Positions 1 through 64,000 of a stretch of DNA of 64,000 bases are shown here, piece after piece. Under the pieces are notes generated by a model that saw only the letters and a list, made by a program, of their open reading frames with translations, did not search any database and was not told the origin of the DNA. Source of the stretch: Nitrospirota bacterium (GTDB lineage Bacteria; Nitrospirota; UBA9217). The position numbers were made by a program, and so were the translations under genes. The stretch lies in NCBI GenBank assembly GCA_963741205.1, contig CAVUHW010000015.1, positions 64,001 to 128,000 on the forward strand, given 5' to 3'. The stretch's first letter is position 1; each line of letters begins with the position of its first letter.

Positions 1-1
1 A

Positions 2-2122
2 GAGGTGATCAAGCTGGGGCTTGCCGTAAGCGTGGTCTGCATCGTGTTCCTCTTTCATCTTCCGAGCGCCTTCGTCGTGATCGTCACGCTGCCGGTTGCG
101 ATCCTCATCTCCTTCGTCTGCATGTACTATCTCAGGATCAGCTCGAACATCATGAGTCTCTCCGGCATCGCGATCGCCATCGGCGCCATGGTGGACGCCT
201 CGATCATCATGGTCGAGAACGCCCACAAAAAGCTGGAAGACTGGGAAAAGGGAGGCATGGTCCACGGCTCCCGCGTGGACGTGATCATCAATGCGGCCCA
301 GGAGGTGGGGCCGTCGCTCTTCTTCTCGCTTCTCGTGATCACCGTCGGGTTTCTTCCGGTCTTCACGCTTGAGGAGCAGGCGGGACGGCTGTTCAAGCCC
401 CTCGCGTATACGAAGACCTTTTCCATGCTGTTCGCGAGTTTTCTCGCGATCACGCTGACGCCGGTCCTGATGACGCTGTTCATCAAGGGAAAGATCAGGC
501 ACGAGGACAGGAACCCGCTCAGCCGCTTTCTCGCGGCGCTCTATCACCCCGTCGCCGAGTTCGCGCTCCGCTTCCGGAAGGTCGTGATTATCGCGGCGGT
601 CCTCGTCGTCCTGGTCACGGCGTATCCCTTTTCGAAACTGGGTTCCGAGTTCATGCCGCCCCTGTATGAAGGAACGCTCCTGTTCATGCCGTCGGCCCTG
701 CCCGCGGCCTCCATCACGACCATGAGCGAGGTCCTCCAGGCCGAGGACCGGATCATGAAGCAGTTCCCTGAAGTGGACCGCGTCTTCGGCAAGGCGGGCA
801 GGGCAGAAACGCCGACCGACCCGGCGCCGCTCGAAATGGTCGAGACGACCGTGACCTTGAAGCCCATGAGTCAGTGGCGGCCGCAGTTCAAAAAAGTGGA
901 GGACCTGCGCGATGAGATGGACACCGCCCTCTCCATGCCCGGCGTGGCCAACACCTGGACCATGCCGATCATCGGCAGGATCGACATGCTCTCGACGGGC
1001 ATCAGGACCCCGCTGGGGATCAAGATCTTCGGCCCGCATCTGGACGAGATCGAACGCATCGGACTCGATCTTGAGAAGGCCCTGCGCGAGGTGCCCGGTA
1101 CGCGCAGCGTCTATGCCGAGCGTGCGAACACGGGGTATTTTCTGGATTTCACGATCAATCGCGATGAGATCGCGCGCTACGGGCTCAGGATCGAGGACGT
1201 TCAGGAAGTGATCGAGTCCGCCATCGGCGGCATGAACATGACGACGACGGTCGAGGGACGGGAGCGCTATCCGGTAAACATCCGTTACGGCCGGGAGCTC
1301 CGCGACGATATCGAAAAGCTGAAGCGCGTGCTGGTGCCGGTCATGGACAATGCCCAGGTGCCGCTGGGACAGCTTGCCGACATTCGCGTGACCCGGGGTC
1401 CCGGCATGATCCAGAGCGAAGGCGGCAGGCTCACGGCAGCGGTCACGCTGTCGATATCGGGGAGCGACTTCGGCGGCTACGTGGAGCAGGCAAAGAAAGC
1501 GATTGCCGGGAAGGTGAAGATCCCGACAGGCTACCGGCTCCAGTGGAGCGGGCAGTACGAGTACATGGAGAACGTCAAGGCCAAGCTCTTCTACGTCATC
1601 CCGCTTACGCTTCTCCTTATCATCGTGCTGATCTATCTCAATACGGAGTCGTGGCTCAAGACGGCGATCGTGCTCCTCGCCGTCCCGTTCTCGCTGGTCG
1701 GCACGGTCTGGCTCCTGTACCTGCTCGGCTACCATATGAGCACCGCGGTCTGGGTCGGCGTGATCGCCCTCGCGGGCCTTGACGCCGAGACCGGCATCGT
1801 GATGCTCCTCTACCTCGACCTTTCGTACAACCGGTGGCACCAGGAGGGCAGGATCAACTCGCTCAGGGACATCGAGGATTCCGTAATGGAAGGCGCGGTC
1901 AAGCGCATCAGGCCCAAGATCATGACGGTGTCCGTGATCCTCGCCGGCCTGGTGCCGATCATGTTTTCTTCGGGAACGGGCGCGGACGTGATGAAACGGA
2001 TCGCCGCGCCCATGGTCGGCGGCGTCGTCACCTCGACGATCCTGGAACTGGTCATCTACCCCGCGATCTATGTGATCTGGAAGGAACGGGAGCTGCACAA
2101 GACCGGACCGCGGGGGGCGTGA
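2..2122 (+). CDS. cusA: CusA/CzcA-family heavy-metal efflux RND permease (5' part outside window)
   Basis: Motifs SLSGIAIAIGAMVDASIIMVEN, GSEFMPPLYEG, GKAGRAETPTDPAPLEM and RIRPKIMT...GADVMKRIAAPMVGG; many TM segments. Confidence 0.9.
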   Translation, partial: EVIKLGLAVSVVCIVFLFHLPSAFVVIVTLPVAILISFVCMYYLRISSNIMSLSGIAIAIGAMVDASIIMVENAHKKLEDWEKGGMVHGSRVDVIINAAQEVGPSLFFSLLVITVGFLPVFTLEEQAGRLFKPLAYTKTFSMLFASFLAITLTPVLMTLFIKGKIRHEDRNPLSRFLAALYHPVAEFALRFRKVVIIAAVLVVLVTAYPFSKLGSEFMPPLYEGTLLFMPSALPAASITTMSEVLQAEDRIMKQFPEVDRVFGKAGRAETPTDPAPLEMVETTVTLKPMSQWRPQFKKVEDLRDEMDTALSMPGVANTWTMPIIGRIDMLSTGIRTPLGIKIFGPHLDEIERIGLDLEKALREVPGTRSVYAERANTGYFLDFTINRDEIARYGLRIEDVQEVIESAIGGMNMTTTVEGRERYPVNIRYGRELRDDIEKLKRVLVPVMDNAQVPLGQLADIRVTRGPGMIQSEGGRLTAAVTLSISGSDFGGYVEQAKKAIAGKVKIPTGYRLQWSGQYEYMENVKAKLFYVIPLTLLLIIVLIYLNTESWLKTAIVLLAVPFSLVGTVWLLYLLGYHMSTAVWVGVIALAGLDAETGIVMLLYLDLSYNRWHQEGRINSLRDIEDSVMEGAVKRIRPKIMTVSVILAGLVPIMFSSGTGADVMKRIAAPMVGGVVTSTILELVIYPAIYVIWKERELHKTGPRGA

Positions 2123-2168
2123 GGGAGAAGGGTGCCGTGCCCCGCCGCAGTTCAGGTCCAACCGCCAT

Positions 2169-3020
2169 ATGCGCAAAGCAGAACTGAAAAAGATCCTCAA
2201 GACCATCGATGACGAAATGACCAGGGAGCAGGTCCCCGTCGAAGGCCGGCAGACGCACGCCTTATTGCGCCTGTCCCAGCGCCTAAAGACGAAGATAGCC
2301 TCACATCCCGACGACGAACTGTATACGTTCGTCATATCCTGGTACGAGAAGAAATACGGGGGCAAGGTGAAGGCGGCCGGAACGATCGGCGTCATGGCCA
2401 TCCTTATCCGGGGTGAGCTCTATAAGATGACGATACCGCTGCTTCGCGGCCATGCCCAAATCGTCGTGGATCCGAATGTCGATACGCGAAAGAGGGTGCA
2501 GAAAAGCACGGCCCCGGACCCTGACGTGGTCTACGTGCTGAACTGCATCGAGACGCTGACGCTTGAGCACGCCAGGAAATTATCTTCCCTCGAACTCAAG
2601 GAGTTGATGCTCTATTTCAGCTGGGGCCTGGGCGCCTTTCAATCGATCAACCTGTTCTCCGGCAGGCCTGTTACCCGGGAAGCCCTGGAAGACCTGCGAA
2701 GAGCCGTCGATCACCTGTTTGGAAAGCCCCGGGCATGCGGAAAATCAAAATGGGCAAGCCTTCAGGCAACGGAGAAATTCGTCAAAGGATATATTGCGGA
2801 GAGGGGCGGCGTCGCGGACAAACAGCATGGTCTCCCGGAGCTTGTCGCGGATGCGTACGGCCTGGGTCTTCGTCCCCTGAATCCCGATAACATACAGATA
2901 CTGCTGTGCGATCCGGGAGTCCGCTCCGGCGAATCGGCCGTCACGGTCGAGGAGGCCGTGGAGGCGCACCACGCATCGATCGATATCTGCGCAAATGTAG
3001 CGAGCAGCGCCAGGCGGTAG
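2169..3020 (+). CDS. Hypothetical protein with C-terminal HEPN-like domain
   Basis: 283-aa ORF; C-terminal SLQATEKFVKGYI...KQHGLPEL...EEAVEA resembles the HEPN QAxEKxLK...HDL pattern. Confidence 0.55.
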   Translation: MRKAELKKILKTIDDEMTREQVPVEGRQTHALLRLSQRLKTKIASHPDDELYTFVISWYEKKYGGKVKAAGTIGVMAILIRGELYKMTIPLLRGHAQIVVDPNVDTRKRVQKSTAPDPDVVYVLNCIETLTLEHARKLSSLELKELMLYFSWGLGAFQSINLFSGRPVTREALEDLRRAVDHLFGKPRACGKSKWASLQATEKFVKGYIAERGGVADKQHGLPELVADAYGLGLRPLNPDNIQILLCDPGVRSGESAVTVEEAVEAHHASIDICANVASSARR

Positions 3021-3113
3021 TCCTGTTTTTGACCTTCCCGTTGTTTCCCTTGCCACGACCCGAAAATTCGGCTACAGTTACCGTATCGTCCTCATTGAAC
3101 CTGAAAACGGTAG

Positions 3114-3254
3114 TTGGACGCGGATCATCGCAGATTTACGCAGATAAAACCAGTCAGCACGATTGAAAATCCAATCACCGTTTGTGCAAAGTTTTTTATT
3201 ACGAAAAGATGTTTTTGTTTTCATCCGCGTTTATCCGATTTTATCTGCGTCCAA
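3114..3254. repeat. Inverted-repeat element with 10-nt periodic arms (acgcagattt type) and AT-rich core
   Basis: ttggacgcggat...cgcagatttacgcagat on the left; atccgcgtttatccgattttatctgcgtccaa on the right. Confidence 0.75.
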
Positions 3255-3292
3255 ATGCTCTTCATGGGTTGTAGGACCCGCAAAGGGGGGAC

Positions 3293-6000
3293 ATGATGAC
3301 CAAGAAGATACCGCCAAACAGGCTCCTTATCATCGCCCTCATTGCCGCGTTCCTCCTTCTGGCCGGCTCGCGCGAGTTCATCGCCTACCTGGCGGACTGG
3401 CTCTTTTTCCGCGAGGTCGGTTACAGCGCGGTCTTCACCAAGACCTTCCTGGCAAAGCTCCTGACCGGGCTCGCGTTCGGCGCAACCGCTTTTCTCATGC
3501 TCTTCATCAACCTCGGCCTTGCGCGCAGGCGCACGTTCCCGCTCGCGGGCCTGAATCCCCTGTGGGAGCAGGTGCCGCAGCTGCAGCGCCTCGACCTGAA
3601 CCGGCTCGTCGAATGGATCTCGTTCGCCGTGGCGCTCGTCGCTTTCGTGCTCGCCTTCCCCATCGGCGCGCAGTACTGGGAGCAGGCGCTCCTTTTCCTG
3701 AACAGCCGGCCGGCCGGTCTTGTCGATCCGCTCTTCGGGAAGGACATCTCGTTCTTTCTCTTCCAATATCCCTTCATCGACGCCGTGAACACGCTGGTGC
3801 GCGGCCTGATCGTGATTTCCGCGCTTCTGACGGCTGCTGGTCTATCTTCATCCGGGGCGGCATCGTGCTCATGGGAAAGCTCTTCACGATAGAACGCGTC
3901 GTGAAACTCCACCTCGGCGTCCTGGCGTCGCTCTTTCTCGCTGAGCCTCTCGTTCAGCTTTTTCCTCGACCGCTACGGCCTGCTCCTGACCGAGCACGGC
4001 GTTCTGTACGGCGCCTCGTACACCGACGCGCACGTCCGCCTGTTGATGCTCTCGGTCATGGCGGCGCTGACGGCCGCCGCGGCGGTCGATCGTACCCATC
4101 TCTGCGGCGAGACGATCCCTTCTGGTGCCGCTTCTCACGCTCGTGGCGCTCGTCGGCCGCTGTACGTCCTGGGGCTGAAGGTCTATCCCCAGGCGATCCA
4201 GAGCTTCCAGGTCTCGCCGAACGAGAGCGTGCTCGAGAAGCCCTACATCGCGGACCATATCCGGTTCACCCGGTACGGCTACGGCCTGGAGAACATGGAA
4301 CTCCAGCCCTTTGCCGCGAACAAAGAGCTCTCCTTCGCCGATATCAGAAAGAACCTGTCCACGATCCAGAACATCCGGCTCTGGGACGAGGAGCCGCTGC
4401 TCAAGACCTACAGCCAGCTGCAGCAGATCAGGACCTACTACCATTTCAACGACGTGGACAACGACCGCTATACGGTGAACGGCAATTATCTCCAGGTCAT
4501 GCTGTCCCCGCGGGAGCTGTCCTACGCCGACCTGCCGAACAAGTCGTGGATCAACGAGCGGCTCGTCTTTACGCACGGCTTCGGCCTGGCCCTGGGGCCG
4601 GTGAGCGGCATTACGAAGGAAGGCCTGCCGGAGTTTTATGTCAAGGACATCCCGCCCGTCACCAGCGCGGGGCCCAAGGTGACCCGCCCCGAGATCTACT
4701 ACGGCGAAAGCCCGAACGACTACGTGATCGTGAACACCAAGACAAGGGAGTTCAGCTATCCCACGACGAACGAGAACGTCTATACCGACTACTCGGGACG
4801 AGGGGGCGTCCGGCTTCAGTCGTTCCTGACGCGGCTCCTCTATGCAGCCTGGTTCGGGAACTTCAAAATCTTCCTTTCGAGCGACGTGACCGACGAAAGC
4901 CGGATCCTCTATAACCGCAGGATCATGAAACGGGTGTCTGAAATCGCGCCGTTCCTGTCCTTTGATCCCGATCCGTACCTGGTCGTGGGCGACGACGGCA
5001 GGTTGTCCTGGATCATCGACGCCTACACGCATTCGCGACAACCTTCCTTATTCGAAGCCTCTCGCGGGAGGGACCAATTATATCCGCAACTCCGTCAAGG
5101 TCGGTCGTCGACGCCTATGACGGCAGCGTCCTGTTCTACGTCGTGGACCAGAAGGACATCCTGGCGAAGACCTATGCGGCTATCTTCCCGACGCTCTTCA
5201 GGCCGGTCGCGCGAAATGCCGCGCGGACCTCCGGAGGCATCATCCGCTATCCCCGGGCGCTGCTCCAGATCCAGGCGCGGATGTTCAGCACCTTCCACAT
5301 GACCGATCCCTCGGTGTTCTACAACAAGGAAGACCTCTGGGAGATCCCGTCGTACCGCCAAAAGACCATGGACCCCTATTACCTCATCACGAAGCTCCCC
5401 GGCCATTCGGAGGAAGAGTTCATCCTGCTGTTGCCCTTCACGCCGTCGAAGCGGGACAACCTGGCCGCCTGGATGGCGGCGCGGTGCGACGGTGAGAACT
5501 ACGGCAAGGTCATCGTGTACACCTTCCCGCGGGACCGGCTGGTCTTCGGGCCGCGCCAGATCGACGCGCGCATCGACCAGGACGCCTACATCTCGCAGCA
5601 GCTCACGCTCTGGGGCCAGCACGGCTCCGACGTGATCCGGGGGAGCCTCCTGATCATCCCCATCGAGGACTCGCTCATCTACGTGCAGCCGCTGTATCTC
5701 GTGGCCACGGACAAGGGCGGCCTGCCGGAGCTTCGCAGGGTCATCGTCGCCTACGGGAACAACGTGGTCATGGAAGAGACGCTCGAGGCCGCGATCCAGC
5801 GGCTGTTCACCGGCTCGCTGCCGAGCATGCGGATGATGGAGGGCAAGGCGCCGAGCGCTGTTAAGCCGGCGCGGGAACTGGGCTCCCGGGCGCTGGAGCA
5901 GCTCAGGAAGGCGCGGGAGGCGCTCCGGAAAGAGGACTGGGCCGGGTACGGGAAATACCTGAAAGAGCTGGAAGACACGCTTCGGGAGATGACGAAGTGA
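3293..6000 (+). CDS. UPF0182 family membrane protein (several frameshifts, probably assembly errors)
   Basis: Fragments 3293-3892, 4043-5302 and 5143-6000 carry DWLFFREVGY, DPLFGKDISFFLF, NIRLWD, TRPEIYYGE and DVIRGSLLIIPI...YVQPLYL. Confidence 0.9.
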
Positions 6001-6031
6001 GGACGCGTTTGTGTTATGACTCTTCTGAAAA

Positions 6032-6143
6032 TTCCCCTCACCCCAGCCCTCTCCCGCCCCCGATAGGATCATTCGAGGGCAGGCTCCGGGGAGAGGGAGC
6101 AAGCCGTAGCCCCTCCCTCGATGGGAGGGGTTGGGGAGGGTGA
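6032..6143. repeat. GC-rich double-hairpin element (cccctcaccc-n-ccctctccc...gggagaggg...ggggagggtga) with nested insertion
   Basis: Same arms as 20212-20297; inner segment 6053-6085 is a separate hairpin motif. Confidence 0.75.
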
Positions 6144-6199
6144 TGAGCAGATAGCTGATAAAAGAACTATTTTCATACTCCCTCAAGGAGGAAAGGCTA

Positions 6200-6493
6200 A
6201 TGGATAAAACGCTCCAGGCGAAATTCAGCGATTCATGGAACAAATACTTTAACGCCGCCGAGCTTCCCCTGGCCTTTTACTACACCGAAGACGCAGGCAA
6301 CGCGGAACGGGTCCCTGCGCCTTCGGCCCATATGTGCATGATCGGGGTTTTGGCAAGGGCAAGGAAGGGAGCTACTCTCTGTTTCGAGTCCGGCACAATC
6401 GGATGCGCAGGCGGCAGAAGATATACCGGTTTCAGCGATGAATTGAGGCAGGGGTTCGAATATCGCAACATCGTCAATGATATTTATCGCTGA
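6200..6493 (+). pseudogene. DUF169-family protein, 3'-truncated
   Basis: WNKYFNAAELPLAFYY...IGCAGGRRYTGFS...FEY followed by an early stop; good RBS (aaggagg); no continuation seen in other frames. Confidence 0.6.
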
Positions 6494-6517
6494 TCAAGAT
6501 GCAGATTCTATCTCCTA

Positions 6518-6590
6518 GCCCAGAGCTCATGAGAAATTCGTTAGCTTATTCTAAGTCGTCGACCTCTGTGCTCTCTGTGTGCTCTGTGGC
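6518..6590. repeat. Degenerate 9-nt-period inverted-repeat element (cacagag/ctctgtg type)
   Basis: Right arm cctctgtgctctctgtgtgctctgtggc; decayed left arm gcccagagctcatgaga. Confidence 0.6.
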
Positions 6591-6641
6591 AAATCTAGAC
6601 TTATTTCAATTTCATCAAAGCTACCGAACGAGGTAAATGCC

Positions 6642-7220
6642 ATGGGATTTTTTCGAAGCCCGTTTCACAGGGAGGACCGCGTCTGCCCGTGGTGGCTGGC
6701 GTGGACGTTCGACAATCCCCTCCGCCGTTTTTTCCAGGAGCCTGAAAAAATCGTCGGCCCCTTCCTTCGGGAGGGAATGACGGTCGCCGATATCGGGTGC
6801 GGAATGGGGTACTTCACGATCGCCATGGCGAAAATGATGGGCGGGAACGGAACGGTCATTGCCGTGGATATCCAGCAAAAGATGCTTGACCTCACGCGGA
6901 AGCGGGCGGAGAGGGCCGGCGTGGCAGACCGCATCCGACCTCTTCGCGCCTCAGAGGACGACATCGGCATCAGGGAGCCTGTTGACTTTGTCCTGGCCTT
7001 CTGGATGGTGCACGAGGTCAAGGACATCCCCCGGTTCTTCAGACAGGTATCGTCCGTCTTGAAAGAAGGAGGAAAGGTCCTGTACGCGGAACCGCTTTTC
7101 CACGTGACGGAGCGGCGGTTTCGGGAGATCCTCGCTCTCGCGCGGGCCGCGGGCCTTCGGATCGGCGACGCCCCTCACATCGCTTTAAGCCGCGCGGCGC
7201 TTTTGTCGAAGACGGGTTAG
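6642..7220 (+). CDS. Class I SAM-dependent methyltransferase
   Basis: VADIGCGMG motif I, VIAVDIQ motif II, VCPWW N-terminus; RBS gagg. Confidence 0.85.
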   Translation: MGFFRSPFHREDRVCPWWLAWTFDNPLRRFFQEPEKIVGPFLREGMTVADIGCGMGYFTIAMAKMMGGNGTVIAVDIQQKMLDLTRKRAERAGVADRIRPLRASEDDIGIREPVDFVLAFWMVHEVKDIPRFFRQVSSVLKEGGKVLYAEPLFHVTERRFREILALARAAGLRIGDAPHIALSRAALLSKTG

Positions 7221-7274
7221 ACTGGAGCGACGCCTGCATATCCGGAGATATTATTACTTCAACTATACTGTTTT

Positions 7275-7379
7275 GTCGATTCCCGAAACTGCTATCTATC
7301 GGGAATCCAGGTTCTTCAAGCTACAAAGCGAAAATCAAAACTCTACTGGATTCCTGGCTATGTGTCATGCCGGAATGAC
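7275..7379. repeat. GTCATTCC...GGAATCC / GGATTCC...GGAATGAC double-hairpin element
   Basis: gtcgattcccga...tcgggaatccag and ctggattcctggc...gccggaatgac; sister copies at 35947, 55491 and 59993. Confidence 0.75.
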
Positions 7380-7427
7380 GGTTAAGGGTGTTATAACAGA
7401 TAGCAGTCCCTTGATAAGGAGTTTACC

Positions 7428-8066
7428 ATGATCATCAAAGCCCTCAACATCGGTCTTCCGAAAAAGGAAATCTTCCACGGAAAGACATTCATCACCGGCA
7501 TGTGCAAGAAACCGGTCAACGGCCCGCTCCTGCTCACGAGGCAGGGGTTCGAAGGGGACGGAGTAGGCGACCGCAAGCACCACGGCGGGACCGACAAGGC
7601 CGTCTGCGTATATAGCCTCGACCATTACGCTCACTGGGAAAAAGTCCTCGGGATACCGATGCCGGAAGCGGCGTTCGGAGAAAACTTTTCCGTAATGGGC
7701 CTTCAAGAGGGCGATATCCATATCGGCGATATCTTCAAGGCCGGCTCCGCCCTGGTGCAGGTAAGCCAGCCGCGCCAGCCGTGCTCGACGCTTGCCGCCC
7801 GGTACGGCAGGAGCGACTTCGTGAAGGTCGTCTCGGATTCAGGACGCACGGGTTTCTATTTCAAGGCGCTCGAGGAGGGAAGGGTGAAGGCCGGAGACGG
7901 CCTCGATCTGGTTGAACAGGACAGCCGTCAGGTCTCAGTCTCCTTTGCCAATCATATCTGGTATCATGACCGGAAAAACCGCGAGGCTATCGAAAAGGTC
8001 CTCTCCGTGCCCGCCCTTTCGGAAGCGTGGCGGAAGTCGTTTTCGGAGTTAAAGGAAAAAGCGTGA
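7428..8066 (+). CDS. MOSC domain protein (YiiM-like, with 3-alpha domain)
   Basis: GDGVGDRKHHGGTDKAV, AFGENF, QVSQPRQPC, TGFYF. Confidence 0.9.
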   Translation: MIIKALNIGLPKKEIFHGKTFITGMCKKPVNGPLLLTRQGFEGDGVGDRKHHGGTDKAVCVYSLDHYAHWEKVLGIPMPEAAFGENFSVMGLQEGDIHIGDIFKAGSALVQVSQPRQPCSTLAARYGRSDFVKVVSDSGRTGFYFKALEEGRVKAGDGLDLVEQDSRQVSVSFANHIWYHDRKNREAIEKVLSVPALSEAWRKSFSELKEKA

Positions 8067-8090
8067 CGATTTTTCTGCCTTGAGGGATTT

Positions 8091-8321
8091 ATGAAAAAGA
8101 ACATTCTCTTTATCGTTGCTGCCGCCGCGGTCCTGCTCTTTCTCTTCTTTCTTTCCTCAAGAAATAAAGTGCCTTTCCTCCCGGCTGATGATCTGCACAA
8201 GATCGTAACAACGAACGAAGCATGCGAGGACTGCCATGCCCCCGGCAAACGCGCACCCCTGAAAGAGGGACACCCTCCGAAGGAACAGTGCCTGGTCTGC
8301 CACAAAGCGCAGAAACGATAG
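8091..8321 (+). CDS. Small membrane-anchored dihaem c-type cytochrome
   Basis: N-terminal hydrophobic anchor; CEDCH and CLVCH, each preceded by an extra His. Confidence 0.8.
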   Translation: MKKNILFIVAAAAVLLFLFFLSSRNKVPFLPADDLHKIVTTNEACEDCHAPGKRAPLKEGHPPKEQCLVCHKAQKR

Positions 8322-8578
8322 GGTCATAACTTCCCTGATCTGGGCATGACTGAATCAATTATTCCACGAAGTCGCGAAGGAAAGTTAAGATTCATGAATT
8401 CCAGCTATAAGCGGCCAATTCCGGTACTCTTCATCACCCAGACTTGAGTATCCAGACCCCTCCTGTCCTCATTTTCCATGATGTCCGCATAGGTCGCGGG
8501 GTTTTAAATCATCATTTTTTTTCACCGTGGTTTCATGCCCCTGGGACGTGCCTTTTTTCATAAAACCTCCGTCAAATA

Positions 8579-8633
8579 TGACTAAATATGGTATGAGAAT
8601 CGTCTTGACAGCACAAGATGTTGTGGGTATACT
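8579..8633 (+). promoter_or_regulatory. Tandem NrdR boxes overlapping a sigma70 promoter for nrdJ
   Basis: tgACTAAATATGGTat (8579-8594) and gcACAAGATGTTGTgg (8611-8626) start 32 bp apart; TTGACA 8605-8610, 17-bp spacer, TATACT 8628-8633. Confidence 0.85.
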
Positions 8634-8817
8634 TCCTAACAGTTTTTGCATCTGCATAACCATTTTCTTCTGGCATTATGCTTTTCCAGGCATCACGCAA
8701 AAAACCTCAATAGGCTTCATCCAAGAGAACCACATCATAGGCAGGGCCATATGAGAACGTCGGCAAAATCCTGTTTTATTCATCTGGCAAGTCAGTCGCG
8801 CAAGTTGTAATATTAAC

Positions 8818-8848
8818 GCCGGGGCGGTCATCATGCCGCCCCGGCTTT
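8818..8848 (+). promoter_or_regulatory. GC-rich hairpin followed by T-rich tract in the nrdJ leader (terminator/attenuator-like)
   Basis: gccggggcgg-tcatcatg-ccgccccggc-ttt. Confidence 0.5.
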
Positions 8849-8892
8849 GATTTCAATTCATAATTTTTTTATCGTCTAGGGAGGGGAATCGT

Positions 8893-11253
8893 ATGAAGAG
8901 CGCGGCGTCTGTTTCAGCAACAGCTTCCGGCAAGGGACTCAATCTTTCCGAGAACTGCCTCAAGGTCCTCGAAAAACGCTACCTCAAACGGAACGAGGAC
9001 GGAACTGTTGTCGAAACAGCGGTCGACATGTTCACGCGCGTGGCGCGGACCATTGCCGAGGGCGACCGGGCCTACGGCAAGTCCGACGCCGACGTGGAGC
9101 GGACCGCGACCGAGTTCTACCGCCTTATGACCTCCCTCGAGTTCCTGCCGAACAGCCCCACGCTCATGAACGCGGGGCGCGAGCTCGGCCAGCTGTCGGC
9201 CTGCTTCGTGCTTGCCCGTGGGCGACTCCATGGACGAGATCTTCGAGTCCGTGAAGAACGCGGCCCTGATCCACAAGTCCGGCGGCGGCACGGGCTTCTC
9301 CTTCTCCCGCATCCGGCCGAAGAACGACGTGGTGAAGTCCACGAAGGGCGTTTCGTCCGGCCCCATTTCGTTCATGACCGTGTTCGACGCGGCCACGGAG
9401 ACGGTGAAGCAGGGCGGCACGCGGCGGGGGGCCAACATGGGCATCCTCTCGGTGGACCATCCGGACATCCTCGATTTCGTCACCTGCAAGCAGCAGAGCG
9501 ACCGGCTGAATAACTTCAACATCTCCGTGGCCATGACCGACACATTCATGGATGCGGTGGAGAAGGACGGCGAGTACGACCTTGTCTCCCCGCGCGGCAA
9601 GGCCGTGGTCAAGAGGCTCCAGGCCCGCAAGGTATTCGACACCATCGTGAACATGGCCTGGAAGAACGGCGACCCGGGCATCATCTTCCTGGACCGCATC
9701 AACCAGTACAACCCCACACCTCACGTGGGCATGGTGGAGTCCACCAACCCCTGCGGCGAGCAGCCGCTCCTCCCCTATGAGTCCTGCAACCTGGGCTCGA
9801 TCAACCTGGCGAAGATGCTCGCGCCGAACGGCAAGGCGATCGATTTCGACAGGCTTCGCCACACGGTGCGGCAGGCGGTCCACTTCCTGGACAACGTGAT
9901 CGACGTGAACCGCTATCCCATCGAAAAGATCAGTGAGATGACCCGGGCGAACCGCAAGATCGGCCTGGGCGTCATGGGATTCGCCGATATGCTCCTGGAG
10001 ATGGGCATTCCCTACAGCTCCGACGAGGCGGTGCGGACCGGTGAAAAGGTCATGAAGTTCATCACCGACGAGGGCCGGAGGATGAGCGAGGAACTCGCCA
10101 GGGAGCGCGGGGCCTTCCCGAACTTCAAAGGGAGCATCTACGACAGGCCCGGCGCAGCCGCCGATCAGGAACGCGACGGTCACTACTATCGCGCCTACGG
10201 GCACCCTTTCGATCATCGCCGGGTGCTCCAGCGGCATCGAACCGCTCTTCGGGCTCACCTTCGTCCGGAAGGTCCTGGACGGCGCCGAACTGCTCGAAGT
10301 GAACCCCGTGTTCGAACGGATGGCGAAGGACCGGGGCTTCCATTCCGATGAACTCATGAAGGAGATCGCCGAGCACGGCGGGTGCACGAACATCCAGACA
10401 GGTCCCCGAGGACGTGCAGCGCGTGTTCGTCACGGCCCATGACATCACCCCGGAGTGGCACATCCGCATGCAGGCTGCTTTCCAGAAGCATACCGACAAC
10501 GCGGTTTCCAAGACCGTGAATTTTCCGCACAGCGCCACGCAGAAGGACGTGGAGAAGGTCTATCTGCTCGCCTACAAGACGGGCTGCAAGGGCGTCACGA
10601 TCTACCGCGACGGCTCCCGCGACGAGCAGGTGCTTTCACCGGCGCCACGGAAAAGGCGCGCAAGGCCGCTGCAGCGGCCGGTCACGGTTGCTTCGGCCTC
10701 GCCGGAGCTGGCCGAGGAGAAGAAGCCGCGAAACCGTCCGGTCTTGACCCACGGCGTTACCCAGAAGATCCCCACGGGCTGCGGCAATCTCTACATCACG
10801 ATCAACGAGGACGAAGAGGGCATCTGCGAGGTCTTTTCGACCATGGGCAAGTCCGGCGGGTGCGCCGCGAGCCAGTCCGAGGCCGTCTCCCGCATGGTCT
10901 CCCTGGCGCTCCGGTCGGGCGTGTCCATCGACTCGATCATCAAGCAGGTGAAGGGCATCCGCTGCCCGTCTCCGGCCTGGGGCGAGGGCGGCTCGATCCT
11001 GTCCTGCCCCGATGCCATTGGCCGGGCCCTCGAACGCTATGCCAAGGAGGCTGTGAACCACCACAATCACCACAAGGCCCGGGCCGTAGCCGCGCCGATG
11101 CCCACGGTCGCCTACACGTCGTCAGACTGCGCCAAGGGCGGGAGCAAGAACCACCTGGGCCTTTGCCCCGAATGCCCCGACTGCGGCGGGCTCCTGGAGT
11201 TCGGCGAAGGCTGCGCCTTCTGCCGGGGCTGCGGGTTCTCGAAGTGCGGGTAA
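8893..11253 (+). CDS. nrdJ: Adenosylcobalamin-dependent (class II) ribonucleotide reductase with C-terminal TSCPD domain (frameshifted)
   Basis: [63 protein letters not shown], terminal CPDC...CRGC ribbon. Confidence 0.93.
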
Positions 11254-11434
11254 CGGAACGAGATTCGAATTGCGGATGCAGAATGTTACATCGAGATGCA
11301 CGAAGAGCAATTCATTGTACCTTGAAGCAGGACGCAGTCTGGCTGACAGCCGGGAATTTCTTCCGGTATTCTTTATGCTGACGTTCTATCGAGCTTCAAT
11401 CTGCATTCCATAACATTTGATTAAAGGAGGTTTT

Positions 11435-11626
11435 ATGGACCTTGATGATGTGATTCTGGAACTTTACCGGCTTGCGGAGACGAAGGCCTGGGAGGGAATG
11501 GCGACCGATGAAGCACTCTCGGCGGCGATCGAGGGTATGGAGCAGATCTGGGAGCTGAGGCAGGCCGACAAGAGAAGGGTCGCGATGGTCAATGCAAACA
11601 AGAAGCAGCCGCGGATATGGTGCTAG
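11435..11626 (+). CDS. Small hypothetical protein (63 aa)
   Basis: Strong RBS aaggagg before ATG 11435. Confidence 0.6.
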   Translation: MDLDDVILELYRLAETKAWEGMATDEALSAAIEGMEQIWELRQADKRRVAMVNANKKQPRIWC

Positions 11627-11645
11627 AATTCAACGTACAAAAAAC

Positions 11646-11674
11646 TTGACATTTGATGGATATGACTTTACAGT
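11646..11674 (+). promoter_or_regulatory. Sigma70 promoter
   Basis: TTGACA-17-TACAGT. Confidence 0.6.
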
Positions 11675-11813
11675 AGCAGTGTAAGAATGTTTACGAGTAC
11701 GGTTGACCGCAGATCTCGCAGCATCGGCCGGCCCGATCAGCATTCCCAGGCCGTACGCGTTATTCCGCCCGCGGACACAGCGGGTCATCAGCTTATCAAG
11801 GAGGGCAACACGT

Positions 11814-12149
11814 ATGGCTATTGAGAGGATCATGCAGTACGAGTGCAGGGTTTGCGGAAGAAAGATCGACGTGACGAGGACAGGAGACGTGTACGAGGAG
11901 CCTGTGTATTGCTGCGGTCTGGAAGCGACTGAAATCAACGCGCCGCAAGCGCCTTCCGCTCCGGTAGCCATACCCGTGAGGAAACCGGCGGCAAAGAAGG
12001 CGAAGAAAAAGGCAGCGACAAAGAAAGCAGCGAAGAAAAAAGCGGTGACGAAGAAAGCGGCGAAGAAAAAGGTGACCAAGAAAAAAGCCGCCAAGAAGAA
12101 GGCTGCCAAAAAGGCTGTAAAAAAGAAGGCGGCAAAGAAAAGAAGGTAA
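11814..12149 (+). CDS. Desulforedoxin-like CxxC...CC domain fused to histone H1-like Lys/Ala tail
   Basis: YECRVCG...VYCCG followed by repeated KKAAKKK; RBS aaggagg. Confidence 0.75.
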   Translation: MAIERIMQYECRVCGRKIDVTRTGDVYEEPVYCCGLEATEINAPQAPSAPVAIPVRKPAAKKAKKKAATKKAAKKKAVTKKAAKKKVTKKKAAKKKAAKKAVKKKAAKKRR

Positions 12150-12167
12150 TATTCTCCTCGTTTCCCG

Positions 12168-12200
12168 AAGGGCTTCCGGCGCAATCCGGAGGCCCTTTTC
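12168..12200 (+). terminator. Intrinsic terminator
   Basis: aagggcttccgg-cgcaat-ccggaggccctt followed by tt. Confidence 0.75.
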
Positions 12201-12230
12201 TGTTTGTTCTGCCATTTCCGAATTAATATC

Positions 12231-12259
12231 TTGACTAATGATTCTCCGGGCTTTAGGAT
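12231..12259 (+). promoter_or_regulatory. Sigma70 promoter directly ahead of ttcA ATG (leaderless-like)
   Basis: TTGACT-17-TAGGAT; ATG 7 nt after the -10; no SD. Confidence 0.55.
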
Positions 12260-12266
12260 TCAGCCC

Positions 12267-13034
12267 ATGCAGAACCTGGACCGGATGGAGCACGACATAC
12301 GGCGGCTTGCGGGCAGGGCCATCGGTGATTATGGCCTGGTCGAGGACGGCGACCGCATACTCGTCGCGCTGTCAGGCGGCAAGGACAGCTTTACGCTGCT
12401 CCGCATTCTCCAAAGCCTTCAAAAGCGGGCGCCGGTGGCATTCTCCCTCATCGCCGTAACGGTCCATCCGGGGTTCCCCGGCTTTCAGACGCAACGTATC
12501 GAGGATTATCTCGAAACACGCGGCGTCGAGCACCGGGTCGTCCATGCCCCGATCCACAAGCTCATGATCGAGAAGCTGACGCCGGATGATACTCCCTGCG
12601 CCCTCTGCGCCCGGCTGAAGCGCGGCGTGCTGTATACTCAGGCGCGCGAGCTGGGCTGCACCAAGATCGCCCTCGGACATCACCGGGACGATTTCATCGA
12701 GACGCTCCTTTTAAACCAGTTCTACAACGGCAAGATCAAGGCCATGGCCCCGCTGCTCCGGGCCGACGACGGGAGGAACGTCGTGATCCGGCCGCTCGTA
12801 TACGTTCCGGAGGACGATATTATCCGCTTCGCCGTTCTTGCGGGCTTTCCCGTAACTTGCTGCGCCTGTCCGGCATGCGGGGACCAGGACCTGAAACGGT
12901 CCAGGATCAAGGGCCTGCTCGCGGCGCTGGAGCAGGAGCAGCCCGGGGTCAAGGCAAGCCTCCTGGCCGCGCTTGCCGACGTGGACTGCCGCCATCTCCT
13001 CGTGAAAGCGGATGAGGTAGGAAGTAGGAAGTAA
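12267..13034 (+). CDS. ttcA: tRNA 2-thiocytidine(32) synthetase
   Basis: PP-loop SGGKDS, CALCARLKRG, ALGHHRDD, VIRPL. Confidence 0.9.
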   Translation: MQNLDRMEHDIRRLAGRAIGDYGLVEDGDRILVALSGGKDSFTLLRILQSLQKRAPVAFSLIAVTVHPGFPGFQTQRIEDYLETRGVEHRVVHAPIHKLMIEKLTPDDTPCALCARLKRGVLYTQARELGCTKIALGHHRDDFIETLLLNQFYNGKIKAMAPLLRADDGRNVVIRPLVYVPEDDIIRFAVLAGFPVTCCACPACGDQDLKRSRIKGLLAALEQEQPGVKASLLAALADVDCRHLLVKADEVGSRK

Positions 13035-13061
13035 GAAGTAGGAAGAAGAAGTAAGAAGTAG
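13017..13061 (+). repeat. Heptamer tandem repeat (gtaRgaa)n overlapping the ttcA stop
   Basis: gtaggaa gtaggaa gtaagaa gtaggaa g-aagaa gtaagaa. Confidence 0.8.
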
Positions 13062-13082
13062 AGAAGGGTGGAGACACCTGTA

Positions 13083-13111
13083 TTGCATCGAGGGCGGTTT
13101 TTGCTTATAAT
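13083..13111 (+). promoter_or_regulatory. Sigma70 promoter, leaderless-like
   Basis: TTGCAT-17-TATAAT; ATG 6 nt after the -10; no SD. Confidence 0.6.
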
Positions 13112-13117
13112 AACGCC

Positions 13118-13282
13118 ATGGTTTACAAAGTCGTAGAAACGAGCACGGTAACGGACGAAGAGCTCGAGAGGATACTGAACGAGTGGACGGACAAGGGATT
13201 CGCCTTCGAGAGCATCCAGTTCGTCACCTCGGTCTCCTCCAAGCGGCCGACGATGGCCTTTGTTTTTTTCACGAAGACTTGA
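13118..13282 (+). CDS. DUF4177-like small protein (54 aa; below ORF-track cutoff)
   Basis: MVYKVVETSTVTDEELERILNEWTDKGFAFESIQFVTSVSSKRPTMAFVFFTKT. Confidence 0.75.
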   Translation: MVYKVVETSTVTDEELERILNEWTDKGFAFESIQFVTSVSSKRPTMAFVFFTKT

Positions 13283-13472
13283 GTCCCGATCAGTTACCGC
13301 AAAGACCGCACCATTTGAAAATTTCCCCCTGCCAACGGTCAAATCCCGAATAAATCTCCGGTCCAAAATTCTTCTATCCCCATTGCAAGCAAGGGTGAGT
13401 CGCGGGTCCTCTCGGGACGCAGAAGACGTCCGAAAAACGGATAAAAATCCTTTTCTCTCAAGATGTTCGTAA

Positions 13473-13501
13473 TTGACAACAGTTGCGGTAAAGAGTATAA
13501 T
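13473..13501 (+). promoter_or_regulatory. Consensus sigma70 promoter of the T2SS operon
   Basis: TTGACA-17-TATAAT. Confidence 0.8.
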
Positions 13502-13545
13502 TTTTTTGGAAGAGCCTCAAGGGGCGCTACTGCGACATAAGGACC

Positions 13546-14376
13546 ATGAAAGAAGAAAAAACAATATATACATTGGCGCTTGTCGCGTTTCTCACCGTGT
13601 CGGCGTATTTTCTGGCAGATACCATCGACGCCATGATCGGTCGGAGTCTCTCTGCCGCGCCGATGTACACTTCGCCGGCTGAGGGCAGCCGCTCCGTTTT
13701 GCAGCCGCGGCGCGAACTCTCCGACTACTCGTCCATTCTTGAGCGCGGACTCTTCGGCGAAGGCAAGGGCCCGTCAAGCGGACCCGCTGCCGCGGAATCG
13801 ACGTCCTATAAACTCATCGGCACTGTTGAAGGGGCGGCATTCTCCGGCGCCGTGCTCGAGGACAGCACCGGCCAGGCCTTCTACCGCATCAACCAGAAGC
13901 TGCCCGACGGATCGGCCATCGTGAAGGTCATGCGCGACAAGGTCACCCTGAAGAGGTCTGACGGCGTGAGCGTGAACCTGGAACTCGTCGACGACACGAA
14001 AATCGTCACCATGAAGCCGAACGGCGCGGGAAGCGACAGTGTGAAGAAACTTTCGAGCGGCAAGTTCATGGTCGACCAGAAAGAGGTGCTCGCGAGCACC
14101 GAGAACATGAACCAGATCCTGACGCAGGCCAGGGCAGTGCCTTTCCAGGAGCAGGGGAAGACCGTCGGGTTCAAGATCAGCGAGATCGTGCCCGGCAGCA
14201 TCTACGAGAAAATCGGGCTCGTGAACGGCGACGTCATCCAACGGGTCAATTCGCAGGATGTGGACGATCCGGCCAAGTTCTTCCAGCTCTACCAGGGGCT
14301 CCGGAACGAGAGGAACATTTCGATAGACCTGATCCGGAGCGGCCAACGCACGACCCTGAACTACGAAATTCGGTAA
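13546..14376 (+). CDS. gspC: Type II secretion protein C (HR + PDZ)
   Basis: N-terminal TM, LIGTVEG HR domain, GFKISEIVPGSIYEKIGLVNGDVI PDZ; first gene of the cluster. Confidence 0.85.
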   Translation: MKEEKTIYTLALVAFLTVSAYFLADTIDAMIGRSLSAAPMYTSPAEGSRSVLQPRRELSDYSSILERGLFGEGKGPSSGPAAAESTSYKLIGTVEGAAFSGAVLEDSTGQAFYRINQKLPDGSAIVKVMRDKVTLKRSDGVSVNLELVDDTKIVTMKPNGAGSDSVKKLSSGKFMVDQKEVLASTENMNQILTQARAVPFQEQGKTVGFKISEIVPGSIYEKIGLVNGDVIQRVNSQDVDDPAKFFQLYQGLRNERNISIDLIRSGQRTTLNYEIR

Positions 14377-14385
14377 GCAAAGCAG

Positions 14386-14490
14386 AACCGGGGAACCGGG
14401 GAGAATAAAAACCGACGGAGAGAATCTGAGAAACGGAGAAAAAGTTTTACTCATGCCTACCCTTCTCCCGTTCGCCGATTCCCCATTCGG
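14386..14490. repeat. Octamer-period inverted-repeat remnant between gspC and gspD
   Basis: aaccggggaaccgggga...acggagag...acggagaa on the left; ttctcccgttcgccgattccccattc on the right. Confidence 0.55.
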
Positions 14491-14549
14491 CTCAGATGTC
14501 CTTTCAGCGGTTTGTATTTCCCGATCAATTCAAATCACGGAGGCAATGA

Positions 14550-16600
14550 GTGAAAAATAAAGCGGCCCTGCTGCTCCTGATAGGGCTTGTGTGCGCGCCT
14601 TTCGTATATGCCCAGGACCAGGAACCTCAAGCGCCTGCGGCCACTGCTTCCCCTGAAGGCCGGACCAAAACCAAAAAGACCAAATCGGGGGACGACTTCG
14701 TCACCCTCAATTTCACGAACATCGATATCAGCGCCCTCGTCAAGGTGATGAGCGAACTGACGCGGAGAAACTTCATCCTCGACGAGCGGGTGGCGGGCAA
14801 GGTCACGCTCATGACTCCGACGAAGATCTCGCCCGACGAGGCCTACCAGGTTTTTCTCTCGGCACTCGAGATCAAGGGCTTCACCGCGGTGGAGGACGGC
14901 AAGGTCATCCGTATCATTCCGGCGGCCACGGCCCGCCAGAGCGGCCTCAAGGTGTTACAGGACGGCGAGATGAGGGGCGAGGGATTCGTGACCAAGCTCA
15001 TCCGGATGAACTTCGTCAACCCCCAGGAGATCGTCCGCACCATCACGCCGCTCGTTACGAAGGACGGCAGCCTTATCGCCTATCCCACCACCAACTCGGT
15101 CATCATCACCGATTCGGTGTCCAATATCAGGAAGATCGAAAGTCTGATCCACGCGATGGATGTGGCCGCGCCCGAGGGCAAGGGCAAGATCAACGTCTAC
15201 TACCTCAGGAACGCCAGCTCCGAGGACATCGCCAAGCTGATGCAGGCCCTGGTGTCGCGGCTGCCCGTGCCGCCCGCGGGCGGGGCGGCCGCTCCCGCCG
15301 GGCCCTCGACGATCCTGGAGGGGAGCCGTCACCATCACGTCGGACAAGGCGACCAATTCGCTCATCATCGTCGGCTCGCCCGGCGATTTCGAGATCATGA
15401 AGGACGTGATCCAGAAACTCGACATCAGGCGCCGCCAGGTCTACGTCGAGGTCGCTATTATCGAAATGAGCTTGTCGAAGTCGCGCGAACTCGGGTTCGA
15501 GTTCCAGGCGCCGGTAAAAACGAGCAGCCTGGCCGAAAATGCCACATCAGCACAGCGCTGTGGGCGGCACCAACTTCGGCAACATAGGCCCCGCGATCGC
15601 AGGGGGACCTGCTGCTTTTGCACAGATAAACGGCCTGGCCGTGGGCGCGATCAAGGGCACCTTCACCTTCAAGGGCCAGCAGTTTTTGAGCGTAGGCGCA
15701 CTTCTTCATGCTCTCCAGACAGACTCTGATGTCAATGTGCTGTCAACGCCGAATATCCTCACCATGGATAACCAGAAGGCCGAGATCATGGTGGGACAGA
15801 ATGTTCCCTTTATCACGGGCCAGACGCAGAATGCGGTAACCGGCAGCCAGACCCTGTTTAACTCGGTCAACCGGCAGGACGTAGGCATCAAATTGTCGCT
15901 CACGCCGCAAATCGCCTCCGATGATAATGTCCGGCTCGATGTCAATCAGGAAATCTCCGATGTGATTGCTTCCACCAGCGCAAATGCCGCGGGCCCCACG
16001 ACCAGCAAACGTTCCGCGAGCACGACCGTTGTTGTGAAAGACCGCCAGACCATGGTCATCGGCGGCTTGATCCGCGACAACGTCACATCGTCTGAGTCGA
16101 AGGTGCCGTTCCTGGGCGATATCCCTCTCCTGGGCTGGCTTTTCAAGACCAAAACAACCACCATTGACAAAGCCAATCTCATGATCTTCATTACGCCCTA
16201 TATCATCAAAAGCGAGGGTGAGGGCACGGATCTGACCACGAGGACAAACGAGAAACTCGAAGATTTCCGGAAGGAATACCACATCGAGAAAAAAAGGTAC
16301 CTCCCTCCGCCATCCCGCCGAAAACGGGCGGAGCATCAGAACCGCCTGCTGTTGTCGTGCCGGGCTTGATGGAGAGGATGCCCCTTCCGGGACTGAAGTC
16401 GCAGCCCCGTGACAACCGCGCCTGCCAATATCCAGGAAAAGCCTGCGTCGGAACTGAAGACCGATACCTCCGTTACCGTCCCACAAAACAACAGTCCGTC
16501 TCAGGACGGAAGCCTCCCTCCTCCTGAGATAAAGACTGAGGTGACCCCTACGGCCCAGTCCCCTGTGAAATCCGAAACTCCCCAGGAGGGCGTGCGGTGA
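14550..16600 (+). CDS. gspD: Type II secretion secretin D (frameshifted)
   Basis: VTLNFTNIDI, LDIRRRQVYVEVAIIE, NVLSTPNILTMDNQKAEIMVG, KVPFLGDIPLLGWLF. Confidence 0.92.
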
Positions 16601-18286
16601 GACGCCTGCTCGGCGAGATACTCGTTGAGTCCGGGCTTTCTTCGGAGCGGCTCAAGAAGGCGCTCGACCTCCAGAAGAAGCGGGGCGGACGGATCGGCAC
16701 GCTCCTCATGCGCCTTACCTTCGTGACCGAGGAGGACGTGCTCAAGGCGCTCGGGGTCGCAGCTCGGTCTTCCCTACCAATCAGACCTGGGCGAGATCGA
16801 CCGCGAACTCGCGCTCAAGGTGCCGATCACGTATGCCAAGAAGGCCGTGGTCCTTCCGCTCCGGCGGGAGAACGGCACGGTCATTGCGGCCACATCTGAA
16901 CCGCTCAACCTTTCCACGGTCGACGATCTCGCGGCGCTCCTGGGCGCCGACATCTCGCTCTGCCTGGCCCCCACCGAACAAATCCTCGACACCGTCAACC
17001 GCCTCCACAGCGAAGGGCATGAACCGGGCCGAGGACACGGTGCAGGAGATGGAGGAAGAGGACCTGTCGTTCCTCGCCGCCGAGCTCGACGAGCCCACGG
17101 ACCTGCTGGAGGCCACCGACGACGCGCCGATCATCAGGCTGGTGAACTCGCTCCTGTCGCAGGCCATCCGCGAGCGCGCGAGCGACATCCACATCGAGCC
17201 CTTCGAGAAGGAAATGATCGCCCGCTTCCGCATCGACGGTATCCTGTACAACATCCTGACCATCCAGAAGCGCTTCCAGGCGAGCATCGCGTCGCGCGTC
17301 AAGATCATGTCGGGCCTGAACATCGCGGAAAAGCGGCTCCCGCAGGACGGCGGCATGCGGATCAAGATCGGCGGAAAGGACGTGGACATCCGCGTCTCCA
17401 TCGTGCCCACGGCCTTCGGCGAGCGAATCGTGCTCCGGCTCCTGTATCGCGAGAGCGCACTGTTGCCGCTCGATCAGATCGGCTTTACCGGCGACACGCT
17501 GACCCGGTTCAATGAGATTGATCAACGCGGCCCCACGGGATCATCCTCGTGACGGGCCCCACGGGCAGCGGCAAGACCACGACGCTCTACGCGGCGCTCT
17601 CGAAAATCAACTCGCCGGACAAGAACATCATCACCATCGAGGACCCTATCGAGTACCAGCTCAAGGGCATCGGCCAGATCCAGGTGAACCCCAAGATCCA
17701 ACTGACCTTCGCGGCGGGGCTGCGCTCCGTGCTCCGTCAGGACCCGGACGTGATCCTCGTGGGCGAGGTCCGGGACTCGGAGACCGCCGAGATCGCGATC
17801 CAGGCGGCGCTCACGGGACATCTTGTGTTCTCCACGCTTCACACGAATGACGCGGCCGGGGCCGTGACGAGGTTGATCGACATGAAGATCGAGCCGTTCC
17901 TCATCTCCTCCTCGGTCATGGCGATCCTCGCCCAGCGGCTGGTGCGCGTGCTCTGTAAACACTGCCGGGAACCCTACCCGATCACGGCCGCCGAGATAGC
18001 GGAGCTCGAGATCAAGACGGGCGCGCAGGGGGCGACTGTGTACCGCGCGAAGGGCTGCGAGGCCTGCTTTCACACCGGCTACCTCGGCAGGAGCGCGATC
18101 TACGAGCTCTTGACCGTGGACGATGACATCCGCCAGTTCATCATGAAAAATACCGACGCAGCCACGATCAAGGCGCAGGCCATGAACAGGGGCATGCACA
18201 CGCTGCGGCAGGACGGCGCGGAAAGGGTCCTCGCCGGAGTCACGTCCGTGGATGAAGTGGTGCGGGTGACGCAGAAAGAAGCGTAG
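16597..18286 (+). CDS. gspE: Type II secretion ATPase E (frameshifted)
   Basis: [50 protein letters not shown]. Confidence 0.93.
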
Positions 18287-18384
18287 GTCAGAAGACAGAA
18301 GTCAGAGATCAGAGCGAAGAGACCAGGAGACGACATGGTGTTCACCTTTGTCTATCTTCTGGCAACTCTGACACTCTGTACTTC
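18287..18384. repeat. Heptamer inverted-repeat element (gtcagaa / tctgac) between gspE and gspF
   Basis: gtcagaagacagaagtcagagatcaga on the left; ctctgacactctgtacttc on the right. Confidence 0.6.
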
Positions 18385-18397
18385 GTGATTGCAATCC

Positions 18398-19621
18398 ATG
18401 CCCGTTTACGAATATAAAGGCGTGACCGCTGCGGGGAAAAAGGTCTCCGGCGTCCAGGATGCCGAGAGCCTGAAGGCGGTAAGGTCGAGGCTTAAAAAAG
18501 ACGGCGTCACCGTCCTCGATATCCACGAGGGCGCGACTTTGCGTTCCGCCCGGCTTGGCTCGCCGGCAATGAAGCTTCGGCGCCCGGGTGAAGCTCGGCG
18601 ATCTTGCCAACGCGACGCGCCAACTTGCCACGCTCCTGTCATCGGGTCTTCCGCTGATGGAGGCCCTGTCGGTGCTCGTGGAGCAGGAGGAAAACGAGCG
18701 CCTGAAGGCGGCCATGTCGTCGGTGCGGGACTCGGTGCGCGAGGGCGCATCACTTGCCGACGCCCTCCATGGAGAACCCCACGCGTCTTCTCGCAGCTCT
18801 ACGTCAACATGGTCTCAGCCGGGGAGACGAGCGGGACCCTCGATATCACACTGGACCGGCTCGCGGATTTTCTGGACGAACAGGTCCGGTTTCGCGGCAG
18901 GATTTCCGCCGCCCTGGCTTATCCGGCCTTCATGACGGTCATTGGGGCGAGCATGCTCTTTTTTATCTTCAGCTTCGTGATGCCCCGCGTGGTTGGCATG
19001 TTCCAGGACATGAAGCAGCAGCTCCCGCTGATCACGCTCATTCTCCTCGCCACGGTGCGGTTTCTTTCGAACTTCTGGTGGGCGATCCTGCTGGTCATTG
19101 CCGGGGGCGTCTATTATGTCCGCCGGTATCTGCGCACGCAGGCGGGCAGGGAGGCCTTCGACGCGCGCATCCTCAGGATGCCGGTCTTCGGGAGCCTCAT
19201 CCGCATGATCGCCGTGTCGCGGTTCACTCGCACCCTCGGGACACTGCTTGAGAGCGGCGTGCCGGCGCTCACCGCCCTTGACATCGTGAAGAGCGTCGTA
19301 GGTAACACCGTCCTCGCGAACGCCATCCAGAAGGCTCGGGAAAACGTGCGGGAAGGCGAGCCCATCGCAGACCCCTTGAAGAGAAGCGGACTGTTCCCGC
19401 CCGTGGTGGTGCAGATGGTCGCCGTGGGCGAGAAGAGCGGGGAGCTCGAGAAGATGCTGCTCAAGATCTCCGACTCCTTCGACCGCACCGTCGAGACGCG
19501 GATCACGGCCCTCATGGCGCTCATGGAGCCGGTGATCATCCTCGCCATGGGCCTGATCATCGGGTTCATCGTGATCGCCATCATGCTGCCGATGCTCGAG
19601 ATGAGCTCGGGGGTGCGGTGA
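18398..19621 (+). CDS. gspF: Type II secretion inner-membrane protein F (compensating internal frameshifts)
   Basis: MPVYEYKG, TRQLATLLSSGLPL (alternate frame), AGETSGTL, VGEKSGELEKML. Confidence 0.92.
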   Translation: MPVYEYKGVTAAGKKVSGVQDAESLKAVRSRLKKDGVTVLDIHEGATLRSARLGSPAMKLRRPGEARRSCQRDAPTCHAPVIGSSADGGPVGARGAGGKRAPEGGHVVGAGLGARGRITCRRPPWRTPRVFSQLYVNMVSAGETSGTLDITLDRLADFLDEQVRFRGRISAALAYPAFMTVIGASMLFFIFSFVMPRVVGMFQDMKQQLPLITLILLATVRFLSNFWWAILLVIAGGVYYVRRYLRTQAGREAFDARILRMPVFGSLIRMIAVSRFTRTLGTLLESGVPALTALDIVKSVVGNTVLANAIQKARENVREGEPIADPLKRSGLFPPVVVQMVAVGEKSGELEKMLLKISDSFDRTVETRITALMALMEPVIILAMGLIIGFIVIAIMLPMLEMSSGVR

Positions 19622-19634
19622 AAATAAGTTCATT

Positions 19635-19729
19635 AACCACAGATGAACACAGATGGGCACTGTTTAAGACTTAAGAAATGAAAAATTATTAATCTTTAAA
19701 CCTGTGTTAATCTGTGTTCATCTGTGGTT
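19635..19729. repeat. Empty 10-nt-period inverted-repeat element (perfect 20-bp arms)
   Basis: aaccacagatgaacacagat ... atctgtgttcatctgtggtt. Confidence 0.9.
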
Positions 19730-19752
19730 TCAATTTTCTGAGGAGGTTTTGC

Positions 19753-20187
19753 ATGAAGAATCGGAAGGGTTTCACCCTCATTGAAATCATGGTCGTCATC
19801 ATCATCCTGGGTCTCTTGGCGGGCCTGGTGCTCCCCAAATTCCTCGGGCAGGAGGAGAAGGCCAAGGTCGAGGTGGCGAAGACGCAGATCCGCGCTCTTG
19901 AGGGGGCGCTGGACGCGTACAAGCTCGACAACGGGTTCTACCCCACGACCGACCAGGGACTGGACGCCCTGATCAAAAAGCCGGAAACGGGACGCATACC
20001 GGATAAGTGGCGGGAGGGCGGGTATCTGAAACCCGCGAGGATCCCGAAGGACCCCTGGGGCAAGGATTACGTCTACATCGCCCCGGGCAGCGAGAACAGG
20101 GAGTACGAGATCATTTCCTACGGCGCGGACGGCGAGCCCGGCGGCGAGGGCAACAACGCGGACATCGAGAGCTGGAAGATGCAATAA
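19753..20187 (+). CDS. gspG: Major pseudopilin G
   Basis: KG|FTLIEIMVV, YKLDNGFYPTTDQGL, KDPWG, SYGADG. Confidence 0.95.
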   Translation: MKNRKGFTLIEIMVVIIILGLLAGLVLPKFLGQEEKAKVEVAKTQIRALEGALDAYKLDNGFYPTTDQGLDALIKKPETGRIPDKWREGGYLKPARIPKDPWGKDYVYIAPGSENREYEIISYGADGEPGGEGNNADIESWKMQ

Positions 20188-20200
20188 TGCGGAATGCGGA

Positions 20201-20803
20201 ATGGATGCGCACCCCTCACCGCGTCCCTCTCCCCAGTGGGGAGAGGGGGGAAAAGAGAGTCCTCTCCCCCGCGGGGAGAGGATTAAGGTGAGGGGGGACT
20301 TATCGCATTCGAAAGGCTTCACCCTCATCGAGCTCACGGTCATCATCGTGATTCTGGGCGTCATGCTCTCGCTCATCATCCCCCGGCTCGGTGAGCTGGG
20401 CGAAGCGAACCTGAAGCGGAGCGCCAGGCACCTTACCGGGATGATCCGCTTCCTTCGGGACGAGGCGCAGGCGAAGAAATCCAGTTTCCGGCTGCGCTTC
20501 GACGTTGCGGAGGGACGATACTGGACCGAGGTTTTGACATTGAACCTCAGCGAGAAGACCGCCGAGTTCAGGCGGTATTCATCGGAAATGGGAACAGAGG
20601 GCAGTCTTTCAGGCCAGACGACATTGCGCGATGTCAAGGTTGCGAGCCATCCCGACGATCCGTATATCGAATTCTCGCCCACCGGATGGGTGGAGCACTC
20701 CTTGATCCATCTTCGTGACGGCGACGGACGGGATTTCACGCTCTTGGTCAATCCGCTCACCGGCAACACCGAACTCCGCGAGGGATATATCGAGGAGCGA
20801 TGA
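20201..20803 (+). CDS. gspH: Minor pseudopilin H with repeat-derived leader
   Basis: KG|FTLIELTVIIVILG; position in cluster. Confidence 0.8.
   Translation: MDAHPSPRPSPQWGEGGKESPLPRGERIKVRGDLSHSKGFTLIELTVIIVILGVMLSLIIPRLGELGEANLKRSARHLTGMIRFLRDEAQAKKSSFRLRFDVAEGRYWTEVLTLNLSEKTAEFRRYSSEMGTEGSLSGQTTLRDVKVASHPDDPYIEFSPTGWVEHSLIHLRDGDGRDFTLLVNPLTGNTELREGYIEER
20212..20297. repeat. GC-rich double-hairpin element inside the gspH leader-coding region
   Basis: cccctcacc...ccctctcccc-agt-ggggagaggg ... cctctccccc-gc-ggggagagg...ggtgagggg. Confidence 0.8.
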
Positions 20804-20808
20804 TGAAG

Positions 20809-20911
20809 AATTGCGGATTGCGATGGAAGTGCGGAAGGCAGGACTGATTCCGAATTCGGATTAGCTTGAATCGTTTACATTCCGCAATCCGCAATCCGCA
20901 ATCCGCAATCG
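20809..20911. repeat. Heptamer inverted-repeat element (ttgcgga / tccgcaa) at the gspH-gspI junction
   Basis: aattgcggattgcg on the left; (tccgcaa)x4 on the right. Confidence 0.85.
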
Positions 20912-21271
20912 AAGGGTTTCACTCTCCTCGAGGTCATGGTCGCCGTCTCGATCATGGCCATGGTGCTGGTGACCCTCATGGGGCTCAAAAACAGGTCCAT
21001 GCAGGACGTGGCGCTGGACGAGCATATCACCACGGCGACGATGCTGGCTGATGGGAAGATGCTGGAGACGATAAAATCACGGAACTTCGATGCAGTAGAA
21101 GAAGAGGGAGAATATCCAGCCGGGGAAAATCTTACGGAGTACACCTGGAAGAGAACAATCTCTAAAATACCGCTTCCCAACGGTACGTTGCTCACGGAGA
21201 TTCGTATTGCCACGCTGTGGAAAGAAGGCACGCGCCCGGAGATGGTGGAACTGGTGGACTATGAATTGTGA
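20870..21271 (+). CDS. gspI: Minor pseudopilin I (start codon unresolved)
   Basis: SKG|FTLLEVMVAVSIM in frame with 20936-21271; the frame is closed upstream by TGA 20867. Confidence 0.75.
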   Translation: MVYIPQSAIRNPQSKGFTLLEVMVAVSIMAMVLVTLMGLKNRSMQDVALDEHITTATMLADGKMLETIKSRNFDAVEEEGEYPAGENLTEYTWKRTISKIPLPNGTLLTEIRIATLWKEGTRPEMVELVDYEL

Positions 21272-21994
21272 AATTTCGGATTTCGGATTTCGGATTTCGG
21301 AATGGAGAATGCTGAGGTTCCAAAAGAACTCAAATCCGCAATCCGCATTCCGCAATCCGCAATCGAACGGGTTCACGCTTCTTGAAGTGCTTATCGCCGT
21401 GGCGATCATGGCGGGAATCATTACCGTTATCTATCAGAGTTTTTTTACCGCAAGCAGAAACGTTGAACAGGCGGAAGCAATACGGGATTCGTCTGACATG
21501 GCGCGCACCCTGGTGGCGAAAATCTCCGATGATATATCCAATGCATATTATAATCAGGCAATGAACAGGTCCGCAGTCATTACGATTTTCAACGGTAAGA
21601 AGGAACAGGCTGATTCGACTGGACGAGAAAAGCAGGCTTGACAGCATTACCCTGACAACACTTACGAACTGGAGACGGCCGAACACGAAAGAGACCGATC
21701 TCTGGGAAGTCGGTTATTTTTTCAGGCAAAAGCCGGATGGCTCGGGTTATGTCATGATGCGCAGGGAAAAGCGGGAACTCAGCAAGGATGTACCGGCAGG
21801 CGAGGGCGGCAATCGAGTATGAGATCACGGACCGCGTGAAGTTTTTGCAGCTGCGGTATAACACGGGTGGAGACACCTGGTACGATGAATGGAACAGCAC
21901 GAGCCGGAACGGGCTCCCAAAACTGGTGGAGATAGCGCTGACACTCGACAGCGGGTTGACCTACTCAACATACGTTGAAGTTCAAAAATATTAG
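21261..21994 (+). CDS. gspJ: Minor pseudopilin J (frameshifted) with repeat-derived leader
   Basis: NG|FTLLEVLIAVAIM; C-terminal WYDEWNS...LPKLVEIALTL. Confidence 0.8.
21272..21366. repeat. Heptamer inverted-repeat element (tttcgga / tccgcaa) in the gspJ leader
   Basis: (tttcgga)x4 on the left; tccgcaa tccgcat tccgcaa tccgcaa on the right. Confidence 0.85.
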
Positions 21995-22016
21995 CCGACG
22001 CGTCAGGGAGTGCGGG

Positions 22017-22839
22017 GTGCGGAAGGGTCATCATTGGGTGCGCAACAGTCGCGGGGTGGCGCTTATCATCGTTCTTTTGGTTACGGCGCTTTTGATCGCG
22101 TTGATTTTTGAGTTTGCCTACGGAACGCGGGTGAGCCTCCGTGCCGCCGTAAACTTCCGCAACAGTGAGAGGGCATATTTTCTCGCACGCTCGGGTTTCG
22201 GGGTATTCGCCAGGTTTCCCGAAGTGCGGGATTATTATCATCAAGGGGAATTGAGTGACCCCCTTCCTTTCGTGAGTGAAGCCGACAAGGAACTGAGAGT
22301 CCTATGGGAAGATGAGCGCGGAAAAATCAATGTGACAAACATATCCAGGGGGAATGTCGCTTTCAACCGTCTCACGAATCTATTTTCCATTCTCCAGATC
22401 GACCAGGGCATTCTTGACCAGATCAGTTCATGGATGACCAATGAGCAAAGAGGCTTCTATTTGCTTACCGAGCTTCACCTGTTCCTGAGCGACGACGACT
22501 ACCGGAAAGTCGAGCACTTTCTGACGGTAAACAACAATACGGACGAGAAGATCAACATAAACACCGCACCGTCCCAAGTTCTTCAAAGTCTCGGGTTAAG
22601 CGCCCCGGATGCAGACCGTATTGTTGATTCAGCAAAACAAGAACCCTTTGATCCAGGCAAAAAACCTGATCAATACCGCACCCGGTATGACCGCGATGAT
22701 CGCCGGACAATTGGTCACGTCAAGCAACGTGTTCAAAGTCAGCTCAATCGCAACGGTAGGCGGTTACACAAAGCACATTGATGCTATCATGACGATGAAC
22801 GGTCCTCAATACACCATAAACTACTGGAGAGCGCTTTGA
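22017..22839 (+). CDS. gspK: Minor pseudopilin K (frameshifted near 22660)
   Basis: RG|VALIIVLLV, DERGKINV, KININTAP. Confidence 0.85.
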
Positions 22840-24168
22840 AGATCGTCGGTTTGAAGATCGAGCAGGGAAGGGTCGCCGCGTCGGTCGTCGAGCAGGGCCT
22901 GCGCCAGACGGAGCTCGCGGGCTCCTTCAGCCTTCCTTTCACATCGGACGCCGAACTCGCGGACATCCTGCGTGAGAGAGTCGCGGGAGTGGGCCGGCGC
23001 GCGCATCGTCTCGTCCATGCCCGGGGCGCGGTTCAGCCAGCGAACCGTGACGTTCCCCTTTGCCGACCGCAAGCGCGTGGAAAAAGCCCTGCCGTTCGAA
23101 CTGGAAGACAGCATTCCCTTTCCCCTGGACGACGTTGAGATCGATCACCTCGTGCTGGACCGGCCCGGGACAGCGGCGGACAAAAAGAAAGAACACGTGA
23201 TCGTCGGCATCATGGTCTCGAAACCCGCCCTGAGGCAGCATCTCGAACTCCTCGCCGCGGCCGGCATCGACCCGCAGGTCGTCGTCCCTTCCTACGTCGG
23301 TCTCTGGTGTGTCGCGAAAAGAATACCGTCGGAGGGCATCTCCGTCTTCATCGACGGCAGCGACATCTGCCTCAAGGATGGAAATGCGGTTTTGTCCTGC
23401 CGAAGTTTTTCAACCGCGCAGTCCACCGGCGGCATCCGCCAAACACTCAAGGCGATGGAGACCGAGCACGCGGTCCAGATCGAGCAGGCCTTCCTCCTCT
23501 CCGAAGACAGCAGGATGCGCGCGGAGCTTGCGGAGCTGGGGCTCACGGTCGATCAGGCCGCATTCGACTTGCACGGCAAGAAGGCGGAAGACCCCGGAAG
23601 CCTCGGCCTTGCCCTGTGCGAGCAGACGAATTTCCGCAAAGGGGAATTCGCGTACCGGCGCGCCGACGTGGGCGTGCGCAAGCGGAGGCTCACGCTCGTC
23701 ATCGCGGGGGTCGTTGCCGCGGTCCTTGCAGCCGCGAACCTGGGCGTGAAGTTTTATCTGGTCGAGTCCAGTTACGGCAAGCTGGACCGGGAGATCAAGG
23801 AAGTCTACCGGAAAACGTTTCCGGAGGCCAAAATCGTGGCCGATCCGGTCCGTCAGCTCCGGTCCCGGCTCGATGAAGCGCAGAAAAAATTCGGGGTCCT
23901 CGGCTCCGGTTCGTCCGTCCTCGACGTTATGAAGGCGGTGACCGACGGGATCCCCAAGGAAGTGCGCGTCAGTTTTCAGGAGTTCATCCTTGAAGGCGAC
24001 CGGCTGAAGCTTTCGGGCGATGCGGCCTCCTTTGAATCCGTGGACAAGATGAAAGCCGAGCTTCAGAAGGCGGAGCCCTTCTCCGACGTCCAGGTCCTGG
24101 ACACGCGGATGGGCGTGGACAACAAGGTGAAGTTCCGGTTCGAGATGAAGCTGAAGCAGTCGATGTAG
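22836..24168 (+). CDS. gspL: Type II secretion protein L (frameshifted near 22980)
   Basis: Actin-like N domain ALPFELEDSIPFPLDD, single TM, periplasmic ferredoxin-like C domain. Confidence 0.8.
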
Positions 24169-24182
24169 ACCACGAGGAATGT

Positions 24183-24535
24183 GTAACCACAGATGAACAC
24201 AGATGGACACGGTAAAGACAGAGACAATGACCCTGAAAAGGATTCTTTATAAAGAATTAACAAAGGATAATCTGGACTCGGCTTTTAAAATACATAATGC
24301 CTGGGTTGCGGCTGCTGGAAAAAGTTTATGGCAATGCTCTGATATGGGATCTGGAACTAAAAAAGAAAAAAGTTTCAATGCAGCAACAATACAGCTGTTT
24401 GGTACTGATATCGTCGAAGAAAATCGTGGAAAAAATCTGTAACGGCGAGTTGCTCAATTATTTAAGGATTCTGGGTCGTGTTGGTCCTAATGGACCGAAA
24501 GAGTATGTTTGTTTAACGTGTTCATCCGTGGTTAC
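24183..24535 (+). mobile_element. Inverted-repeat-bounded element carrying a decayed GxxExxY (PDDEXK_3) gene
   Basis: Arms gtaaccacagatgaacacag...cgtgttcatccgtggttac; AT-rich interior reads ILYKELT..SAFKIHNA/GCG/LLEKVYGNAL..ELK and ELLNYLRI..RVG across frames. Confidence 0.75.
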
Positions 24536-24549
24536 AACAGGAGCATTTC

Positions 24550-25050
24550 GTGAAACTTGAAGAACGGGACAAAAAGGTGCTCATCTTCGGCGGCGCGGCG
24601 GCGGTGCTCATCCTGCTCTACGCCCTTGTCCTTTCCCCGCTTACTGCGGACCTCTCCCTCAAACGGGAATTGATCCCGAAGAAGGAGAAGGACCTCGCGG
24701 AGATCAAGACGCTCAGGACGCAGTATCTCGACATCCAAAAGCGGCTCCAGGAGGCCCAGGCCGCGGCTGCGCAGCGGGGGCCTCTGCTCACGGACATCGA
24801 AAGCATCTCCAAACGGGCGAACCTCTCGAGCAAGATAGTCTCGCTCAAGCCGCAGGCGGGCGTCCAGACCGCGGGCTTCACGGAGAGCATCGTCGAGGTC
24901 AAGCTGGAGAACATAACGCTCTACGACGTCGTGACCTACGTCTATATGCTCGAGAAGGACACCCTGCGGATCAGGAAGCTCCAGTTCAAGCCGCGGTACG
25001 ACAATCCCAAACTGCTGAACGCGACCATCCTTGTATCGAGCGCCGGGTAG
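24550..25050 (+). CDS. gspM: Type II secretion protein M
   Basis: ERDK+TM, coiled coil, VEVKLENITL...LRIRKL; position in cluster. Confidence 0.8.
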   Translation: MKLEERDKKVLIFGGAAAVLILLYALVLSPLTADLSLKRELIPKKEKDLAEIKTLRTQYLDIQKRLQEAQAAAAQRGPLLTDIESISKRANLSSKIVSLKPQAGVQTAGFTESIVEVKLENITLYDVVTYVYMLEKDTLRIRKLQFKPRYDNPKLLNATILVSSAG

Positions 25051-25053
25051 GAC

Positions 25054-25884
25054 ATGATCGACAAAAAAAAACTTATCCGACGATTGTCCTTCGCCGCGTA
25101 CTTCGTCGCGGCCTTTCTGTTTTTTCTCTTCGCGCTTTTCCCCTTTGACCGCGTCAAATTAAAGCTGGAGTCCGAGGTCCGTCAGCGCGCGCCAGTTCAG
25201 CTCTCCATTGCCCGCATCGCTCCGCGGTTCATTAACCGTTTCGCGCTGACCGATGTGGTCGTATCCGATCAGAAGGGGAAGGTCCTGTTCGAAAGCCCGT
25301 CCGTGACGGCCGCGGTCTCGCTCATAGGCCTCCTCCGCGGAACGCTCTCGCTCGACATGAAGGCAAAGGCCTACGGCGGGGACCTCTTGGTGAAGACGCA
25401 GCAGGGCCGGGGCAGGCAATATTTCCTCATCGACGCGAACGGTCTGGATGTGGGCTCCTACCGGCTGTTGAAGGACGCTGGCCTCAAGCTCTCGGGCAAG
25501 CTCGGCGGAAACATAGAAATGACCGGCGACGCGGGCAAAGGAAGGCTGTGGCTCAAGGGACTGACCTCACGCGAGCTCACGATAAAAGGCTTTCCCCTGC
25601 CCGACCTCGATTTCGAACAGTGCTGGCTCGAGGCGGAAATCAAGGGTGACCGGCTGACGATCAGGAAACTGGAGCTTGACGGCAAGGAGCTCACGGTCCG
25701 GTGTCTCGGAGACATGGTGCTTCGCGAGCGCGGGACCATCAACCTGACGATCAAGCTCAAGCCGTCGGAGCGGCTCGCGCGGGAGCAGGCCGGCGTTCTG
25801 TCCCTCTTAAAGAACAGGGACGCCGAAGGCTTCTATCAGTTCAGCCTCGGCGGCACGCTGTCGGAACCGGTGCCTCGGTTGTAA
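25054..25884 (+). CDS. gspN: Type II secretion protein N
   Basis: TM+FPFD, beta-rich body, LGGTLSEP end; position in cluster. Confidence 0.75.
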   Translation: MIDKKKLIRRLSFAAYFVAAFLFFLFALFPFDRVKLKLESEVRQRAPVQLSIARIAPRFINRFALTDVVVSDQKGKVLFESPSVTAAVSLIGLLRGTLSLDMKAKAYGGDLLVKTQQGRGRQYFLIDANGLDVGSYRLLKDAGLKLSGKLGGNIEMTGDAGKGRLWLKGLTSRELTIKGFPLPDLDFEQCWLEAEIKGDRLTIRKLELDGKELTVRCLGDMVLRERGTINLTIKLKPSERLAREQAGVLSLLKNRDAEGFYQFSLGGTLSEPVPRL

Positions 25885-26046
25885 AGGAAAGGTCTCCGCA
25901 AGAATACTTCGACCTTCTCCGCTTACCATAAATATGTGTTGATTATACGGCTCCGGATCAACTAGTTCTACGTCCGGGAGTGTATGCGGGCGCCCCGTGG
26001 TAGCCGAGGACTAATTAAAAGACAAAGATCGTCAGAACAGCATTAG

Positions 26047-26083
26047 AAAGCCTGCCAGATAGTTTACTCCTGGCAGGCTTTTT
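26047..26083 (+). terminator. Intrinsic terminator
   Basis: aaagcctgccag-N11-ctggcaggcttttt. Confidence 0.8.
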
Positions 26084-26423
26084 ATTGGATATCCAGAAAA
26101 TATCCCACTAACATTTAAGTTTTACATATTTTCGGATATGAATGGTATTACTATGGTGCAATTTACAGATTTGGCATGGAGCGCTACAATTGAGGCAAAC
26201 GATAATAAAGGGAAGGAAGGGAAAGGGGTATCCCTACGGCTCAAATTGCACCATCTGATGGTGTCAATAGAGAAGTCGACAATCAGTTTCCCGGTTGAAC
26301 GATCGGGAATGATTTTGCATCGTTTCATTTGGTGGCATCCCCGAATATCTTTCTCGGGGATAGGGTTCTGCAGAGAGCGATTACCTGAGCTAAAGGGATA
26401 CACCCTTCAAAAGGTGATCTGCC

Positions 26424-29224
<2,801 letters not shown>

Positions 29225-29246
29225 CCGAGCAAAGGGATTCGTTTTG

Positions 29247-29322
29247 GTAGACGCAGGCTTTAGCCTGCGTTTGAAACGCCGCAAAAAACGAAAAAAACAC
29301 GCAAGCTGAAGCTTGCGGCTAC
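29247..29322. repeat. GTAG-family REP doublet (REPIN-like)
   Basis: GTAGacgcaggctttagcctgcgt ... acgcaagctgaagcttgcggCTAC. Confidence 0.8.
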
Positions 29323-29366
29323 AATATTTCATTAAGGCTTATAAAAAAACCGAGGAAGGAGATATC

Positions 29367-30350
29367 ATGCAGCGTTTTCACCGATTATCAATACCTGTGC
29401 TCACGGCTCTTTTCTTGCTCATCGGAACCATGCTGACTCTCCAGTCAGCCACCGTCATGGCCGCCGAAACAGGGGGCACGATCTGGGGCGCGGACTACTT
29501 CCCCGACGTCCCGCTCATCACTCATGAAGGAAAGACGGTGCGGTTCTTCAGCGACGTAATAAAAGGCAAGGTGGTGGCGCTCAATTTCATTTACACCAAT
29601 TGTCCGGATGCGTGCGCGCTGGAGACGGCGAGGCTTCGCGAGGTCCAGAGGATCCTCGGTGACCGTGTCGGCCGAGACGTGTTCATGTATTCGATTACCA
29701 TCGATCCGGAACATGATACGCCGAAGGTGCTGAAGCAATATGCGGAAAAATTTCAGATAGGTCCTGGCTGGTTGTTTCTGACAGGGAAAGAGGCCGACAT
29801 CACGCTTATCCGCGAGAAGCTCGGCCTGTACGGCGAGGAGGACAAAGGCGAAAGCCTTAAGGAGCACAACCTGAGTTTCATTATCGGCAATCAGGCAACG
29901 GGACAGTGGATGAAGATGTCGCCCTTTGAAAATCCCTATGTCCTGGCTACGCAGCTCGGAAGCTGGCTGCAGAACTGGAAGATGCCGCCGAAAGAAAAAA
30001 GAGATTATGCCGAGGCCCCGCAGGTGCGCAATATCTCGAAGGGAGAAGAGCTCTTCCGCACGCGCTGCGCTTCCTGCCACACGATCGGGATGAAGGATGC
30101 CGAGAGGGCGGAGAAGCGGCCCTTAGGACCGGACCTCCTGGGTGTGACCCATAAGCGCGACCGGGCCTGGCTCAACCGCTGGATGGCTGAGCCGGACAAG
30201 ATGCTGGCGGAGAAGGACCCGCTGGCCATAAAGCTTTTAGCCGAATACCACAACCTGCCTATGCCCAATCTGGGGTTAAACAGCGACGAGATCCAGAACG
30301 TGCTGAGCTATATCGATGAAGAGAGCCACAGAATGGGGTATCACCATTGA
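29367..30350 (+). CDS. SCO1/SenC copper chaperone fused to class I cytochrome c
   Basis: CPDAC, SITIDPEHD, conserved His; CASCH, GPDL, LPMPNL. Confidence 0.88.
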   Translation: MQRFHRLSIPVLTALFLLIGTMLTLQSATVMAAETGGTIWGADYFPDVPLITHEGKTVRFFSDVIKGKVVALNFIYTNCPDACALETARLREVQRILGDRVGRDVFMYSITIDPEHDTPKVLKQYAEKFQIGPGWLFLTGKEADITLIREKLGLYGEEDKGESLKEHNLSFIIGNQATGQWMKMSPFENPYVLATQLGSWLQNWKMPPKEKRDYAEAPQVRNISKGEELFRTRCASCHTIGMKDAERAEKRPLGPDLLGVTHKRDRAWLNRWMAEPDKMLAEKDPLAIKLLAEYHNLPMPNLGLNSDEIQNVLSYIDEESHRMGYHH

Positions 30351-30353
30351 AGC

Positions 30354-30436
30354 GAATTGCGGAATTGCGGAATCGAAAATGAAGAAATGGCTCATTGCCG
30401 TTTAATCCGCAATCCGAAATCCGCAATCCGAAATCG
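30354..30436. repeat. Heptamer inverted-repeat element between convergent genes
   Basis: gaattgcggaattgcggaat on the left; aatccgcaatccgaaatccgcaatccgaaatcg on the right. Confidence 0.8.
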
Positions 30437-30445
30437 CAACTCACC

Positions 30446-30937
30446 TCAATCCTTCAATTTCTTGATCCGTTCCTCAATATCATCGGGAATGAGGGAGTTC
30501 TTGTAGCGTACGACTCCTTTGGAATCGATCAGAAAGACGGTCGGCACCCCGCGGACCTTGAATGCCTGTCCAATTTCAAAGGAATGATCGAAACCGACGG
30601 GAATCACGTAACCGTATTTCTTCCAGTAGGCCCGGGCTTTACTCTCGCTGTCGTTTAAGCCGGTATTGACGGCGATGATTTCCACTTCCGTCTGACCAAA
30701 CCGCAGGGCCAACCTGTTAATTTTTGGAAGCTCCCTCATGCAGTCGGGACACCACGTATTCCAGAAAACGAGCATGACCGGCCTTCCCGCAAGGGCCTGA
30801 CGCGAGAGGTTTTTACCGTCAAAGGTCTGCACGGCAAAGTCCGGCATTGGCTCGCCCACTTCGACAGCCCACCCGGTGGAAGCCTTGACCATAAGGAGCA
30901 AGAGCGCCAACCATAAAATTTTAGAGATTTTTTTCAT
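30446..30937 (-). CDS. TlpA/ResA-family thiol-disulfide oxidoreductase
   Basis: Signal peptide, FWNTWCPDC, VRGVPT. Confidence 0.88.
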   Translation of the reverse strand: MKKISKILWLALLLLMVKASTGWAVEVGEPMPDFAVQTFDGKNLSRQALAGRPVMLVFWNTWCPDCMRELPKINRLALRFGQTEVEIIAVNTGLNDSESKARAYWKKYGYVIPVGFDHSFEIGQAFKVRGVPTVFLIDSKGVVRYKNSLIPDDIEERIKKLKD

Positions 30938-30948
30938 ATCCGCCGCCT

Positions 30949-31713
30949 CTACAACCACACCTGTCCGGCCTTGATGAGATAATATTCCGCAAACCCCAGC
31001 ATCAAAACGGCGATGACCTTTTTCACACCAGCCATCCAACCTCCGGGTTTGGGGAGTGCCGCGGCCAGCCCCGAAAATGTGCCGGCGACAATGAGAAGAA
31101 TCCCCATACCCATGGAAAAGGCGAACAGCAGGATGCCTCCGAACAGAACGCTCCGGCTCGTTGCAACATAGGTAAGCAGGGCGAAAAGCATCGGTGAAGT
31201 ACACGGCGATGCCACCAAACCCGAGGCGGCCCCGACCAGGAACGCTCCGATGACTCCTCCCATGACCGGTTTCCTCGATCGGCCCTGAAACCACGCGGGA
31301 AACGGAACAACTTCCAGGAGGTTCAGGGCAAACAGAATGAACACGTTGGCGACAATAAGAAGGGCCCAGGGGCTGGTGCTGATCCTGCCGAATAAATCGC
31401 CGGTCAGCGCCGCAATCATGCCGAGCAGCGAATAGACCGTCGCCATCCCCGCGACATAGCAGAGGGAAAGTAAAAAATATCTCGCCCGCACGCTCCCTCC
31501 GGAGGATCCGGCGACAACCGATTCAATATTTGTTACCGGACTGCAGTGTTCGCACAGTGCTCTTTCTTTGACCGACCTGCCGCTGACATATGCCGAGACA
31601 ATGGGGATCATGGGGTAGATGCAGGGGGAAAGACCGGCGAGAATCCCCCCCACAAAGGCTGCTCCGACCGCAGCCACTGGCGCTCCCGCAAGATACGTTT
31701 CCATTGAGATCAT
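30949..31713 (-). CDS. CcdA/DsbD-like cytochrome c biogenesis membrane protein
   Basis: LSPCIYPMIP and ASPCTSP; LPKPGGWM. Confidence 0.88.
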   Translation of the reverse strand: MISMETYLAGAPVAAVGAAFVGGILAGLSPCIYPMIPIVSAYVSGRSVKERALCEHCSPVTNIESVVAGSSGGSVRARYFLLSLCYVAGMATVYSLLGMIAALTGDLFGRISTSPWALLIVANVFILFALNLLEVVPFPAWFQGRSRKPVMGGVIGAFLVGAASGLVASPCTSPMLFALLTYVATSRSVLFGGILLFAFSMGMGILLIVAGTFSGLAAALPKPGGWMAGVKKVIAVLMLGFAEYYLIKAGQVWL

Positions 31714-31903
31714 GTTAATTTCACCTCGATGGTCAGCACACTACACATGCACTCATGTAAATTATAACTCGTTGACGGTCATTTGAGCCACTCGACGGTG
31801 GGACCGGTGGATTTAAAGGCCGCCTTCAGCCGCTTGTCGGTCTGTCCGAGTGAGTGTACCGGTTTTGCGCATGTTTTCGGAAAGCAGAAGCCGGTAACGC
31901 CGT

Positions 31904-33158
31904 CTAAGTCCGCCCGAAAAACATTTCAAACTTGAAGAGGATGCCGAAGGTGGCGTCGAAGTTTGCATCCCTCGGAAACCGGACCTGGGGGGCTGCCTCG
32001 AAGAAGAGCCAGTCCCGCAGGTAGCTGTGGCGGTACCGGATCCGGAAGGCGATTTCCGTAAACTCGCCGACAGGTCTGGTGTTCCAGCTGTTGATCCACT
32101 CGTAGTCTATCGCGTGGGTCGGGGCAAGAGGCTGGCGCAGCGCGAAACTCAAGCCGTAGGCGAAACCGTTCGCTTGTGCGACCCATACCCCGTCAACCGT
32201 CGTGCGGAAAAAAAGTTCATGAGGAAGCTGGCGCTCGAAATCGAACCGGGTGTCTGTTTGCCAGCTTCCCTTCGACCTCCAGATTGCTTCCTGGGTAAAC
32301 CTGACAGCCCAGATTTCGTAGGGCATGAGGACCTGGTACCGCGGGGCAATGAGGATGACGGGGCTGAATTTTGAGAATTGCAGCCCCGTCCTCACAACGG
32401 AGCTCACTTGGGGGTCCGAACGGAAAACATACTGGAGCCCCGTCGTAAGGGTGTTCTGCGGCGTGGTCCCAAAGCGCTCCGCGGGGGTGTGGACCGCGGC
32501 TGATGCGCCGGTGGGCGGTACGGCGGGTTCCGCAGCGATGACGAGATGTGTTTTTTCCTCAAGCGCCGGAAGGGCCAGCCGCAGATCGAAGGCAGGTTTG
32601 AAGGTTGGCGCCGGACCGCTCTTCCTTGAATATCTCGTAGCGGAACCGCGTGAACGAGCGGTTTTCTTCCCTCACATATCCCGGATCGGCAAAAAAGGAA
32701 TCCATCCACACGGCAGACGCCAGAAAACGGCGGACGATCTCGCTATGAAGCATATCCACATACTTCAGCTCCTTTTCCAGTACAGGCCTGGTCTGCTTCG
32801 GCTGCACCGGGAGAGTAGTGAAGGAGGGCGCCGTGAGCAGGTTGTCGGGCGCGGTCTGCTCCATCTCCGGTTGCGGAGGGAGAGAGGTGAAGGAGGGCGC
32901 CGTGATCAGCGACTCGGGCGGTTCTTGCCCCATCTCCGGTTGCGGAGGGAGAGAGGTGAAGGAGGGCGCCGTGAGCAGCGACTCGGGCGGTTCTTGCCCC
33001 TTCTCCGACGCCCGGGCAGCGGAGGCTCCGTTAAAGGCGAAAAGAAAGATCAGCGCGACGAACGGCAGGCATCGGACTGCTGTCCTGGCGGATTTCTGCA
33101 GGTATGTTTTGACTGAAGCTGACAAGTGAGATAGTGCTCCTGATTCCACGCTGGTCAA
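31904..33158 (-). CDS. Exported, probably outer-membrane beta-barrel protein (frameshifted)
   Basis: Signal-like segment, WMDSFF, beta-strand-rich C-terminus ending FEMFFGRT; fragments 32559-33158 and 31904-32407. Confidence 0.6.
32795..33001 (-). repeat. 3 x 69-bp coding tandem repeat (GQEPPESLLTAPSFTSLPPQPEM)
   Basis: gaaggagggcgccgtga recurs at 32820, 32889 and 32958. Confidence 0.9.
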
Positions 33159-33217
33159 CCGGTGAGCGGATCGCCGTGGCGATCCATCGCGGCTTTTCAG
33201 CGCAGTCCGCCCTTCAA

Positions 33218-33246
33218 AGAATAGGCAAACAAGAAGTGATTGTCAA
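33218..33246 (-). promoter_or_regulatory. Sigma70 promoter (minus strand)
   Basis: TTGACA-17-TATTCT on the minus strand. Confidence 0.55.
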
Positions 33247-33313
33247 GTGCCAAAGATCGATAAAACAACGGGGTGATGAGCATCGGAGTAGAAGTGAGGC
33301 GACTTTTTCCCTG

Positions 33314-33342
33314 TTGCAACTTCAGTCTACTTGCGTTATAGT
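33314..33342 (+). promoter_or_regulatory. Sigma70 promoter
   Basis: TTGCAA-17-TATAGT. Confidence 0.55.
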
Positions 33343-33376
33343 AACCAACTAATTATCGGGGAAAGGAGTCTCGTCG

Positions 33377-35267
33377 ATGTTCGTCGTGGAGCTTGTAATG
33401 CAAGGCGTCCGCGGAATCAGGGAACTGGCCCGCCTGAGATTCCAGAGCGGGTTCAACCTTGTTTCCGCCGGGAATGAATCGGGAAAAACCACGGCAGTCG
33501 ACACGATACAGCGCCTCCTGTTTCCCAACAGCCAGGCGGGGGCCATGCAGCCGCTCGTGTCGAGGCACACACCCGACGCCTCGCGCGGCGCACTGGTAAT
33601 ATGCTCCGATGACGGCACGTACTACCGTGTGATCCAGGATTTCCGCAAACAGGCCGTTAACCTTTCCCGCTATAACGCCTCCTCGAAGGAATTCAATCTG
33701 CTGCACAAGGACTGGGACGGCTCGACGCAATTTATGGCCGGGCTTACGACCGGGGTGGCTGAAGATGATTTCGCGCAGGTTTTCGTGTTCAGGCCCGAGC
33801 ATGCTTTCGGCCGTCCCGCGCCACGCGCCACGGCCGCAAGCCCTGCGTTGGACGACAAACCCCCAAGCTCCGCTGCCGCGGAAACGACGAGTACGACGCA
33901 GCTCGCAGAACTCCGTGATGCCCTTCGCAAGGCGGAAGAGGCCGCTGATGCCGAATACCGTTACCAGTCCGCCAAGCTCGCCCTCGATGAGCTCCAGAAA
34001 AAACTGGCCTCCCTCGACGAAATGGAGCGGAAAAAAGTCGAAATCGAATCGACGCTGGGAGAACTCAAGGGGTGCGAGGCCCTTCCTGAGAACCTGAAAG
34101 AGCTGATCGAGTCGCATGAGCGGCGCGAGGCCCAGAAAATAGCCGATGCCGACAGCCTGAACGAGGAATTGCAGCGGTTGAAGATGCGATTCGACGCAAT
34201 TCCACCGGCCAACTTTCTGACCGACAAGCTGTTCATCGCCGGCGCCGTCCTCGGCCTCCTCTCGATTCTGGCGGGCGTGTTCGTCCTGACCGCGGAATAC
34301 GAACAGTATTTTCCGATCGGCATCATTCTGTCGCTGATCCTGATTGCCGTTGCCTCGTATAACGCGTCGCGCAAGAGCGCGCAGCGCAGGGCGGTCCGGA
34401 AGGGCATAGAAGCGTTGGAACAGGAATTTATCGATTTGGAGCGGAAATTCGTCCATGAGAGCGCTCCGATTGCGGCCTATCTGCGCGCCGTGGGGGCGGG
34501 TTCGACGGCGGAGCTCAGGGAAAAGACCGACAATTACCGGCATTTTTGCTCGCTCCGGCAAGACTTGGAAGAGGGCCGGCAGCGGATCCTCGGTGATTCG
34601 TCGCCCGAGCTTCTGCGGCAGCACTATGAAAGGCAGCAGGAAGAGGTCCGAGAACTGGAGAAGGCGGCCAGAGAGGTTGCCGCCTTCGCCGTGGACACCT
34701 ACAGCATCAGGCAGGACATCGAGCGGCTGGAGGGCGAGTCCGTTCGCCGCTCCGGACCAGGATTTCGGGGCCGAGGTCTTCGATCCGGCGCGCGACGTTG
34801 CGTCGACGGCCGCGGGCCCGCTGGGCGGCGGGTTCCTCGGCGAGCTTCGCGCCGCGAGCCGGATCGGACGGCATCGAAATGGAGACGCTGATTCCCGCCG
34901 TCGAGGCCGCGGCGCAGAGGAATTTGTCCGCAGTCAGCGGCGGCAAGTACGTCCGCATCGAAGTCCGATCATGACGGATCGCCTGTCGTGCGCGCGAAGG
35001 ACGATGCGGTCGTGGGTGTTGCGGAACTCAGCCACGGTACGAAGGCCCTCGTCTACTTCTGCTTCAGAACGGGGCTCGATCGAGGCCCTTGCCGGAAAGC
35101 GGCTGCTGCCGTTCATTCTGGACGACCCGTTCTCCGGTTTCGACCCGGCTCGGCAACAGGCGGCGTGCCAGGTCCTGCGCGCCCTCGGCAAGAAGACCCA
35201 GGTGGTCCTCTTCACCGCGAATCCCGCGCTGAGAATGGCGGGCGAACCCGCCGCGGAGCTCAAGTAA
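33377..35267 (+). CDS. YhaN/SMC-like coiled-coil ATPase with two TM helices (frameshifted)
   Basis: Walker A AGNESGKTT, coiled coils, signature LSHG, LPFILDDPFSGFD, QVVLFT. Confidence 0.75.
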
Positions 35268-35915
35268 ATGCGGGGTGCGTTCATCTCCTTCGAGGGAATC
35301 GAGGGGTCCGGTAAAACCACCCAGATTGCGCTCCTTGCGGATTCTCTCTCCGCGCGCGGCAGGTCCGTTCAGCTCACCCGGGAACCCGGTGGGACGCCCA
35401 TCGGAGACCAGGTAAGAAAGATCCTGCTCGACCCGGCAAATGCCGCGCTCGATCCCAAGGCGGAACTGCTTCTCTATGCGGCCGGCAGGGCGCAGCACCT
35501 TGCGGAACTCATCCGGCCCGCCCTCGAAGCGGGAACGATCGTTCTCTGCGACCGGTTTTCAGACGCCACGCTCGCCTACCAGGGTTATGGACGGGGGCTT
35601 GACCTGGACCTGATCGGGGACCTGGACCGGATCGTGACTGCCGGCATGCGGCCCGACCTGACGATCCTCCTCGACATTGATGCGGCTGCGGGGCTTGCGC
35701 GCGCGCGGGGGAGAAACAGCCGCAACGGACTCGAGGCTGAGGCGCGGTTCGAGAATGAGCTCCTGTCGTTTCACGAGCGCGTGAGGCGGGGATATCTCGA
35801 GCTGGCTCAGCGGGAGCCCGGCCGCATCCGCGTCGTCGATGCGGCGCGGCCGCCGGAGAGCATCCACCTTGAAGTCCGGAAGATCGTGGACGGGATGCTG
35901 AGCACGGGAAATTGA
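35268..35915 (+). CDS. tmk: Thymidylate kinase
   Basis: FEGIEGSGKTTQ, TREPGG, CDRFSDATLAYQG. Confidence 0.96.
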   Translation: MRGAFISFEGIEGSGKTTQIALLADSLSARGRSVQLTREPGGTPIGDQVRKILLDPANAALDPKAELLLYAAGRAQHLAELIRPALEAGTIVLCDRFSDATLAYQGYGRGLDLDLIGDLDRIVTAGMRPDLTILLDIDAAAGLARARGRNSRNGLEAEARFENELLSFHERVRRGYLELAQREPGRIRVVDAARPPESIHLEVRKIVDGMLSTGN

Positions 35916-35946
35916 AGATCATGAATTGGAAATTATAATTTCGTCT

Positions 35947-36027
35947 GTCATACCTGCGAAAGCAGGCATCCATTGGCTTCTTTCAAACAAACTTCAAAAT
36001 GGATTCGCCCGCTTTCGCGGGAATGAC
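35947..36027. repeat. GTCAT...GGCATCC / GGATT...GGGAATGAC double-hairpin element
   Basis: gtcatacctgcgaaagcaggcatcca ... tggattcgcccgctttcgcgggaatgac. Confidence 0.8.
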
Positions 36028-36048
36028 AAAAAAGCGCCAGAGCACAGC

Positions 36049-37029
36049 ATGAATTTCTCAGATATTGTCGGCCACGAACGGCCGGTCACGATACTCAAAC
36101 GGACGCTCGCGAACGGGACGCTTGCCCATGCCTATCTCTTTTCAGGCGAGGAGGGGATCGGCAAGAAGATGACGGCCCTCGCGCTTGCCGCCGCCGTGAA
36201 CTGCGCGCACCAGGGGCCGGACGGCGGCTGCGGTGAGTGTCCGTCCTGCCGCAAGGTCGCTTCGGGCGGGCATCCGGACGTTCATCTCCTTGCCCCGGAC
36301 GGCGAAGAGATCAAGATCGACCAGGTCCGGCAGATGCAGGCGGACCTCTCGCTAAGGCCTTTCGAGGGGACTAAGAAGACCCTGATCGTCGACTTTGCCG
36401 AACGCATGAACGCCGCGTCTTCGAACGCCTTTTTGAAGACGCTCGAAGAGCCGCCGGGAGACACGCTCATCATCCTGGTCACCGCGATGCCGCAGAGCTT
36501 GCTGCCGACCATCCGTTCGCGATGCCAGGAGATGCGGTTCCAGCCGCTTCCCCGCCATACGCTGGCGCGGGCGCTCGCGAGGAAACGCGGAATTTCGGAA
36601 GAGGACGCATGGTTTCTCGCGGCGCTTGCGCAGGGGAGCATGGGACGGGGACTCGAGATGGACGCGGAGCAGGAGAAGGCCGAGCGGGACCGGCTCATGG
36701 ACCTCTGGGACGGGCTTTCCCGCCTGAGTGTCGGCGAGGCGCTTGCGCTGGCGGAAGGCTACGCGAAAGACCGTGAACGGTTGGACCGCCTGATCGAGAT
36801 CGGTGTCGAGTGTCTCCGCGACGCGCTGGTCTACCGGGAGACGGGCGACGACCGGCTGCTCGTGCAGAGCGGCGCCGGAGAACGGTACCGAATCTGGGGT
36901 GAGCGGTTCGCCGTCCCCGGAATGCTTGCGGACCTTGAGCTGCTCACCCGGAGCAGGGGCCTGCTCGACCGCCGCGTGAGCGCGCAGCTCGTGGCCGAGA
37001 ACCTGTTGTTTCAACTGGGGAGAGGATGA
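36049..37029 (+). CDS. holB: DNA polymerase III delta' subunit
   Basis: HAYLFSGEEGIGK, CGECPSC, NAFLKTLEEPP, TIRSRC. Confidence 0.93.
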   Translation: MNFSDIVGHERPVTILKRTLANGTLAHAYLFSGEEGIGKKMTALALAAAVNCAHQGPDGGCGECPSCRKVASGGHPDVHLLAPDGEEIKIDQVRQMQADLSLRPFEGTKKTLIVDFAERMNAASSNAFLKTLEEPPGDTLIILVTAMPQSLLPTIRSRCQEMRFQPLPRHTLARALARKRGISEEDAWFLAALAQGSMGRGLEMDAEQEKAERDRLMDLWDGLSRLSVGEALALAEGYAKDRERLDRLIEIGVECLRDALVYRETGDDRLLVQSGAGERYRIWGERFAVPGMLADLELLTRSRGLLDRRVSAQLVAENLLFQLGRG

Positions 37030-37030
37030 T

Positions 37031-37094
37031 TCGATTGCGGATTGCGGATTGCGGAATGAAAAATTCCAAATCCGCAATCCGCAATCCGAAATTG
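37031..37094. repeat. Heptamer inverted-repeat element
   Basis: (gattgcg)x3 on the left; aatccgcaatccgcaatccgaaatt on the right. Confidence 0.85.
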
Positions 37095-37102
37095 ATACAG
37101 AC

Positions 37103-38357
37103 ATGACTGACAAAATGATCAAAATAGCCGGGGTGCGGTTCCGGGAGAATTGGAAGGTCTATGATTTCGACGCCACCGACGTGGAGGTGGCCATCGGCGA
37201 CCGGGTAATCGTGGACACCGAGCGGGGGCAGGGATTCGCCTCGGTAGTGCGAGTGAAAAAGCTGCAGGAACCGCCTCCGCTTCCCGCGCCCGCTCCGGTC
37301 AGAATGGAGCAGGGCCTGCAGGTGGAAGAAGAGGCGGAGAATGGCGCGCCGAAGGCCGCAGGCGCCGACAAGCAGGAGCCCAAGACGCTCAGAAAGGTCC
37401 TGCGCAAAGCGACGGAGGAGGACCTCCTCCGGGAAGAAAAGAACAGGGAGCGCGAGGCCGAGGCTTTCAAGACCGCGCAGGACATGATCACCGAGCGGGA
37501 ACTGCCGATGAAGCTGATCCGCGTGGAATATTCCTTTGACGCTTCGCGGGCCACTTTTTTCTTTTTTTCCGAGACGCGGATCGATTTCCGCGAACTTGTG
37601 AAGGACCTGGCCTACAAGCTCAGGAGCAGGATCGAGATGCGCCAGATCGGCGTTCGCGACGTGGCGCGGATGATCGGAGGGTTCGGCCCCTGCGGCAGGG
37701 AACTCTGCTGCTGCGTCATTCCTGAAAAACTTCGAGCCCGTCTCGATCCGCATGGCCAAGAAGCAGGACATGGTGCTCAACCCTGCGAAGATTTCCGGGG
37801 TCTGCGGCCGCCTGCTTTGCTGCCTCTCCTACGAATACGAGATGTACGATGAGATCAAGAAAGACCTTGCCGGCATGCGCGAGGCCGCCGTCAAGGAAAA
37901 GAAGGAAGTGGAAGAACGCCGTATGGCAGAGGAGCAGAAAGAAGCGGAAGAACGCCGCCTCGACGAAGAGAAGAGGCGACAGGAAGACCGCAAACAGCAG
38001 GAGCAGCGGCGGGAGAAGCAGAAGGGATCAGGACAGCGCGGCGGCAAGCCGGAGAGAAAGAAGGAAGTCCAGCAGGAAAAGAAAGGCCAGCCACCCGCCG
38101 AACGTCAGCGGCCGCGACATCGACAGCAGCCGCAGCAGCAGGAGAAGCCTCAACCCCAGGAGAACCCCCAACCCCAGGAGAAGCCCCAGCCTCAGGAACA
38201 GGCGACTCAGCAGCAGCCGCACGAGGGCGAGAAGACGGGTAAGAAGAGAAAGCGGCATTTCTGGCGCAGGAAGAAGAAAGGCCAGCAGCAGGGCGGCAAG
38301 GCGCAGAGGACCGGCCGCAGGGACCGGAAAGGGAAGTCGAGATTGATGATGCCCTAA
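37103..38357 (+). CDS. PSP1-domain RicT/YaaT-family protein with long charged tail (frameshifted)
   Basis: IDFRELVKDL, RIEMRQIGVRD, GPCGRELCC, LNPAKISGVCGRLLCCL. Confidence 0.88.
38139..38198 (+). repeat. 18-bp coding tandem repeat (QEKPQP)
   Basis: caggagaagcctcaaccc caggagaacccccaaccc caggagaagccccagcct. Confidence 0.8.
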
Positions 38358-38418
38358 ATGTCCTGACCAGATCGATGAATAGGCATGAAGAGCAAACACC
38401 TCCGGATCGCCTATATGA

Positions 38419-40051
<1,633 letters not shown>

Positions 40052-40104
40052 AACGTTCGGGGACAGGCTTATGGACAGATAAAGGAAATACAAAGGAGAA
40101 GAAG

Positions 40105-40497
40105 GTGGAACAGACGCCAGCATCTCAGAATCCGGCAGGTCAACAAACCATACCGTCCGCCGGAGCCGTCTTTGAACCGATCGGGATCGAAGACTTCATG
40201 AAGGTTGACCTCAGGGTGGGCAAGATTGTGTCCGCCGAGCGGGTCGCAAAGTCCGAGAAGCTCGTGAAGATCCAGGTGGACATCGGCACGGAGACGCGCC
40301 AGGTCGTTGCCGGAATCGGGAAGAGCTACACGCCGGAAGAGCTCACGGGCAAATCGATCGTCATCGTCGCGAACCTGAAGCCGGCCAAGCTGATGGGCGT
40401 CGAATCCCAGGGGATGCTCCTGGCCGCGTCGAGCGGAGAGCTTTTGGCCGTGGCCACGTTCGACCGGGAGACGAAGCCGGGAGCGAGAGTAAAGTGA
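40105..40497 (+). CDS. MetRS C-terminal/beta tRNA-binding OB domain (separate ORF or frameshifted continuation of metG)
   Basis: DFMKVDLRVG, RQVVAGI, NLKPAKLMGVESQGMLL; GTG with aaggag RBS. Confidence 0.88.
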   Translation: MEQTPASQNPAGQQTIPSAGAVFEPIGIEDFMKVDLRVGKIVSAERVAKSEKLVKIQVDIGTETRQVVAGIGKSYTPEELTGKSIVIVANLKPAKLMGVESQGMLLAASSGELLAVATFDRETKPGARVK

Positions 40498-40504
40498 GGC
40501 AAGG

Positions 40505-40632
40505 AAGAAGTAAGAGTTAAGAATTAAGAGTGAAGAACAATGAGGAAGGGGAAGTGGAGAACAATGGGTAGGAGACAGGGAAAGAGTTTTTTTGTTCCCA
40601 ACTTCTTACTTCATACTTCTTACTTCTCACTT
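40505..40632. repeat. Heptamer inverted-repeat element (gtaagaa / ttcttac)
   Basis: gaagtaagagttaagaattaagagtgaag on the left; acttcttacttcatacttcttacttctcactt on the right. Confidence 0.75.
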
Positions 40633-40640
40633 GGTTTTTT

Positions 40641-42011
40641 ATGCTGATCGACACCCATGCGCATCTGGAGATGCGCGAGTTCAACGACGACCGCGAGGAC
40701 GTGATCAAACGGGCACGGGAAGCGGGCGTCGAATATATCGTCACCATCGGGACCACGGTCGAATCGAGCCGCGACGCGGTGCTGCTCGCGGACAAGTACG
40801 ACTTCATCTACGCGGCCATCGGCATCCATCCTCATGAAGTGAAGGACATCCTCCATCCCGCCTACGATATCCTCAGGCATTTCGCGCAGCACAAGAAGGT
40901 CGTGGCCTACGGAGAGATCGGGCTCGACTATTTCTACGAACATTCTCCGCGGACCGACCAGAAGAGGAAGTTCCGCGACATGCTCAGGGAGGCGCGGGAG
41001 CTCGACCTGCCGGTCATCATCCACGACCGCGACGCCCACGACGACACGCTCCAGATCATCTCCGAGGAATGGTCCCCGGACCTGGGCGGGGTCATGCACT
41101 GCTTCTCCGGAGACGCCGCGATGGCAAGAAAGCTCGTCGAGCTGGGCTTCTCCCTCGGGGTCGCGGGACCGGTTACGTTTCCGAAAGCCGAGGCCCTGCG
41201 CGAGGTCATCCGCCAGGTCCCGATTGAGCATCTCCTGGTCGAAACGGATGCGCCGTACCTCGCGCCCCAGCCCATGCGCGGAAAACGGAACGAACCGGCC
41301 TTTGTCCGCCATACGACAGAGATGATCGCGAAGATCAAGGGCCTTACCTTCGATGATGTCTCCCGGATCACGAGCTTTAACGCAATGCAGCTCTTCGGCA
41401 TCGGCCAGATCCCGGACCGCGGACAGATAACCTATCCGATAAGAAATTCCCTCTACCTCAACATCACGAATCGCTGCACCGCCGCCTGCACCTTCTGCGT
41501 CCGCTATACTACCGATTTCGTGAAAGGCCACAACCTGAGGCTTGCCGGGGAGCCCACTGCCGAGGCCGTCATCAACGAGATCGGCGACCCCAAGCGGTAC
41601 GCCGAGATCGTGTTCTGCGGGTACGGCGAACCGCTCCTTCGGCTTGACGTGGTCAAGGCCGTTTCCGCTGAAGTGAAGCGGCAAGGCGGCAAGGTGCGCA
41701 TCGACACGAACGGTCATGCGAACCTCATCCACAAACGGAACGTCCTGCCGGAGCTTGCCGGGCTCGTGGACGCCGTATCCGTGAGTCTCAATGCCCAGAA
41801 CTCGGAAATCTACGAGAAACTGACCCAGCCGAAGTTCGGATCAATAACCTATGAAACGGTCAAGGAATTCATCCGCGAGGCGAAGAAGTACATCCCCGAG
41901 GTGACCGCCACGGTCGTGTCCGCTCCGGGCGTGGACATCGAGGCATGCCGCAAAATCGCCGAGGAGCTCGGCGCGAAATTCCGGGTGCGGGAGTACAACG
42001 TAGTCGGGTAA
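40641..42011 (+). CDS. tatD: TatD-family nuclease fused to a radical SAM domain
   Basis: DTHAH, GEIGLDY, HDR, HCF, ETDAPYL, then YLNITNRCTAACTFC (CxxxCxxC) and GYGEP. Confidence 0.92.
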   Translation: MLIDTHAHLEMREFNDDREDVIKRAREAGVEYIVTIGTTVESSRDAVLLADKYDFIYAAIGIHPHEVKDILHPAYDILRHFAQHKKVVAYGEIGLDYFYEHSPRTDQKRKFRDMLREARELDLPVIIHDRDAHDDTLQIISEEWSPDLGGVMHCFSGDAAMARKLVELGFSLGVAGPVTFPKAEALREVIRQVPIEHLLVETDAPYLAPQPMRGKRNEPAFVRHTTEMIAKIKGLTFDDVSRITSFNAMQLFGIGQIPDRGQITYPIRNSLYLNITNRCTAACTFCVRYTTDFVKGHNLRLAGEPTAEAVINEIGDPKRYAEIVFCGYGEPLLRLDVVKAVSAEVKRQGGKVRIDTNGHANLIHKRNVLPELAGLVDAVSVSLNAQNSEIYEKLTQPKFGSITYETVKEFIREAKKYIPEVTATVVSAPGVDIEACRKIAEELGAKFRVREYNVVG

Positions 42012-42059
42012 AGAGGTAGATTCTTTTTTTTTTGTCTCCGTTTCCGCTCTCTATTCAAA

Positions 42060-42088
42060 TTGACTTTCCCCCCTGTTTCGGTTAATAT
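42060..42088 (+). promoter_or_regulatory. Sigma70 promoter for purH
   Basis: TTGACT-17-TAATAT. Confidence 0.5.
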
Positions 42089-42133
42089 TCCCCTTGTCTT
42101 TACAGCAGAATCTCTCACCAGGAGGTCCCTTCC

Positions 42134-43693
42134 GTGGCCAAGGTTCAGCGCGCGCTCATCAGTGTATCGAACAAGGACGGCATTCTCGATTTTGCCAGGG
42201 AGATCTCGAAGCTCGGCATCGAGATCCTTTCGACGGGAGGAACGGCGAAGATGCTCCGCGACGCCGGCGTTAAGGTCAAGGACGTGTCGGAATTCACGGG
42301 TTTTCCGGAGATGCTCGACGGCAGGGTCAAGACCCTGCATCCCAAGGTCCACGGCGGGCTCCTCGGCAGGCGCAGCAACCCCGAGCACGTAAGACAGATG
42401 AAGCAGCACGGGATCGAGCCCATCGACCTCGTGGTGGTGAACCTCTATCCCTTCGAGCAGACCGTGGCAAAGCCGGGCTGCACCTTCGAGGACGCCATCG
42501 AGAACATCGACATCGGCGGGCCGACAATGCTTCGGTCCGCGGCAAAGAACCACACCGACGTGGCCGTGGTGGTCTCCCCCCGCGATTACGCGAGGGTGCT
42601 CGAGGAACTCCGGAAGACCGGCGAGGTTTCGGCAAAGACCCGCTTCGAGCTCTGCCGCACCGTGTTCCTGCACACCGCCCGCTACGACAGCGCAATCTCC
42701 GCGTGGCTCGACAGCCAGGTCCCGGCCGAGGAGAAGACGCGCTTCCCCAACATCCTGACGCTCCAGTTCGAGAAGGCGCAGAACCTCCGGTACGGCGAGA
42801 ACCCGCACCAGGAGGGCGCATTCTACCGGGAGTTCGGGCGGAAGGAGCCGTCCGTCGCTCATGCAAAACAGCTCCAGGGCAAGGAGATGTCGTTCAATAA
42901 TTTTCTGGACGCGAACAGCGCCCTCGAACTTGCGAAAGAGTTCGACGAGACTGTGGCCGTAATCGTGAAGCACAACAACCCCTGCGGCGTGGCCGTGGGG
43001 GCGACCCTTGCCGAGGCATACCGCAAGGCGCGCGACTGCGACCCCGTCTCTGCCTTCGGCGGCGTGATCGCCTTCAACCGGATGGTGGACATCGAGACCG
43101 CGAAGGAGCTGACGGCGACCTTCGTGGAAGTGGTCGTGGCGCCGGAGTTCGCACCCGACGCGCTCGATGAACTGAAGAAGAAAAAAGACGTGCGGCTTTT
43201 GGACATCGGGCCGTCCCTCAAGGGCGCGCCCGAGGGCATGGACATGAAAAAAGTCGTCGGGGGCCTCATCTATCAGGACCGCGATCTCGGCAGGCTCTCC
43301 GATGTCCGCGCCCTGCGCGTGGCCACGAAGCGGAAACCCACGGACGAAGAGTACGAGGGGCTTGCCTTCGCCTGGAAGGTGTGCAAGCACGTCAAGTCCA
43401 ATGCCATCGTGTTCGCCGCGAAGGACCGGACTGTCGGCATCGGGGCGGGCCAGATGAGCCGTCTCGACTCGGTCAAGATCGCAAAGATCAAGGCCCAGTC
43501 TCCGCTCACGGGGACCGTGCTCGCGTCGGACGCCTTCTTTCCCTTCCGGGACGGACTCGAAGAGGCGGCCAAGGCGGGAGTAACGGCAGTGATCCAGCCC
43601 GGCGGGTCGCTCAAGGACGACGAGGTGATCCAGGCCGCGGATGAACACGGAGTCGCGATGGTCATGACGAGCATGAGGCATTTCAGGCATTAG
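42134..43693 (+). CDS. purH: Bifunctional AICAR transformylase/IMP cyclohydrolase
   Basis: [38 protein letters not shown]. Confidence 0.97.
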
Positions 43694-43696
43694 TTC

Positions 43697-44272
43697 ATGA
43701 TGATGCAAAAACTACTTGCAGTAGCGGTCCTTTTACTTGCGCTGCCCACGGGGTGCGGCAGGTCCCAGGACAAAAAGCACTCACCCGCTTCCCACTCTCG
43801 GGAGCAGGCAGCGAGGCCCGAGGAAGCCAAGACCCCCTATTACTTCGGCTTGATCGAAGAATACCGGACGGTTCTCGCCGAAGACCCGTATAATCTGGCA
43901 GCCCTGATCGGGATCGGGAACGCCTATTACGACAGCGGAGAGTGGAGGCAGGCGATCACGATGTACGAACAGGCTCTCGCGATCGACCCGCGGAACGCCG
44001 ATGTGCGGACCGACATGGGGACCGCCTACCGGAACCTGGGAATGCCGGAACGCGCGCTCGCCGAGTACCGCATAGCCTTGCAGCTCGAACCCGGCCATTT
44101 GAACGCCCGCTATAATTTGGGGATTGTGTATGCCGGCGACAAGAAGAATTATGCCGCCGCGATTCAAGCCTGGGAAGAGATCCTGAGAATCGCGCCGAAC
44201 TATCCGAACGCCGATCAAATCAGGTCCATGATTGCCGCCTTGAAAGCGGGAAAGAAGAAGGCTGCCCGATGA
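43697..44272 (+). CDS. TPR-repeat lipoprotein
   Basis: Lipobox-like LPTGC; TPR helices. Confidence 0.8.
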   Translation: MMMQKLLAVAVLLLALPTGCGRSQDKKHSPASHSREQAARPEEAKTPYYFGLIEEYRTVLAEDPYNLAALIGIGNAYYDSGEWRQAITMYEQALAIDPRNADVRTDMGTAYRNLGMPERALAEYRIALQLEPGHLNARYNLGIVYAGDKKNYAAAIQAWEEILRIAPNYPNADQIRSMIAALKAGKKKAAR

Positions 44273-44529
44273 TACGCGCCCTTCTGTTTGTTGCCTTCCT
44301 GTCCCTGCTCTATTACGCCCTCAAGACAGTGCTCCGCGCCGCGGTCCGGGGATACCAGGGTGAGGACAACAGGCGCACTCGTCTCATGGGCGAGGATATG
44401 GTGCTCGATCCCGAATGCCGCACCTACGTCTTGAAGGAGCGTGCGATCACCCGGCGCATTGGCGGGGAAAACCACTCTTTCTGCAGCGAGGCATGCGCAA
44501 AGCAGTACGAAGAAAAGAAGCGGACCTGA
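44269..44529 (+). CDS. YHS/TRASH-domain membrane protein
   Basis: MVLDPECRTYV...FCSEAC. Confidence 0.8.
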   Translation: MIRALLFVAFLSLLYYALKTVLRAAVRGYQGEDNRRTRLMGEDMVLDPECRTYVLKERAITRRIGGENHSFCSEACAKQYEEKKRT

Positions 44530-44544
44530 ACGAGTAAACAGCGC

Positions 44545-45174
44545 ATGGCAAGGAACCCCCGAAATAGTCTGCCCCTTCTCCGGCTGTTCGCTTTTATCCT
44601 GCTTTCCGGCTGCCTGTCTCAAGCGCCAAATCCTCCTGCCCCGGCCCCCGGCGTCTCTTCCGGCATGCCTTCAGACGCCGGCAGGTACCGGATCGTCATC
44701 AGAAAATCGAACCATTCCCTCACGCTCCTAAGGGACGACCGGGCGGTCAAGACCTGCCCGGCGGTGTTCGGGAGAGGCTACCGCGATGGCGATAAACGAA
44801 GCCTGGGTGACAAGCGCACGCCGGAAGGAGAATTCTATATCTGCACCATGAACGACAGCAAGCGGTTTTACAAGTTCCTCGGCCTGAGCTACCCCAGTCT
44901 GAAGCATGCCGAGTACGGCCGCCGTACCGGAATGATCACCGACGCGGAGTATGTCGCGATCAAAAATGCGCTGGTGGAACGGCGGCAGCCGCCTTGGGAC
45001 ACGAGTCTCGGCGGGGCCGTCGGCATCCATGGGAGGACGGCCGCTTCGGCGGGCGGCATGCCGTCTCCCGATGAAATGAACTGGACGTACGGCTGCATCG
45101 CACTGGACAACGCCGACTTGGATGAAGTCTATAGCGTCGTTTCCCTCGGTACGGCAGTAACGATACTGCCGTGA
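44545..45174 (+). CDS. L,D-transpeptidase (YkuD) lipoprotein
   Basis: LSGC lipobox, GDKRTPEG, GIHG, WTYGCIAL. Confidence 0.88.
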   Translation: MARNPRNSLPLLRLFAFILLSGCLSQAPNPPAPAPGVSSGMPSDAGRYRIVIRKSNHSLTLLRDDRAVKTCPAVFGRGYRDGDKRSLGDKRTPEGEFYICTMNDSKRFYKFLGLSYPSLKHAEYGRRTGMITDAEYVAIKNALVERRQPPWDTSLGGAVGIHGRTAASAGGMPSPDEMNWTYGCIALDNADLDEVYSVVSLGTAVTILP

Positions 45175-45245
45175 GACATCCGGTTCTGAGTCATGAGTTC
45201 AGAGTTTCTTGTTCTCCATGAGCGGGAAACTAATTTGGATACGAC

Positions 45246-46523
45246 ATGAAACCGAAGAAGGTTTACAAAGGAAGTTTGCTTGAACGATACCGGGTGGATG
45301 TTTCCCGCTGCGTGAAGTGCGGGGCATGCAGGGCGGTCTGCCCCAGCTTCCTCCGGGACCGGGCAGAATCCCGGTCCGCACGGGGAAGGATGGCCCTCGT
45401 AAAGGCGATTCTGGACAACAGACTCACGGTGTCCGGGGTTTACCAGGACCGCCTCGCCTCCTGCACGGGGTGCCTCGCATGCGAGGCTTCCTGCCCGAGC
45501 GGCGTGCCGGTCACGGAAATCATCCAGGCTGCGAAGGAACAGGCTGTCGCGGAAGCGGGCAGGGGAATCATCGGGGCGGTGCTCTCCGGCGTGCTCATGC
45601 GTCCCGGCCTCTTCCGCTCCGCCGCGTGGCTCGCCCCGGTGGTGCTGCACTATGCGAAAGGGCGGGGGGCCAGGGTCCAGGGGACAGGGTACAGGGGCAG
45701 GGGGGCAAGGGGCGAAGAAAGAAGCAAGGGGACGATCGCGTTTTTCCCGGGGTGCGCGGTCGACTATTTTCAGCCCGAGATCGGGACGGCGACGATCAAC
45801 GTCCTGAACAAGCTCGGATACGACGTGGTCGTTCCGAACGACCTGAAATGCTGCGGAAGGCCGCTGCTTACCCTGGGCGACCGTGAAGCGGCGGAAAAAC
45901 TCGCCGCTCATAATACGGGGCTTCTTGCAAGACTTGACGCGGACGCAGTCGTTACCGCCTGCGCTTCCTGCAGCTTGACTTTTAAAAAGGAATACCCTAA
46001 ACTGCTTCGGTCCGGAACAAAACCGCCGGAAGTCCTCGACATCCATGAATTTCTCGCCAGCCGCATTTCGGGACTCAACCTCGGTCCGATCAACAAACGC
46101 ATCACCTGGCATGATCCGTGCCACCTCGGGAGGGGGCAGGGGTTGTCCGGCGCCGCCCGCGACATCCTGCGTTCCGTACCCGGGCTCACGCTCACGGAGA
46201 TGAGCGGCGCCGACCGCTGCTGCGGGTTCGGAGGCGTGATGAGGATCACGCACCCGGGACTTTCCGACGGTATCGCGAAAGAAAAGGCCAGGGCAGTCAT
46301 CGCCACGGAGGCATCGGCCGTCGTCACGGGTTGTCCCGCCTGCCGCATGCAGATCGCAAACGCCCTGAAGCATGCGGGTGCGGAAATCGAAGTGCTCCAT
46401 ACGGTGCAGGTGCTGGAAGAAGCGCTTTCGAATGCGGAATTCGGAATTGGAAGTCGCACGACCTCGAAGGTCGGCGCAAGTTTAGCATGCGTGTCGGACT
46501 GGAAGAAACTGGAAAAGAAATAA
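45246..46523 (+). CDS. GlcF-like Fe-S protein (2x[4Fe-4S] + two CCG domains)
   Basis: CVKCGACRAVCP, CTGCLACEASCP, CCG x2, WHDPCHL. Confidence 0.88.
   Translation: MKPKKVYKGSLLERYRVDVSRCVKCGACRAVCPSFLRDRAESRSARGRMALVKAILDNRLTVSGVYQDRLASCTGCLACEASCPSGVPVTEIIQAAKEQAVAEAGRGIIGAVLSGVLMRPGLFRSAAWLAPVVLHYAKGRGARVQGTGYRGRGARGEERSKGTIAFFPGCAVDYFQPEIGTATINVLNKLGYDVVVPNDLKCCGRPLLTLGDREAAEKLAAHNTGLLARLDADAVVTACASCSLTFKKEYPKLLRSGTKPPEVLDIHEFLASRISGLNLGPINKRITWHDPCHLGRGQGLSGAARDILRSVPGLTLTEMSGADRCCGFGGVMRITHPGLSDGIAKEKARAVIATEASAVVTGCPACRMQIANALKHAGAEIEVLHTVQVLEEALSNAEFGIGSRTTSKVGASLACVSDWKKLEKK
45658..45714 (+). repeat. In-frame G-rich heptamer tandem repeat in a domain linker
   Basis: agggtcc aggggac agggtac aggggca ...; encodes GRGARVQGTGYRGRGARG. 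Confidence 0.75.
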
Positions 46524-46531
46524 ATACACGG

Positions 46532-46617
46532 TAACCACAGATGAACACGGTTAAAGACAAATCAGAAAATCTAAAGTTCCGCTTTTATCCGTGTCTATCC
46601 GTGTTCATCTGTGGTTA
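46532..46617. repeat. Empty 10-nt-period inverted-repeat element
   Basis: taaccacagatgaacacgg ... ccgtgttcatctgtggtta. Confidence 0.9.
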
Positions 46618-46629
46618 AAAAGGTTTTCC

Positions 46630-46855
46630 ATGCCTATTTACGAATATCAATGCACGAAATGCAACTGCTGTTTTGAGAAGCTCGTTTTCGGGTCCAGCCC
46701 GGAAGTCACGTGCCCGAATTGCGGTTCGAAGGAGACGCAGAAAAAACTCTCGAAGTTCGGCATGGGCAAGTCTTCGAGCGCTTCGGCTTCAACATTCATC
46801 GAGCGGCTCAGGCTGCAGCGGCTGTTCATCGTCGTCTTGTGCAGGCTGCCATTAG
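46630..46855 (+). CDS. FmdB-family zinc-ribbon protein (frameshifted tail)
   Basis: MPIYEYQCTKC...CPNCGS; tail SGCSGCSSSSCAGCH. Confidence 0.85.
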
Positions 46856-47011
46856 AGGCGCCCTATCATTGGAAGGACCGGTAACGGTCCGCAGGATCAG
46901 GGGTTTTTCTGATGACTTTAGTGTTGACGAGAGGCTGCGGAAGTTGTATTATGATGCAGTTTTATTCATCAGCGAAGTATTTTAATTATTTCGCGCAGTC
47001 ATAAAGAACTC

Positions 47012-47698
47012 ATGTCATTTATTTTACTTCTTGCAGCCGGGTTCATCTTCATACCTTCTTTTGCCTTTGCATGGGGTCCCATGACCCACATGTATCTCGG
47101 CAATGAACTGCTCTCCTGCGCTCCGCTTCTCCCCGCCGGAATCTACGCCCTTTTGAAAAAACACAAGCAGGATTTCCTCTACGGCAATATCATGGCCGAC
47201 ATGATCCTCGGGAAAAAATACCTTCCCGACGACAAGAGCTCCCACTCCTGGGATGTTGGCCTGAAGCTCCTCGACCAGGCAAAGACCTGGCCCGAACGGG
47301 CCTTCTCGTACGGCTACCTCGCCCATCTTGCGGCGGACACCGTGGCCCACGAGACGCTCACGGACGACCTGGGGAACATGGGGCACACCTGGTTGGAGCT
47401 CAAGGCGGACAGCATCATCGACAAGTCCTACTGGCTGCAGACGGTCATGATCAGCAAGGCTGTGCGCAAACGGAGCGACCTCCTGCTCGAGAACTCGCTC
47501 GACAGCTATATCTTTTCCTTCAAGACCAACAAGCGGATTTACAAGAGCATGGTGTTCCTCATGTTCCTGAACAAGAAAAGACGGCGCGGCGTTGACCGGC
47601 AGCTCATCTACGACCTCCACGAAGAGTCCATAGCGCGCATGCTCGACCTGCTCCGGAACGGCACCGAATCCGAAGTCCTGCACAAGAACCCGCTCTGA
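47012..47698 (+). CDS. Zinc-dependent phospholipase C-family protein
   Basis: WGPMTH, GYLAHLAADTVAH, HTWLE. Confidence 0.8.
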   Translation: MSFILLLAAGFIFIPSFAFAWGPMTHMYLGNELLSCAPLLPAGIYALLKKHKQDFLYGNIMADMILGKKYLPDDKSSHSWDVGLKLLDQAKTWPERAFSYGYLAHLAADTVAHETLTDDLGNMGHTWLELKADSIIDKSYWLQTVMISKAVRKRSDLLLENSLDSYIFSFKTNKRIYKSMVFLMFLNKKRRRGVDRQLIYDLHEESIARMLDLLRNGTESEVLHKNPL

Positions 47699-47877
47699 AC
47701 CTGTTTAGAATCCCCGCGATCATTGACCCCTTCCTCCAACCTGAAAATCTGTTATAGTTATCCCTGTAGTAATGCTCCGTACCGGTTATGCGTATCTTTT
47801 TAGTTGCGAGTTCCGGGTTTAACCCACAACCCGTGACGTTTGCAGTGTTGTAAGAACCCCGACAAGGAGGCAGAGCC

Positions 47878-48360
47878 ATGGAACTCCATACCGTTCGCGT
47901 TGAAATCCCCGAAGGCTGCAACATCGTCCTCGGCCAGACCCATTTCATCAAGACCGCGGAAGACCTTTACGAGATCATCGCCACAACCGTGCCGCAGGCG
48001 AAATTCGGCGTCGCCTTCACCGAGGCCTCCGGTCCCTGCCTGGTCCGAACGGAGGGGAACGACGAAGGCCTGATCGCTGCATGTGTCAAAACTCTGAACG
48101 ATATCGGCGCAGGCCATGTGTTCTGCATTTACTTGAAAAACGCGTTTCCTATCAACATCCTCACCCAGATCAAAAACTGCCCGGAGGTCTGCCGTATCTT
48201 CTGCGCTACGGCCAACCCGCTCGAGGTTGTGGTAGCAGAGACAGCGCAGGGCAAGGGGATCATGGGCGTCATCGATGGGTCTTCACCAAAGGGAGTGGAG
48301 ACTGCCGCGGACAGGGAGCAAAGGAAGGGGTTCCTCCGAAAGATTGGGTACAAGCTGTGA
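47878..48360 (+). CDS. Adenosine-specific kinase family (DUF355)
   Basis: [36 protein letters not shown]. Confidence 0.88.
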
Positions 48361-48559
48361 GTCAGGAGTCAGGAGTATAACGAACCATCTTAGTCGCTCT
48401 TCGCGGGTGTTCACCAAGGTTGAACCGTTCCGTGCGAATCCCCCCGATATTTGAAAATCTGTCTTGCTAATTTACCCCAAAAGCAGTAAACTTCGTGATC
48501 GTTATAATAATGATTCGACGTCAGTCCCAGATCAAATCAACCCAAAAGGGAGCACGAAA

Positions 48560-49344
48560 ATGAAACGAATTTTTAACGTTGCAGCAGCAGGGTCGCTGTT
48601 TCTCCTGGTGATATTCGCCGCGGCGGCCTCTTTCGCGGCGCAGGAAAAGACCGCGCCGAAGCCCAAGCAGGAGGCCATGGAAGCGGCGGATGAATCGGCC
48701 GTGTCATCATCTCTCTCGGGCAAGGTCGCCGAGACCATGAATGCCGGAGGGTATACCTACGTTTTACTGGATAAGAACGGGAAAAAGACCTGGGTCGCCG
48801 TGCCGCAGATGACGGTAAAGGTGGGACAGGAGCTCGTGCTGCAGCCCGGCCAGGAGATGCAAAACTTTACGAGCAAGTCGCTGAACAGGACCTTCGACAG
48901 AATCATCTTCTCCGGGGGCCCCGCGGCTCCCAAGGGTTCGCAAGCCGGCACCGGCCACGGGGCCGCAGGGAACGCGGCATCGGGCGGCAAGGCGGCGGTG
49001 GCTGCCGTTGACAAGAACCTCAAAGTGGAGAAGGCGACCGGGCCCGACGCATACACCGTAAACGACATGTTCGCGAAACGGGAGCGGAACTCGACAAGAA
49101 GACCGCCGTGGTTCGGGGCAAGGTCGTCAAGGTATCCGCGGGGATCATGGGCGCGAACTGGATCCACCTGCAGGACGGCACCGGTGACGCGGAAAAGATG
49201 ACGCATGATCTCGTCGTGACGACGCAGGACCTGCCGAAGGTCGGGGAGATCATGACCGTGAGCGGAACCGTCTCGAAAGACAAGGATTTCGGGGCCGGCT
49301 ATAAATACAACGTCCTCATCGAGAAGGCGAGCATTCAGCGCTGA
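48560..49344 (+). CDS. Periplasmic double OB-fold protein (NrfJ-related; frameshifted)
   Basis: GKVAETMNAGGYTYV...WVAVP; VRGKVVK...IMGANWIHLQDG, KDFGAGY. Confidence 0.75.
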
Positions 49345-49369
49345 ACCGGCTAATCAAAACGATCTTGCG

Positions 49370-49398
49370 AACCCCGTGCAGTGCACGGGGTTTTTTTT
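49370..49398 (+). terminator. Intrinsic terminator
   Basis: aaccccgtgca-g-tgcacgggg-tttttttt. Confidence 0.85.
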
Positions 49399-49498
49399 AC
49401 TCTTTTTGATAAAACAGTGCTTGACAATTTCCCCGTTTTAAGAAAATATTGGTGCTCTACGGAGTCGGCAGACGTTCCGGGAAAGGTGCTATTCCCCG

Positions 49499-50959
49499 AT
49501 GAGCAAGTACTATCCAGAAGCTATTGATCGCAAACCGGGGCGTTCCGGCCGTCCGGGTCATGCACACCTGCAGGGACCGGAAGATACCGACCGTCGCGGT
49601 CTACAGCGACCCCGACCGGCTGGCCCACCACGTCTTCATGGCGGACGAGGCCGTGCACATCGGCGCCGCTCCGCCGGCCGAGTCCTATCTCAACATGGAC
49701 AAGATGATCGATGCGGCCCTCCGGAGCAGGGCCGACGCGATTCATCCGGGCTGGGGATTTCTTGCCGAGAACGAGGCTTTCGCGCGGAAGGTGATCGACG
49801 CCGGGCTCACCTGGATCGGGCCTTCCCCCGAGGTCATCAGCATGCTGGGAGACAAGATCGAGGCCAAGGCCCTGGCAAAGAAGGCCAACGTGCCGACCAT
49901 CCCGGGCATCGATGCGGTCACGGACATCGGACAGATCAAGGCCTGGATGCAGAAGGACGGCGTGGCCTATCCCATCATGATCAAGGCGGCCTCGGGCGGA
50001 GGCGGCAAGGGCATGGTGAAGGTCGAAAGCGACGGCGAGCTTTCCCAGGCCCTGGCACGCGCCCGGTCCGAGGCCAGGAAGTCCTTCGGCGACGACACCA
50101 TCCTGGTCGAGAAGTACATCGAACGGGGCGGCACATCGAGGTCCAGATCGTGGCGGACAGCCACGGGAACGTCGTCCACCTCTACGAACGGGAATGCACG
50201 CATCCAGCGCCGGAACCAGAAGATCATCGAGGAGGCGCCGTCGCCGAGCCTCGACGAAAATCTCCGGAACGAGATCTGCTACACCGCGACCAGGCTGATG
50301 CGCGAGATCGGCTACACGACCGCGGGAACGGTGGAGTACATCTTCGATTCCGCCACGCGGAAGTTCTATTTCCTCGAGGTGAACACCCGGCTCCAGGTGG
50401 AGCACGGCATCACCGAGCTGATCACCGGCCTCGACATCGTCGGCATCATGATCGACGACGGCGCTGGGCAAGAAGCTGCCCTTCAAGCAGTCCGCGATCC
50501 GTCCGAACCGGTGGGCGCTCGAGGTCCGGCTGAACGCCGAGGACCCCAAGACCTTCAGCCCCTCCTTCGGCCCGATCACGCGGCTCCAGATCCCCATGGG
50601 GCCGAACGTGCGGGTGGCCTCGGGCGTGTACGAGGGCGGCGACATCCCGCCCTATTACGATTCGCTGTTCATGCTGCTCATGACCGCCGGCGCGGACCGG
50701 AACCACGCTATCAGCGTTATGGACCGGTCGCCTGGGAAGGAACCTCCGGGTCGAGGGCGTCAAGACGCTGCAGCCGCTGTTGCTCTCCATCATCAGGCAC
50801 CCGTCGTTCATCTCGGGCGAGTTTTCCACGCGGTTCATCGAAGAGCACATGGATGAGCTGATCTCCATGTTCCAGGAAAAGAACAGCGAGGACGAAGTGC
50901 TCAAGATCGCGCGGTACGTGGCGGAGATATCGGCCCTCGGGCCGCAGAAGTGGATGTGA
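49499..50959 (+). CDS. Biotin carboxylase subunit of a pyruvate-carboxylase-like enzyme (frameshifted)
   Basis: LIANRG, HPGWGFLAEN, GGGGKGM, EVNTRLQVEH, YYDSL. Confidence 0.9.
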
Positions 50960-50967
50960 GGAGTAGC

Positions 50968-51003
50968 GAAGTAAGAAGTCAGAAGTAGAAGTAAGAAGTA
51001 AGC
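50968..51003 (+). repeat. Heptamer tandem repeat (gtaagaa)n
   Basis: gaagtaagaagtcagaagtagaagtaagaagtaag. Confidence 0.7.
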
Positions 51004-51019
51004 AGAGGGAAAAGATTTC

Positions 51020-51122
51020 ACCGCGAAGGCGCGAAGGACGCAGGAAAGCAAACTCATGAATCCTGGTTCAGACAACAGATATTGACGTATGGTTTACTTC
51101 GCGCTCTTCGCGCCTTCGCGGT
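51020..51122. repeat. 9-nt-period inverted-repeat element (perfect 17-bp arms)
   Basis: accgcgaaggcgcgaag ... cttcgcgccttcgcggt. Confidence 0.85.
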
Positions 51123-51164
51123 AATCGCATTTTGTTATCTGAAGTTTGATAATGAGGAGATGTA

Positions 51165-53188
51165 ATGGCAGAATACTGTTTTCGTCAAACCCGGCATGTC
51201 GCCCCGGGAGATCGTCTCCGCGGTCCGCGCGCTCAAGGGCGTCTGCCTGACCTCCGTGGGCATGCGGGACGCCGGGCAGTCGGACTTCAAGAACCGGCAC
51301 CGGATCTACGACCTGAAGACCCTCGCGCCCTACTACAACGGCATGGGCCTTTTCTCCGCGGAGACCCACGGCGGGGCGCGCTGGCACGTCGGCATCATGA
51401 ACCGGAAGGAGAGCCCCTTCGAGGAGGTCGCCATCCTCCGGGAACTCATGCCGAACGTGCTGCAGCAGACCCTCATCCGCGAGACGAACCTCTGGGGGTA
51501 CCGGCCCTATCCCAAGAACGTGATCGAATACGCCGTCTCCCGGGTGGACATCGACGTCTGGCGGTGTTTCTCTTTCCTGAACGACGTGAGAAACATGCGC
51601 ACCGTGGCGGAAACGGTCATGAAGCGGGGGAGGCTGTTCGAACCGACCATTTCCTTTACCGTGGCCGACTGGGCCACGAACGACTACTACCTGGGCGTGG
51701 TCCGCGACATGGTGGACCTGTGCGGCGGGACCGACGAGATCGTGCTGTGCATGAAGGACATGGCGGGCGTGGGCGACGTGTCCCGGATCGGCAATCTCGT
51801 CGACGCCATCAAGCAGAAATATCCCGGCGCTCGTCCTCAACTATCACCGCCATATCACCGACGGGCTCGCCATGCCCGCCTTCCTCTCGGCGGCAAAGGC
51901 GGGGGCCACGATCTTCGACGTGGAGGAGGATTCGCTCGTCCGGTTCTACGGCCATTCGCCGATCCTCGCGGTCCAGGCGATATTCGAGGAATCGGGCATA
52001 CCCGTGCATCTCGACCGGCCCCAGGCGGAGGCCGCCGTGCAGAAGGTGCGGGAATGGATCGGCCAGTACGACTGGGCCGAGTCGCCCTTCAAGGGGCTGG
52101 ACCACATGGTCACGCTCCACCGGATGCCCGGGGGCGCGTTCCCCAGCTCCTTCGAACAGGCGGACAAGGGCGAGTTCCTTCATCTCATGCCCGCGATCCT
52201 CACGGTGATGTCGCTCTTCAACAGGATCGTGAAGTATTTCGACGTGACGCCCGGCTCCCAGATCACCTGGGTCACCTGCAGCGGGATCGTGAACCGGTAC
52301 GCAAAGGAGCAGGGAGACCGCGGGCGTCAAGCAGGTCATCGGGCTCCTGACGAAGTTCGTCACGGACAAGGACCAGGACTTCGAGGCCATGGACAAAGCC
52401 GAGCAGGAGGAACTTCTGAGCCTGTTCCGGGGCGCTCCCGGCGATTTCAAGAACCTCTGCTCGGCAACTACGGCAAACTCCCCGTGGGATGGCCCGCGGA
52501 ATGGGTGTACCGGAGCACGTTCGGAGAGGAATGGGAGGCAGAAGCTCAGGGAGCGGAAAGAGGTTTCGCCGCTCGACTCGATGCCGGCCGGACGACCTCG
52601 AAAAGATCCGGAAGGAGCTCCAGGAGAACGTGGGCCGGGCTGTCACGGAGGAGGAGTTCATCCTCTCTCTCATGCACCCGAAGGACGCACTGGAATTCAT
52701 CGAGTTCCGCGCAAAGTTCGGCGAAGCGCCGCTCGTCGCTGCCGACGGACGTCTGGAGAAAAGGGCTTACCAGGCCCGGGGACCGGGTGGATTTCGAGCA
52801 CTGGGGCAAGCCCTATTCCATCGAGCTGGTGTCCGTCGGCGCCGAGCACGAAGGCGTCATCCACGTCGTGATGCGGGTCAACAACAAGACGCGGGTGTAC
52901 TCCGTTGTGACGCCGCGGGCCAAGAAGGCGGAGATCAGGATGGCCAAGGGCCCGAACGCCGTCGGCGCTCCGATCAACGGGAACCTCTGGCGGATCGGCA
53001 ATCCCGCGCGCGGACCGGTCAAGGCGGGCGACATCGTGCACAAGGGCGAGGAGATCGCCAACCTCGAGGCGATGAAGATGGAGAACGCGATCCTGGCGCC
53101 CATGGACGGCCAGATCGCCGAGGTCTGCGTCAAGCTGAACGAAACTGTCCAGGAAGGCCAGCTCCTGTTCGTGATCGAAAAGTCGTAG
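51165..53188 (+). CDS. Carboxyltransferase + biotin-carrier subunit of a pyruvate-carboxylase-like enzyme (frameshifted)
   Basis: RDAGQS, KDMAG, HRMPGG, VTPGSQ, EAMKMEN. Confidence 0.85.
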
Positions 53189-53349
53189 CCCGGCCCAGGG
53201 AAGACGCATTGGCCGTCCAGCCGCGTAAATGCCCCTTTACTTTTCCGCACCCATTGTGCATAATATTTTGCGCCAAACCCGGCAACAATACGAATGCTGA
53301 GGTCCGAATTTCAACTCTCCGCCATCTCGCGGGCCAAGGAGATTCCATC

Positions 53350-55145
53350 ATGAGGAACGGTTCGAAAAACGAAAAATTGAACAGCTGGGTGAAGGAGGTC
53401 GTTGAGCTCTGCCGGCCTGACAGCGTGTACTGGTGCGACGGCTCGAAGGCGGAGTACGACCGGCTGATGGCGCAGATGCGCGGGCGCGGCATGGCGATCC
53501 CGCTCAAGAAGCGGCCGCAACAGCTATCTCTTCCGCACCGACCCGAGCGACGTGGCCCGCGTGGAGGACCGCACCTACATCAGCACGACGCGCGCAGGAC
53601 GAGGCAGGTCCCACGAACAACTGGGTCCACACGGACGAGCTCAAGAAGACGATGAGGGGTCTGTACCAGGGCTGCATGAAGGGGCGCACGATGTATGTCA
53701 TCCCCTTCTCCATGGGTCCCATCGGCTCGCCCATCTCCAAGATCGGCGTGGAGCTGACCGACAGCCCCTACGTGGTCTGCAACATGCACATCATGACGCG
53801 GGTCGGTGAAAAGGTGCTGGACGTGCTCGGCGAGAACGGGCGAGTTCATCCCCTGCCTGCACTCCATCGGCGCTCCGCTCGCTCCCGGGCAGAAGGATTC
53901 CGCCTGGCCCTGCGCGCCGATCGAGAAGAAATATATCAGCCATTTCCCGGAGGAGAACCTGATCTGGTCCTACGGCTCGGGCTACGGCGGCAACGCCCTT
54001 CTGGGCAAGAAGTGCCTGGCGCTCCGCATCGCGTCGAACATGGCGCGGAAGGAAGGCTGGATGGCCGAGCACATGCTGATCCTGCGCCTGACGAACCCCG
54101 AGGGAAAGCGCTATCACATCGCGGCCGCGTTCCCGTCGGCCTGCGGCAAGACGAACCTCGCCATGATGCAGCCGTCGATCAAGGGCTGGAAGTGCGAGTG
54201 CATCGGCGACGACATCGCCTGGATGAAGATCCGGGGCGACGGCCGGCTCCACGCCATCAATCCCGAGAGCGGTTTCTTCGGCGTGGCGCCGGGCACGTCC
54301 TACAATACGAACCCCATGGCCATGGACACGCTCAAGGAGAACATCATCTTCACGAACTGCGCCCTCGACCGACGACGGGGACGTCTGGTGGGAGGGGATG
54401 ACCGAGGACCTGCCGCCCGCACGTAATCGACTGGAAAGGCCGGGACTGGCCGCCCGGAAAGCCGCGAGGACGCCGCCCACCCGAACGCGCGCTTCACCGC
54501 GCCGGCAAGGCAGTGCCCGGTCATCTGCCCGGACTGGGAGGACCCCGAGGGGGTCCCGATCGACATCTTCATCTTCGGCGGCCGGAGGTCGAGCGTCGTG
54601 CCCCTTGTGACCGAGGCGTATTCGTGGGACCACGGGGTGTTCCTGGGCGCTACCGCCGCATCGGAGACCACGTCGGCGAACATCGGCGCCGTGGGGAACC
54701 TGCGGCGCGATCCCTTTGCCATGAGGCCCTTCTGCGGCTACCACATGGGCGATTATTTCCAGCACTGGTTCGCCATGGGCGACCGGCTGGGGCAGAAGGC
54801 GCCGAGGATCTTCTACGTCAACTGGTTCAGGAAGAGCGCGGAGGGCAGGTTCCTCTGGCCCGGCTTCAGCGACAACAGCCGCGTGCTCAAGTGGATGTGC
54901 GAGCGGGTTGACGGCAAGACCGGCGCCAGGGAGACCCCGATCGGCCTCATGCCGAAGGACGGGGACCTTGACATGGCCGGCCTGGACCTTTCGCCGGAGA
55001 ACATAAAGGCGCTCATGGCCGTGGACCTCGCCGCATGGAAGGCCGAGGTGCCCGACATCGAGACAGCACTTCGCGCTCTTCGGAAGCCGGCTGCCCGAGC
55101 GGCTCAGGAAACAGCTTCGAGGAGTTCAGGAAACGGCTGGGGTAA
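53350..55145 (+). CDS. pckG: GTP-dependent phosphoenolpyruvate carboxykinase (frameshifted)
   Basis: [54 protein letters not shown]. Confidence 0.94.
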
Positions 55146-55184
55146 GGTTTCCCGCACGCAATTCCAGCGATAATGTTTTTGATC

Positions 55185-55222
55185 CCATGCCCTCTTCCGT
55201 TTCTAAGCGGGAGAGGGCATGG
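55185..55222 (+). terminator. Hairpin after pckG
   Basis: ccatgccctcttccg ... cgggagagggcatgg; weak U-tract. Confidence 0.55.
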
Positions 55223-55490
55223 TCGTTTGGCGGGCTGTCGTGAATCCGATAGACAATCATGCATTAATGAAATAATGCATAATGCACCTTGCCTGACGCC
55301 TTTCCTTTGGTGAGGAGTTGAATCGAGTAGACGCAGTGTCTCACCTGGGTGCCCTCCTCCCTGAACGGAAGAAGGCATAGTTATTGCAGACAGGAAACGC
55401 GGAGAAATCGGTGGTGCAGATTATTAGGTTCTGGTATTACCTCCTATCAAGACGTCATAATGAGAGTCGGTATTTGAATCATTCGTGATC

Positions 55491-55557
55491 GTCATGCCGG
55501 ACATAATCAGGCATCCAGAGGGTCTTTGAAAGATTGGATTCCAGCTTTCGTTGGAGT
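55491..55557. repeat. Degenerate GTCAT...ATCC / GGATTCC hairpin element
   Basis: gtcatgccggacataatcaggcatccag ... tggattccagctttcgttgga. Confidence 0.55.
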
Positions 55558-55643
55558 CCGAGGTTGATACGTCCTGCTCGGCCCTCGCATAGGGCGCGGC
55601 CGAACCTAGCATCTTTCGCTCGATTGGAGCCGCATGCCAATGA

Positions 55644-55680
55644 TTGACAAAGGCTAATCGATATGACTGATAATGGTCAT
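55644..55680 (+). promoter_or_regulatory. Toxin-antitoxin promoter with palindromic operator
   Basis: TTGACA at 55644; ATGAC-N8-GTCAT palindrome covering GATAAT. Confidence 0.55.
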
Positions 55681-55692
55681 ATTGATGTAGCC

Positions 55693-56001
55693 ATGGAGGG
55701 CAGATATGGGAAGACAGCCGCAGTTTCCGAACTCAAGGCGCTTTTGAGTAAATACCTGTCAAAGGTAAAAGCCGGAGAGGAAGTTATCGTAACGGACCGT
55801 GGGAAGGCTATCGCTAAAATTGTTCCCATTAAAAGAGGCGAGATGGAAATTCCATCCCATCTTCTTACGCTTGAGCGGGCCGGTTTGGCGCGCATCGGGA
55901 AATCCAGCCTGCCGCCGGGTTTCTGGAGTCTGCCGCGTCCTAAAGACAGGAAAGGCGCTGTACTCAAGGCATTGCTGAAGGAACGTGAGGAGGGCAGATG
56001 A
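55693..56001 (+). CDS. Phd/YefM-family antitoxin
   Basis: AVSELKALLSKYLSKVKAGEEVIVTDRGKAIAKIVP; exact start uncertain (ATG 55706 has the better RBS but is out of frame). Confidence 0.88.
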   Translation: MEGRYGKTAAVSELKALLSKYLSKVKAGEEVIVTDRGKAIAKIVPIKRGEMEIPSHLLTLERAGLARIGKSSLPPGFWSLPRPKDRKGAVLKALLKEREEGR

Positions 56002-56429
56002 AATTCTGGGATGCATCGGCAATTGTCCCTCTCTGCATTGATGAGGCGCAAACGGAAACAGCTCGGAGCATCGCAAAAGATGATGGAGCGCTCGTTGCAT
56101 GGTGGGGAAGCATCGTCGAATCGTATTCCGCCCTGGCTCGGCTGAGACGTGATAAAATTCTTTCTTCCGAAAACGAGGCGGAAGCCCTGGCCGTTCTTTC
56201 TGTACTGGCCGATGCATGGACTGAGATCGAACCGAGCGATGACATCCGGGAAATTACGAGACGGCTTCTCCAGAACTATCCGCTCCGGGCCGCGGACAGC
56301 CTTCAACTGGCCGCTGCCGTCGTTTGGTCAGGCAAAACGCCGAAAGGACACCACTTCGTCTGCCTTGACGCAAGACTGCGGGAAGCGGCGGTTAAAGAAG
56401 GGTTTACCGTTCTTCCTCAAAAACTGTAA
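55998..56429 (+). CDS. vapC: VapC-family PIN-domain toxin
   Basis: FWDASAIVPL, LRAADSLQLA, FVCLDARL; ATGA overlap with the antitoxin. Confidence 0.9.
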   Translation: MKFWDASAIVPLCIDEAQTETARSIAKDDGALVAWWGSIVESYSALARLRRDKILSSENEAEALAVLSVLADAWTEIEPSDDIREITRRLLQNYPLRAADSLQLAAAVVWSGKTPKGHHFVCLDARLREAAVKEGFTVLPQKL

Positions 56430-56536
56430 TCATCCTCATGTTTATTAAAAAGGAATAGTTGTAACCCGGAGGTCGGCAGAGCAACGCGAAGCCCGATGCC
56501 TCAAATTTGAACGATCTTCACGAATAATTGAATCTC

Positions 56537-58272
56537 ATGACGCAAACTACCTCCCATAGCAAGGCCCTCGTGAACGTGCTGGGCGTGGTCTACCTCCACA
56601 GTAAAACGGAGGACGGGGGGGACCTCTACCTTACCCGGCACGCCGAGTCCCACCAGGGGCACCTCGAGATCGAGAACTGGTACGAAGAGAAATGGTTCAC
56701 CGAGCAAACCGGGTGCGGCTGCTGGGGACCAGCTCGGTGTACCTCGTCCCGACCAAGCCGGTGGACGGCACGAGTCTCGACCTGGTGGTCAAGCACAACC
56801 GCGTGGGGGAGGACGTTCCCCTGAACACCCACACCCTGCAGGAATTCATGAGTACCGAGTTCAACAGCCCCTGGGAGGAGTTCTCCCTGGTCATGGAGAT
56901 GGGAGACAAGCACGTCGGCCAGCGGCTGCAGTGGATCAGGGTCCAGCGGCCCCTGGCGATCTATGTGCCGCCCCAGCGGATGCAGATATGGCAGAGCGGC
57001 AGGTCCCGGGCAAAGATCAACCGCATCCGCGCGCGCCATCCCGGCGTCGACCTGGACATCCTCAAACAGTACAAGCTCATCTACGAATGGATCCGCGGCA
57101 AGAACCTGGTCGAGATCTTCGAACACATCAGAGCTCGACCTCCCCGACATCGTGCATCATCTGCAGGCCATGCAGAAGATGGCGCTCGAGGACCTGAGGA
57201 AAAAAGAGTACCTCATGGCGGACATGAAGCCCGAGCACGTGATCCTCGACGACGAGGACTGCCAGCGGATCGAGAAGGCGGGCGACGAGCGGGGGCGCCG
57301 AAGCGGCGGAGAAGCAGGTGGACATGGTCTACAAGCTCCTGCACGCGGGAAAGTACTCGGTGATCGACTATGAACTGCTCTTCCGGACGCCCGAGCACGA
57401 GGACCGGGTCAAGGCATCGAGGCGCCATTCCTACCTGGACGACATGCGGGACCGGTTTACGCCCACGCCCCTGCCCTCGCACCTGAGCCGCACGGAGATC
57501 TTCAAGGTGCCGTACATCTTCGGCTACGCGGAAAGCACCGGCGGCCGGATGTGGGTCGTGGGAAGGAACGCGCGCCTGTTCGATTACTTCCTCCCCGAGC
57601 GCTGGCGGAAGACCCCCTCCCTGAGCCTGTCCGATACGAACGAGGTGTTCTACACGGTAACCAAGGACAACATCCATCTCGTCTGGAAAACGTCGCGGGT
57701 GGGCGAGATCCCCACGGACGCCGAATACGGCCCCGACGAGATCGAGAAGATCAGGCACTACGGGATCAACAGCCCCTTCGAGGAGTTCGCCATTTCCCAG
57801 GAGCTCAACGGACTGGGCATCCACGCCGTGTACGTGCGGGCGATCTACATGACCGGCAGCTTGAAGGTGGAAATATCGATCGATTCCCGGAAGTATCAGT
57901 CGCACAAGGACGATCGTCGACATCGACGGCAGTCCTGTTTTGGCGCCGGAGCACAACTACATCACGATCCGCGGCTACTACAACGGCCCGGACGAATGGG
58001 TGTCGCGGCACGAGGAGGCGTCCCTGCTCACGCCCATGGATCTCGCCAGGGCGGTGCGGAGAAAGATCATCGACGAAGCGCAATGCCGGATGTACCTGGA
58101 AAGGGTGAAGGAGCGGCTGCGCAGCGCGGGCTTCGACGGCTCGCTGCTCAAGGCGCATGATCTTCTCCTGGCCCTGGACTCCAAAGGGCGGATCATGAAT
58201 GACGCAACCGGCGAGCCGGACATCATCATCTGCAATTTCGAGACGATCTGGAAGGTGTCCGGAGCGGCGTGA
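56537..58272 (+). CDS. Hypothetical protein with two tandem protein-kinase-like domains (frameshifted)
   Basis: Domain 1: LGTSSVY, LVVK, NSPWEEF, ADMKPEHVIL, IDYE. Domain 2: LVWK, NSPFEEF, LLKAHDLLL, CNFE. Confidence 0.65.
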
Positions 58273-58432
58273 TCAGCGGCCCCTGCCCGCAGGGAAAAGG
58301 GACGGGCGATAGGGGTCCAATAAAGAGGATGACAACGGGCGGTCTTGATTTTCGAGACCGTCTGTTTTTTTGCGAGCAGGCAGGTGCTCCGGAACATCCG
58401 GGGAAGAATCAAATCCTCGACGGATATCTCCC

Positions 58433-58478
58433 TTGACAATCAATGTTACATGTGTTACATTAATATCAAAAGTTACAT
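58433..58478 (+). promoter_or_regulatory. Sigma70 promoter with three GTTACAT direct repeats
   Basis: TTGACA-17-TACATT; GTTACAT at 58445, 58454 and 58472. Confidence 0.7.
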
Positions 58479-58491
58479 AAGGAGGTGCCCT

Positions 58492-58756
58492 ATGAAACGG
58501 ATTCTACAAAATCTTTCGGACATGCTGGCGGATGCGGCCCTGCTCGAAATGGGCGTGGACGCGGTGACGGCCGCGAGCGCGACGCTTCCTCCGGGACTCG
58601 GAAACCCTCGAGGAGAACCTTATCGAAGTGGCCTTTGCCGAGGCCGCGGACTATGACGACATCCATGAAGCGATCCTGCGAGAGCACAGACAGGAACGGG
58701 ATGTTGCCCGCCCCGACGACTGCCAGTATGGCGACAACGACCCGTGCTTCGCGTAA
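58492..58756 (+). CDS. Small acidic hypothetical protein (frameshifted)
   Basis: RBS taaggagg; MKRILQNLSDMLADAALLEMG.../LEENLIEVAFAEAADYDDIHEAI...DDCQYGDNDPCFA. Confidence 0.6.
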
Positions 58757-58811
58757 GCGGCGCTTCTTCTCAAAATGGTATAAAGAATTAAACGAAAACA
58801 TTAAACTCGTC

Positions 58812-58917
58812 TCTCGCAAAGACGCAAAGCGCGCAAAGAAATACCTGCACGTCTTGAATTTAAACAATAAACCTTTTTGTTTTTGCCGTTCTTTGCGGCC
58901 TTCGCGTCCTTGCGAGA
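58812..58917. repeat. 9-nt-period inverted-repeat element
   Basis: tctcgcaaagacgcaaagcgcgcaaagaa ... ttctttgcggccttcgcgtccttgcgaga. Confidence 0.85.
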
Positions 58918-58969
58918 AAATGCTTTGCTCCGGCTTGTCCGGGTCAGGAATCAGAGGAGAATCATAGTC

Positions 58970-59952
58970 ATGCCGAAGGCAGCGATCCAGGAGTGGCTTT
59001 TGATCTTTTATAGTGTCCCGTCCCAACCAGTAAGCAACCGCATGAAGATCTGGAGAAAACTCTCGAAGGCGGGGGCGGTGCAACTCAAGGGCGCGGTCTA
59101 CATCCTGCCGGCAACGGAGGAGCACGAGGAGTTCCTGCAGTGGCTCATCGGGGAGGTAAAGTCCATGGGCGGTGACGGCGCGTTCGTCAGGACCGCCGAG
59201 GTCAAAACCATGACCGAGGCCGACATCCGCGAGCTTTTCCTGCGCCAGGCGGAAGAGGGATACCGGGGTTTTGAGAAGAACCTCGACGCGCTTGAGCGGA
59301 AGGTGCAGAGCTTCAGAAAAGGCGCGCAGGGCGATGAAGGCGGCAAACTTGCGGACCTCGCCAATAAACTCGCCAAGGAACTGGACGAACATCACAAGCG
59401 GGATTTCTTCTCCTCACCCCTCGGCGTCGTTATGCAGAAACGCATGCAGGCCCTTGACAGCCGGACTCCGGGGGATCGGCAGGGCGGCCGCGGAAACACC
59501 GGCAGCGATAAAATCGAAAAGCGTCGAAGACTACCAGGGCCGCGTCTGGGCCACTCGGAAGAAACCCTTTATCGATCGCATGGCATCGGCCTGGCTCATC
59601 AAACGGTTCATCGACCCGAAGGCCTCATTCCTCTTCATCGAGGAGCATGAAATCGCAGGGCTCGACGGAAGGGTAGTGGCCTTCGACGTACGCGGCGCCG
59701 AATTTACCCACGTCGGCGAGCTCTGCACCTTCGAGGTGCTCATAAAATCCTTCGGGATCAGGGACAAGGCGGTCCGGAAGATCGCCGAGATCGTGCACGA
59801 TCTCGACGTAAAGGATGAGAAGTACGGAAATCCCGAAGCCGCGGGCGTGGAGGGCATCCTGTCCGGTATTCGTAAAACCGCGAAGAAACGACGCCGACGC
59901 CCTGGAGCGGGGTATGGCGGTGTTCGAGATGCTGTACCAATCCAAGTCGTGA
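58970..59952 (+). CDS. chrB: Chromate resistance regulator ChrB (frameshifted)
   Basis: RMKIWRKL..GAV.L..AVYILP; WATRKKPFIDRMASAWLIKRFID; FTHVGELCTFE. Confidence 0.88.
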
Positions 59953-59992
59953 CACTAAGACTATCGTTCGTAAAGCATCATATCCACACGTC

Positions 59993-60065
59993 GTCATTCC
60001 GGGCTCGACCCGGAATCCATTTGCTTTTCGATACAAACATGGATTCCTGCATCCGCAGGAATGAC
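59993..60065. repeat. GTCATTCC double-hairpin element
   Basis: gtcattccgggctcgacccggaatcca ... tggattcctgcatccgcaggaatgac. Confidence 0.85.
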
Positions 60066-60120
60066 AAAAAGTGGTTTTATTTCAGAAGGACTTAGTAAAC
60101 AGGAAGCAGGGGGAACGCGC

Positions 60121-61396
60121 ATGACAGGCGAAAAGATCAGCTTCCGTGAGGCCTTGAGTTACTGGCTCAAACTCGGGTTCATCAGCTTCGGCGGTCCTAC
60201 CGGTCAGATCGCCATGATGCACAAGGAAGTGGTGGAGAATAAGAAGTGGATGCCCGAAGACCACTTCCTTCACGCCCTGAATTTCTGCATGCTCCTGCCC
60301 GGCCCGGAGGCGCAGCAGCTTGCGACCTACATCGGCTGGCTTCTCCATGGGACGCGGGGGGCGCTCGCCGCGGGCATTCTTTTCGTACTCCCTTCCGTCT
60401 TCATCCTCTGGGGTTTGAGCTGGATCTATGTTGCGCTGGGGACCATTCCCTCTGTTGCCGCGCTTTTCTTCGGCCTCAAACCCGCCGTCGCGGCCATTGT
60501 TGCGGAAGCGGTGATCCGCATCGGCAAAAAGTCGCTCAAGAATAAAGCGCTGATGTCTCTCGCCGCCCTGTCGTTCATCTCGATATATTTCTTTAATGTC
60601 CCGTTTCCGGCGATCGTCCTTTCGGCCGGCATCATCGGCTATGTGCTGAATGAGCGCTTGACCGGAGCTCCGGCAGCCATCCCTGTGCCGAAGGATAGGG
60701 ATGACCTCAAAGCCGGGGTGACGAATGGCTGGCTTCGTGCTCTCAAGATCGGCGCGCTCGGCCTCCTGCTCTGGTTCCTGCCTCTTCTGCTGATCGGCCT
60801 CTGGCGCGGCTGGGATGACATTCTCGTGGATATCGGCATCCTCTTCACCAAGGCGGCGATCGTGACCTTCGGAGGGGCCTATGCCGTTCTCGGCTATATC
60901 GGCCAGCAGGCCGTGGGTCATTACGGCTGGCTTATTGCCCGAGCAGATGATGGACGGCCTCGGCCTGGCCGAGACCACGCCGGGTCCGCTGATCATGGTG
61001 AACCAGTTCGTGGCCTATGTCGCGGCCTACACGCACGCGCCGGGGCTCCCTCCCGCGCTCGCGGGTGCGATCGGAGGGCTGCTAGCGACCTGGGTCACCT
61101 TCACGCCGTCCATGCTCTGGATCTTCATCGGCGCGCCGTACATCGAGGCGCTGCGGCGAAACGTGAAGCTCGCCTCCGCCCTGGTTGCCATCACCGCGGC
61201 CGTCGTAGGCGTGGTGCTGAATCTCGGCGTGACCTTCACCCGCCATACCTTGTTCCCGGATGCCGGGGGATTCGAATGGTACTCTCTTGCGGCATCGCTG
61301 ATCGCCTTTATCGGAATGCAGTACGGGAAGTGGCCGATGATACCGGTGATCGCCGGTTCCGCCGTCGCAGGATATATCTGGAAAATGATCGTTTGA
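60121..61396 (+). CDS. chrA: Chromate efflux transporter ChrA (frameshifted)
   Basis: LGFISFGGPTGQIAMMH, LPGPEAQQLA, TFGGAYAVL, AETTPGPLI. Confidence 0.93.
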
Positions 61397-61429
61397 ACGT
61401 CAGTGCTGAAACCTTAAGGAGGACTAATT

Positions 61430-61714
61430 ATGCCGCCAATAGCAAGTCATACGAAAGCAAGCCAGGAAAGAACGGGGAAAAATTACCAGGACATTCACGA
61501 ATGGCTCGATCTGGACCCGGCCACAAAAGCGGAACGTCACGATATCACCAAAATCTTTGAATTCGGTCAGATGATTGAAGAAAAGTACGGGAAGGAAGGC
61601 CGCGAGGAATACATCCGTCATCTACATGACGACGTAAAGGCAAAGTTTAGTCATTTGCAGCACGATTTCGAAAAGCAGATCGCGGACACGCTCGCTTATT
61701 TCGGAGTAAAGTGA
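61430..61714 (+). CDS. Small His-rich hypothetical protein (DUF6915-like)
   Basis: H..S....G..Y..IHEWLD...RH...HLHDD; RBS aaggagg. Confidence 0.65.
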   Translation: MPPIASHTKASQERTGKNYQDIHEWLDLDPATKAERHDITKIFEFGQMIEEKYGKEGREEYIRHLHDDVKAKFSHLQHDFEKQIADTLAYFGVK

Positions 61715-61736
61715 CCGGACGGAAGGAGCAAATACC

Positions 61737-62291
61737 ATGGGATACACAATACAGAAATCCGATGTTGCCATACTCCGCACGGCCGGAGTTTCTGAAGACG
61801 ACATCACGCACAGTGTGAAGGTTGCTGAAAAGGCGCTTGAAATCGTGCGGCGCATCAACGGGAACGGCATTGACCAGGAGCTTGTTGGAAGAGGGGGTTT
61901 GTTCCATGACCTGGGAAAGGCAAAGACGCATGAAATGGAACACGGCAAGATCGGGGCGGAACTCGGCAGACAGCTCGGCCTGCCGGAGGAGATCACTGCT
62001 ATCATGGAGAAACACATCCGGGGAGGACTTACGGAGCCCGAAGCGAAGGAACTGGGACTTCCGGTGAAGGACTACACCCTCCGGAGGCTGGAAGAGCGAA
62101 TCGTGATCTACGCGGACCGGCTGGTGGACATCATCAATGATGGGATCGTGACGATAAAATCAGAAAGAGAGGCCGAGGAGCGGTTCGAAGAAATCCTCAG
62201 GACCTATCCTAAGTACGGCAAGAACGCCATCACCCTGGAGCGCTATCTCGGGTACCACCGGGAGATCCAGGGGCTGATGCAAAAGCGCTGA
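61737..62291 (+). CDS. HD-domain (HDIG) phosphohydrolase
   Basis: HSVKV, HDLGK, HGKIGA, HIRGG, YADRL. Confidence 0.88.
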   Translation: MGYTIQKSDVAILRTAGVSEDDITHSVKVAEKALEIVRRINGNGIDQELVGRGGLFHDLGKAKTHEMEHGKIGAELGRQLGLPEEITAIMEKHIRGGLTEPEAKELGLPVKDYTLRRLEERIVIYADRLVDIINDGIVTIKSEREAEERFEEILRTYPKYGKNAITLERYLGYHREIQGLMQKR

Positions 62292-62305
62292 AGAGGAGAA
62301 TAATC

Positions 62306-62770
62306 ATGAAATGGATTACGCGAGAGAAAGTAAAGGTTGACCGCGTGGCTTGTCCCTGGCTCATCAAGAAGTTCGTGGACAAGGATGCGGAATTCTTTTT
62401 CGTTCCCGCCGATAAGGTGCAGGCCGAGGCACTACGCCTGGGCGCGATACCGTTTGACGTTCCGGGGGCGGAGCTTGGCCACCACGGCAGGGAGTGCTCC
62501 TTTGAGGCTATCGTGAAGAAATACAAGCTGACCGGAGACCCGGCACTCTCGCTTCTCGCCAGGATCGTAAACGGAGCCGACACGGATAACAGCCTGTACG
62601 AGCAGGCCGAAGGCCCGGGCCTGAACGCCATCGCCGAGGGGTTCCGGCACATGAATTTTGCCGACGACCACGAGATCAATGCAGCTGAATGGATCGTGTA
62701 CGACGCTCTCTATGCCTATTGCATGGAGATGTTCAGGCAGGGAAAGCCCCATGGCGCATATCGCACGTGA
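62306..62770 (+). CDS. Stand-alone ChrB C-terminal-domain (ChrF-like) protein
   Basis: MKWITRE...DRVACPWLIKKFVD, HHGRECSFE, VYDALY. Confidence 0.88.
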   Translation: MKWITREKVKVDRVACPWLIKKFVDKDAEFFFVPADKVQAEALRLGAIPFDVPGAELGHHGRECSFEAIVKKYKLTGDPALSLLARIVNGADTDNSLYEQAEGPGLNAIAEGFRHMNFADDHEINAAEWIVYDALYAYCMEMFRQGKPHGAYRT

Positions 62771-63969
62771 CGTTGTCCTTCTCTTCACAGCCAGGAGCTT
62801 CCGCCTCTTCGCCTACGGCGCGCTCTCGGTGGTCCTGGCCCTTTACCTCCATGAGGCCGGGCTTTCCGGGGCCGAGATCGGGCTTCTCTTCACGCTGACG
62901 CTCGCCGGAGACGCCGGCATCTCTCTCTGGATCACGACCAGCGCGGACCGGATAGGGCGAAAGAAGATGCTCCTTGTGGGCGCCGGGCTTATGGTCATGG
63001 CCGGGGTGGTGTTCAGCCTGACCGGAAACCCGGTCCTGCTCATGATCGCGGGCGTCATCGGCGTGATCAGCCCAAGCGGCCACGAGATCGGGCCTTTTCT
63101 CTCGCTGGAGCAGGCGGCCCTTTCGCAGCTTCTCCCTGCCGAAGAACGGACAAGGGCCTTTGCCCGGTACAACCTCGCCGGTTCGCTCGCAGGCGCGGCA
63201 GGCGCCCTTGCAGGCGGCTTTCTGTCCAAATTTTTGATGAATGCAGGATTTTCCGAGCTTATCTCCTACCGCGCGGTGATCATCGGCTACGCTGCCTGCG
63301 GTATCGTACTCGTTTTCCTGTTCCTGAATCTATCGGAAGCCGTCGAGGCTGGCGAAGTCGCCCCTGCGGCAACCTGCTGCAAAGCGAGTGCTCGGGCTAC
63401 ACAAGTCAAAGGGAGTAGTACTGAAGCTCTCCGGACTCTTCGCACTCGACGCCTTTGCCGGCGGGTTCGTGATCCAGAGCATGGTGGCCTACTGGTTTCA
63501 CATCAAGTTCGGCGCGGACGCCGGGCTCCTGGGAAGCATCTTCTTCGGCGCCAATATCCTGGCGGGCGTCTCGGCCCTGCTCGCTGCGCGAATCGCCTCG
63601 CGCATCGGCCTGATCAACACCATGGTCTTCACGCACATCCCTTCGAACGTGCTCCTGTGCTTAGTACCACTCATGCCGAGCCTGCCCTGGGCCATCGCCG
63701 TTCTGATGCTGCGCTTCAGCATCTCGCAGATGGACGTGCCCACCCGCCAGTCCTACACCATGGCCGTGGTCGCGCCCGACGAGCGTTCCGCAGCCTCAGG
63801 CGTCACGACCATCGCCCGCTCCGTGGGCGCTGCGATCTCGCCCGCCCTCGCCGGGACAATGCTTGCTATCCCGTCTCTCCTGAGCGCACCTTTCCTCGTA
63901 GCCGGCGGGCTCAAGATCGTCTACGACCTGCTCCTGTACCGGAGCTTCCGGAAGGCCGACGTAGCGTGA
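62751..63969 (+). CDS. MFS transporter (frameshifted near 63385)
   Basis: RLFAYG, ADRIGRK, SPSGHEIGPF, ALDAFAGGF, SQMDVPTRQSY. Confidence 0.88.
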
Positions 63970-64000
63970 TCGGCAGGAGGCCCGCCAATCGTCTTGACAA

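Follow-up and report, generated by a model that had tools for sequence, protein, structure and literature searches.

Homing enzymes of the PD-(D/E)XK type exist, and we know of no stand-alone PD-(D/E)XK nuclease that copies a repeat. In REPIN/RAYT systems, hairpin populations depend on a matching RAYT, as described in 10.1101/2021.07.10.451892. The family PF13366, which includes the GxxExxY proteins, is listed with the function 'Unknown' in PMC3424549. Our literature search for a GxxExxY/PF13366 cassette class returned no description, and a supplement or a database note may hold one.

Here we analysed an element in a 64,000-nt stretch of Nitrospirota DNA (hereafter the window), located within a gsp operon between gspL and gspM. 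An earlier note, made from the sequence of the window, had described it as a small repeat-bounded element with a decayed GxxExxY gene. Relatives from the same family were compared at this junction, together with other GxxExxY loci and the dispersed copies of their arms. The window element may be best understood as a broken copy of a resident nuclease-gene cassette, one part of a two-part repeat system of which gene-less hairpins would be the other.

Structure of the window element

The element lies between gspL (22972-24168, forward strand, stop at 24168), assigned by TIGR01709 and frameshifted in its 5' part in the assembly, and gspM (24550-25050, forward strand, start at 24550), whose match to NF040576 is below the cut-off. 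Its inverted arms, 24182-24200 and 24518-24536, are 19 nt long, 95% complementary and separated by 317 nt. The left arm is built of 10-nt units and represents a two-unit allele class (24182-24212, forward strand): it starts 13 nt past the gspL stop codon with the core inverted repeat (24182-24200), followed inward by a second 10-nt unit. The right arm (24518-24536, forward strand) is of a one-unit class; it abuts the stop codon of the enclosed gene and ends 2 nt upstream of the gspM AGGAG ribosome-binding site (24539-24543). The broken GxxExxY (PF13366/TIGR04256) gene occupies 24227-24516 on the forward strand, i.e. 290 nt from ATG to the orthologous stop, and intact copies measure about 380 nt. 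The GC content of the element is 39% vs 56% for the genome.

The earlier note had reported arms around a broken GxxExxY frame between gspL and gspM, and this was confirmed, with intact orthologues found at the same junction. The peptide pieces cited there do occur in the element, spread over different frames. The assignment of the frame by HMM held for the family and failed for the window copy itself: the intact orthologue L013 is a full member of PF13366 (E 4.7e-39, 133.8 bits vs a cut-off of 22), while the broken frame alone scored below both cut-offs (PF13366 E 0.012, 16.4 bits, cut-off 22; TIGR04256 E 0.003) and was not among the matches of a genome-wide PF13366 scan. Despite this score, the window gene is identified as GxxExxY because intact orthologues sit at the same junction; its similarity to them is evident with tblastn (E 3.5e-14) and blastn (E 1e-25, 80% over 131 nt). 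The closest named records of the intact protein are from Nitrospirota.

The same arms recur empty within the window, as had been proposed. One gene-less hairpin (19635-19729) lies between gspF and gspG and has orthologous empty copies in relatives; another (46533-46616) stands directly past a stop codon, upstream of a small zinc-ribbon-like gene. Altogether, the window genome holds 13 inverted pairs of the window-type arm, 12 of them gene-less, including the two in the window. The spacers of these 12 empties are AT-rich and 30-97 nt long, and no gene remnant was found in them. The 18-nt arm pattern occurs 17 times in the window genome and its reversed control 0 times.

The gspL-gspM junction across the family

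The junction was classed by eye in 55 genomes of this Nitrospirota family. The cassette is present in 13 of them (nine intact and four broken, counting the window genome), nine retain only an arm or the 3' end of the gene as a remnant, 27 show a short spacer or a different repeat in its place, and in six the junction is not assembled. Thus full, empty and absent alleles, which the earlier note had suggested looking for, were all found, along with remnants. Carriers are distributed among seven genus codes. With the intact protein as query (E<=1e-45), the 55 genomes yielded 11 matches in 10 genomes, all at gspL-gspM, and the genome with two matches has two gsp operons. In a quick tree of 136 proteins, ten intact gspL-gspM copies grouped together as a single clade (SH-aLRT 99). 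The cassette site is old and polymorphic. Since this subfamily has one address and one copy per operon, it is not a multicopy insertion sequence; the earlier picture of a small autonomous element found no support as far as a jumping insertion was meant, this subfamily having been found only at gspL-gspM, the site being shared by at least seven genera, and no target duplication having been found.

The gspF-gspG junction, read by eye, showed window-type arms in six of the nine relatives with the gene (one partial) and clearly in none of the nine without it (one doubtful). It should be added that none of the 18 relatives has a gene at gspF-gspG.

Concerning inheritance, the host topology was weakly rejected for the 13 gspL-gspM copies (p-AU 0.028), and a window-genus clade on the gene tree was not rejected (p-AU 0.086). 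Distances of the gene correlated with those of the host with a Mantel rho of 0.35, vs 0.77-0.84 for three 370-nt host stretches (12 taxa). Third-position divergence in 257 same-site pairs was usually higher in the gene than in its flanks (0.55 vs 0.43). We take these data to mean that the cassette has long resided at its site and has occasionally been replaced there, a claim limited by synonymous sites that are near saturation.

Alternatively, the cassette could be a free-standing homing element, whose nuclease would cut cassette-less gspL-gspM junctions and copy itself in, leaving the empties as deletion products. Such a scenario is consistent with the presence of one subfamily per home site, with the existence of partial deletions and 3' remnants, and with same-site copies from different genera that can be closer to each other at third positions than their flanks (L088/L094, 0.27 vs 0.39; L082/L106, 0.28 vs 0.47 and 0.40; L107/L132, 0.32 vs 0.58). 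However, the gene was less diverged than the flanks in just 38 of the 257 same-site pairs, cross-genus ones included and ranked after the fact, and inspection of the cassette-less gspL-gspM junctions by eye revealed no conserved sequence that might serve as a target. The 12 empties carry no gene remnant and none of them is at the mapped site of any of the 136 full cassettes, and the gspF-gspG site is empty of the gene in all 18 relatives. We therefore consider homing very improbable, the least probable of the mechanisms weighed here.

Integrity of the window copy

Taken at face value, the sequence of the window copy predicts an inactive gene. It has frameshifts in the first half and several multi-base gaps in the second, one of which spans the E-x-K catalytic stretch in the alignment. 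It is about 90 nt shorter than intact copies, with several losses of 8-28 nt each. Furthermore, its end classes disagree (two-unit on the left, one-unit on the right), whereas the left and right ends belonged to the same class in the four ranked intact alleles, as they did in the intact copies compared.

The element had been called 'caught mid-decay'. This is uncertain, because the copy combines two allele classes and the assembly has frameshifts in many places; the breaks may be partly an assembly artefact. In our judgement the copy is probably a real decayed recombinant. There is a smaller, still appreciable chance that the gene is intact in living cells and that its breaks represent a consensus of error-prone reads or of two alleles: the window has interrupted versions of gspD, E, J, K and L, which are mostly whole in 20 relatives, and the mixed end classes are unlike those of intact alleles. 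Against such an artefact, the assembly typically errs by inserting one base too many (4 times in the 1690 nt of gspE), whereas the cassette shows almost only losses, several of them of 8-28 nt; the neighbouring gspM and gspN are clean in the window assembly; and deleted and remnant cassette alleles also occur in other genomes. This question is independent of that of the mechanism, and the value of the locus lies in the intact orthologues.

As a separate observation, the frameshifts in gspD, E, J, K and L (window 14550-22835) are absent from relatives, pointing to consensus errors of the assembly and not to a dead secretion system.

The GxxExxY protein

The gene is under strong purifying selection, with mean pN of 0.13 and pS of 0.73 in 36 pairs from nine copies; one copy, whose gspM was not extracted, was left out. 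The corresponding values for gspM were 0.13 and 0.54, and GC3 was 0.42 in the gene vs 0.79 in gspM.

A Q-x-x-x-Y motif is a trait of RecB/Cas4 proteins. Alignment of 73 family proteins revealed G26, E31, D70, E80, Q94 and N111 as invariant, and K82, Y34 and Y98 as conserved in at least 90% of the sequences. In the predicted model (pLDDT 95), E31 is located in helix 31-44, D70 in strand 62-73, and E80 and K82 in strand 77-82, a placement that fits the canonical PD-(D/E)XK core as described in PMC3424549. The top structural match was Cas4 SSO0001 (Foldseek E 2.7e-4; Z 8.4, rmsd 3.5, 99 aligned). A type IIG restriction domain nearly tied with it (Z 8.1 vs 8.4), and therefore only the fold class is established. 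No relative turned up when the sequences of the PDB were searched with the 73-sequence profile, and PADLOC gave weak Cas4 matches only. Overall, the 125-residue protein belongs to the PD-(D/E)XK superfamily, whose fold its structural neighbours share, and, judging from its conserved residues, is a predicted nuclease.

Arms of GxxExxY genes

The 55 genomes contained 219 PF13366 matches; 130 loci out of 150 of these were analysed, favouring the best-scoring, along with 8 gspL-gspM loci. Of these, 136 were full length and 133 had enough flank for the arm test. Inverted arms were detected at 126 of the 133, as compared with 1% of shuffles, 2% of random genome windows and 11% of combinations of left and right flanks from different loci, so that the enrichment anticipated in the earlier note was borne out. 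Arms and gene are one unit, as had been suggested; at gspL-gspM this unit sits at a fixed operon junction, and its gene is single-copy and conserved, with catalytic residues kept. Outside Nitrospirota, arms were found at 25 of 31 loci from ten phyla, after exclusion of 5 of 36 loci with short flanks or partial matches.

The arms share a core, C-R-C-R-R-A, whose units recur at a spacing of 8-10 nt. Arm versions are specific to the individual protein clades (136 proteins; kin share labels, so that the pattern alone is no proof of co-evolution). Up to 13 PF13366 matches of many subfamilies were present per genome. The 136 cassettes fell into 52 flank clusters, with some sites holding different subfamilies in different genomes; in the window genome, these sites variously show a complete cassette, a copy with a deletion, arms of a different type without a gene, a different family of repeats, or nothing at all. 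Beside 107 cassettes there was no excess of target duplications of 3-9 bp, which old sites may have lost, and the two-base signals seen there are paired palindromic dinucleotides.

Two further interpretations of the arms were tried and rejected. They are not terminators: T-rich sequence precedes and A-rich sequence follows them on both strands, the reverse of a terminator. The terminal TGT...ACA of the window copy, which we take to be Tn7/Mu-like, is not conserved across copies and hence is no feature of the element.

Cassettes are embedded among genes of the same strand, with such a gene within 150 nt upstream of 108 of 131 and downstream of 110 of 132; median distances were 7.5 nt from stop codon to arm and 19 nt from arm to start codon. 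This proximity would suit an RNA system comparable to the intervening sequences of 23S rRNA, in which the arms pair in the operon mRNA, are cut by RNase III or by the protein and tune the stability of the segment, the hairpins being kept by the host for that purpose. RNA folding also predicts that the arms pair into a closing stem (z -2.8), and left and right arms co-vary in base and unit number in intact copies, as seen by eye. On the other hand, arm mismatches that would pair as G-U on the sense strand were fewer than those that would face each other as A-C (68 vs 122; by site 12 vs 19, ties at 13, not significant), which gives no support for selection on an mRNA stem and slightly, though not decisively, favours DNA. 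In addition, the closest folds of the protein are DNases, many relatives have a gspL-gspM junction of <40 nt without a hairpin, and five loci had no match in Rfam. An RNA system thus appears quite improbable, though a little less so than homing.

Several other repeats were recorded during this survey. The window genome (G000) has three further GxxExxY cassettes, each with its own arm type (C43:48242-48580, C22:152677-153012 and C50:1685-1968): one with an apparent single frameshift and possibly intact in vivo, one with several frameshifts, and a third that has lost a large internal part. Hairpin pairs of the GxxExxY type, from many subfamilies, number at least 38 in this genome; an empty hairpin with the arms of another subfamily adjoins a 7-mer repeat array at window 51020-51122. 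REP-like hairpins and those of other subfamilies are nested in or beside GxxExxY arms as mosaics (L250, L251, L252, L255, L262, L267, L291). Inverted repeats fill nearly every gsp spacer in the window (14377-14549, 18287-18394, 20188-20310, 20800-20910 and 21270-21365); they comprise 7-mer arrays and a CCCTCTCCC-type hairpin, and which repeat family occupies a junction varies from one relative to another. A parallel cassette was noted at the gspM-gspN junction of G065 (L182), with a small gene, presumably a DUF559/Vsr-type nuclease by its looks, between CCCTCCCC-type arms; arms of this type are also found empty in the window at about 20225-20295.

Dispersed arms and the matching gene

Exact arm patterns were counted in the 55 genomes, with two arms deducted per resident cassette, and evaluated by within-genus permutation. 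Window-type arms had a median of 5.1 per Mb in genomes with the gspL-gspM gene (n=13) vs 0.30 in those without (n=42; p 0.006), although genus corrects for kinship only coarsely and not all of the genomes are complete, several being partial. A second arm/gene pair, from the junction of two other housekeeping genes, gave 6.4 (n=12) vs 0.48 (n=43; p 0.001). The third pair, picked after the first two, gave 1.75 (n=6) vs 0.29 (n=49; p 0.007), with the three highest counts (44, 37 and 33) in genomes without the matching gene. Non-matching arm/gene pairs had p values of 0.04, 0.37, 0.08 and 0.40, and the two arm counts correlated weakly (rho 0.30). Dispersed arms are, consequently, abundant mainly where the matching gene is present, and the likeness to REP/RAYT suggested in the earlier note gained substance from this match across genomes for three pairs.

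Exceptions were found as well. G025 has an intact gene and only 1 arm, and G012, with no junction cassette, has 23 arms (7 MITE-borne); G034 and G078 have 28 and 43 arms, and their gspL-gspM junction is not assembled. The four broken copies are accompanied by as many arms (15-38) as intact ones. No spacer is shared among the 12 empties of the window genome (best local score 24) and the gspF-gspG empty is old, and therefore no recent copying event has been caught in this genome. In four genomes examined by eye (G022, G026, G019 and G062), dispersed arms seem to have the same unit length, 8 or 9 nt, as the arms of the resident cassette: in G022, 17 of 19 dispersed units are nine-nt, as are the units of its cassette.

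GxxExxY-type arms are spread by an IS-derived MITE as well. In one relative, at least 12 near-identical 165-nt units, with spacers 91% alike, contain the arms inside outer inverted ends. This IS1380-type MITE is flanked by 5-bp duplications, perfect in 8 of 13 copies, and the same outer ends bound PF13701 (IS1380-family) transposase genes in another relative. Its envelope carries arms of many GxxExxY subfamilies, with the left arm sometimes differing from the right. The only clearly recent multiplication of window-type arms that we saw is inside this MITE. More generally, MITEs measuring about 155-185 nt were observed at L279-L293, L299-L328 and L342-L345; they have IS1380-type ends, a small hairpin in the centre and AT-rich target duplications of 5 bp, and one copy lies in the window at 3100-3268 (duplication 4/5). 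Locus L340, at first taken for an IS1380 element with these arms, was set aside for the simpler reading of a transposase copy nested in the MITE.

The GxxExxY gene might be a passenger, with the hairpins spread by something else (host recombination, IS1380 MITEs or an HUH transposase), the cassette serving only as a template and the nuclease being kept for a different task such as DNA repair or defence. Arms of many subfamilies inside a MITE with 5-bp duplications speak for this, as do the hairpin repeats that fill almost every gsp spacer with families varying between genomes, and the weak Cas4 similarity of the protein. The idea that cassettes are decayed IS1380-enveloped elements was nevertheless rejected, since the envelope was found at 0 of 126 gene-bearing cassettes even with two mismatches allowed, and no window-type arm in the window genome has a MITE end beside it. 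Moreover, the arm-gene match persisted after removal of MITE-borne arms (window-type, 4.9 vs 0.30 per Mb, p 0.005), the three PF01797 transposase genes of the window genome have no such arms beside them, and arm type follows protein clade across the 136 proteins, in which kin share labels. Taken together, we regard a passenger gene as unlikely, although it is more credible than either homing or an RNA system.

We favour, with a probability of roughly 55%, a mechanism in which the empty hairpins are seeded or maintained by the Cas4-like protein, through recognition of its own arms and together with host recombination, the cassette being sometimes exchanged between lineages. In such a mechanism, the protein would nick or cut at the arms, in hairpin or cruciform DNA; new junctions would then receive copies of the arms by host recombination, with no target duplication, and occasionally the whole cassette would be swapped between lineages at its home site. 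Because the cassette closely follows a stop codon and is closely followed by the ribosome-binding site of the next gene, it is likely read from the host operon transcript at little cost. The case for the protein acting on the arms is one of correlation, and a cassette that served as template only would give a similar pattern.

A wider generalisation is tentative and, in our estimate, rather doubtful: GxxExxY genes would form a widespread, undescribed class of replicators, in which a minimal Cas4-like nuclease with neither transposase nor integrase places copies of its own arms at operon junctions and transfers its cassette from one lineage to another at a home site, with many orthogonal pairs per genome. 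If true, REP-like populations could be driven by an enzyme that has no kinship with RAYT, the system would be a convergent counterpart of REPIN/RAYT based on new chemistry, PF13366 would gain a function, and a set of very small, sequence-coded nuclease/target pairs would become available. PF13366 is a large prokaryote-wide family, and the arm-gene match names a specific candidate substrate for each subfamily. Should the protein prefer its own arms, a large share of intergenic hairpins would be explained, beginning with the 38 or more pairs of the window genome.

Comparison with known systems

The intact orthologue shares a Cas4-like core fold, and differs from Cas4 in that no iron-sulfur cysteine set is found among its conserved columns and no cas gene is beside the gspL-gspM cassette.

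The intervening sequences (IVS) of 23S rRNA, as presented in PMC4990558, are similar in being AT-rich units of about 430 nt with a small ORF closed by a stem and read from the host transcript, and in that the ORF is prone to decay and was horizontally acquired and then kept. The cassette differs from them in its location between protein genes, in its nuclease fold instead of S23p, and in its dispersed empty family.

Homing endonucleases in rRNA insertions (PMC11270868) resemble the cassette in site-specific residence, signs of lateral replacement and a cycle of intact, broken and lost states. However, the cassette has no intron or intein and no conserved empty target, and its arms and dispersed empties have no counterpart there.

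IS1380 MITEs are likewise short non-coding units with inverted ends, and one such MITE carries the same arms inside. Unlike IS and MITEs, the cassette and the empties of the window genome have no MITE ends, target duplication or shared spacer, and the cassette encodes no transposase.

The cassette system works like REPIN/RAYT, and is not a member of it; by the tests above, it is also not an IS, a MITE or an rRNA IVS. Both systems, with REPIN/RAYT as described in 10.1101/2021.07.10.451892, comprise a single-copy enzyme gene at a fixed intergenic site and extragenic hairpins of about 100 nt with two inverted arms and a poorly conserved spacer; in both, arm populations are tied to the matching enzyme and scarce without it, which holds here for three pairs, with exceptions. 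The enzyme of the cassette, on the other hand, is PD-(D/E)XK by Pfam and fold and not an HUH (Y1) tyrosine transposase, and the PF01797 genes of the window genome lie elsewhere, without window-type arms. RAYT trees are described in the same source as congruent with the host, whereas the GxxExxY gene appears to follow its host poorly (rho 0.35 vs 0.77-0.84; host topology p-AU 0.028, window-genus clade p-AU 0.086). Finally, and unlike REPIN/RAYT as presented there, the GxxExxY gene lies inside one arm pair, its arms are made of 8-10-nt units, and many subfamilies coexist in a genome.
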